A stretch of 46,075 nucleotides of DNA, filler included, from Candidatus Woesearchaeota archaeon (GTDB taxonomy: Archaea; Nanobdellota; Nanobdellia; SCGC-AAA011-G17; CAYFGV01): the NCBI GenBank assembly GCA_964342845.1. It is 7 parts of 7 records of this genome, joined end to end, with 100 filler letters (N's around TTAATTAATTAA, not from the genome) between each part and the next. Parts side by side here need not be neighbours in the genome. Positions count along the whole stretch, not along the records: positions 41,757 to 46,075 come from CAYFGV010000028.1; 6 more parts are not named here. The stretch is one strand, 5' to 3'. Every line of letters starts with the position of its first letter. The first letter of the stretch is position 1. A program made the position numbers and the translations under genes. The notes below the pieces were generated by a model. The model was not told the origin of the DNA. It did not search any database and saw only the letters and a program-made list of their open reading frames with translations. Shown here in pieces: positions 1-46,075 of this stretch.

Positions 1-101
1 TTACTTATCGCTCTTCTAGCTATCTCACTCCATCTTATTTCATTATGGACTTTCATAACTTTATGAATTTCCTCAGGTATAGATAAGGTTACATTTGGCA
101 T
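1..101 (-). CDS. Ribbon-helix-helix (CopG-like) protein, probable antitoxin; 3' end runs off the window
   Basis: Not in the ORF track. Manual translation from ATG at 101 gives [33 protein letters not shown]..., the typical archaeal RHH pattern (beta strand, helix, WSEI/VAR helix). A TATA box lies upstream at about 124-132. Confidence 0.75.
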
Positions 102-125
102 ATGTGAAGTATGTGAGAACACATA
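101..125. promoter_or_regulatory. Probable RHH operator: TATGTG direct repeats plus an inverted CACATA
   Basis: TATGTG at 101-106 and 110-115 and CACATA at 120-125, between the TATA box and the start codon of the RHH gene. Confidence 0.5.
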
Positions 126-142
126 TATAAAACTTCCGGTTT

Positions 143-889
143 TCAATTTACAATTCTATAAAACTCCTTAGGAATTAAATTTTCAATCAACTCTTCATCC
201 TCATAAATATTTTTGGCTCCAGGAACAGAAGTAGAATAAATCTCTATAACCCCATACTTCATATCCCACAAACTGACATTGTTAACAAATTCGAAATGCA
301 AATCAATAACATCAGTATAAGGCTCAGGATCAATCTCACCATCTAAATAACCAGGCAACAAAGGATCCAGATTTAAAACATAATACAACTTCAAATCCTT
401 ACGATCACAATAATCAGTAAACCATTCAGAAAATTTAGTATGATCAGTATTACCACTTGCTCCATGAGTATTCTCAAAAGTTATAAACATATCAATCTCC
501 CTTAAAGAAATATATTCATCTAAAAAATTCTCCAACTCAACATATCTTTCAGTCCCAGTATAATCATTCATATGCCACATATAATATTCTTCCAAACCTA
601 AAAACTCTGCATAATCAGCATTGTCCTCAAACCTATCTTCCTTATCAGCCCCTTCAGGAAAAGCACCTGGTTCATCCTTCAAACAAACAACATAAGTTTT
701 CTTACCATAACCAAGAGAACTCAAAGCCAAAAAACCACTAGCCCAAATCTCATCATCACAATGAGGACCTACCCACAAAACACTTTCAGCCTCAACAAGA
801 TCACCAATCAAACTCCTATCACCAAAATCTTCCATACTAACACAACCAGACAATAACAAGACTAAAACAAACATAACTATTTTCTTCAT
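143..889 (-). CDS. PIG-L/LmbE-family deacetylase with lipoprotein signal peptide
   Basis: GPHCDDE (HxDD metal motif), a downstream GNTDH motif, and an N-terminal MKK-hydrophobic-LLSGC lipobox. Confidence 0.75.
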
Positions 890-964
890 AAACTAACTTA
901 GTACTCTGAAATATATAAAACTTCCCAAAAACTATATAAACAACCCGATAATTAAAATTCCAAC

Positions 965-2356
965 ATGGATAAAGACCTAGCTAGTTTCGCAATCAAATAC
1001 CTACAAAAGAAGAAAGTAGATTATGCAGAAGCAAGATTAATCACAGAAGAAATAAATAGTTTTATGTTAAAAAATTCCAACCCAGAAATGGCTTACTTTG
1101 ATGAAATTAAAGGCCTAGGAATTAGATTTATAATAAAAAATAATTTAAATTTCGTAGCTTTAAACACACTAACAAAAGAAAAAGTAAAACAAGCAATAAA
1201 TAAAACAATAAAGATGAATAAATCAAAAAATTCAAGCAAACCTGAATTCTCTTCATCAGAAACAAATAAAAAATCCTACAAAGTAACTCAAAAAGTTAAA
1301 CTAAATTCTCTAGACCCAAAAGAAAAACTAAAAATACTTACAGAACTAGACAAGACAATCAAAGAAGCACAATCAAGATACATTTCATTAAAAGACAGTT
1401 ATACTGAAAAATATTTTATAAACACAGAAGGCTCAGAAATATACTCTAAAATACCAAAAATAAAACTATTTTACTTTATAACACTACGCAACAAAAGCTC
1501 AATCCAAAGATACGAACAATTTGGTTCTACATCAGGTTATGAAGTCTTAAAAAAATGGAATTTAAACCAACATGCAGCAAATGAAATAAAAAACTTGAAA
1601 TTAAATCTTGAAAAAGGAGTAAAATCTCCAACAGGAAAACTTGACATAGTAGCTGGTCCAGAAGTTTCAGGAATTATTGCACATGAAGCAGGAGGACACC
1701 CTTATGAAGCAGACAGAATTTTTGGTAGAGAAGCAGCACAAGCAGGAGAGTCTTTCATAAACCCAGAAATGCTTCAAACAAGAATAGGTTCAGATCATAT
1801 TTCAATAATTGATGATCCAACAATTGAAAATAGTTATGGTTTCTATTTATATGACGACGAGGGCGTAAAAGCAAAGAAAAAAGTTTTAGTAAAAAACGGA
1901 ATAATAAATGAATTTTTACATGACAGATCAACCTCAAAACAAATGAACAGATTAAGCAATGGTTCAGCAAGAGCATCTTACTTTAATGTAGAACCAATGG
2001 TAAGAATGTCTAACACATATGTAAAACCAGGTAACTTCAAAGAAGAAGAACTAATTGAAGGTGTTAAAGATGGAATCTACTTAAAGAGTTTTATGGAATG
2101 GAATATTGATGACCTAAGGTTAAATCAAAAATATGTTGGTTGTGAATCTTACCTAATCAAAAATGGAAAAATAACTCAACCAGTAAAGTCACCAATTCTA
2201 GAAATAACAACACCAGTATTATTTTCTTCAGTAGATGCTGCTGCCAACAACCTAAAATTCTTTGTAGGTAACTGCGGTAAAGGAGAACCAGGTCAAACAA
2301 TGCCAGTATGGTTAGGCGGACCTTCAATAAGACTAAGGAATATAGATATAAGATGA
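965..2356 (+). CDS. tldD: TldD metalloprotease subunit
   Basis: AHEAGGH (HExxxH), YDDEG, RMSNT and CGKG motifs; 463 aa. Confidence 0.92.
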   Translation: MDKDLASFAIKYLQKKKVDYAEARLITEEINSFMLKNSNPEMAYFDEIKGLGIRFIIKNNLNFVALNTLTKEKVKQAINKTIKMNKSKNSSKPEFSSSETNKKSYKVTQKVKLNSLDPKEKLKILTELDKTIKEAQSRYISLKDSYTEKYFINTEGSEIYSKIPKIKLFYFITLRNKSSIQRYEQFGSTSGYEVLKKWNLNQHAANEIKNLKLNLEKGVKSPTGKLDIVAGPEVSGIIAHEAGGHPYEADRIFGREAAQAGESFINPEMLQTRIGSDHISIIDDPTIENSYGFYLYDDEGVKAKKKVLVKNGIINEFLHDRSTSKQMNRLSNGSARASYFNVEPMVRMSNTYVKPGNFKEEELIEGVKDGIYLKSFMEWNIDDLRLNQKYVGCESYLIKNGKITQPVKSPILEITTPVLFSSVDAAANNLKFFVGNCGKGEPGQTMPVWLGGPSIRLRNIDIR

Positions 2357-3642
2357 ATATAAAATCAATAAGCAAAAAACTAATTCAGAAAAAAGTAGAT
2401 GACTTTGTTATAATTAAAAATACAACTAGCAATACACAAATTAAATTCGTAAATAATAAAATAGTAAACACAACAACACAAGATATAGAAGCATTAGATC
2501 TTTTTGTAGCAAAAAACAAAAGAATAGCCACAACAGTAATTAAAGATAAATCAAAAATTGATGAAACTATAAACAAACTAATGAAATTTATTGATTCTCT
2601 AAACCAAAACAGAGACTACCAAGGCATAGCTGAAGGACCATTTAAATACGAAAAAATAAGTCATTTCTATGACAAGAAAGTAAAAAGTTTAAATCCAACA
2701 GACTTAGTTGAAGAAGGTATCAATGCAGCTTTAGAAAATGCAAAAAGAGCTTCAGGCTTTTTAGAATCTTCTACATATAAAAGAGCAATTTTAACATCTG
2801 GAGGTGCGAAAAAACAAGAAAAAGGATCTACATTATATTTTACTATTAGAGCACTAATAAATAAAGATTCAACAGGTCATATGACTTCTACTTCAAGAAC
2901 TCTTAAACAATTTAATCCAGAACAAGCAGGAAAAAGAGCAGGAGAAATTGCAAAAATGTCAGTAAATCCAGAAAAAGGAAAACCAGGAAAATATGATATT
3001 GTATTTGGTCACCTACCTATGGCAGATTTTATAAACGAATTAGGAGAAGCAGCATCAATATTTTCAATTGAATCAGGTTTTTCATGTTTAGATAAAAAGA
3101 TAGGTAAAAACCTCGGCAACTTTAGTTTATTAGAATCTGGTAATTTACAGAATGGTCTTTCCTCTACACACTTTGACGACGAAGGAGTTCCAACAAAAAC
3201 AAAAACAATCATCGATGAAGGTGTATTAAAAACTTACTTACATAATACTTCATCTGCAAAAAGATATAACACAAAAACAACAGCAAATGCTGGGTTGATA
3301 ACACCTATGCCTTTTAACCTTATTCTAAAAGGAAAACAAGACAATGTATTCGAAGTAAAAAAAGGATTATACATTACTAATATCTGGTACACTCGTTTTC
3401 AAAACTCTTACACAGGAGACTTTTCCACTATTCCTAGAGATGGTGCATTCTTAATTGAAAACGGAGAAATTACAAAACCAATAAAAAACATAAGAATCTC
3501 TGATAACATTTTAAACATGTTTAAGAATTTAAAATGTCTAAGTGATAAACAACAACAAATAACAAGTTGGGACGCAAGCATTCCTACAGTCACACCAGAA
3601 GTATTAATTGAAGACGTAAATGTAACAAAACCTCATGATTAA
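2353..3642 (+). CDS. pmbA: TldE/PmbA subunit
   Basis: FDDEGVP, YLHN and TTANAG motifs with no HExxxH. ATGA overlap with the tldD stop places the start at 2353. Confidence 0.88.
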   Translation: MNIKSISKKLIQKKVDDFVIIKNTTSNTQIKFVNNKIVNTTTQDIEALDLFVAKNKRIATTVIKDKSKIDETINKLMKFIDSLNQNRDYQGIAEGPFKYEKISHFYDKKVKSLNPTDLVEEGINAALENAKRASGFLESSTYKRAILTSGGAKKQEKGSTLYFTIRALINKDSTGHMTSTSRTLKQFNPEQAGKRAGEIAKMSVNPEKGKPGKYDIVFGHLPMADFINELGEAASIFSIESGFSCLDKKIGKNLGNFSLLESGNLQNGLSSTHFDDEGVPTKTKTIIDEGVLKTYLHNTSSAKRYNTKTTANAGLITPMPFNLILKGKQDNVFEVKKGLYITNIWYTRFQNSYTGDFSTIPRDGAFLIENGEITKPIKNIRISDNILNMFKNLKCLSDKQQQITSWDASIPTVTPEVLIEDVNVTKPHD

Positions 3643-3644
3643 AT

Positions 3645-3911
3645 TCACTTGTAAACATCATCCCTTTTTCTAAATCTCAACAAATTTAATGTTTCCCCAT
3701 CTTCACTCCACTCATATATTAACCTAAAATTTCCTACTCTTTCACTTTGTCTTAATCTCATAACATTCCTCAAATGTTTTGCCCTATCAGGATTTTTAAT
3801 TATTTTCTTTAATTTTTTATATAACGCCTCTTTTGTTGATTTATCTTTCACATGTTTCAAATCTCTAATATAATCCCTTGATTTTTCTATCCTTTTAACT
3901 TTCATTATCAC
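3645..3911 (-). CDS. RelE/ParE-family toxin
   Basis: 88-aa basic protein with RVGNFRLIY and C-terminal RDDVYK, typical of RelE. Overlaps the upstream antitoxin by 4 nt. Confidence 0.85.
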   Translation of the reverse strand: MIMKVKRIEKSRDYIRDLKHVKDKSTKEALYKKLKKIIKNPDRAKHLRNVMRLRQSERVGNFRLIYEWSEDGETLNLLRFRKRDDVYK

Positions 3912-4201
3912 TCCTTAATCCAATCTTCCATTTCTTTAAAGAATTCATCAACACCTACAGACGCACCCTTACCTTCTCTTATCTCTCTCATAGCTTTTTC
4001 TCCTAACTTCATATCGATAATTTGTTCTTTCAATTCATCTAAAGTTTCCATCTTAAATTTATCTAAAGGCCTCAAAATAATTTCATTTTCTCCTTCAACA
4101 ATTAAAACCTTCTTTCCACTATGAAATCCTAGATCTTTCCTCATCTCTTGAGGAATAACAATTTGACCTTTAATCCCTATCTTCCCAAAATCAATTTCCA
4201 T
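3908..4201 (-). CDS. AbrB/MazE/SpoVT-family antitoxin
   Basis: KGQIVIPQEMRKDLG motif, acidic C-terminus, AGGAGG Shine-Dalgarno upstream. Confidence 0.88.
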   Translation of the reverse strand: MEIDFGKIGIKGQIVIPQEMRKDLGFHSGKKVLIVEGENEIILRPLDKFKMETLDELKEQIIDMKLGEKAMREIREGKGASVGVDEFFKEMEDWIKE

Positions 4202-4223
4202 TTTAATTTCCTCCTAAATCTTA

Positions 4224-4245
4224 CTAGTATTACCAGTAATACTAG
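4224..4245. promoter_or_regulatory. Palindromic operator of the AbrB-RelE module
   Basis: Perfect 10-bp inverted repeat CTAGTATTAC-ca-GTAATACTAG, immediately downstream of the minus-strand TATA box (TTTATATA). Confidence 0.65.
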
Positions 4246-4276
4246 ATATATAAATCTTTCTATTTTCTCAAAGAAA

Positions 4277-5674
4277 TCACAAATACTTCTTAACCATTCC
4301 AGCAACTTTCTTCCCATCCACACCTTTAAACTTTCCCATAACAATTCCCATATAAGCTCCCATAGACAAACCTTTCTTCTCTTTAACTAATTTTTTAACA
4401 AAATCTTCTAAAGTATCCAAAGAAACACCTTCGTACTTTTTCAAATTTAAATCACCTTTAATAATATCAGCCAAAACATCCAAAACATTACCTTTAGAAA
4501 TCTTCTCTTCTTTAACCAAAACAAAAACCTTCTTAAAATCTCCAACAGATAACTTACTAACATCCAACCCAAACCTACTTTTCAACTCTTTAGGATATTC
4601 AACTAAAACTTTAGCCATAAAATTATTGTCTAAATCGAAATCAGAAAAATCTTCAAAAGAAATATTTCTTTTAATCAATTCTCTAGCATAATCAGCTTTC
4701 AAACCAAACTCCTTTTCATATTTAGAAGCCTTATCACTAATCAACTCAGGAATTTTAACATTTCCTAAAATTTTTTTATCAATTAAAACACTTTTAACAT
4801 CTGTCTCAGGATACATACGAGCAGAACCAGGCATTGGTCTTAAAAAAGTAGTTGAACAATCAGCATTAACTCTCCTAACTTCAGGCTCTTTAATTCTCTT
4901 TTTCATATGTCTCAGAATTTCCTTCTCAATAACTTTAGGCATCTTACGTAAATCTTGAAAACCTTTTAGCTCAACACGAAAACCATCCTTAATACTTAAG
5001 TTAACATCTTGACGAATAGTACCAATACCTCTTTTAACCTTTCCAGTACTTCTTAAAATCATTCCTAATTTTTCTGCAACTTCATTTGCATGTTCAGCAT
5101 CTTTTATATCTGGCTTAGTCGCTATCTCAATCAAAGGAATCCCTAACCTATCTAAATTAAAATATACTCTTTTAGAATCTTCTTTAATCTTTCTTGCAGC
5201 ATCTTCCTCCAAAGCAACAATATCAATTCCAACTACACCTTTAGAAGTTTCTAACATACCATTTCTTCCAATCAACATAGTTCTTTGAAAACCAGAAGTA
5301 ACACTTCCATTAATAATAGTCTTTCTCATAATTTGAATCTCATCAACAAGCTCCATCTTCAACATCATAGCAACCTGCAAAGCAACATTTAAAGCATGCT
5401 CATTAACTTCATGTGGCGGCTCAGAGTCAAACTCAACTAAACAAGTATTCTCTTCAGTCCCTAAATAAACAAATTCTTTGTCTAAACCACCTTCATACTT
5501 AGCAGCAACATCTACATCATCTGTCTCACCAGCAACAGCAACCATTCTTCTTCTAAATAATTCTTTAGGATTTTTACTCAAAACTCCAGGACACTTACAA
5601 AATAATTTAGCTCCTTCTAACTGTTGATGAATTTCAATTCCACACTTAAAACCAGTCTTTTTATAATCAACCAT
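4277..5674 (-). CDS. gatE: Glu-tRNA(Gln) amidotransferase subunit E (short form)
   Basis: GIEIHQQL, KLFC, SGFQRT, LEEDAAR, LDRLGIPLIEIAT, RGIGTIRQDVN and ARMYPETD motifs. Confidence 0.93.
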   Translation of the reverse strand: MVDYKKTGFKCGIEIHQQLEGAKLFCKCPGVLSKNPKELFRRRMVAVAGETDDVDVAAKYEGGLDKEFVYLGTEENTCLVEFDSEPPHEVNEHALNVALQVAMMLKMELVDEIQIMRKTIINGSVTSGFQRTMLIGRNGMLETSKGVVGIDIVALEEDAARKIKEDSKRVYFNLDRLGIPLIEIATKPDIKDAEHANEVAEKLGMILRSTGKVKRGIGTIRQDVNLSIKDGFRVELKGFQDLRKMPKVIEKEILRHMKKRIKEPEVRRVNADCSTTFLRPMPGSARMYPETDVKSVLIDKKILGNVKIPELISDKASKYEKEFGLKADYARELIKRNISFEDFSDFDLDNNFMAKVLVEYPKELKSRFGLDVSKLSVGDFKKVFVLVKEEKISKGNVLDVLADIIKGDLNLKKYEGVSLDTLEDFVKKLVKEKKGLSMGAYMGIVMGKFKGVDGKKVAGMVKKYL

Positions 5675-5696
5675 ATAAAAACTTTAATTCAAACTT

Positions 5697-6917
5697 TTAA
5701 ATACTTTTTGGCTTAATCAAATAAACTTTATCTCCTTCTCTAACTCTTTCATCAACTTTAAAACTAAACAAACCTTTCTTAACTTCAGAAACATTCTTTC
5801 TATTAAAATCTCTAATCTCCAAAACACTTTGTTTAAAATATCCAGTAGTCTTCCCAATAACACAAATCTCATCTCCAACTTTAAAACCAGAAGATTCAAC
5901 TTTAATTTCAGCAACCTTAACCTTAGAAAAATAATTCGTAATCTTCCCAACATATTCTTTAACTTCAGTAGCTTTAGAACCATAACATTCAGAAAATTCT
6001 TTAAGGGGCTTTCCAAAATAAAATCCATCAGAAAATCCACGATTATAAACCTTAGATAATCTATCATAAAGTTCCTCTTTCAATTCATCAGTAAACTCAT
6101 TTCGAGAAATAGCATCCAAACCTTCTCTATAACATTTAACAACTTCATAAACATAATCAGCAGCTCTTGCTCTACCTTCAATTTTAAAAACATCTATAAA
6201 ATCTAACTTATCTAAAAATTTAATACAACACAAATCTTTAGGACTTAAAATATAATTACTACCAATCTTCAACTCTTTATTTTCTTCAACATCTTTTATC
6301 AAATATTCTCTTCTACAACTTTGCAAACATTCTCCTCTATTAGCAGAACAACCAAACTCAAACAAAGATAAGAAACATCTTCCAGAAACAGAAATACACA
6401 TTGCACCATGCACAAAGCATTCAATCTCCATCAACCTACCAGAAACACCTTTAATCTTTTCTTTTACTATTAGCCCTTTAATTTTTTTAATCTGTTCTAA
6501 AGAAAGTTCCCTAGCTAAAACAACCCTATCACAAAACTTAGAATAAAACCTAACAGCTTCAATATTACTAATAGACTTCTGCGTAGAAACACAAACATTA
6601 ATACCTAACTTATTACATTTCTGAATAACAGCTTGGTCACTTGCAATCACACCGTCAATCCCAACTTGTTTAACTTTTTCTAAAATCTTATCTAACAACT
6701 CCAACTCACCATCATAAATAATAGAATTTAAAGTTAAATAACATTTAACATTCTTACAAATCTCTTTAACTTTCTTCAACTCACTCAAACTAAAATTCTT
6801 AGCCCCTTTAACCCTCATGTTTAATTCATCAACACCAAAGTAGACACTATCACAACCAGCTTTAATTGCTGACCTTAGACATTCAAAATTTCCAGCAGGT
6901 GCCATTAATTCTACCAT
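5697..6917 (-). CDS. Peptidase U32-family Fe-S protein (TrhP/RlhA-like RNA hydroxylase)
   Basis: ELMAPAG, HGAMCISVSGRC, NRGECLQSCR, LSPKDL and KIEGR motifs, plus a C-terminal beta-barrel. Confidence 0.9.
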   Translation of the reverse strand: MVELMAPAGNFECLRSAIKAGCDSVYFGVDELNMRVKGAKNFSLSELKKVKEICKNVKCYLTLNSIIYDGELELLDKILEKVKQVGIDGVIASDQAVIQKCNKLGINVCVSTQKSISNIEAVRFYSKFCDRVVLARELSLEQIKKIKGLIVKEKIKGVSGRLMEIECFVHGAMCISVSGRCFLSLFEFGCSANRGECLQSCRREYLIKDVEENKELKIGSNYILSPKDLCCIKFLDKLDFIDVFKIEGRARAADYVYEVVKCYREGLDAISRNEFTDELKEELYDRLSKVYNRGFSDGFYFGKPLKEFSECYGSKATEVKEYVGKITNYFSKVKVAEIKVESSGFKVGDEICVIGKTTGYFKQSVLEIRDFNRKNVSEVKKGLFSFKVDERVREGDKVYLIKPKSI

Positions 6918-6999
6918 AAAAATAAGAAAAAAACTTAGTTTATAAAGCTTGAGGATTTAAAATCATAAACCTTATATATTTTAAAACCCTCTATAAAAT

Positions 7000-7608
7000 A
7001 TGAAAAAAAGCTACAAAATTCTCGTAGGTCTAAGTTTAGCAGCCACCATTGTTTGGGAAGCAGGAGTTCAAATAAAAGCATCACAACTAGAAGACAAATT
7101 AAAAGAAATCCCTGCTTACACAGAAGCTACTCAACTAGACTATGCTGAATCAGAATTAGAAAAAGCAGCAGCAAATCTTGAGTACAGACCAATTCCAACC
7201 ACAACAGAAAGATCTGGAATACTCCCTCGTCAACAAAAAGCAAAACAAAAAATTGACGAAAGTTTAAAATATACAGAAAAATATGAAGAAATCAATGAAA
7301 ACTTATCTGCTATATCAACAACAATAGACACCACTAAAGGATATTCAAATTTTGCAAGCATACAAAAAGAAGTCAAAGAAATAAGAGAACAAATTATAGA
7401 AAAAAAAGAAAGATTAACAAAAGAAATACCAGAAGAATTACTTTCAAAGAAAAAGGTTTATACTCTTTACAGGCTCCTTCCATTTTTAATTATAGCAGGA
7501 GTAGCTGCAACAAAAACAATTACACAAGGCCTTAAAAGTAAAGGTTTCCATCCAGACAACAGAGATTATAATAATTTTTACCGTGGTCCACCAGGCAGCA
7601 GAATGTAA
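7000..7608 (+). CDS. Hypothetical membrane-anchored coiled-coil protein
   Basis: 202-aa ORF with hydrophobic segments near both termini and a TATA box just upstream; no family recognised. Confidence 0.7.
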   Translation: MKKSYKILVGLSLAATIVWEAGVQIKASQLEDKLKEIPAYTEATQLDYAESELEKAAANLEYRPIPTTTERSGILPRQQKAKQKIDESLKYTEKYEEINENLSAISTTIDTTKGYSNFASIQKEVKEIREQIIEKKERLTKEIPEELLSKKKVYTLYRLLPFLIIAGVAATKTITQGLKSKGFHPDNRDYNNFYRGPPGSRM

Positions 7609-7614
7609 AAAAAC

Positions 7615-8712
7615 CTACGCATTCTCACTCAAACCTTTCCGCTCTCTAATTTGTTTAACAACTTTTTGTTGCAACATTTCAGGAACCTTCTCAAACATTT
7701 GATCAACTACAAAATGACTTCCACGTCCAGAAGTAGCACTTCTTAAATCACCAGTCAACCCAAACATTTCAGCAACAGGTAACTTAGCTTTAACAGTAAT
7801 TCTATCAACAGCTTGATCAACATTCATTAGCTGTCCTCTTTTATTTTGAATTAAAGCAGAAATATCTCCTAAAAAATCAGCAGGACTTTCAATTTGTAAT
7901 AATTGCAAAGGCTCAAACATACAAGCACCCGCTTTTAACATCGCCTCTTTAATAGAATCTCTCACAGCAGGATAAACCTGTGCAGGACCTCTATGAATAG
8001 CATCTTCATGCAACTTAGTATCCATTAAACTAACTTTCATTTTCATCCCAGGCTCTCTAGCCAAAGGACCAGCATTTACCACTTGCTCAAAAGCATCCAT
8101 TACCATTTCAATCACCTCTCCAATATGTACAATACCTCTTGTAGCATCAATTAAAACATTACCTTTAAAGACTTCTCTATAATTCTTAGCAGCCTTAGCA
8201 TCTACACCTAATGAAACTAATTTTTCAACAACAGATTTATCTTTTTTCTTAATCTTTCCTTCTGATAACTCTCCATCTTTAATAGCCTTGTAAATATTAT
8301 CATCCAATGGCTCAACAACAAAATAAAACTTATTATGTTTATTAGGACTTTTACCTTCAACTTCTGGACTCAGCTTAGTAATAGCTTCTCTATAAACAAC
8401 TATAGGGGAAGAAGTCTTAACCTCTAATTGTTTTTCTGATTTAATTCTATTTTCAATAATCTCTAAATGTAATTCACCCATCCCACTCATTAAATTCTCT
8501 CCAGTCTCTTCATTAATCTCAATCTTAATACTAGGATCCTCTTTACCAACCTGTCTCAACACTTCAACTAACCTAGGCAAATCAGAAGCCTTAGTTGCTT
8601 CAATACTTTTTGTAACAACAGGCTCAAAAATATGTTTAATAGCCTCAAAAGGTTCCATTTCATCTGTGGAAATTGTTTCACCTGCAAAAGTATCTTTCAA
8701 ACCTACAATACC
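7615..8712 (-). CDS. fusA: Elongation factor 2, C-terminal half (continues from 15134-16256)
   Basis: GMGELHLE, SPNKHN and the diphthamide loop LHEDAIHRGPAQ. 8658-8712 is the exact reverse complement of 16202-16256. Confidence 0.95.
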   Translation of the reverse strand, partial: GIVGLKDTFAGETISTDEMEPFEAIKHIFEPVVTKSIEATKASDLPRLVEVLRQVGKEDPSIKIEINEETGENLMSGMGELHLEIIENRIKSEKQLEVKTSSPIVVYREAITKLSPEVEGKSPNKHNKFYFVVEPLDDNIYKAIKDGELSEGKIKKKDKSVVEKLVSLGVDAKAAKNYREVFKGNVLIDATRGIVHIGEVIEMVMDAFEQVVNAGPLAREPGMKMKVSLMDTKLHEDAIHRGPAQVYPAVRDSIKEAMLKAGACMFEPLQLLQIESPADFLGDISALIQNKRGQLMNVDQAVDRITVKAKLPVAEMFGLTGDLRSATSGRGSHFVVDQMFEKVPEMLQQKVVKQIRERKGLSENA

Positions 8713-8812
8713 NNNNNNNNNNNNNNNNNNNNNNNNNNNNNNNNNNNNNNNNNNNNTTAATTAATTAANNNNNNNNNNNNNNNNNNNNNNNNNNNNNNNN
8801 NNNNNNNNNNNN
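8713..8812. other. Artificial contig linker
   Basis: N44-TTAATTAATTAA-N44 (stops in all frames). Confidence 0.98.
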
Positions 8813-9110
8813 AATTAAAAAACAAGGTTTAGATATTGATATTAGACATATAATGTTTTTGGCTGATTTGATGACTGCTATTGGAAAGGTTAAAGGAATT
8901 ACAAGAGGTGGTATTACTGGTGGTAAGGAGAGTGTATTAGCTAGAGCAAGTTTTGAGACTCCTCTTACTCATATTGTTAATGCTTCTTTAATTGGTGAGC
9001 AAGATAACTTGAATAGTGTTATAGAAAATGTTATGTTAAATCAGCCTGTTCCTCTAGGAACTGGTTTACCTGGTTTAATTACTAAAGTAAAAAAGGAGTT
9101 AATGAAATGA
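8813..9110 (+). CDS. rpoA2: RNA polymerase subunit A'' (Rpo1C), C-terminal fragment
   Basis: DIRHIMFLADLMT, SVLARASFE and GQPV-like NQPVPLGTG motifs. Confidence 0.93.
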
Positions 9111-9337
9111 AAGACTTAAAGAAAGCTGTGGTTGATAATAAGATAGTTGTCGGTTTAAAGAGCGTTAAAAAAATGATTGGGAAAGTTAAGAAGGTTTATG
9201 TTTCTAGGAATTGTGCAGAGGATTTAAGTGAGTTGTGTAAGCTAGCTGGTGTTGAGCTTAATGTTTTAGATGTTAGTTCTGCGGAGTTGGGGGTGTTATG
9301 CAGAAAACCATTTTCAGTTTCTGCAGTTGCAATATGA
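9107..9337 (+). CDS. rpl30e: Ribosomal protein L30e (short)
   Basis: ELGVLCRKPFSVS motif and the canonical position between rpoA2 and nusA. Confidence 0.88.
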   Translation: MKDLKKAVVDNKIVVGLKSVKKMIGKVKKVYVSRNCAEDLSELCKLAGVELNVLDVSSAELGVLCRKPFSVSAVAI

Positions 9338-9741
9338 AATTAGATACAGAATTAATAAAATTGATCAATCTCTTTGAAGAAGTTACTAAAGCAAAGGTTA
9401 AAGATTGTTTTGAGAATAATGAAAGGTTAGTTTTTGTTGTTAAAGATGTAGATGTTTTGAGAGCTATTGGGAAAAATGCTGCAAATATTAAGAAAGTTGA
9501 AAATATGTTGAAGAAAAGAATAAAGATTGTTGGTTATTCTGAAGAGATTACTAAGTTTGTTCGTAGTTTTATAGCTCCATTAAAAGCGGATAGTATAGAG
9601 TTTGTTGATGGAATTGTTTATATTAAATCTATTGATACTAGGGTAAAAGGTTTGTTGATTGGAAGAAATAAGAAGAATTTAAATAATTTAATAGAAGTTG
9701 CTAAAAAATATTATGAGTTTGAAGATATAAGAGTAGAGTAA
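9334..9741 (+). CDS. nusA: Archaeal NusA (KH domains)
   Basis: AIGKNAANIK and LIGRNKKNL KH motifs; ATGA overlap with rpl30e. Confidence 0.9.
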   Translation: MKLDTELIKLINLFEEVTKAKVKDCFENNERLVFVVKDVDVLRAIGKNAANIKKVENMLKKRIKIVGYSEEITKFVRSFIAPLKADSIEFVDGIVYIKSIDTRVKGLLIGRNKKNLNNLIEVAKKYYEFEDIRVE

Positions 9742-9772
9742 GGTTTAAATATAAGTTTTGTTTTTTGTTTTT

Positions 9773-10510
9773 ATGAAGGAAGAAAAAGAACTCAAAGAGT
9801 CCTATGATTTGGCTGCAAAGAAATACTTATTTGAAAGAACAAAAGGTAAAGAGTCATCTGGTTTTTTTAATAGAGAGATAGAACAGCCCACAATGTTTAA
9901 GTTGGTCCCTTTGAATCTTGAAGATAAGAAAATACTTGATATTGGGTGTGGTCCTGGTATTCATTTGAGAGAATATATTGTAAGAGGGGCAGAAGGTTTT
10001 GGGATTGATGTTAGTAGTGAAATGATAAAGTTGCCTAAGGAACATTGTGTTGGTGTGTATTTTAATGCTGGGAGTGCATATAATTTAGAGTTTGAAGATG
10101 CTTTTTTTGATGTTGTAACTGCTTCTTTTGTTTTAGATCATGTTAAGGATTTGAGTAAGGCTGTTAAAGAAGTTAAAAGAGTTCTTAAGGAAAATGGTTT
10201 ATTTATTTTTTCTATACCTCATCCAATTATTAATATGTTTAGGGAATCGGAAAGAGGAAAGTTTGCACCTAGTCATAATTATTTTTGTAGGGATGCGAGG
10301 TATGTAAATATTGTTAAATCCTGTGAAAAGTTTTTAGATTTTCCGTTGCCTTTACAAGACTATTTTAAGGTGTTTCTTAGAGAAGGATTTGTTCTTGTTG
10401 ATTTTTTAGAAAGTGAACCTGATGAAAAATGGAAGGAGAAATTTGAAAACTTTAATACTGATCTTTTGAAGATACCTATAGTTGCTTTTTTTAAATGGAA
10501 GAAAGGATAA
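9773..10510 (+). CDS. Class I SAM-dependent methyltransferase
   Basis: ILDIGCGPG, GIDVS, FDVV and RVLKENG motifs. Confidence 0.88.
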   Translation: MKEEKELKESYDLAAKKYLFERTKGKESSGFFNREIEQPTMFKLVPLNLEDKKILDIGCGPGIHLREYIVRGAEGFGIDVSSEMIKLPKEHCVGVYFNAGSAYNLEFEDAFFDVVTASFVLDHVKDLSKAVKEVKRVLKENGLFIFSIPHPIINMFRESERGKFAPSHNYFCRDARYVNIVKSCEKFLDFPLPLQDYFKVFLREGFVLVDFLESEPDEKWKEKFENFNTDLLKIPIVAFFKWKKG

Positions 10511-10540
10511 TTTTAAATATTTGCTTGTTTTCTGATCTTT

Positions 10541-11032
10541 ATGAAGCCTAGAATAATTATTGTAGATGAAAAGGATAATGTAATTGGTTTTAAAAAAATG
10601 GAAACTTTGAAGAGAGAAGATATTTATCGTGTTTCTGCATTATGGATTGTTAATGGTAAAGGAGAAATTTTGTTAGCTAGAAGGGCTTTTAATAAGTCGC
10701 ACCATCCTGGGAAATGGGGGCCTGCTGTTGCTGGGACTGTTGAGGAGGATGAGACTTATGATTCTAATATAGTTAAAGAAGCAGAAGAAGAGCTTGGATT
10801 AAAAAATATTAAATTTAATAGAGGATCTAAATTAAGAACTTCTGGAAAATATAATCATTTTACACAGTGGTATTATTTTAAGACAAATAAAGAATTGGAC
10901 GAATTTATAGTTCAAGAAGATGAAGTTGCAGAAATTAAGTGGTTTAATAAAAAAGAATTGTTCCAAGATTTGGAAAAGAACTCTGGTGATTTTTTGTATG
11001 GGATGAAAAGATGGGTTGAAATGTTTTCTTAA
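10541..11032 (+). CDS. NUDIX hydrolase (IDI-like subfamily)
   Basis: AGTVEEDETYDSNIVKEAEEELGL Nudix box and a QEDEV motif. Confidence 0.88.
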   Translation: MKPRIIIVDEKDNVIGFKKMETLKREDIYRVSALWIVNGKGEILLARRAFNKSHHPGKWGPAVAGTVEEDETYDSNIVKEAEEELGLKNIKFNRGSKLRTSGKYNHFTQWYYFKTNKELDEFIVQEDEVAEIKWFNKKELFQDLEKNSGDFLYGMKRWVEMFS

Positions 11033-11784
11033 CTTAATTTATTTTCGAACCAATCTCCTAGAATTTTTAGGCTTTTTCTATAATCTCCATTTATTCCTAA
11101 GGAATGGTCTGCGTTTTTTATTAATATTAATCTTCCCTTTGGAAATTCTTTTATTAATTTTTCACTAGTTTTGTAGTTTACATTTTTGTCATCTGTTCCA
11201 TGAATTATTAAGACAGGTATCTGGATCTTTTTAGCCTTTTCGTACATGTTATATTTTTTGGAATCTTCAATACGTTTGTAAGTAATTTTTAGTTTTTTGC
11301 CGTTTGATTTGGTATAATTATAGAAACCTTGTTTCTTGAATTCCTTTATTTCGTCTTTGCTATATCTATCTAAGACGCGTTTGTAATAATCTGCTACGGG
11401 TGCACGTAATAATATTTTCTTAATTTCCTTACGCTTTAGTGCTGTTGCCATAGCTACAATTCCTCCGAAGCTTGTACCAATCAAATTAATTGTTTTGTAT
11501 CTCTGTTTCTTTAGATAATTTATTGTTGTTTCCACCGTTTTAACATAACTGCTGATTGTCGAATTTTCATGTCTTGGTTCGGATTCTCCTTGATCATCTA
11601 GGTCAATCCTAATAGAATTAATATTTCTTTTTATCAATTCTTCTGCTATGTGTTTTGGCCCGCTTTCTTTATTGGCACCTGCGCCGTGAATAATAATTAT
11701 AATTTCGTTTTTTATTTGATTTGGTTCTTCTATAATCCCCCAGATCTTTTGATTTTCAAAGTTATTAAAGTATATTTTTTCCAT
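11029..11784 (-). CDS. Alpha/beta hydrolase (S9/OsmC-esterase-like)
   Basis: IHG, GTSFGG nucleophile elbow, HGTDD and ADH catalytic residues. Confidence 0.88.
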   Translation of the reverse strand: MEKIYFNNFENQKIWGIIEEPNQIKNEIIIIIHGAGANKESGPKHIAEELIKRNINSIRIDLDDQGESEPRHENSTISSYVKTVETTINYLKKQRYKTINLIGTSFGGIVAMATALKRKEIKKILLRAPVADYYKRVLDRYSKDEIKEFKKQGFYNYTKSNGKKLKITYKRIEDSKKYNMYEKAKKIQIPVLIIHGTDDKNVNYKTSEKLIKEFPKGRLILIKNADHSLGINGDYRKSLKILGDWFENKLS

Positions 11785-11815
11785 AGAAATTAGTTAATTC
11801 TCTTAATATATAAAT

Positions 11816-12409
11816 TTATCTAGATGAATCTGCCTGTCTTTCTAATTCTAATTTTTTAGATATAGCTACAGAAGCTTGATCTATTTTATATGCTAATAGA
11901 ATTTCATCTGCTAATGCTTGTTCTATTTTTTTCTTTTTACCGAATGTTTTTTGGTAAGATCCTTGACAAAATAATCTTAAAACTAAGTCTATTCTTTTTA
12001 ATGGTGCTAATTCTAATGCTTTTGGATAACGAGCTCCACCGTATTCTATTGTAGTAACTGCTTCTCTTGGAGCAGCATTTTCAATTGCTGTAACTAAAAC
12101 TTGTATTGGATTTGTTTTAGTTTTTTGTTCTATTATTTCTAAAGTTTTTTTAACAATATTATAATGTGTTAAACCCTTTCCTGTGCATGAGCCAGAAGAT
12201 AGTCTATGTTTTTTTCCTTTGTGTCCTGCGACTTGTAATTTACACATTAATCTTTCAACAATATGTGTTTTTGAAATCCAGAATCTATTGTAAGCATATC
12301 TTCCGCAACTTTTAGGAACTAATACATTTGGAAGTTTTATATAAGGTTCTAATGCTTTTTCTTTTATTTGTATGTTTTCTGTATCCCATTTATCGAATAA
12401 TTTCATCAT
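11816..12409 (-). CDS. rps7: 30S ribosomal protein S7
   Basis: [22 protein letters not shown] and LERQADSSR motifs. Confidence 0.96.
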
Positions 12410-12843
12410 CTTCTACCTTTTTCTATTTTTCCTGTAACTAATGCTTTTAATGATTGATCATTTACTTTTATTACTTGCCATCTAACACCAGGAATATCTC
12501 CTTTTGATCTTCCTTTTGCTCCGCCAATGGATTCTATTAAGACTTCATCGTGTTCGTCTATAAGTTTAATTGCATTATATCCCGGGACAAATGCTGTGAC
12601 TTTTTTCCCATTTTTAATTAATTGTGTTACAACACATTTCCTCATTGCTGAGTTTGGTTGTTTTGCTTCTAATTGTTTTTTTTCTATTACAATTCCTTTA
12701 GCTTGAGGAACTCCTTTTAATGGATCTGATTTTGCTTTAAGATTTAGAACTCTTTTTTTATAAGTAATCTTTTTCCATCTACTTACTGTTCTTCTTTTTT
12801 TGAGCTTTTTAGCTGAGTTTAATCCCTTACTTTTATTAGCCAT
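12406..12843 (-). CDS. rps12: 30S ribosomal protein S12 (uS12)
   Basis: [10 protein letters not shown] and GDIPGVRW motifs. Confidence 0.97.
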
Positions 12844-12905
12844 TTTATAGGAATTATGATTTTTGGGATGTTTATAAAGTTTACTATGTTGGTCTTTTTT
12901 TTGTA

Positions 12906-13025
12906 TTAATGATTAATACAGATTCCTTTACTAAGGCAATCTTCGCAGACAAAGTTACCGCAGATTTTACAGCTATATTTTGCTAACTTTTTTTTACAAA
13001 TTTGGCATGGTTTTGAGATTTCCAT
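12906..13025 (-). CDS. Small two-zinc finger protein (39 aa), below the ORF-track cut-off
   Basis: [39 protein letters not shown]: three CxxC plus CxxH; own TATA box upstream. Confidence 0.75.
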
Positions 13026-13059
13026 GTAAATTTATTGTTTTTAAAGTTTAAAAGGTTTT

Positions 13060-13635
13060 TTATAAGAATAACAAGGATATTGCAACTATTAAAGTTATAA
13101 AATATACTCTTTTATCCCAATTTAGGATTTTTTTACCATCTAGGTTTAGAATTGGTATTAGATTGAAAACTGCTAGCCAGGAATTTATTAATACACCATA
13201 TGTTGATATTAGTATTCCATATGTTGGGAAGATTTGTAATGGAATGATTAAGAAGATTATTGCTAAGATTATATTTGATAAAGGACCTGCTAGACTAATT
13301 ATTCCGTTTTTTCTCTTAGTTATGTTGTATGCTTTTATTATTACTGCTCCAGGAGCTGCTAATATGAAGCCAAAAAAGCTCATTGCTATTGCTAATAATA
13401 ACATTGTGTTATTTGCTCTAAATTCTGCTGAATAGTGGAAGTGTTGTGCTGTAATTTTATGTGATAGTTCGTGGATTAAGAATCCTAACCCTACTGTTAA
13501 TGTTGCTATTAAGAATGTTGTGCTGAAACTTGTTGAGAAAATACCTTTAGATAATAATATAGCAAAGGCTACAGAAATTGCTATCCATGCTTTAAGTATA
13601 TCTCTTATTTCTGTTTTGGAAGTTTTAAGTTTCAT
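13060..13635 (-). CDS. Site-2 protease (peptidase M50) family membrane metalloprotease
   Basis: HELSH, AGPLSN and FNLIP..LDG motifs. Confidence 0.9.
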   Translation of the reverse strand: MKLKTSKTEIRDILKAWIAISVAFAILLSKGIFSTSFSTTFLIATLTVGLGFLIHELSHKITAQHFHYSAEFRANNTMLLLAIAMSFFGFILAAPGAVIIKAYNITKRKNGIISLAGPLSNIILAIIFLIIPLQIFPTYGILISTYGVLINSWLAVFNLIPILNLDGKKILNWDKRVYFITLIVAISLLFL

Positions 13636-13659
13636 TTAGATTTTAAGAATTTAAGGTGT

Positions 13660-13827
13660 TTATTTAGTTTTTGATTTTTCAGACTCTTCTTTTTGAGACA
13701 GAGCATAAACTTCATAGAAAGTATTATCTTGTTCTGTGGTGTCTCCTCTTGGTCTTTCTCTTGGAGTTATACCTAAGTAATTCTCTACACATTTTCTAGA
13801 TAGTAAGTAATTTATTTTATCAAACAT
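13660..13827 (-). CDS. Hypothetical 55-aa protein
   Basis: MFDKINYLLSRKCVENYLGITPRERPRGDTTEQDNTFYEVYALSQKEESEKSKTK; AAAGCTTTATAAA promoter about 20 nt upstream; fills the intergenic gap. Confidence 0.5.
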   Translation of the reverse strand: MFDKINYLLSRKCVENYLGITPRERPRGDTTEQDNTFYEVYALSQKEESEKSKTK

Positions 13828-13897
13828 ATGTTTTTGAAAAATTAAGGGTTTATAAAGCTTTCTATTTTGTGACTACTTTAGAGAAAAGAAAAAGGTT

Positions 13898-14419
13898 TTA
13901 TTTTCTTTTTGCTGTATTTAACATTTCTTTTTTTCTTAGTAAAGCTAAAGCTGCTTTTTTACCAAAGATGTTAACGTGAACTGTTTTATCTGGGTTTGCT
14001 AGATTTACCTTTGGTTTTTGTATGTGGTCTGTTAGTTTTAATATTAATGATGTTGAAGAAGATCTATGTTTTCTCTTTTTCAAATCTAATTTCCAGGAGT
14101 CTCTGTTTGCTATTTTTTTGTCAAAGCTTCTCATTTGTTTTGACATGTCTATTACTGTTGATTTTGACCATTTATCTATTGGAATGTATTTGAATGTTGC
14201 TGCAAAGAGTTGTGGTTTTTTTGAATGTTTATTATTTAGCCTTCTTACTACGGATTTTGGTTCTTTTACTCTTAGTTTAAATACTCCTTTGTGTTTTTCA
14301 TCTATGATTTTGTGTTTTTCTTTTATTTCTTTGAAAATGTTTTCAACTTCTTGTCTAGCTTTTTCTCTTTTAGAAGGTTCATAAGAAATCAGTAGATTTG
14401 GATTCATTTTTAGGATCAC
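13898..14419 (-). CDS. Stand-alone THUMP-domain RNA-binding protein
   Basis: C-terminal KPKVNLANPDKTVHVNIFG THUMP signature; GAGGTGA-type SD near the start. Confidence 0.8.
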   Translation of the reverse strand: MILKMNPNLLISYEPSKREKARQEVENIFKEIKEKHKIIDEKHKGVFKLRVKEPKSVVRRLNNKHSKKPQLFAATFKYIPIDKWSKSTVIDMSKQMRSFDKKIANRDSWKLDLKKRKHRSSSTSLILKLTDHIQKPKVNLANPDKTVHVNIFGKKAALALLRKKEMLNTAKRK

Positions 14420-14514
14420 CTCTTATGTTTTTAAGATGTTATAGTATATAAAGATTATTGTTTTTTTGGGGTTAAAAGAAAAAAAATATGTGAAAAAATT
14501 GAAATTATGATATA

Positions 14515-14676
14515 TTATGATCGTGATAATTCTAGTGAGGATATTTCTTGCTCTTGATTTTCTTGTGTCTGGATACTTGTCGTCAAGCTCGGATAGTATT
14601 CACGCCTTGTCTGGCTCATAATCATTAGAATTCCTAATATGAAAAATACAAGTCCAAAGCATTTTATTTTTCGCAT
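14515..14676 (-). CDS. Hypothetical 53-aa protein with N-terminal transmembrane/signal segment
   Basis: MRKIKCFGLVFFILGILMIMSQTRREYYPSLTTSIQTQENQEQEISSLELSRS, preceded by AGGAGG SD and a TATA box. Confidence 0.6.
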   Translation of the reverse strand: MRKIKCFGLVFFILGILMIMSQTRREYYPSLTTSIQTQENQEQEISSLELSRS

Positions 14677-14798
14677 GTCTTTTCCTCCTTTTTTTGTTTT
14701 TCCGCCTCTTTTTCGATACTTATTTCTTGATTCTTTGGTATTTAAAGCTTGTGTTGTAATTTTAGAATGGTTTAGAAATTAGTAAAGTTTATAAAGAG

Positions 14799-15035
14799 AT
14801 GAGCAGTAAAAATAACAAGAAAATGAGCAATTTGGAATTTTATTTAAGTAAAGAAAGGAAAATGAGAGAATTAGCAGAAACTATGACTGAGGAACATATG
14901 AGGGGTATGTATATTGATATTGCTGATGATTATAAAGAAATAGTTGCTCTTTGTAAAAGTACAGATGAAAAAGAGAGAAGATTGTTAAGTGTTCTTGGTG
15001 AGTTTAGAAATTCCTTGAATGAACATTTGGCTTAA
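14799..15035 (+). CDS. Hypothetical protein
   Basis: 78-aa helical ORF with an upstream TTTATAAA box; no family recognised. Confidence 0.55.
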   Translation: MSSKNNKKMSNLEFYLSKERKMRELAETMTEEHMRGMYIDIADDYKEIVALCKSTDEKERRLLSVLGEFRNSLNEHLA

Positions 15036-15133
15036 ATTAGGGGATTGATTATTTAATTCTTGATTTATATGATAAATAAGATGAGTTAAAAAAAGAAAGT
15101 TTTAAAAAGAGTTATCTTTAACCAAATTCTGAA

Positions 15134-16256
15134 ATGGCAGATAAATTAACAGAACAAATTAAGGTTTTAATGAAACAATCTGATAAGATAAGAAATATTG
15201 GTGTTTGTGCTCATATTGATCATGGAAAGACTACATTCTCAGATAATTTGTTAGCAGGAGCTGGTATGTTGTCAGAAGAGTTAGCTGGTAAGCAATGTGC
15301 TTTAGATTTTCATGAAGATGAGACTGAAAGAGGAATTACAATTGATTCTGCTGCTGTTTCTATGGTTCATAAAGTTAAAGATGATGATTTTTTGATTAAT
15401 TTAATTGATACTCCTGGTCATGTTGATTTTGGAGGGGATGTTACTAGGGCTATGAGAGCTGTTGATGGTGCTATAGTTGTTTGTTGTGCTGTTGAAGGTA
15501 TTATGCCTCAGACTGAAACTGTTTTAAAGCAAGCTTTAAGAGAAAAGGTTAAGCCTGTTTTGTTTATTAATAAAGTTGATAGGTTAATTAAAGAGGTTAA
15601 GTTAACTCCAGAAGCTATGCAACAAAAGTTTGTTGAGATTATTACTTCTGTTAATAGATTTATTGAAGCAATGGCTCCTGAAGAGTTTAAAGAGAGCTGG
15701 AAAGTTAATGTTCAGGATGGTTCTGTTGCTTTTGGTTCTGCTTTTCATAATTGGGCTTTGAGTTTTCCTTATATGCAAGAAAAAGGGATTAGTTTTAAAG
15801 ATGTAATTGATGCTTATGAAGGAGAGCAACTTGATGAAATGGTTAAGAAAGCTCCCTTGCACGATGTTGTTTTAGATATGGTTGTTAAACATCATCCAAA
15901 TCCTAAAGATTCTCAGCCTTATAGGGTTCCTAAAATATGGCATGGTGATTTAGAAAGTGGAGTTGGTAAAAGTTTAATGGAATGTAACCCTGCTGGTGCT
16001 TTGGCTGGTGTTGTTACAAAGATTGTTGTTGATAAACATGCTGGTGAAGTTGCAACAATGAGATTATTTTCTGGAACAATTAAACAAGGACAAGAGGTTT
16101 ATTTAATTGGAGCTAAAAAGAAAGTTAGATTGCAACAAGTTTCTGTTTATAAGGGCGCACAAAGAGCTGCTTTTGATGAAATTAGTTGTGGAAATATTGT
16201 AGGTATTGTAGGTTTGAAAGATACTTTTGCAGGTGAAACAATTTCCACAGATGAAA
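15134..16256 (+). CDS. fusA: Elongation factor 2, N-terminal half
   Basis: [24 protein letters not shown] and NKVD GTPase motifs; truncated at the contig end. Confidence 0.96.
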
Positions 16257-16356
16257 NNNNNNNNNNNNNNNNNNNNNNNNNNNNNNNNNNNNNNNNNNNN
16301 TTAATTAATTAANNNNNNNNNNNNNNNNNNNNNNNNNNNNNNNNNNNNNNNNNNNN
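16257..16356. other. Artificial contig linker
   Basis: N44-TTAATTAATTAA-N44. Confidence 0.98.
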
Positions 16357-17858
16357 ACTTTTGTTCTTGGGTTTATGGATTTTACGTAGTCTATTAGGAA
16401 TTTATTATTGTCTTCTGAAGGTACGGTAGAAATTACTAGTTTTATGCTTTTTAAATTTGCTTTGTCTAATATTTCTTTGTTGGTCATATCTCCATACATG
16501 CAAGATATTTTTTGTTTAATTAGAGAATTTATAGTTTCTGGATTTTGGTCTAATATTAAAACATTTTTTTTGCTTCTTAATTTTTTGTAGAAAATAGATC
16601 CCATTCTATGACAACCGATTAATAATATTGTTTTTCTTGGGCCTCTTTCTATGTATTCTAGTTTTTGTTTTTTTAGAGATATTTTGTCTAAGAAAGATAA
16701 ATATCTAGAAATTACTAAATATATTCTTTCTTCGAATTTAATAGTATATGATGTTAATGTCATTGTAATTATTGTTATGAAAATAATCATTGAGAATATA
16801 CTAGGGGAAAGATTTAGAGAAATAAAAGGTAGTGAGATGATTATTAAAGAGAATTCACTCATTTGTGCTAAACTGGAACCAACTAAGAATGATGTTCTTT
16901 TTCCAAAACCGAATAAGGCTGTAATTAATGTTATTATTATTGGTTTAATAATTAAAGTTATAGCTAGAAGTATTAGAGTTAACCAAATTAAAGTAGAATC
17001 AATGATAATTAACTGCATACCTAAGAAGACAAAGAAGATTGTTGTGAAGAAGTTTTTTAACGGTTTTACATTACCAATGATATCTATTTTGTAAGGAAGG
17101 TTAGCTAGAGTAAGTCCTGCTAAGAATGCTCCTATTGCTAGTGATATGTCTAGGAGTGTTGCCATTATGGCAAAGAGGAATAATACTGTTATTGAAGTTA
17201 GGAATAATAGTTCTGAAGATTTTGCTGCAAATCTGAATAGTTTTGGTAAGAAAAACTTACTTGAAAGGAATGCTATCCATATTAATATTAAGCCTTTTAG
17301 TAAAGAATAGCTTATTGTTATTACTGAGAAACTTTCTAAGTTGCTTAATAATGAAATTATTATTATTACTAATACATCTTGGATTAGAAGCCATCCTAAA
17401 GATATTCTGCCGTGTAGTGTGTCTATTTCTTCTGTTTCTGAGAGGAGCTGAATTACAATCATTGTTGAACTGAAAGAAAGTGCAAAACCAATTATCATTG
17501 ATTCAAAATTTGAGAAACCTAATTTTAATGATATAGTGTATGTTATTAAGTAAACTAAGGCTACTTGTATTGTTGCTCCTATTGATGATGTTAGGCCTGC
17601 TGATTTTAATTTTTTTAGGTTTATTTCCATTCCTACTAGAAATAGTAAGAATGCTATGCCTAATTCTGAGATTGCTCTTATTGTTTCGATATCTTTTATT
17701 AACCCTAGGACTAATGGGCCTAAGATAATTCCTGTTATAATATAAGAAGGGATTAAAGGCTGTTTTAGAATCTTAAGTGCTAAAGCTAATAGAGTTGCAA
17801 TTATTATAATTATACCAATTTCTATTAAAAAGCTTGTTTGTGTTTCTAAACCTATCAT
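16357..17858 (-). CDS. CPA2 (Kef-type) cation:proton antiporter with TrkA-N domain, 3' truncated
   Basis: Many TM helices with FSSTMIV, LLIQD and QMSEF motifs, followed by the LIGCHRMG...YGD RCK domain. Confidence 0.9.
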
Positions 17859-17902
17859 CCTCTTTTATATTAAAAATAAAAAAAGAATTATATAAAGGTT
17901 TC

Positions 17903-18193
17903 TTATTTCTTAACTAGTGTTATTTCTATAGTAGATACTCTTACTTGTTTTCCTTCTTTGTTTTCAAACTCTTCTGAGTCAACTTTTATGTCTTTGATTT
18001 CTACTGTGTTCTCTAAAAATCTTTTTGCTGATACTTCTGCTATGTCAACTCCTCTGCTAATGAATTTTCCTCTTGCTTTGATTACAACTTCTTTTGCGTT
18101 TTGTGTTGTAAACTGCATTACTACGCCGGTAACGTAATTCATAAAAGGTTTGTTACCGATGAATACAACATGGTCGTCTTTTTTGTCTGCCAT
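17903..18193 (-). CDS. albA: DNA/RNA-binding protein Alba
   Basis: IGNKPFMNYV, KARGKFISRGVD and VSTIEI motifs; GGAGG SD. Confidence 0.96.
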   Translation of the reverse strand: MADKKDDHVVFIGNKPFMNYVTGVVMQFTTQNAKEVVIKARGKFISRGVDIAEVSAKRFLENTVEIKDIKVDSEEFENKEGKQVRVSTIEITLVKK

Positions 18194-18281
18194 TTTTAGT
18201 TTCCTCCGTCTTTTGGTAAAATTTTTGTGTTTATCTTATCTTAAAGGATGTTTAGTTGATTTATAATGTTTGCGGTTAGAA

Positions 18282-18482
18282 TTAGCTTTGATATTTTTTC
18301 TCTTTTTTAACTAATCTTACTAGGTAACCAGCTAAAATGTTTCTATATTTTTTAGAAGGTGTGCTTATGAATTTTACTAGGATTTCTTTGTTTTTTGCGA
18401 AATTTTCTGTAAATTCTTCTTTATGATTTTTAAATAACTTTAATCCTACTCTTTTAAGTAATGTTGTTTTTATTCTTCCCAT
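18282..18482 (-). CDS. rps17e: 30S ribosomal protein S17e
   Basis: MGRIKT, F..NK and SKKYRNILAGY motifs. Confidence 0.95.
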   Translation of the reverse strand: MGRIKTTLLKRVGLKLFKNHKEEFTENFAKNKEILVKFISTPSKKYRNILAGYLVRLVKKEKKYQS

Positions 18483-18575
18483 AGTTTTTTGTGTTTTTTA
18501 GGAGTTTTTAAAGGTTTTGGATTGGTGGAAAAAGTAGGAAGTTATATAAATAAGTATAATCTTACTATTCTTACT

Positions 18576-18845
18576 ATGATAGAAACAATAAAGGTGTCTT
18601 CAAGAGGACAAGTAGTTATTCCTGAGAGTATGAGGGATGATTTGAATATCAAAGAAGGGACAAAGTTAGTTGTTATAGAGAAAGGTAAAAAATTAATTTT
18701 AGAATTAGAAAAAGATTTCCTTAAGAAATTAGAAAAAATGGAATTAGAAAAAGAAAAATTGGGGTGGCTTGCTTTAGCAGAAAAAAGTTTAATTAAAACA
18801 TGGGATAACTCAAAAGATGAGAAAGCTTGGGGGAGGTATTTATGA
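18576..18845 (+). CDS. AbrB/MazE-family antitoxin
   Basis: SSRGQVVIPESMRDDL motif with C-terminal W.NSKDEKAW; start reassigned to ATG 18576, downstream of the TATA box. Confidence 0.88.
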   Translation: MIETIKVSSRGQVVIPESMRDDLNIKEGTKLVVIEKGKKLILELEKDFLKKLEKMELEKEKLGWLALAEKSLIKTWDNSKDEKAWGRYL

Positions 18846-19180
18846 AGGTACAACAAAGAGATATTTTTTTAGTACCTTTTCCTTTTTCAGATTTTAGTGG
18901 AAAAAAAATTAGACCTGTTCTTGTGATTTCTAAAGATAAGTTTAATGAATCTTCTGAGGATGTTATTGTATGTAGTTTAACGTCGAATATTGTTAAAGAA
19001 TTTTATTCTGTTTATGTTGAAAATAAAGATTTAGAAGAAGGAAAGTTATTTGATCCTTGTTGTGTTAAAGTTGAAAATATTTTAAAAATGGATAAGAAAC
19101 TTTTGATAAAAAATATTGGGAAGTTGAAAGAAGGAAGTTTTTCTGGAGTTTTAAGGAAGTTGAATAGTTTATTTGTTTGA
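18842..19180 (+). CDS. MazF/PemK-family endoribonuclease toxin
   Basis: VPFPFSD..GKKIRPVLVIS and LTSN motifs; ATGA overlap with the antitoxin. Confidence 0.9.
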   Translation: MKVQQRDIFLVPFPFSDFSGKKIRPVLVISKDKFNESSEDVIVCSLTSNIVKEFYSVYVENKDLEEGKLFDPCCVKVENILKMDKKLLIKNIGKLKEGSFSGVLRKLNSLFV

Positions 19181-20452
19181 TTGTTTTTTATTAACTTTAA
19201 ATCTAGATTTTCTTACTGCATAGTTTACTGGATTTTTAACTTTTGAGCATAATTGGTCTGGTTTGCAGACTAGTAAAGATGTGTAGTAGTTGTTATTAGA
19301 GCAGTTAGGGGGTAGAATCTTTTGTTGGTTTCTAGTATGCCAGTTTAATTGCGCTTGTATATATCCTTCTTTTAAAGGTTCGTAATTGTCTTTATTCCAT
19401 TTTTGGATTATTTCTTGTATTTTTTCTTTTTTGTGTCCTGTTGATTTTAAAAAGTTTAATAAGATGAATAAAGCCCTTTTTCTTCCGTCTGATGCTATTC
19501 CTTGTAGAATAAGTTTTATACATGGTGGGAAGAATTTTTCATGTATTTCATCTTTTATTTCTTCATATGTGTATTCTTTTTTTGTCTCTTCTTTTGGTTT
19601 GTTTTTTTGATGCCAGTCAAATGCTTGGATGAAGAGTTCTTTTGCTTGGTTTGGCGTTGGTTCTATGTTTAGATATGGTTTGTATTCTTTTATATTTTCT
19701 GGGTTTGCTTGTTCTTTTTTGAAGTTTAAGATGTTGCTTGGGTTTATTGGTATGGATGCTAGATTAGATTTTTCGTGTAAGGAGTATGGTGCTCTGAACA
19801 TGTGTCTGTTTGATATAAGAATGGTGTCTATGTCAACTACTGAAAAAGGGTTGAATTTTCCGTCTTTTATTATTTCACTTTCTGTTTTTTTTGAAGTTTT
19901 TTGTATTTCTTCTATTGTGTATTTTTCTAAGAGTCTTGCTGTTAATGGTTCTTTGATTAGGTTTGATAAGTAGGAAGCTATAATTTTTGGTCCTTCTGGG
20001 AAAAGTAATGGTGTTGGTCTGTTATTTACTTCTTTTGGAAATGATGTGAAAGGAATGGCTATATGGAAACCTTTATTTCCTGAGAATTTTGTTGGTATGT
20101 TTGTTATGTTATGGAATCTTAAGGCTTCTATTAGTAAGTTAGATGCTATTTGTGAGTATTCAAAAGGACCGTCAATGTCTAGTATTAGATCCCATGATTT
20201 TCTTAGTTGGTCTAACTTTGTTTTTGGCATTCCTGGTTCTAGTTTTAATGGGTCGTGCCAATTTTCTTCTGAGATATGAAATGATGTTGCTCCTTGTTTT
20301 GCTAGTTCTAGAATGTCATTCTCAAATTGTAGAATATCTGGTCTTTTGCCGAATCCTTTGTTTGAGAGTTGGTAAGAAATTTCTTTATCTTTAGAATTTT
20401 CATAAATTTGTTTTTGTACTTGTTTATTTGAGTAATATTGGAGAGGAGTCAT
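19169..20452 (-). CDS. priSL: Fused PriS-PriL DNA primase (DPANN type)
   Basis: PriS motifs DLILDID, SGNKGFH and RAPYSLH, followed by PriL Fe-S motifs FPPCI, PPNC, CKPDQLC and KNPVNY in one 427-aa ORF. Confidence 0.92.
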   Translation of the reverse strand: MTPLQYYSNKQVQKQIYENSKDKEISYQLSNKGFGKRPDILQFENDILELAKQGATSFHISEENWHDPLKLEPGMPKTKLDQLRKSWDLILDIDGPFEYSQIASNLLIEALRFHNITNIPTKFSGNKGFHIAIPFTSFPKEVNNRPTPLLFPEGPKIIASYLSNLIKEPLTARLLEKYTIEEIQKTSKKTESEIIKDGKFNPFSVVDIDTILISNRHMFRAPYSLHEKSNLASIPINPSNILNFKKEQANPENIKEYKPYLNIEPTPNQAKELFIQAFDWHQKNKPKEETKKEYTYEEIKDEIHEKFFPPCIKLILQGIASDGRKRALFILLNFLKSTGHKKEKIQEIIQKWNKDNYEPLKEGYIQAQLNWHTRNQQKILPPNCSNNNYYTSLLVCKPDQLCSKVKNPVNYAVRKSRFKVNKKQSNK

Positions 20453-20480
20453 AGAAATGGGAGTATTTGTTTGTTTATAT

Positions 20481-20867
20481 TTATTGTTGTACTTCTTGAT
20501 AAAGCTTAGCTTGTTTGTTAACTTGATTTTCTAAGGTTTTTTCTTGTTCTTTGATAGCTTTTTCTAATTCTTCTATTTGGTTAGAAATTAGAGTTTTTGT
20601 TTCTTTAGTAGTTTTATCTTTAGTTACTTTTGCTCCAACATTAACTATTAGGTTTTTATTATCTAATAATTTAGTTTTTAAAAAAATACCTGCTCCTAAA
20701 GGAGTTAGAATTTCTGTTTCTGGTTTTTCTTTTTCTATTTGTTCTATTGTTTCTTTAACAACATTCAATTCATTTATTTGATTTGCTAATAAATTATTTG
20801 TTTGGCTTAATTGTTCTATTTCTTGGTTTATTAGCTGGAGTTCAAGCAGTTTTTCTTGGTTTTGCAT
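20481..20867 (-). CDS. pfdA: Prefoldin subunit alpha
   Basis: Coiled coils flanking the PLGAGIF and VNVGA hairpins. Confidence 0.9.
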   Translation of the reverse strand: MQNQEKLLELQLINQEIEQLSQTNNLLANQINELNVVKETIEQIEKEKPETEILTPLGAGIFLKTKLLDNKNLIVNVGAKVTKDKTTKETKTLISNQIEELEKAIKEQEKTLENQVNKQAKLYQEVQQ

Positions 20868-21183
20868 CTTTTTTCTTTTTAAGTTTTTTTTCTTTTTTAG
20901 GTTTTTCTTTCACTGGTTCTTCTTTTTTTGGTTTTTCTTTTCTTGGAATTACTTCTAGTTTTTGAGATGTCATTGCTTTATGTACTTCGGCAGTAGAAGC
21001 TGATTTTTTAATGTCTAAGACCTTTTCTGTTGGATGTAAATGCTTTACATTACATTTTTTTCTTTTTACATTACCATCTATTAGAACATAAGTGTCATCT
21101 ATTTTTTCTACTATGATTGCTATTTTTCCTGCGTCTTTTCCTGCTGTTTTAATGCAGACTCTTCCTGGGTTGTGTATTTCCAT
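20842..21183 (-). CDS. rpl14e: 50S ribosomal protein L14e
   Basis: GRVCIKTAGKDAG and RKKCNVKHL motifs; lysine-rich C-terminal tail. Confidence 0.93.
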   Translation of the reverse strand: MEIHNPGRVCIKTAGKDAGKIAIIVEKIDDTYVLIDGNVKRKKCNVKHLHPTEKVLDIKKSASTAEVHKAMTSQKLEVIPRKEKPKKEEPVKEKPKKEKKLKKKKDAKPRKTA

Positions 21184-21282
21184 GTGTTTTTTGAAGATTT
21201 AACTGTTTTAAAAGGTTTTTGGTTGGGCTTTTAATTTTAAAAGTATAGAAACTTTTAAAAGTAGACTAATTATAATCTTTTT

Positions 21283-21551
21283 GTAGGCTAGACCGGGGCG
21301 TTAGTCCTGTCTTGTAACCATAAACGGACTTTAGATGGGGTCGAAGCTTAAGCTGAGGTGTTTAATTTAATTATTGGTCTCGGCCTGGACGTTGATCCTT
21401 TGTCCTATAGGATCGTTGTTATGGGGAATCTTGTCAGATTGGGAACAAAGCAGCAATAACCTATGATTTCGGTGCTTATAGGGTAGCGAAGGGGAGAAAG
21501 GGTTGAGGTAGCTGATAGTTAATTTAAATATCCAAGCTTGGGTGTGCCTAC
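21283..21551 (+). ncRNA. ffs: Signal recognition particle RNA (7S)
   Basis: GC-enriched intergenic block with pairing termini GTAGGC/GCCTAC. It has an Alu-like 5' part (GGCTAGACCGGG...TGTAACC...AAACG...GGGGTCGAAG) and helix 8 GTCAGATTG-GGAA-CAAAGCAGC. TATA-like box at about 21250-21260. Confidence 0.85.
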
Positions 21552-22009
21552 GTTTCTTTACTAATTTCTAGAAGTATATGACCTAAGTTTTCTGCTATGG
21601 ATCCATATAACCTTTCTATTACTAGTTCATACATTTCTTCTTTTAATTCTCCTGTGCAATAGTCTATAATATTTAATTCAGATATTTTGTGTTCTGTTAG
21701 GTTTGATTTTGGGATTATACATATCATATTTTTCCCTTGAAATTCTGATATTGTTTCTTGTGTTCCTTGGATTGAAACTGCTGTGACTTCTATGATGCAT
21801 GAATGGTTATTTAATCCTTGTATTTCATAAGTGAATGTGTTTGTATCTTCTGTTAGAGTTAATTTAGCAGATCTACATGTTTTTGCTGCATTACTAAAAC
21901 ATACTTCGTCTGAATTACATTCTCTTTCATATGATAGGAAGAATAAGAATATGGCTAGTATAATAACCATTGATGTTAGTACTATGTCTACCCTCTTCTT
22001 TTCTTTCAT
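21548..22009 (-). CDS. Hypothetical membrane-anchored, cysteine-containing exported protein
   Basis: N-terminal TM helix and six Cys in the soluble part. Confidence 0.7.
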   Translation of the reverse strand: MKEKKRVDIVLTSMVIILAIFLFFLSYERECNSDEVCFSNAAKTCRSAKLTLTEDTNTFTYEIQGLNNHSCIIEVTAVSIQGTQETISEFQGKNMICIIPKSNLTEHKISELNIIDYCTGELKEEMYELVIERLYGSIAENLGHILLEISKET

Positions 22010-22074
22010 AGATTTATTTAACTTTTATTGTTTTAAATAGTTTTTTGTTTTTTAAATTAAAAAAGAAATAATTT

Positions 22075-23145
22075 TTAAAGTTCTTCTTTTGTTAATAGGT
22101 TTAATCTTGTTTGATTTTTGTTTATTTCTGAGCTAGTACCAATTATAAATTTAACATTTGCTCTTTCTGCTATTCTGTTGGCATCTCTTGTTATTTTACC
22201 GTCTATAATTACTGCGTGTACACCAGATCTTAGGTTTCTTAATGTTGTTTCTAGTTCTGTTGTTGGTACTTTTCCTAGAATGTTCGAAGATTCGTCTACT
22301 AAACAAGTTGCTTTAGTTCCTATTAATTCTTCTAGTATTTCTTTAAATACTGGAAAGTCTTTTTTTGGGAATGTTTTTTTTGGAACAAATTCTCTTTTTT
22401 GATAGAATTCCTTTTTTTTGTATGGTTGTTTGTTATTTCTATCTATTTCTAGTTTTGCTTGTTCTGTAGCTATTTTTGATCTTAGTGCTTTATGAAGTTC
22501 TTTTTTTGTTATTTCTTCTACTTCTTTTCCGTCTGGAGCTTTTGCAATAAAATCTATTTCTGTTGTTGCTAGAAGTTCTTTGATTATTAGATCTCCTCCT
22601 CTATCTCCATCAACAAAAACTGTTACTTCTTTTTTCTTACATATTTCTTTTATTGTTTCTGGTACTGAGGTTCCGTTTAGGGCTATACCATTTTTGATGT
22701 TGTTTTTTAATAGGTTTAAAACATCTGCACGACCTTCAACTAAGATTATTTCATTAGATTCCTCAATTGCAGGACCTGCGGGTAGTCTGTCTTTACCATA
22801 TTCTGTTATTTCCATCATTCTTACTGAATGGGCTACTTCTTCTGCTATTTCTTGGGAATCTGGAAGTATATTTTCTGTTAATTCTCTTAGAAGTTCTTTT
22901 GCTCTTTCTATTACTTGGTTTCTTTTTGAAATTCTTACATCTTCTATTTTTTCTGAAGCAACTTTTGCATCACAAGGACCTATCCTTTGTATTGTTTCTA
23001 GAGAGGCTCCTATGATTGCTGTTTCTGCTTTATCTAAGCTTGAAGGTACTATTATTGATCCAGATGCTTTTCCTGCTTTGGTTTCTATGTTAACCTCTAT
23101 TCTTCCGATTTTTCCATTTCTTTGAAGTTCTCTTAATTCAAGTTA
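22075..23145 (-). CDS. dnaG: Archaeal DnaG-like TOPRIM protein (exosome-associated), 5' truncated
   Basis: The frame stays open to the contig end (LRELQRNGKIGRIEV, RIGPC). TOPRIM motifs VEGRADV, DGDRGG and GKEVEE. Confidence 0.92.
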
Positions 23146-23245
23146 NNNNNNNNNNNNNNNNNNNNNNNNNNNNNNNNNNNNNNNNNNNNTTAATTAATTA
23201 ANNNNNNNNNNNNNNNNNNNNNNNNNNNNNNNNNNNNNNNNNNNN
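23146..23245. other. Artificial contig linker
   Basis: N44-TTAATTAATTAA-N44. Confidence 0.98.
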
Positions 23246-24065
23246 TCACTTTAGTTGTTAAAGAACCAATAATTAAAGTAAAAATTGCAGCATAAACTCC
23301 TGAAATTGACACCAAAGAACCAAGAGAGATATAAGTTCCTAAGATCAAAAAAATAAACAAAGGCCAAAAAACTTTTTGAGCCATATTATGGAACCCTCTT
23401 GTAGCAAATATCATTGAATCCTTAAAATGAGATTTATTCATAATATGTTTTAAGGAAAAACCAACAGGTTCATAACTATCTTTTGAAAAAAACAATGGAA
23501 TTGTTGAAACTATAATCAAAATACTAGCAAACCCAAATAAAAACATAAAACCAAAATAAGTAATTACAAAAGCACCAACCAAAGGACCTAAAACCGTAGA
23601 CCCTAGAGCTAAAGAATACCATATACTGATTTGTTTCCCTCTATGATTTTTATCAGAGTATTTAGCAAATTCTGAATGAAAGGCTAGCCAAAAGAGTACA
23701 GCTTCTGTAGCAAATAAAATAGCAGGAATAAAATAATGAAATAAACCTCCTTTCAACATATAAAGAGAAGCAAAGAAAACTATTTGTAACGGAGCAGAAA
23801 TAAGAATAGAGTGTTTCAATCCTATCTTTGAGACAGCTGTAGAAAAAAAAGGAACTAAAAAGATAGTAGCAAAAGCAACTATTAAGTAAAACATAATAAT
23901 ATCTAAAAAACCATAACTTAGCTCAGAATAAAAATACAAAGGAATAAAGATTGCAATTAAACTAACAGCAAAAGTCTTTATAGTAATAGAGCTATATATC
24001 TCTTTCATCTCTTTCTTCTTTAAATGTTCTAACTGTTTTGCAACATGATAATGGTGGTTATGCAT
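23246..24065 (-). CDS. MFS transporter, 3' truncated
   Basis: Multiple TM helices, KIGLK loop, RGKQ and LGPLVGA MFS motifs. Confidence 0.82.
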
Positions 24066-24114
24066 ATTACTTTATTTTCGAAACCTATTTAAATATGTTT
24101 TTATTCCATTTTTT

Positions 24115-24294
24115 ATGAACAAAGCAATAAAAATAGTAATTGGTTTAATATTAATTCTTGCTGGAGCATATAGTTATTTTTATGAATTCTTCAGAGAACA
24201 ATTAATAGAGCTGATTAAACTAAGTATAGGAAATTTGGGGTTATTAGCAATGTTTATAGGCTTAATGTTTATAGTAGTTGCTTTTTTTGAATAA
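24115..24294 (+). CDS. Small two-TM membrane protein (59 aa)
   Basis: MNKAIKIVIGLILILAGAYSYFYEFFREQLIELIKLSIGNLGLLAMFIGLMFIVVAFFE; shares a TATTTAAATA box with the divergent MFS gene. Confidence 0.65.
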   Translation: MNKAIKIVIGLILILAGAYSYFYEFFREQLIELIKLSIGNLGLLAMFIGLMFIVVAFFE

Positions 24295-24308
24295 ATTTTT
24301 TTATTTTT

Positions 24309-25511
24309 TTAAATAAATTCTTTCAACTTACTCTGCTCTTTAATACTTTTCAACAACAAACTTTCTTTCAAAATACAAGAAATATCAACCTTAAACCTAT
24401 TAAAAATTAAATTCTTAGCCTCTTTCACTAATTCTTCTTTAGTTAAAAATTTAAAACTCTCAGAATTAACAGACTTTCTGGCAGCAGATCTGCAAACAAA
24501 AACACCCAAAGGAACTTCATATTCAGAAGAAATAAATCTTAAAACCAAAATAGAAGCTTGTTTTTTAATTTTCTTCAAATACTCTAACACAGGTAAACGA
24601 GCAGCATAATAACCTCCAGCAGTACGAAAAGCATAACCTTTCCTTCCAGAATAAGGTTCATAATCAGTAACCCACCTCATTTTAGAACCCCAAACACCAC
24701 CAGGCAAATAACTTTCAAACAATTCATAAGAATAAACCTCTGGAAATAACAAAACTAAATAATAATTCCCCAAATATCCACCAAAAAACATCATATAGTC
24801 TTCAACCATTCGATAATCTTTAATCTCCTTTATAATCATCTTCCCTAAACTATCATCTGTTGCAGTAATTGAAAACCTAGTTGGAACTAATTTCCTATTT
24901 TTCTTTAACCCCAAAACACCAATAGACAACAACTGTGTTAACTCTTGCTCACCAAAACCAGACTTATAAAGATATTTTAAACCTTCAACAGCTTTTAAAT
25001 CTACATCAGAAACAACTTTATCAACTTTTTGAGGAATCTTAGGATTAGAAACAACTTTTAATTTTTTTAATCTAGCTCCAGGACCAACAGGTAAAGTAAT
25101 ATCATCTGTATTAACCTTAAACTTAACCTTTTTACTTAAATCTATATTAACATCAACAGGTTTAACAGCCATCCCAATCTCTTGAAAACTAGAAATCAAC
25201 TTCTCTTTAGAATAAACATCACTTCTAACTCTAGAATTTATCAAAGCAGCCCTTAACTTGACTATTTGCTTTACATTATAATTATGCTCAGACCAATACG
25301 TTGGAGCATCATAAATCCAATTCTCTTTTATATCATCTAAAGGAGATAGAACACCAACATTAACAGTTGGATATTTCAACTTAGATCCAATAAATATACT
25401 AGGAGGACTAGCAGAATTAATATTGTCTATCTCTTTAACTTTAAAACCTGCACTAACAGAATGAATAGGACATCTTTCTCCCTTAGAACAAAAAATACAT
25501 TTTAGTTTCAT
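24309..25511 (-). CDS. nreA: Nre-family DNA repair protein
   Basis: SPPSIFIG, YP.V.VG, RKLVPTRFSITATD, AGGYYAARL and PLGV motifs; C-terminal PIP box QSKLKEF. Confidence 0.9.
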   Translation of the reverse strand: MKLKCIFCSKGERCPIHSVSAGFKVKEIDNINSASPPSIFIGSKLKYPTVNVGVLSPLDDIKENWIYDAPTYWSEHNYNVKQIVKLRAALINSRVRSDVYSKEKLISSFQEIGMAVKPVDVNIDLSKKVKFKVNTDDITLPVGPGARLKKLKVVSNPKIPQKVDKVVSDVDLKAVEGLKYLYKSGFGEQELTQLLSIGVLGLKKNRKLVPTRFSITATDDSLGKMIIKEIKDYRMVEDYMMFFGGYLGNYYLVLLFPEVYSYELFESYLPGGVWGSKMRWVTDYEPYSGRKGYAFRTAGGYYAARLPVLEYLKKIKKQASILVLRFISSEYEVPLGVFVCRSAARKSVNSESFKFLTKEELVKEAKNLIFNRFKVDISCILKESLLLKSIKEQSKLKEFI

Positions 25512-25879
25512 ATTCTAGGAACTTCTTTATCACAATAAGGACAATTACTTGGTTTTTTTAAATGCTTTCTATATTTAAAACCATATCCGCATTTTGTGCA
25601 AGTATACATTAAAATTCCTTCATCTTCTGTTTTCCTAAAATCAGGCCTAGGTTTAGGTTCTTTGTTTAATTTCTCCAACAAAACATCGTCTTCATCCCAA
25701 CCAGGAGGCAAGTCTTTTTTAATTTCTGGTTCTTTTTTAGGCGTATTATTATTCCTATAACAATCAGAACAAACAACGGTTTTCAAAACATAATCTAGCT
25801 TAAACTCAGAAGAAGCTCTCTTCTTACCACATTTCTTACAAATAACTTGCACATCCGAACCACTAGGAATATAAACCAT
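25508..25879 (-). CDS. Double zinc-ribbon hypothetical protein
   Basis: Four CxxC pairs separated by a PPGWDEDD linker; 4-nt overlap with nreA. Confidence 0.75.
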   Translation of the reverse strand: MVYIPSGSDVQVICKKCGKKRASSEFKLDYVLKTVVCSDCYRNNNTPKKEPEIKKDLPPGWDEDDVLLEKLNKEPKPRPDFRKTEDEGILMYTCTKCGYGFKYRKHLKKPSNCPYCDKEVPRI

Positions 25880-25976
25880 TTCCTGGTTATAATCATCAAA
25901 TATTTATAGATTTATATAGTGAAGAATAAATAAAACCGAAACCTTTATTAGTAAGCAATACTTACTTTCTTACAAA

Positions 25977-26243
25977 ATGGCTGAAATAATTACAAGCTCG
26001 TCTAAAGGACAAATCGTTATTCCAAAAGATTTAAGGGAAGAACTAGGTATAACTACCGGAACACACTTTGTTATATTTGGAAAAGAAGATACATTAATCC
26101 TAAAAAAAGTAGATGTACCAAAAGCAAAAGAAGTCTTCGAAAAAGTACATAAGTGGGGAACCCAACTAGCTAAAAAGAAAGGCTGGAAAGAAGAAGATCT
26201 AATGAAAAAAATTCACAAAGGCAGAGGCATAAAAAGTGAATAA
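25977..26243 (+). CDS. AbrB/MazE-family antitoxin
   Basis: SSKGQIVIPKDLREELGI motif. Confidence 0.88.
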   Translation: MAEIITSSSKGQIVIPKDLREELGITTGTHFVIFGKEDTLILKKVDVPKAKEVFEKVHKWGTQLAKKKGWKEEDLMKKIHKGRGIKSE

Positions 26244-26646
26244 GCCTTCGGTTGTCCTAGATACAAACATCTATATTTCTTCTCTATTTTGGGGCGGAGC
26301 TTCTTATAAAATTGTACAAAAAGCAATTGAACAACAAATCATTGTTTTTATCTCTAAAGAAATTCTAAAGGAAATAGAAAAAGTATTAATAAGGGACTTT
26401 AATTTAGAAAAACAAGAGATAGAAGATGTTTTAGAGGCAATTATCCTTTTCACACACATCATCGAAGTAAATACAAAATTAGATCTAGTTCAAGAAGACC
26501 CAGACGATAACAAGATCTTAGAATGCGCATTTGACTCTAATTCTAATTACATTGTCACACAAGATAAACATTTGCTTAAATTAGGTAAATTCATTGATAT
26601 AAAGATAACCTCTCCTGAAAATTTCTTAAAAACAAAACACTTTTAA
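26236..26646 (+). CDS. PIN-domain (VapC-like) toxin
   Basis: VVLDTNI, EDPDDNKILECA and IVTQDKHLL motifs; overlaps the antitoxin. Confidence 0.9.
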   Translation: MNKPSVVLDTNIYISSLFWGGASYKIVQKAIEQQIIVFISKEILKEIEKVLIRDFNLEKQEIEDVLEAIILFTHIIEVNTKLDLVQEDPDDNKILECAFDSNSNYIVTQDKHLLKLGKFIDIKITSPENFLKTKHF

Positions 26647-26669
26647 ATCCATCAAATACCTAAATTCTA

Positions 26670-26885
26670 ATGGCAAAAAAACCACATACAAGGATGAAGA
26701 GAAAGTTTAGGCTAAATACAAGACATAGACATTTAGCATTTTTAAGAGGAAAATTCAGAGAAAATAGACCAAAAACATTCAAAACAGAGGAATCTGCCAA
26801 TAAACACGCAAAAGAAAAAGGTATAAAAAAATACACTTTAGTTAAAGCAAAAAGAGATAAAAAATTCAAAATAGTAGAAGAGTAA
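26670..26885 (+). CDS. Small highly basic hypothetical protein
   Basis: 71 aa, K/R/H-rich N-terminus, RPKTFKTEESA motif; TATA-like box upstream. Confidence 0.7.
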   Translation: MAKKPHTRMKRKFRLNTRHRHLAFLRGKFRENRPKTFKTEESANKHAKEKGIKKYTLVKAKRDKKFKIVEE

Positions 26886-26886
26886 C

Positions 26887-27303
26887 TTATTTTGTAAGAC
26901 TTCTCAACTTTGGAATTAAAACATCCATAATCTCCAAGCTTTTTTCAGCTTCTTCTAAACTAACAGTTCTCCCATAATACTTTATTCCATGCCTAATCTT
27001 TCTTAAATTATCCAAATATCTTATTTCAGATTCTTTAATTTTAGGAAAATTTCTTAAAAATAATATAGTGGCTTCATGAGAGTATGACTTAAAACCTTCA
27101 AGTGCTAATTTAGCTTCTATTAACTCTCTTAAAACATCATAAATGTTCTCTACAAGATATTTCGCATTTTCCTTACTTGAGCTTAAACTTTCAATAAATT
27201 TTGATCTATCAAAGCTTTCTCTCATTAATAACATTGCTAGTCTTTCATCTTTTGATTGTCTTTTTACATCTCCTTTCTGAATAAAATACTCAAAATCCAT
27301 CAT
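26887..27303 (-). CDS. HEPN-domain protein (toxin of an MNT-HEPN pair)
   Basis: Helical protein with SHEA and LRKIRHGIKYYG (Rx4-6 Y variant) motifs; coupled to the MNT gene. Confidence 0.75.
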   Translation of the reverse strand: MMDFEYFIQKGDVKRQSKDERLAMLLMRESFDRSKFIESLSSSKENAKYLVENIYDVLRELIEAKLALEGFKSYSHEATILFLRNFPKIKESEIRYLDNLRKIRHGIKYYGRTVSLEEAEKSLEIMDVLIPKLRSLTK

Positions 27304-27824
27304 TTTAGAACAATGTCTCCTTCTAAAACAATTCCATTTATCAAACTTTCTTTTAGAGCTACTGAAGCTTTTCTAAAGTCAATAAATTCAATATTAATAG
27401 TTCTATTCAGTTTTTTTTCAAATTTTGCAATATCCAATCTTTTTTCTTTACTAAATATAGCAATATCTATGTCAGATTTTTCTATATCTTCTCCTCTTGA
27501 ATAAGAGCCAAAAAGAACTATTGTTGTTAAAGGAAAATTTTCCTTGAGATAATATTCTAATCCAATTTCATAAATTCTCCTTAGATTATGAATTCTCTTT
27601 GATTTTTTAAATTTATCATCTAGGTTTGCCTGTATTTCAGAAATGAATTTTTTTTTATAAGTTACTAAACCTTCTTTTTCCAATTCATTCACAACTTTAG
27701 AAACAGCAGGGGCAGAAACATTAAGTTTTCTAGCTATCTCCCTTGTGTGAAACCTCTGAGTAGGAAAATCAAAAAACAATCCTAAAACTTTATCTTTTAT
27801 CATTTTGTAAATTTTTATTAACAT
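27300..27824 (-). CDS. HTH-fused minimal nucleotidyltransferase (MNT antitoxin)
   Basis: N-terminal wHTH (REIARKLNVSAPAVS) and LFGSYSRGED..SDIDIA MNT motif. Confidence 0.88.
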   Translation of the reverse strand: MLIKIYKMIKDKVLGLFFDFPTQRFHTREIARKLNVSAPAVSKVVNELEKEGLVTYKKKFISEIQANLDDKFKKSKRIHNLRRIYEIGLEYYLKENFPLTTIVLFGSYSRGEDIEKSDIDIAIFSKEKRLDIAKFEKKLNRTINIEFIDFRKASVALKESLINGIVLEGDIVLK

Positions 27825-27934
27825 ATGTTTATTTAATTTAACACTTGTAAATTATAGTTAACAAACCTTTATAAGTCTTTCGTTTTTTCACAAAAATCAG
27901 TAACTTATTTAAAACATTAAAATATATTTTCTCT

Positions 27935-28492
27935 ATGACATTAATAAGCTTTCAAGAAGTATTAGAATTAATAATAATGACTTTAGTAATTGGTTATATT
28001 TTTACAGGTTTATTCAAGTTTAAAATTAAAACAGCCCATGATTATATGCGCCCTTCTGGATTTGATTGGCAAGAGTTTAAGTTTGCTGTCTTAGTTGCTG
28101 CTCCTGCTATAGTTTTACATGAACTAGGACATAAATTTGTTGCTATGGCTTATGGATATTCAGCAGAATTCCATATGTTTACATTTGGTTTAGCTTTAGG
28201 TGTTATTTTAAAATTAATTAGTGCTCCTTTTATTATAATTGCTCCTGGATTTGTAAGTATTCCAGCTGTTAGTTCTGATTTAATTTATAGATTAATTGCA
28301 TTTGCAGGTCCTTTTGTTAACTTAGTCCTATGGATTGGTTCTATGTTGATACTTAAATTTGCTAAAAACCTACCTAGAACTAATATGATTTTCTTAGCTG
28401 CAACAAAAAAATTAAACATGATTTTATTTTTCTTTAATATGATACCTTTTGGACCTTTAGATGGAGCAAAGGTTTTGTTTGGCATGGGTTAA
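27935..28492 (+). CDS. Peptidase M50-family membrane metalloprotease (second paralogue)
   Basis: HELGH, AGPFVN and FNMIPFGPLDG motifs. Confidence 0.88.
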   Translation: MTLISFQEVLELIIMTLVIGYIFTGLFKFKIKTAHDYMRPSGFDWQEFKFAVLVAAPAIVLHELGHKFVAMAYGYSAEFHMFTFGLALGVILKLISAPFIIIAPGFVSIPAVSSDLIYRLIAFAGPFVNLVLWIGSMLILKFAKNLPRTNMIFLAATKKLNMILFFFNMIPFGPLDGAKVLFGMG

Positions 28493-28501
28493 AAATGCTT
28501 T

Positions 28502-29518
28502 CTATTCTCCATTCTCAACCTTAGCAATACTCACAACCTTATCACCAACTCCAAGCTTCATCAACTTAACCCCTTGCGTATTCCTTCCAATCAAAGAAAT
28601 ATTCCCAACATTAACTCTAATAACAATTCCTTTTTTACTAATAAAAATAACTTGGTCATCATCTAAAACACTTCTAATACCAACTACTCGACCATTACGG
28701 CTAGATGTTTTAATATTAATAACACCTTTAGCACCACGATTAACCAAACGATAAGCCTCAACCTTACTCCTTTTACCAAAACCATTCTCAGTAATTGTTA
28801 ATAAACTACCTTTAGCAAATTCCATACCAACAACCTTATCTTTCAACAAACGAACACCCTTAACACCAGAAGCATTTCTACCAACAGCTCTAACTAATCT
28901 TTCATTAAATCTAACAGCATATCCATTAGCAGTTGCTAAAACCATTTCATCTTCTCCAGAAGTCAAACGAACATTAACCAATTCATCTCCAGTTTTCAAC
29001 TTAACAGCAATTATTCCTCCTTGTCTAGGTCTTGAATACTCAACCAATTTGGTCTTTTTCAACAAACCTTTAGCAGTAGCCATTAACAAATAACCCTCTC
29101 CAAAATTCTTAACAGAAATTACACTAGATATCTTTTCCCCGCTATCCAACCTCAACAAATTAATAAAATTAGTTCCTCTAGAATATCTTCCTGCAGATGG
29201 AACTGCATAAGTTTTCAACCAATAAACCTTTCCTTTATTTGAAAAGCAAAGTAAATAACTATGAGTATTAGCAATAAATAAATATTTAATAAAATCATTC
29301 TCTTTCAAATCAGCACCCTTAACACCTCTTCCACCTCTTTTTTGCTCTTTATAAGTATCTAAAGGCAACCTTTTAACATAACCATCATTACTAATTGTAA
29401 CTACAACATCCTCTTTCTTAATTAAATCCTCAACTTCTAGCTCTTCAAAACTTTCATCAAACCTAGTTCTTCTCTCATCAGAATACTTTGAAACAATTTC
29501 ATTCAACTCGTTCTTAAT
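28502..29518 (-). CDS. gyrA: DNA gyrase subunit A, C-terminal part
   Basis: DERRT motif, GyrA-box QKRGGRG and six beta-pinwheel repeats (GRxxxG). Confidence 0.94.
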   Translation of the reverse strand: MKNELNEIVSKYSDERRTRFDESFEELEVEDLIKKEDVVVTISNDGYVKRLPLDTYKEQKRGGRGVKGADLKENDFIKYLFIANTHSYLLCFSNKGKVYWLKTYAVPSAGRYSRGTNFINLLRLDSGEKISSVISVKNFGEGYLLMATAKGLLKKTKLVEYSRPRQGGIIAVKLKTGDELVNVRLTSGEDEMVLATANGYAVRFNERLVRAVGRNASGVKGVRLLKDKVVGMEFAKGSLLTITENGFGKRSKVEAYRLVNRGAKGVINIKTSSRNGRVVGIRSVLDDDQVIFISKKGIVIRVNVGNISLIGRNTQGVKLMKLGVGDKVVSIAKVENGE

Positions 29519-29618
29519 NNNNNNNNNNNNNNNNNNNNNNNNNNNNNNNNNNNNNNNNNNNNTTAATTAATTAANNNNNNNNNNNNNNNNNNNNNNNNNN
29601 NNNNNNNNNNNNNNNNNN
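29519..29618. other. Artificial contig linker
   Basis: N44-TTAATTAATTAA-N44. Confidence 0.98.
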
Positions 29619-29759
29619 TTTTTGAGCTATTTCTGATTTTTCTGCATCTAATATTACTAAACGACCTTTCCAATTCTCAGTAAAAGATTTTCCTTTACAA
29701 AGAGGACAAGCATCTTTTTCTACAAAGATTTTACATTTTTTACATACTTTTTTAGCCAT
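29619..29759 (-). CDS. spt4: Transcription elongation factor Spt4 (RpoE''), 3' truncated
   Basis: CKKC..CPLC, W.G and SEIA motifs; downstream of rpoE1. Confidence 0.9.
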
Positions 29760-30318
29760 CTTTACTTTTTCCTGCTTTTTCTTTTTTTAGTTCTTCTTCA
29801 ACCCATTTAACGTTCCCTAATCTTAATTGACGCATTGTAAGACCGATTTTTGGGTTTGTAGGATCTTTATAGCTTATAGCTATTATTCTTGCTCTACAAA
29901 TATCATTTATTTTTAATACTTTTTTAGATTCTTTTCCTGTTAAAACATTTTCTTTTGAAAATGAAACAAAATCATCCATTGTTTGAGAAACATGAATCAT
30001 TCCTTCTATTGGTCCCATCTCAATAAAAGCACCAAAATCTGTTATTTCTGAGATTTTTCCTAAAACTACCTCTTGTAATTCTGGTTTAAACACGTATAAA
30101 GAGAATGTTGTTTCATAATAAGCAGCTCCATCTCCAGGAATTATTATTCCTTCTCCTATGTTTTCTACTTTTGAAACAGCTATTACAAAGCCTAAATCAG
30201 CTGAAAAATAGCTATCAAATGTTTCTTTTAGGCTGTTTAGTACTGCTTCTTGAGTATTCTCTGAAAATAGGTGTGGCGGTACTCTTACATAGCTTTTTAC
30301 TTTGGTTTCGTAGAACAT
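29752..30318 (-). CDS. rpoE1: RNA polymerase subunit E' (Rpo7)
   Basis: IIPGDGAAY, FGAF, S1 domain and KIGLTMRQ motifs. Confidence 0.95.
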   Translation of the reverse strand: MFYETKVKSYVRVPPHLFSENTQEAVLNSLKETFDSYFSADLGFVIAVSKVENIGEGIIIPGDGAAYYETTFSLYVFKPELQEVVLGKISEITDFGAFIEMGPIEGMIHVSQTMDDFVSFSKENVLTGKESKKVLKINDICRARIIAISYKDPTNPKIGLTMRQLRLGNVKWVEEELKKEKAGKSKDG

Positions 30319-30339
30319 TTTAAATTTTTAGGTTTTTAT

Positions 30340-30690
30340 TCATTTAATAAAACTTTCGGTCATTATATACTTTTTGTTTCTTAGGGTTATTATTGGAATA
30401 TTTTTGTTTTTTAGCTTTCTTTTTAATTCTTTGTCTAATGTTGCTACAATTACTTCTTTTTGCTCTAAGATAGCTGAGTCTACGTCTTTTGTGGTTTTTA
30501 TTTGTTTTACGTCTTTTATTAGTTGAATTGCTAGTTTTCCTTGTTTTAATTTGTTTAATTCTTGAATCGTTTTGTCTATGATTTTTAGTTGGAAGTTAAA
30601 GTTGAGTTTCTCTTTTAGTTCTGTTTTAAAGTCTATTTTGTATTTTACACAGTAGGCTATGAAATTTGTGTCTAGGATTATTGTTTTCAT
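30340..30690 (-). CDS. Fcf1/Utp24-like PIN-domain protein
   Basis: IILDTNF, VD and VATLDKELK motifs; conserved archaeal position upstream of rpoE1. Confidence 0.85.
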   Translation of the reverse strand: MKTIILDTNFIAYCVKYKIDFKTELKEKLNFNFQLKIIDKTIQELNKLKQGKLAIQLIKDVKQIKTTKDVDSAILEQKEVIVATLDKELKRKLKNKNIPIITLRNKKYIMTESFIK

Positions 30691-30761
30691 AAGATTTAGT
30701 CTTTTTTATTGTTTATAAACTATTTGTTAGAAAGGTTGTTTTAGAAACATTTATATAACCT

Positions 30762-31385
30762 ATGAAGCCAAATAAATTTATGGAAAAAGGATTAAAAAAT
30801 CCAGCAATTTTGGTTATTTTACTAGTTTTTGCACCTTTTGTTAATGCTGATATTGCTCCAGAGGAAGGCTGGCACGAATTAAATAGGTGTGTTAAAATAG
30901 TAAATTTAGAGGATTTTCCTGACATTACTTTAATAGGATATATAACAGGTCCAATGATTGATGGTTATGAGGTCTATGTGGTTGAATCTGGAGAATGTTT
31001 AACAACAACTTATAAATTTGATGAGTTAAGAATCTATGCAGTTGAAACTGATTATCTGAATTCTGTGGGGCTTGAAGAGATTGATTTTGCTTCAGATCCT
31101 AATGTAATGGCTTATGGGGAAGTTATTGATGTTTATGGTGATTATATAAGTGATGATGATCCTTTAATTGAAGAAGAAATAGAATATGCAATAGCAGGTT
31201 TTGTCGATAATGGGTTGGTTCTTTATATGTCAGCAAGAACATCTAGGTATAATGATGGTACGCCAGATGTGGTTGAAGATTTTGTGGGGCCGGATATACC
31301 TAACATTGAATCTGGTATGGGTTGGGAAGGTTTTTGGGATTCATTTGTTTGTTTTTTTAAAGGATTATTTGGTAATAGTTGTTAA
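30762..31385 (+). CDS. Secreted acidic hypothetical protein with a Cys-flanked C-terminal amphipathic tail
   Basis: Signal peptide ending VNA-DIAP; C-terminus FWDSFVCFFKGLFGNSC. Confidence 0.75.
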   Translation: MKPNKFMEKGLKNPAILVILLVFAPFVNADIAPEEGWHELNRCVKIVNLEDFPDITLIGYITGPMIDGYEVYVVESGECLTTTYKFDELRIYAVETDYLNSVGLEEIDFASDPNVMAYGEVIDVYGDYISDDDPLIEEEIEYAIAGFVDNGLVLYMSARTSRYNDGTPDVVEDFVGPDIPNIESGMGWEGFWDSFVCFFKGLFGNSC

Positions 31386-31387
31386 AA

Positions 31388-31732
31388 ATGATTTACGAAT
31401 ATGAATTTTTGTTTTCTTTGCTTCTTACAATTATTGTTGAGACGTTAGTTTTATTTTTTGTTGTTAAGTATTTTTTTAAACTTAAGAGAATATCTAATTC
31501 TTTGTTGATTTTCTTAGGTATTTTTTGTTCTTTTGCTACACTTCCCTATCTTTGGTTTATATTTCCGTTATTTTTAGAAACAAGAAACATTTTTATTTTA
31601 TTCGGGGAATTTTTGGTGGTTTTAATAGAATCAATTATTTATTATTTTGTGTTGAAGGTTGGTTGGAAAAAGGCTGTTGTTCTCTCTTTGGTTTGTAATT
31701 TAGCTTCTTTTTTGGTTGGTTTATTTATTTGA
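31388..31732 (+). CDS. Four-TM membrane protein
   Basis: Starts 2 nt after the previous stop; TM helices carry Glu residues (LTIIVE, GEFLVVLIE) and CNLAS. Confidence 0.75.
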   Translation: MIYEYEFLFSLLLTIIVETLVLFFVVKYFFKLKRISNSLLIFLGIFCSFATLPYLWFIFPLFLETRNIFILFGEFLVVLIESIIYYFVLKVGWKKAVVLSLVCNLASFLVGLFI

Positions 31733-31823
31733 AGTTTTATTGTTTATAAAGGTTATTTAAACTAAAATTTTCTACTTTTTTAAGATATAAATCTATTTAA
31801 ATAATCTTACTACTCTTTTGAAT

Positions 31824-32165
31824 ATGGATAAATCTTTAGAAGTTAGAACATTGAATGGGAAGTTTTTTCGTGAAGATTTCGATGTAAGGGCAGTCATCCC
31901 TAATGACATGTTGCCTAGATCTTTGACGCCTATACTTATTGAGAAGGCAGAAGGGGTGTATTTAGAAATGAAAATAGTACCAGGGGAAGTTGCTCTAGAA
32001 GGATATAAATGGCAATTAGCAGAACCTTCACATATTGTATATGTAAAAGATAATCCGGATCATCCGGCGTATAAAAAAGGCAAAAGGATCATCCAACCTG
32101 GTTTTATTAATATAAATGGTCCAGCTGATTATAATGGTGTTCTTGCTATTCATAATATTGATTAA
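31824..32165 (+). CDS. Hypothetical protein
   Basis: ORF with an upstream TATTTAAATA box; no family recognised. Confidence 0.6.
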   Translation: MDKSLEVRTLNGKFFREDFDVRAVIPNDMLPRSLTPILIEKAEGVYLEMKIVPGEVALEGYKWQLAEPSHIVYVKDNPDHPAYKKGKRIIQPGFININGPADYNGVLAIHNID

Positions 32166-32205
32166 GAAAGCCTTTTATTACAAATCTTTAGATTTTTAAT
32201 TCTAA

Positions 32206-34427
<2,222 letters not shown>

Positions 34428-34435
<8 letters not shown>

Positions 34436-35740
34436 TAATAACGAAAGAATTCAGAAAAGGATGATTGAAGATGAGATGAAGCAGAGTTATGTAGACTATG
34501 CTATGAGTGTTATTGTTGGAAGAGCTTTACCAGATATAAGAGATGGATTAAAACCAGTTCATAGAAGAATTTTGTTTTCTATGAAGGAACTAGGGCTTTA
34601 TTCTAATAAACAATTTAAAAAATGTGCTAGGGTTGTTGGAGATTGTTTAGGAAAATTTCATCCACATGGTGATTTGTCTGTTTATGATGCTTTAGTAAGG
34701 ATGGCTCAAGAATTTTCTTTGAGATATCCATTAATTAAAGGCCAAGGTAATTTTGGAAGTACTGAAGATAAACCAGCTTCTATGAGATATACTGAATGTA
34801 AGTTAAATAAGATTGCTGAAGAGATTTTACAAGATTTAGATAAAGATACTGTAGATTTTACAGATAATTTTGATGGTTCTTTGAAAGAGCCTTTGGTTTT
34901 ACCTTGTAAGGTTCCTAATTTGTTAATTAATGGTAGTTCTGGAATTGCTGTAGGTATGGCTACAAATATTCCCCCTCATAATTTAAAAGAGATTTGTGAA
35001 GCTGCAATTAAAGTAATTGATAATCCTGATGTTTCTGTTGAAGAACTTATGGAATATGTTAAAGGCCCTGACTTTCCAACAGGCGGTGTGATTTGTGGAA
35101 GAGATGGAGTTTTTAAGGCTTATAAAACTGGAAGAGGTAAGTTATTGTTAAGAGGTGTTGTGGATGTTGAAGAAAAGAGATTAATTGTAAGAGAAATTCC
35201 TTATCAAGTTAATAAAGCTTTAATGATAGAGCATATTGTTGATTTAGTTAAAGATAAAAGAATAGAAGGTATTAGAGATATAAGGGATGAATCAAATAAA
35301 GAAGGGATTAGAGTTGTTATAGAACTAAAACAAAATGTAAATCCTGAGTTGGTTTTGAATAAATTGTACAAATATACTTCTTTGCAGACTACATTTGGAA
35401 TTATAAACTTATCTTTAGTTAATAATGAGCCTAAAATCTTAGGTTTGAAAGAGACTTTGAATTATTTTGTTTTACATAGAAAAGAAGTTGTAACTAGAAG
35501 AACTAAGTTTGAGTTGAAAAAAGCTAGTGAAAGAGCTCATATTTTAGAAGGATTGAAGGTTGCTTTAGAGAATATTGATGAAGTTATTAATTTAATTAAG
35601 AAAAGTAAAGATGCTTCTGTTGCTAGAGAAGGTTTGATTAATAAGTATAAATTATCTGAAATTCAGGCTCAAGCTATTTTAGATATGAGGTTGCAGAAGT
35701 TAACTTCTTTGGAAACTTCGAAAATAAATCAAGAATATTC
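34428..35740 (+). CDS. gyrA: DNA gyrase subunit A, N-terminal part
   Basis: [21 protein letters not shown], catalytic MRYTE and [14 protein letters not shown] motifs. Confidence 0.96.
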
Positions 35741-35840
35741 NNNNNNNNNNNNNNNNNNNNNNNNNNNNNNNNNNNNNNNNNNNNTTAATTAATTAANNNN
35801 NNNNNNNNNNNNNNNNNNNNNNNNNNNNNNNNNNNNNNNN
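35741..35840. other. Artificial contig linker
   Basis: N44-TTAATTAATTAA-N44. Confidence 0.98.
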
Positions 35841-36312
35841 TGTTGGAGAAATAGGTTTAGACTTTACGTATGGTTCTAAGGAAAAACAAATTGACGTGTT
35901 TAAGTTGATGTTGAAGTTAGCTGAAGAGTTAAATGTTCCTGCTATAATTCATTCTAGAAAGGCTGAAAAAGAGGTTTTAGAAATTTTAGAATCTTTTAGA
36001 ATTAAGGCTGTATTACACTGTTTTCATGGAAATAAGAAACTGATTAAGAAAGCAGAAAAGATGAGTTGTATGTTTTCAGTTCCTTGTGTGATTGTAAGAT
36101 CAAAACACTTTCAAAATTTAGTTGATATTGTTTCGTTAAGTAAGATTTTAACAGAAACAGATGCACCTTATCTCTCTCCTGTTAAAGGAAAGTTGAACGA
36201 ACCTTGTAATGTTAAGCACACAATTAAAAAAATTTCAGAAATAAAAAACGTGAATGTAAAAGAAATTGAAAAAATTGTTTACATGAATTACAAAAACTTA
36301 TTCTTTTGTTAA
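35841..36312 (+). CDS. tatD: TatD-family DNase, 5' truncated
   Basis: VGEIGLD, IHSRKA, LHCF and ETDAPY motifs. Confidence 0.92.
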
Positions 36313-36391
36313 AAACGAAACATATTTAAATACTAATTTTCATAATTTAAATTAAGTTTTAAAAATAAAACTAAAAGAGGTGAAAAAAAAT

Positions 36392-36703
36392 ATGGCAATT
36401 CTAAAAAGAAAAACAACTGCACGTAGAAAAGTTGCTGCTAAAAGAACAGTAAGGAGAGCTGGTGCAAGAAAAACTGCTGCAAGAAGAACAGTGAGAAAAA
36501 CTGCTGCTAAAAGAACAGTAAGGAGAGCGGGTGTTAGAAAAACTGCTGCAAGAAGAACAGTGAGAAAAGCAGGCGCAAGAAAAACTGCTGCTAAAAGAAC
36601 AGTAAGGAGAGCGGGTGTTAGAAAAACTGCTGCAAGAAGAACAGTGAGAAAAGCAGGCGCAAGAAGAACAGTGAGAAAAACTGCTGCAAGAAGAAAAAGA
36701 TAA
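36392..36703 (+). CDS. Protamine/histone-H1-like (Hc2-like) Arg/Lys-rich repeat protein
   Basis: 103 aa with 46 K/R and no acidic residues; alternating basic doublets and TAA/TV/AGA spacers. GAGGTGA SD, TATA box at about 36322 and a T-rich terminator. Confidence 0.8.
   Translation: MAILKRKTTARRKVAAKRTVRRAGARKTAARRTVRKTAAKRTVRRAGVRKTAARRTVRKAGARKTAAKRTVRRAGVRKTAARRTVRKAGARRTVRKTAARRKR
36497..36664 (+). repeat. Perfect 84-bp tandem duplication inside the basic repeat gene
   Basis: 36497-36580 equals 36581-36664 (KTAAKRTVRRAGVRKTAARRTVRKAGAR twice), with degenerate copies on either side. Confidence 0.9.
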
Positions 36704-36722
36704 AAAATTTTTTCTTTTTTAT

Positions 36723-36833
36723 TTATATTTCTGCTTCATTATACCCAGCCATAAACCCGGCTTCAAATGAATTTAGTTCGTCATCTTCTTCCATTGTCGT
36801 TATATCTTCTTTTAAATATATACTTCTTATCAT
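36723..36833 (-). CDS. Acidic micro-protein (36 aa)
   Basis: MIRSIYLKEDITTMEEDDELNSFEAGFMAGYNEAEI; AGGAGG SD; ATGA overlap with the upstream micro-ORF. Confidence 0.7.
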   Translation of the reverse strand: MIRSIYLKEDITTMEEDDELNSFEAGFMAGYNEAEI

Positions 36834-36961
36834 TTTATCCTCCTAAGTGACCTCTTATATGAGTCTTCTGCTTTATTATTAACTAATTCCCAGAATTTTC
36901 TGTCTTTTTCAAGTCTGCTAAATTCTTCCCACCCTAAATAATTTCTTTTTTTAAATAACAT
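36830..36961 (-). CDS. Micro-protein (43 aa)
   Basis: MLFKKRNYLGWEEFSRLEKDRKFWELVNNKAEDSYKRSLRRIK; GGAGGTGA SD and TTTATAAA promoter at about 36998-37005. Confidence 0.65.
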   Translation of the reverse strand: MLFKKRNYLGWEEFSRLEKDRKFWELVNNKAEDSYKRSLRRIK

Positions 36962-37036
36962 TTTTAATCACCTCCAGCAATATAATAGTAGAATTAGTTT
37001 ATAAACTCCGTTCGGGTTCTTGATAGGTTTGCAATG

Positions 37037-38083
37037 CTAAAAATCTGTTAGCTTTTTTCTGTAATGTACGGTGCTGGAGCTTGTACCGCCAATATTTTTT
37101 ATGTCTAGCATTGCATTCTTTTGCAAATCAGAGAGTTTTCTATATAGTGTAGTATATGTTTTATCTCCCCCTTGTTTTACGTAGATGTCATATATTTCTT
37201 TGATTGTTTTTCCTGAGTTGTTTTTTGCTATATCTAGGATGTTTTTTTCTTCTGGTGTTAGGTCTTTTTTTTCTGTTTCTAAGAGTTTGTTTATTGCTTC
37301 TGTTGTGTGCTCCATATTTATTTGTTTACTTAATTTTCTTTCTGCGATGTTTCCAGATTCTTTTAAAAGTGCTAGTCCTGTTCTAATATCTTTTAATGCG
37401 AATGTTTTGTTTGTGATTAATTCTAATGCGTCTTGATTGAATATATTTCTTTGAAAAGCTAAATCTTTTCTCATTTTTAGAATAGATTTTGTTTCTCCAT
37501 AAGTATAAGGATGGAAGTCTAAGTGTTCTAAGGAAAGTCTTGATCTTATTCTCTGGTCTAGTTTTGATATCCATTCATGGTCGTTTGTTATTAGTAAGAT
37601 TGTTTTTTTAGGTATGTCTTCTGTTATTGAATATAGGATGTCAATTTCTCTAACTTTGTCTATTTCGTCAAGGCAAAAAACAACTGATTTTTTGTTTAAG
37701 ATGTCTGAGATGATTTTCATTAATTCGTCTGTTCTTTTGTTGTGTGTCCATTTGTAATTTATTTGGTCTGCTATTTCATTTAAAATTTTGAAACTTGAGT
37801 CTTTTTTCCAGCAATTTATGTAGATAGGTGTTATTTCATCTGTTTTTGATTCTAGTTCCATGAAGATATGTTTTATTGCTAAAGTTTTTCCTATTCCTGG
37901 TTTTCCTGTTATTAAGAGATTTTTTCCAGATCTTTTTTGGAAGAGAGGTGAGATACATTCAGCTATGTAATGTTGTTGGTTTTCTCTGTGAGGTATTTCT
38001 TTTGGTATGAAGTCTGGGTCTAAGCTGATTTCATCTATAAATAAGGATTCAGATTCTTCTAAGTATTTGTCGAATAGATTCAT
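37037..38083 (-). CDS. cdc6: Cdc6/Orc1-family AAA+ ATPase
   Basis: PHRE, Walker A GKPGIGKT, YINC, Walker B LDEID, RIRSRL, F.PY and DIR motifs. Confidence 0.88.
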   Translation of the reverse strand: MNLFDKYLEESESLFIDEISLDPDFIPKEIPHRENQQHYIAECISPLFQKRSGKNLLITGKPGIGKTLAIKHIFMELESKTDEITPIYINCWKKDSSFKILNEIADQINYKWTHNKRTDELMKIISDILNKKSVVFCLDEIDKVREIDILYSITEDIPKKTILLITNDHEWISKLDQRIRSRLSLEHLDFHPYTYGETKSILKMRKDLAFQRNIFNQDALELITNKTFALKDIRTGLALLKESGNIAERKLSKQINMEHTTEAINKLLETEKKDLTPEEKNILDIAKNNSGKTIKEIYDIYVKQGGDKTYTTLYRKLSDLQKNAMLDIKNIGGTSSSTVHYRKKLTDF

Positions 38084-38119
38084 GAGAATTTAGGAAGTGT
38101 TTTAGAGATATAAAAGTTT

Positions 38120-38476
38120 CTAAATTTCTTCTACACCGTCTTTTGTTGAAGATACCAGTCTTATTCCTACTCCAAGTTTTAAAATTGCTCCTAAGAAAGC
38201 CATGTGTTCTTTTCCAGAGCCAGAAATAAAGTTTACTGCTACTTCTGTTCCTTTTATTTTTTCTTTTAGAGTGTTTAAAATATCTTCTCTTAATTCTTTG
38301 ATTTCTTTGTTTGTGTCAAAAGCAATTACTTCTGTTTTTTCGTCTTTATTGAAGTTTTCTTTTCCAAATTCATTACTGATTAAGATGATTTTTTCCCATT
38401 CTTGTTCTTTCATTAGTTTAGAAACATGTGCCCAGGTTCCTTTTCCTGTTGATAAACAAGCGATTAATTCAGTCAT
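38120..38476 (-). CDS. Conserved hypothetical protein, possibly CARF-like Rossmann fold
   Basis: LIACLSTGKGTW and VAVNFISGSGKEHMA motifs in a beta/alpha pattern. Confidence 0.65.
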   Translation of the reverse strand: MTELIACLSTGKGTWAHVSKLMKEQEWEKIILISNEFGKENFNKDEKTEVIAFDTNKEIKELREDILNTLKEKIKGTEVAVNFISGSGKEHMAFLGAILKLGVGIRLVSSTKDGVEEI

Positions 38477-38518
38477 AATGTTTTGTGAGAAGAAGATATA
38501 TAAAAAGATATTGGTAGT

Positions 38519-38815
38519 TTAGTATTGTGGATTTGTTTTTATTTCTTTTAAAAGGATTCCATATGCTTTTATTGCGTTCTCTCCTAGGTTGTTTATTGTT
38601 ACTTCGCTGGCTCTCAGGGTTTTTTCTAATTCTCTTAATTTTTCTCTTTCTTTTTTTATTTGTAGTTCATTATCCTCTTGTTTTTGTTCGAAATGAGGGT
38701 TATAAAATTTTCCGCAATCTATGCAAATAAAGAAAGGATACCCTTCCAATTCTAATCCTGTTGGGAATTCCCTAGGATGGACTCTTTTTCCGTCACATCT
38801 AATTTCTTCTATCAT
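38519..38815 (-). CDS. Hypothetical protein with zinc-ribbon-like N-terminus and coiled coil
   Basis: C..H and CIDC followed by a heptad-rich helix. Confidence 0.55.
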   Translation of the reverse strand: MIEEIRCDGKRVHPREFPTGLELEGYPFFICIDCGKFYNPHFEQKQEDNELQIKKEREKLRELEKTLRASEVTINNLGENAIKAYGILLKEIKTNPQY

Positions 38816-38859
38816 TTTCTATTTTAGGGGGTTTAATTGGCTTATAAAAAGGTTTTTAT

Positions 38860-39477
38860 TTAGATTTTTTTGATAATTTGGATAATTTCATTTAAATTTC
38901 TTTTATTAATAACAAAATTCCAATGTTCTTGTTCTTCTGGGCAAAAACCTATAGAAATTCCAGCTAATCTTGCCATTTTTAAGTCTGCATGATCATGACC
39001 GACAACTATACAATCTTTAGGATTTAATTTATTTTCTTGACATAATTTTTTGAAGATTTCATCTTTTTTATCTGCTCCTATTGGCCATTTGAATTCTCCT
39101 GTAGCTTTTTGATCTCTGAAAATCAATTCATTTGTATAAATATGATCTATGTTTAGGTCTTTCTTTGCTCTTTCAGCTAATCTTCTTGGACCTGAGCTTA
39201 TTATTGCTGTTTTATATCTTTGGTCTTTTAGCCAAGTGAATAATTCTTTTGCGCCTTCAACATATTCTAAAGAGTTAGTTAATTCTAAGAATTTAGATTC
39301 TGGTTTATTTTTCCATAATTTGTTGACTACTTCTTCTACTAATTTTGGGTAATCTGTTTTTAGGTATTTTTTAGTTAATTCTAATCCTTTTTCATGTGTT
39401 TCGTAGATTTTATGAAGTTCTATCCAGAAATTATTGTGTTTAAAGATTACTCCATCCATATCAAAGCAGATTAACAT
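38860..39477 (-). CDS. HAD-superfamily phosphatase (SerB-like)
   Basis: FDMDGV, ISSG, K and VGHDHAD motifs. Confidence 0.85.
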   Translation of the reverse strand: MLICFDMDGVIFKHNNFWIELHKIYETHEKGLELTKKYLKTDYPKLVEEVVNKLWKNKPESKFLELTNSLEYVEGAKELFTWLKDQRYKTAIISSGPRRLAERAKKDLNIDHIYTNELIFRDQKATGEFKWPIGADKKDEIFKKLCQENKLNPKDCIVVGHDHADLKMARLAGISIGFCPEEQEHWNFVINKRNLNEIIQIIKKI

Positions 39478-39560
39478 GTTGAGAGTAATTTCTAAAGATT
39501 TATAATACTTATTTTTTAAACCCAAAAACTATATAAATTGTTAAATTAAAATTTAAAATA

Positions 39561-40013
39561 ATGGTAAAAACAATATCAAAAGAGGTGCCTTTAGCTGAAA
39601 TTACATTAAGAAGATATGAAAAGCCTTATTCTGCTAAAAAAAGAGATATAACTAGGAAATTGTGTTTATCTACAGGTTTATTACAGCCAGGAGATTCTAG
39701 GGACGCAATTGTTGATGTTTTACAGGTTTTATTAGGTGCTAGAAAGCAGAAAAGATATTTGACTTCTTTAGAGGTTAAAGAGAGAGTTACAAAAAATAGG
39801 CAGAAAGAGAAATTACCTTTAAAGGGGTTGGCTGATTCTAATATTAGAAGGCAGTTAAAAAGATTAAAAGATTTTCAACTAGTAGAATGTATTAGGAATA
39901 AGTATAGGATAGTTGAATTTGAACATCCATCTGTTATTTTTGATAAAAATATAAAAGAAGGTTATTTGAAGAATATTACTGAGAGGGTTGAGGAGTATTT
40001 TAAGGCTTTGTAA
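39561..40013 (+). CDS. Conserved hypothetical protein, probable winged-helix regulator
   Basis: EITLRRYEKP, GLLQPGDSRD and SNIRRQLKRLKDFQLVE (wHTH-like) motifs. Confidence 0.7.
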   Translation: MVKTISKEVPLAEITLRRYEKPYSAKKRDITRKLCLSTGLLQPGDSRDAIVDVLQVLLGARKQKRYLTSLEVKERVTKNRQKEKLPLKGLADSNIRRQLKRLKDFQLVECIRNKYRIVEFEHPSVIFDKNIKEGYLKNITERVEEYFKAL

Positions 40014-40071
40014 TTAGTTTAAAAGGTTGTGTTTTTTAAGATAAGTTTAGAGACAGAAAATATATTAATTA

Positions 40072-40413
40072 GTGGTGTTTAACTATCCTATGGGCGATGT
40101 TTTTGTTTATAAAATCTATTCTACTTTTCGTAATCCTAGAAAGGAAGGGTTTTTTATGGAGGATGAGAAATCTGGAGATTTTTGTGTAACTGATGATATA
40201 GACTTCTTTGTGCGTGTTTTTCGTAATTACCGCAATAGGTTGGATTATAGGGGCGATAGAAGAGAATTTTGTACATATTCTGATGGTGATTTTGGAAGGC
40301 CTTTGATACCTTTAAATTTATATCTACTAAGGAGATTTAACAAAAAAGAGATAGAAGACTTAGAAAGGGAGATTGATAAAGTATATTATTTGAGTGGTTT
40401 ACCCGTAAATTAA
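40072..40413 (+). CDS. Hypothetical protein
   Basis: 113-aa ORF filling the gap; start uncertain; no family recognised. Confidence 0.55.
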   Translation: MVFNYPMGDVFVYKIYSTFRNPRKEGFFMEDEKSGDFCVTDDIDFFVRVFRNYRNRLDYRGDRREFCTYSDGDFGRPLIPLNLYLLRRFNKKEIEDLEREIDKVYYLSGLPVN

Positions 40414-40466
40414 AATAAAGAAACTCTAAAGAATAATCTTTTATACCTCTTTAATCTCTAATTTTT

Positions 40467-40976
40467 ATGATATATGAACCCCAAGAAGACTCTTATATGT
40501 TAGAAGAGCAAGTAAAAAAACTAGTTAAAAATGTTAAAGTTTTAGATATGGGAACTGGTTCAGGGATACAAGCTAGAGCTGCTTTAGAGAATAACTGTGA
40601 AGTTTTAGCTATTGATATTAACCAAGAAGCTGTTGATTATGTTAAGAAAAAAGGTATTAGAGTTATAAAATCTGATTTATTTTCAAATGTTGAAGGAAAG
40701 TTTGATGTTATTATATTCAATCCGCCTTATTTGCCTGAAGAAGAGTTAGAAGATGAAGAATCTAAGTTATGTACAACTGGTGGAAAGAAAGGAAGTGAGA
40801 TTGTTGAAAGGTTTTTGAAAGAAGTTAAACATTATTTAAATGAAAATGGTTTTATTTTGGTTGTTGTTAGTTCTTTGACTGGAAAAGATCTTTTTGAAGG
40901 TTTTAAATTTGAAGTTTTATCTGAAAAAAGTTTCTTTTTTGAGAAGTTATATGCTTATAGGTTATTTGTAGAGTAA
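40467..40976 (+). CDS. HemK2/Mtq2-like (aPrmC) release-factor glutamine methyltransferase
   Basis: IYEPQEDS, LDMGTGSG and FNPPY motifs. Confidence 0.9.
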   Translation: MIYEPQEDSYMLEEQVKKLVKNVKVLDMGTGSGIQARAALENNCEVLAIDINQEAVDYVKKKGIRVIKSDLFSNVEGKFDVIIFNPPYLPEEELEDEESKLCTTGGKKGSEIVERFLKEVKHYLNENGFILVVVSSLTGKDLFEGFKFEVLSEKSFFFEKLYAYRLFVE

Positions 40977-41206
40977 CTGTTGCTTTTTTTAAGATATTCT
41001 ACGCAATGATCAATTATAGTCTCTTCTGGCATTTCATCTGTAGGCATTCTTTTTTTTCTAAGAAATCTCTTAAGATATTCTAAGGATTCTGTTTTATTTG
41101 TTATACTACTTGAAACACAATAAGCTCCATATTTTAAGGACAGCTCGTTAAATTCTATTCTTTCTATATGTTCTTTTAAATTTTTAGGATTTGTTATATC
41201 TACCAT
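40955..41206 (-). CDS. Hypothetical protein
   Basis: 83-aa ORF with an upstream AAAGCTTAAATA promoter. Confidence 0.5.
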   Translation of the reverse strand: MVDITNPKNLKEHIERIEFNELSLKYGAYCVSSSITNKTESLEYLKRFLRKKRMPTDEMPEETIIDHCVEYLKKSNSYSTNNL

Positions 41207-41299
41207 AAACTTTAGGAAAATTTACCCTTATTTAAGCTTTATTGTTTATTAAAAATAAATCCATAAGGTTTATAAATGAGTTATTACTCAAAATTAACT

Positions 41300-41638
41300 A
41301 TGGTTAATAAAATTATAACACCGCAGGAGGTTGAAGTTTTTTACTTTATACCTGCAATAAGAAAGAAAATGGCTGTTTGTTTTAAAAAGCAAGGCTTGCA
41401 ACAAAAAGAGATTGCTCAAATTTTAGGTATTACAGGGGCTGCTGTTAGTCAATATTTACATGAAAAAAGAGCTAAAGAATTTAAATTGCCTAAGAAAATA
41501 GCTAAAGAAATAGAAGAATCTTGTAAGAAAGAGAATAAAAACATAGTAATGGAAATAACTAGAATCTTAAATCTATTAAAGAAAGAAAGATGTAGTTTGT
41601 GTTCTGATTTTAATGAATTTAATTGTAAAGGATGTTAA
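41300..41638 (+). CDS. Archaeal HTH transcriptional regulator with C-terminal cysteines
   Basis: PQE, IPAIR and QKEIAQILGITGAAVSQY..KRA motifs; Cys-rich tail; directly upstream of the iscS start. Confidence 0.85.
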   Translation: MVNKIITPQEVEVFYFIPAIRKKMAVCFKKQGLQQKEIAQILGITGAAVSQYLHEKRAKEFKLPKKIAKEIEESCKKENKNIVMEITRILNLLKKERCSLCSDFNEFNCKGC

Positions 41639-41639
41639 A

Positions 41640-41656
41640 ATGTATTTAGATAATTC
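41640..41656 (+). CDS. iscS: N-terminal stub of cysteine desulfurase (MYLDNS)
   Basis: ATG 1 nt after the regulator stop encodes MYLDNS, matching the IscS start motif YLDN(A/S)ATT; cut by the contig end. Confidence 0.65.
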
Positions 41657-41756
41657 NNNNNNNNNNNNNNNNNNNNNNNNNNNNNNNNNNNNNNNNNNNN
41701 TTAATTAATTAANNNNNNNNNNNNNNNNNNNNNNNNNNNNNNNNNNNNNNNNNNNN
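41657..41756. other. Artificial contig linker
   Basis: N44-TTAATTAATTAA-N44. Confidence 0.98.
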
Positions 41757-42537
41757 TAAAGTAAGTTATTTGGGTGTGGATAGTGGTGGTTTTGTTTCTT
41801 TGGAAGAATTAGAGAGTTTAATTACTAAAGATACTTTTTTGATTAGTATTCAGTATGCTAATAATGAGGTTGGTGTGATTCAAGATGTTAATGGAATAGG
41901 TAAGATAGCTAAAAAACATGGAGTGTGTTTTCATACAGATGCTTGTCAGGCTGGTCAGTTAGATTTAAGTGTTAAAAATATTGATTTAATGACTTTGAAT
42001 TCTAGTAAGGTTTATGGTCCTAAAGGTGTTGGATTGTTATATGTTAGAAAAGGTTTGAAATTAAAACCTATATTATTTGGTGGTGGACAGCAAGGTGGTT
42101 TGAGGTCTGGAACTGAAAATGTTTCTGGTATTATTGGTTTTGCTAAAGCTTTAGAGTTAAGGCAGAAAGATAAAGATTTAGTTAAGTTAAGAGATTATAT
42201 GATTAAAGAAATTTTGAAGATTGATAAAGCTGTTTTAAATGGTGATTCTAAGAGGAGATTACCTAATAATATTAATGTGTCTTTTATAGATGTAGAAGGG
42301 GAGAGTTTAGTTTTGTTATTGAATGAGTCTGAAATTTATTGTTCTACTGGTTCTGCTTGTGCTTCTTCAAAAATAGAACCTTCTCATGTTATTTTAGCTG
42401 TTACTGATAGTCATGAAAGAGCTCATTCTAGTTTAAGGGTTAGTTTTGGTTATGATTTTACTAAGAAAGATGCTGATGTTTTTTTGGATGTTTTGAAGGA
42501 GAGTGTTGAAAAATTAAGGAGGATTTCGCCGTTATGA
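41757..42537 (+). CDS. iscS: Cysteine desulfurase IscS/NifS, 5' truncated
   Basis: ANNEVG, HTDACQ, SKVYGPKG, RSGTEN and STGSAC motifs. Confidence 0.93.
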
Positions 42538-42932
42538 AATGGTTTTATTCGGATAAGGTAAAGGATCATTTTTTGAATCCTAGGAATGTTTTTAAGAGTG
42601 AAGAGGAAGAAAGGAATTTTAAAGCAGATATTGTTGGAGAAGTTGGAAATGTAATGTGTGGAGATATTTTAAAGATTTATTTGAAAGTTAAGGAAGGTAA
42701 GATTGTTGATTGTAAATTTAAGACGTGGGGATGTGCAAGTGCAATTTCTTCTATGTCTATGTTATCTGAGATGATTAAAGGGAAAACCTTGGATGAGGCT
42801 TTGAAAATTAAACCAAAAGATATTACTGGAAATTTAGAAGGTTTGCCTCCGCATAAGGTTCATTGTTCTGTTTTGAGTTTTAAGGCTTTGAGGGAAGCTA
42901 TTGAGAAGTATAAAGAGAAAAATAAGTTTTAG
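42534..42932 (+). CDS. iscU: Fe-S scaffold IscU/NifU-N
   Basis: YS..V.DHF.NPRN, CGD, GCASAI and LPPHKVHCS motifs. Confidence 0.95.
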   Translation: MKWFYSDKVKDHFLNPRNVFKSEEEERNFKADIVGEVGNVMCGDILKIYLKVKEGKIVDCKFKTWGCASAISSMSMLSEMIKGKTLDEALKIKPKDITGNLEGLPPHKVHCSVLSFKALREAIEKYKEKNKF

Positions 42933-42935
42933 AGT

Positions 42936-43400
42936 TTAATTAGTTAAATAATCTGATACATACCCTTTGTATTTTGTTTTTAATTTCTTAGGTAATGTTT
43001 CATAAGAACCAAATTCTCCTCTACAATTTTTGCTTCCACATTTACATTTTAAATCTTTTTTTGACATATTTGCTAGCTTTAATAATTCGGGAGCATAGTT
43101 TGGGACAATCATTGCATAGTCAATAGTAATTTCTTCATCTTTTTTTATATTTCTCATGGCTACAACTTCATTTCTATTTTTAATGCCGCAACTTGGATTA
43201 CATGAATGACATAGATATTTTACTGGAGGAAGAGGATCTATATATAATTCAAAGCCTATAGGAACTGTATACATACTTGGTTTTTTAGTTATTGGTCCGA
43301 ATACTACAAAAACAGTTTCATTTTTCTTGAAACCTCTTTTAGCAAAAATACTTTTTCCATATTTTTTAGTGTCTTTTATATAAATATTATTTTCAAACAT
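42936..43400 (-). CDS. SET-domain methyltransferase with post-SET zinc site
   Basis: GKSIFAKR, YLCHSCNPSC (NHSC variant), EEITIDY and post-SET CKCGSKNCRG. Confidence 0.9.
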   Translation of the reverse strand: MFENNIYIKDTKKYGKSIFAKRGFKKNETVFVVFGPITKKPSMYTVPIGFELYIDPLPPVKYLCHSCNPSCGIKNRNEVVAMRNIKKDEEITIDYAMIVPNYAPELLKLANMSKKDLKCKCGSKNCRGEFGSYETLPKKLKTKYKGYVSDYLTN

Positions 43401-43401
43401 T

Positions 43402-44094
43402 TTAATCAACATAAGCCTCTAATATTGCAGTTTTGTGTTTTATTTTAAGTTTTTTTGTTAATTCTGGAAATGTTTTTCCTTGTAATAAATCAAGAGTTAA
43501 TGCATCTATTTTACCAAGCCCAGGATAAGGAATTAAATCATAAATTACTTTTTTATATTTAAGCCCTTTGATAAAAATAGGGAGTTCATTAAGAACATAG
43601 GAAGATAAAATTTCAAATTCTTTTTTATTAAACTTGAAAATCGTATTTTCTTTAGGAATATCTATTATTTTTTTATAAAATATTGGATTTGTTTTAAATT
43701 CTGTTAGAATAGCTTTTTTAGCAGATTTATATTCTAGATCATTTTCTATATCATTCCATAATAATATGTGGACTTTTTGTTGTTGTTCTTGAGGGAGTTG
43801 TCTTATAATTTTAGCTATAGATTGTTTAATCTCTTTTCCTTTCTTTAATGCAACAGATAAGCTTCTTTTTTTAGTATATTTGTTTCTAACTTCATAATTT
43901 ATAGCATGAATTTTATCGGCAATCAGTATTACAACGTTTTCTTTTGTATTCTCTAAAGCCCAAAGGATATATTCTTTTATATTCTGTTTTGTGAAATATT
44001 TGTTACCTAAGCTTATACCTATCCAAATGTTAAATTTTTTGCTCTCAACTTCCTTTTTATCTGTATTTAGGTAATTTACTATCTTCATGAACAT
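43402..44094 (-). CDS. tRNA-dependent cyclodipeptide synthase (CDPS, XYP-like)
   Basis: 230 aa with IGISLGNKYF (catalytic Ser), ILIAD, YVLNELP (catalytic Tyr/Glu) and a downstream YP. Confidence 0.85.
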   Translation of the reverse strand: MFMKIVNYLNTDKKEVESKKFNIWIGISLGNKYFTKQNIKEYILWALENTKENVVILIADKIHAINYEVRNKYTKKRSLSVALKKGKEIKQSIAKIIRQLPQEQQQKVHILLWNDIENDLEYKSAKKAILTEFKTNPIFYKKIIDIPKENTIFKFNKKEFEILSSYVLNELPIFIKGLKYKKVIYDLIPYPGLGKIDALTLDLLQGKTFPELTKKLKIKHKTAILEAYVD

Positions 44095-44292
44095 TATTAG
44101 TCCAGTATCAATTTATAAAGTTTGTTAAACTTGGTTAATCCAAAAGTTATCTGTTTCCCTCCGCATAAAGTTCATATTTCAGTATATTTAGAATTACTTT
44201 GAGATCTACTAATTACATCAAAACATTTATAAACTCTAACTAAATCTAAAATTTAACCCATTTGTACTACATCAAGTAGGAGGGAAAAATAA

Positions 44293-45063
44293 ATGAATCA
44301 AAAAGCAATCTTAGAATCTGTAAAAAAATTAAGAGAAATCTCAAAGAAAAGAAATTTTTCTCAAACTTTTGATCTAATAATTAATTTACAACATATTAAT
44401 ATTAAAAAACAAGATGAAAAAGTTGATTTGTATATCCCTTTACCTCATGGAGTTAAAAAACCTAAGATTTGTGCTTTAATTGGTAGAGAATTAGAAACAA
44501 AATCTAAAGATTTGTTTTCAAAAGTTATTTTTAAAGAAGAGTTCATAAAATATGGTAAAGATAAGAAATTAACTAGAAAGTTGGCTTCTGAATTTGATTA
44601 TTTTGTAGCACAAGCTAATTTAATGGGAGATATTGCTACTGCTTTTGGTAAAGTTTTAGGTCCTAAAGGGAAAATGCCCAATCCTAAAGCTGGTTGTGTT
44701 GTACCGCCAATTATTCCTGATTTAAAACCTATTGTAACTAAATTAGAAAAAACAGCTAAATTAGAAACAAAAGGTGAATCTATTGTAAAGGCTTCTGTAG
44801 GTAAGGAAGATATGAAAGACGAAGATGTAGTTGAGAACATTTTACTTGTTTTTAATACATTAATACATAAACTTCCTCAAGAAAAAAATAATGTTAAATC
44901 AGTTTACTTGAAATTAACTATGGGTCAGCCAGTAGAGGTTACAGATAAGGGTGTTAAATTAAAAGAAGTTGTTAAAAAAGAAAAGAAAGTTGAAGAAAAG
45001 CCAAAAGTAGAAAAAAAGGTTGAAGAGAAAAAAGAAACAAAGGAAGAACCTAAAGAAAAATGA
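44293..45063 (+). CDS. rpl1: 50S ribosomal protein L1
   Basis: KRNFSQTFDLIINL, GKVLGPKGKMP and KLTMG motifs; charged C-terminal tail. Confidence 0.96.
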   Translation: MNQKAILESVKKLREISKKRNFSQTFDLIINLQHINIKKQDEKVDLYIPLPHGVKKPKICALIGRELETKSKDLFSKVIFKEEFIKYGKDKKLTRKLASEFDYFVAQANLMGDIATAFGKVLGPKGKMPNPKAGCVVPPIIPDLKPIVTKLEKTAKLETKGESIVKASVGKEDMKDEDVVENILLVFNTLIHKLPQEKNNVKSVYLKLTMGQPVEVTDKGVKLKEVVKKEKKVEEKPKVEKKVEEKKETKEEPKEK

Positions 45064-46075
45064 AAGCGCATGTTTCAGAGAAAAAGAAAATAGAAATGAA
45101 GAAGCTGAAAGAGTCAATTAGTAAAAGCTCTGTAATTGGAATTCTAGATATTACTAATCTGCCTTCTGCTCAATTTCAACAAATGAGGAAAAACCTTCCT
45201 GATGTTAATATGAGAATTTCTAAAAAGAGAATAATTAGAATTGCTTTAGATGAATTAAAAGATTCTAAAAAAGGTATTGAATTGTTAATTCCTACTTTAG
45301 AGAATTGTATGCCTGCTTTATTATTATCAGAAGAAAATCCATTTAGGATTGCTTCTATTTTAGCAAAAAATAAGACTTCTGCTCCTGCAAAAGCTGGACA
45401 GATAGCTCCAAATGATTTAGTAATCCCTGCAGGTCCGACTCCTTTTGGTCCAGGACCTATAATTGGAGAATTAGGACAAGCTGGCATTAAAACAGCTATA
45501 GAAGATGGAAAAATAGTTGTTCAAGAAGATGCTGTTGTTGCTAAGAAAGGAGATGAAATTAGTCAGAAAATTTCAGACTTATTATCTAAATTTGGAATAG
45601 AACCTATGGAAATAGGTTTGAATATAATAGCTATATTTGAAAATGGTTTAGTTTATTCTTCAGATGTATTATCTGTTGATGAAGAAGAATATAAAAATAA
45701 TATTTTATTAGGCCACCAAGAGGCATTTAGTTTAGCTTTAGGAGTAGGTTACTTAACTGAAGATACTGTTCCTGTTTTAATTAAAAAGGCTTATAAAGAG
45801 GCTAAATGTTTAAGTGAAGGGGCCGGGATTTTAACTGAAGAAACAGTTAAACCTTTGGTTTCCAAAGGTGTTAGTGAAGCTAATTTACTAAAATCAAAAC
45901 TTAATATTCCTGAAGAATCAAAAGATCAAGTAAAAGAAGAAGTTAAATCAGAAGAGAAAGATTCTGAGAAGAAGACAACACCAAACGAAGGACTAGCAAA
46001 TTATTCAGAAGAAGATTCAAAGAAGGCTCAGGAAGTTATCAAAAAAATGAAAGATAATAATATTGGAGGTAATTA
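45060..46075 (+). CDS. rpl10: 50S ribosomal protein L10 (P0); reaches the window end
   Basis: Not in the ORF track because no stop falls inside the window. MKAHVSEKK, APAKAGQIAP.D and PAGPTPFGPGP motifs; ATGA overlap with rpl1; GGAGGT SD near the end, presumably for rpl12. Confidence 0.93.
   Translation, partial: MKAHVSEKKKIEMKKLKESISKSSVIGILDITNLPSAQFQQMRKNLPDVNMRISKKRIIRIALDELKDSKKGIELLIPTLENCMPALLLSEENPFRIASILAKNKTSAPAKAGQIAPNDLVIPAGPTPFGPGPIIGELGQAGIKTAIEDGKIVVQEDAVVAKKGDEISQKISDLLSKFGIEPMEIGLNIIAIFENGLVYSSDVLSVDEEEYKNNILLGHQEAFSLALGVGYLTEDTVPVLIKKAYKEAKCLSEGAGILTEETVKPLVSKGVSEANLLKSKLNIPEESKDQVKEEVKSEEKDSEKKTTPNEGLANYSEEDSKKAQEVIKKMKDNNIGGN

Follow-up and report, generated by a model that had tools for sequence, protein, structure and literature searches.

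The methyltransferases Ndas1145, Ndas1149 and Amir_4628, encoded in actinobacterial clusters with cyclodipeptide synthases (CDPSs), are class I Rossmann enzymes. Such associations of CDPSs with tailoring methyltransferases, as well as C-terminal methyltransferase fusions, are described in PMC5767969 and PMC5816076, and one methyltransferase of a CDPS cluster was assigned to the UbiE type (PMC2922099). Among the CDPSs themselves, the closest described relative of the enzyme analysed here is ParcuCDPS (CDPS 90) of Parcubacteria bacterium RAAC4_OD1_1, which is known from the structure 7QB8 and from mutants and makes cyclo(His-Pro) and cyclo(His-Glu), according to the parts of PMC7613923 and PMC5816076 that deal with it. 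It is a member of the XYP subfamily, defined by Tyr-Pro at AlbC positions 202-203; it selects His through Y55, E174 and Y189, and hydrophobic substitutions at these sites shift it to Leu and Phe (PMC7613923). On the side of the SET domain, the closest precedent for action on a small molecule is BurB of Burkholderia thailandensis (PDB 9L4T/9L4V), a methionine S-methyltransferase overlooked in the original prediction, which needs no catalytic base to methylate free Met and contacts this substrate through main-chain atoms (PMC12542666). The locus presented here, a CDPS gene followed by a SET gene, is a combination of two known families for which we found no description, either in the main texts of the mainly open literature searched, where a joint search on the two domains yielded a single paper, on fungal chromatin, or in the SET passages of PMC2922099, PMC5767969, PMC2938197 and PMC11610984; SET neighbours may yet be named in the domain tables that accompany PMC5767969 or the operon lists that accompany PMC2922099.

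The window, i.e. the whole stretch of 46,075 nucleotides that was analysed, is a concatenation of contigs, and the CDPS-SET locus lies on one of them (C28, 4,319 bases). The original prediction was of a 230-residue CDPS reading frame whose TAA is separated by one base from the ATG of a SET reading frame. Both frames are present (Table 1) and the junction reads as described; the alternative start of the SET gene overlaps the end of the CDPS gene. The genome (573 kb, 28 contigs, 84.8% complete) has one CDPS match and one SET match; its rpl1 and HemK2 matches are archaeal, and its small size suggests a DPANN member. The pair is not an assembly artefact, because contigs from other public runs bridge the locus. 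Public marine metagenome contigs of runs X1, X3 and X4 span the end of iscU, the SET gene and the CDPS gene, a contig of run X5 spans the SET-CDPS junction, and one of run X1 extends from the CDPS gene to rpl1; X1 is possibly the source sample, and X3 and X4 give identical pieces. None of the runs listed as containing the locus is of RNA. At window position 43643, inside the CDPS gene, X3, X4 and X5 differ from the window by a single base, a strain difference. The G+C content of the CDPS gene (24.6%, 2nd percentile of 451 long reading frames) and of the SET gene (26.8%, 10th percentile), next to 27.2% for rpl1 (12th percentile), is a weak signal. An end of C28 shares a 55-base overlap with contig C14. 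Contigs C22 and C23 have the same 55 terminal bases, inverted (window 8658-8712 and 16202-16256), an assembly-graph overlap, and contig C27 holds a short internal repeat (36425-36669; self-match of 88% over 176 nt at an offset of about 69-84 nt) that falls within the reading frame 36380-36703.

Table 1. Positions of the features discussed in the text. Plain numbers are window positions; L and P codes denote loci and proteins from the comparative searches.
Feature	Position	Strand	Remarks
CDPS gene	43402..44094	-	230 aa from 44094; probably 228 aa from 44088
SET/post-SET gene	42936..43400	-	154 aa; in-frame alternative ATG at 43412 gives 158 aa
iscU/nifU	42534..42932	+	convergent; ends 3 nt from the SET stop
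rpl1	44293..45063	+	divergent neighbour; NF003244 match above cut-off
Archaeal TATA-like box	44111..44120	-	31 nt before ATG 44088, 25 nt before 44094
hemK2/iscS-iscU regions	39561-41638 and 41770-42932		hemK2 and its upstream neighbour shortly before rpl1 in relatives
GNAT gene beside CDPS	L006:5783-6238, L010:5733-6161, L013:5681-6235, L019:4564-5004		
GNAT gene beside CDPS	L058:1566-2000, L066:1022-1456, L080:3498-3971, L083:864-1019		
More distant GNAT member	L174:995-1354		follows a divergent CDPS
GNAT gene	L180:1501-1932		180 bits; ends 60 nt from the L168-type gene
Ham1/ITPase-like or S51 neighbours of CDPS	L015:2609-3160, L016:993-1529, L024:5680-6366, L017:5987-6616, L076:3308-3964		
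Very divergent CDPS-like family	L168:2037-2735, L180:1992-2873, P0263 residues 1-240		L168 and P0263 about 36% identical
Fused out-of-clade SETs	P0260, P0296, P0291, P0313, P0345, P0347, P0332		
Fused out-of-clade SETs	P0238, P0246, P0251, P0276, P0285, P0287, P0307		

The TATA box predicted to precede the pair was located on the minus strand. Taken by itself, its 8-mer occurs often, with 364 copies across the 573 kb, and TATA 6-mers are as frequent as chance predicts. Across the genome, however, the box begins 27-32 nt upstream of the ATG (98 hits at 258 starts examined), with one hit at 25 nt and none at 26 nt among the same starts. Since the spacing of 31 nt fits this peak, the CDPS most likely starts at 44088 rather than at 44094, and the resulting length of 228 residues is that of its nearest homologues. 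The box probably drives a leaderless transcript of the two genes.

The pair had also been described as lying like an insertion between iscU and rpl1. The slot before rpl1 is indeed variable among relatives: 11 out of 29 have the HemK2 gene there, and its contents are otherwise varied. But iscU is not a usual neighbour at this place, and neither it nor CDPS or SET genes occur within about 1.5 kb before rpl1 in any of the 29. The variable slot fits a gained cassette. We considered iscS/iscU and rpl1 as parts of the system and rejected them since these neighbours are not conserved; the iscS/iscU pair recurs at one other CDPS locus only (L005). The hemK2 gene, its usual upstream neighbour and an HTH gene lie at the end of contig C27, which precedes C28 by concatenation only. 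Judged from the relatives, true adjacency of the two contigs is plausible, in which case the HTH gene, iscS-iscU and the CDPS-SET pair would together occupy the variable slot. At the contig edge iscS is without its first 120 or so residues.

The identification of the first gene as a CDPS holds on profile and on fold. It scores 53.1 bits with PF16715 (cut-off 27) and 74.3 bits with TIGR04539 (cut-off 45), and its structural model (pLDDT 95.7) retrieves CDPSs in all the Foldseek matches listed, ParcuCDPS being the best (TM 0.77). ParcuCDPS also gives the best sequence matches in the PDB (E about 1e-28) and has the same length. Numbered from the start at 44094, residues S28, D60, Y166, E170, Y190 and P191 are invariant in 109 aligned homologues, taken from the 120 listed of 161 found. 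The first five align with the catalytic residues of ParcuCDPS, including the Asp that primes the Ser, and Y190-P191 falls on the Tyr-Pro of AlbC 202-203. The protein is thus an intact XYP-type relative of ParcuCDPS, with predicted activity. Genes of this kind are rare: they occur in 20 of the 401 genomes of the phylum and in 9 of the 240 of the order, counting G000. A single-protein query retrieved no relatives among viral contigs.

The substrates are likely to differ from those of ParcuCDPS. Pocket P1 reads WGLAWIFI, against GAYAWELY in ParcuCDPS, and pocket P2 reads IENFGGK, against FEWKYTR. The His-selecting residues Y55, E174 and Y189 align to L57, I173 and I188, i.e. the triad is replaced by Leu/Ile/Ile, so that His is an unlikely substrate, and we rejected the His-containing product of the original prediction. 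The P1 motif resembles those of Phe-, Leu- and Pro-accepting enzymes in PMC5816076, and the pocket residues support a hydrophobic first residue in the product. For P2 there is no counterpart among the motifs listed in the same paper; many members of the CDPS family have Glu as the second residue of P2, often together with another acidic one. Lys in the product would fit this acidic residue and also the alternative acetyltransferase partner described below. According to a 2022 review (PMC11610984), neither Lys nor Asp had by then turned up in the product of any characterised CDPS.

The second gene encodes a SET protein, as proposed, by profile (PF00856, 37.8 bits; cut-off 22.4) and by predicted fold (pLDDT 95.4). 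It has the SAM-binding His, a DY motif (D94-Y95) and the four Cys of the post-SET zinc site (C67, C119, C121 and C126), and C64 takes the place of the usual Asn in the NH motif. It belongs to a tight group of 53 homologues with 51-71% identity, beyond which identity drops to 35-49%. The fold, the zinc site, the DY motif and the best sequence scores are those of the MLL/SET1 and NSD/SET2 types, but several features set the protein apart. Tyrosines Y3858 and Y3942 of MLL1, the latter at the switch position, both stand at the catalytic centre (PMC2990719). The corresponding columns, assigned via their 84-residue spacing in the MLL1 alignment, hold V33 (Ile or Val in 48/53) and I93 (Ile in 53/53), i.e. 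the canonical tyrosines of the lysine channel are replaced by aliphatic residues. A stretch of 14-15 residues of SET-I is missing, Cys replaces the NH-motif Asn in 23/53, and no histone gene was found in this 84.8% complete genome. SETs outside the group are often without the channel tyrosines as well, so that their loss is not a marker of the CDPS link.

Structural comparison brings BurB as close as MLL1. The two tie at a VIA Z of 12.8, MLL1 (7w6a) with 120 aligned residues and an rmsd of 2.7, BurB (9l4t) with 127, the most among the top three, and an rmsd of 3.8; BurB also has the highest query TM-score (0.67) among the Foldseek matches listed. In sequence it is the weaker match (E 8e-17 with the SET profile, against 1e-22 for histone lysine methyltransferases), only 22-24% identical. 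Like our SET protein, BurB is a minimal SET plus post-SET enzyme. Its paper's primer sequences and numbering, on which the comparison rests together with structure scores, indicate that BurB shares with it a non-aromatic residue two before the conserved Tyr124, an Asp-Pro ahead of the His93 motif, the lack of an Asn before this His, and a Thr73-His93 spacing equal to that of the invariant T45 and H65 here (PMC12542666). BurB is proof that a small molecule can be the substrate of a SET domain, without fixing the substrate here, and because it holds Met through main-chain atoms, sequence cannot decide whether a SET belongs with the Met-binding ones. It works in a DMSP pathway with a decarboxylase, a transaminase and a dehydrogenase, according to the account of the pathway in PMC12542666, none of which is seen beside these CDPSs. 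The ESM Atlas matched only generic SET clusters.

The original prediction expected adjacency or fusion of CDPS and SET to recur in DPANN and CPR genomes, and it does. The 86 loci with relatives of the CDPS were reduced to 59 distinct near-full-length ones, and leaving out eight with less than 450 nt downstream gave 51. In 10 of these 51 a SET of one particular clade lies directly behind the CDPS, always in the order CDPS then SET, on the same strand, with a junction of -19 to +3 nt. Adjacent pairs sit in bacteria labelled Patescibacteria or Saccharibacteria and on metagenome contigs. Moreover, twelve proteins (P0232 among them) fuse a CDPS domain to a SET of this clade. When a profile of the 53 SETs was searched over a library of 1.84 billion representatives and the best 150 were examined, 36 were multi-domain proteins with a single SET; the eight top-scoring of these were all fusions with a CDPS, and a CDPS-like domain occurs in just one of the remaining 28, P0263. 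In five of the fusions the CDPS domain shares no more than 14-22% identity with the CDPS of the window. The profile scores of adjacent SETs are partly circular, as some are in the profile, whereas the fusions and L168 stand outside it.

A tree of 87 SETs (quick search, midpoint root) groups 36 of them in one clade (SH-aLRT 93). In this clade 22 are linked to a CDPS, two to a very divergent CDPS-like gene and 12 are without context, i.e. all 24 of known context abut or are fused to a CDPS or CDPS-like gene. Of the 44 SETs of known context outside the clade, one has a CDPS in its vicinity (L022, 355 nt away), and four profiles found no CDPS within flanks of about 1.5 kb at 32 out-of-clade SET loci, one of which (L145) comes from a genome marked unpublished. 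SETs as such are common in the phylum: at E 1e-10 they occur in 122 of its 401 genomes, a tally that includes genomes marked unpublished. A clade SET is found in G000 only (256 bits; next 134). None of our conclusions rests on the unpublished genomes. When 401 genomes of another small-genome phylum, that of G416, were searched blind, a single clade member came up, at L168, with a CDPS-like gene 8 nt ahead of it. The pairwise identities of partners correlate (Spearman 0.77 over 21 pairs and 0.83 over 16, values inflated by kinship). Hence, the pairing of CDPS and SET is more than chance: the clade goes with three very different CDPS types, in a fixed order, in archaea and bacteria. Conserved linkage and fusion make this a cluster of a CDPS and a candidate tailoring enzyme, like those of Ndas1145, Ndas1149 and Amir_4628, in which a CDPS adjoins or is fused with a SAM-dependent methyltransferase. 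Here, unlike in those actinobacteria, the methyltransferase is a SET (class V), the unit has two genes and the organisms are ultra-small archaea and bacteria. ParcuCDPS has no such partner named in the passages of PMC7613923 and PMC5816076 on it. Generic SETs from outside the clade occur within 80-620 nt of CDPSs at L004:3813-4250 and at L022:3985-4380 and 6069-6587.

The original prediction overlooked that a SET is missing beside the majority of CDPSs of this family: 41 of the 51 are without an adjacent one, including some with almost identical pocket motifs, and in the five SET-less CDPS genomes searched, all incomplete, no clade SET was found elsewhere. Those linked to a SET turn up in separate parts of the CDPS tree (10 changes), and a single origin for them was rejected (monophyly, AU test, p about 1e-49). 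We looked for a pocket signature exclusive to SET-linked CDPSs and found none; P2 differs among them, not what a single fixed acceptor residue would lead one to expect. As most CDPSs have no SET and the SET-linked ones are scattered, the SET seems to be an optional addition which itself depends on a CDPS. Flanking genes other than the partners are not conserved at these loci.

The CDPS-like gene of L168 belongs to a very divergent type, without a Pfam hit and with an hhalign probability of only 6% (E 0.006); its Ser, Glu and Tyr-Pro motifs align with those of CDPSs, and the first catalytic Tyr is Phe. This family occurs with SET, adjacent or fused, and also with a GNAT gene plus a class I methyltransferase-like gene.

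There is a second dedicated partner, alternative to the SET. One subfamily of GNAT acetyltransferases abuts the CDPS in eight distinct loci, in varying orientation, and the clade SET is absent from all the GNAT-linked CDPS loci found. At one of them, L010, the P2 motif is identical to that of the window's CDPS. A blind search for this GNAT in 502 genomes gave the L180 gene as best hit, and six weaker ones (82-141 bits) without a nearby CDPS. A shared acceptor that takes either a methyl or an acetyl group would most simply be an amine. An amine acceptor would keep the idea of Lys alive; it would equally feed the rival idea of protein-lysine modification. Other repeated neighbours of CDPSs are Ham1/ITPase-like and peptidase S51 (dipeptidase E type) genes.

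We lean towards a two-gene small-molecule pathway in which the SET optionally tailors the CDPS product or its intermediate. Given its intact catalytic residues and what is known of the family, the CDPS would take two aminoacyl-tRNAs via an acyl-enzyme on Ser28 and release a cyclodipeptide. The first residue would be hydrophobic, of the Leu, Phe, Met or Pro type, and not His, as the pocket residues suggest, and the second may be basic. The co-translated SET would then use SAM to methylate a side chain of the product or of the dipeptidyl intermediate. No SAM synthetase was found in the 84.8% complete genome, hence SAM would be imported, or the gene lies in an unassembled part. Within this pathway the methyl acceptor is tentatively an amine, be it on the side chain of Lys or a free alpha-amine; the sulfur of Met, which would become a sulfonium by analogy with BurB, is a weaker candidate, and any other acceptor would surprise us. 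Speaking for tailoring are the recurrent linkage and fusion, the dedicated clade, the correlated identities of the partners, the precedent of BurB, the fusions of out-of-clade relatives with amino-acid and amine enzymes and the failure to find a histone; the SET-less majority, the lack of an exclusive pocket signature, the variation of P2, the better sequence score with histone methyltransferases, the failure to find a SAM synthetase and the frequency of generic SETs, some of them near CDPSs, speak against it.

One might instead suppose that the SET methylates protein lysines and thereby regulates the CDPS, e.g. on a lysine-rich tRNA-binding helix, or a protein partner, tuning an enzyme that drains aminoacyl-tRNA. 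SET and GNAT enzymes are both classic writers of protein lysine marks. Their appearance as alternative partners of CDPSs suits regulation by methylation, which would also explain why the partner is indifferent to pocket motifs and goes with three very different CDPS types, and the best sequence matches of the SET are protein lysine methyltransferases. We nevertheless consider it unlikely, for both channel tyrosines of MLL1 (PMC2990719) are aliphatic in this SET. In addition, most CDPSs of the family are without SET or GNAT, which suggests that no obligatory antidote is needed. The SET might also act upstream of the CDPS, on a free amino acid or on the aminoacyl group carried by tRNA or by the acyl-enzyme, so that the CDPS would release a methylated or linear product, or the charged tRNA pool would be inactivated under stress. 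GNAT enzymes that acetylate aminoacyl-tRNA are known. BurB, which ties for the best structural match, methylates free Met (PMC12542666). But a free methylated amino acid would presumably reach the CDPS only if a synthetase charged it, and PADLOC 2.0 gives no defence-family match (a partial hit of 15 bits for the CDPS, none for the SET), which leaves action upstream distinctly improbable.

Finally, the two enzymes may have no biochemical coupling at all, the pair being co-travelling cargo of variable slots in small genomes and the fusions lost stop codons. CDPSs can do without the SET, SETs of the generic kind are frequent and now and then lie near CDPSs, and the short junction eases fusion. 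Yet cargo would hardly account for a clade that accompanies three very different CDPS types, always in the same order and in both archaea and bacteria, when every member of known context has such a partner and the other flanking genes are not conserved; we give this chance association little credence.

If tailoring is correct, CDPS pathways would acquire a kind of tailoring enzyme new to them, a SET (class V) protein and the first class V methyltransferase to act on a diketopiperazine, and prokaryotic SET domains would gain a second small-molecule role after that of BurB. The product could contain Lys or, as the alternative, be a Met-sulfonium diketopiperazine; we found neither described for CDPS pathways. 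It would also mean that symbionts with reduced genomes invest charged tRNA and SAM in making a modified metabolite, and the SET clade would give one of the phylum's frequent SET genes a partner. More speculatively, and less likely than not, ultra-small DPANN archaea and CPR bacteria might share a mobile CDPS family with interchangeable SET and GNAT finishing enzymes acting on the same amine. The simplest product would then be a Lys cyclodipeptide, N-methylated or N-acetylated, released towards the host as a signal or effector.

SETs from outside the clade are fused to ATP-grasp ligase, AdoMet decarboxylase, PLP decarboxylase and M29 peptidase domains, and also to short-chain-dehydrogenase-like and class I methyltransferase domains. 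These fusions suggest that there may be a wider group of small-molecule SET enzymes. Five further proteins (P0215, P0216, P0218, P0240 and P0279), of 855-1479 residues, consist of or include 5-8 tandem SET-like stretches.
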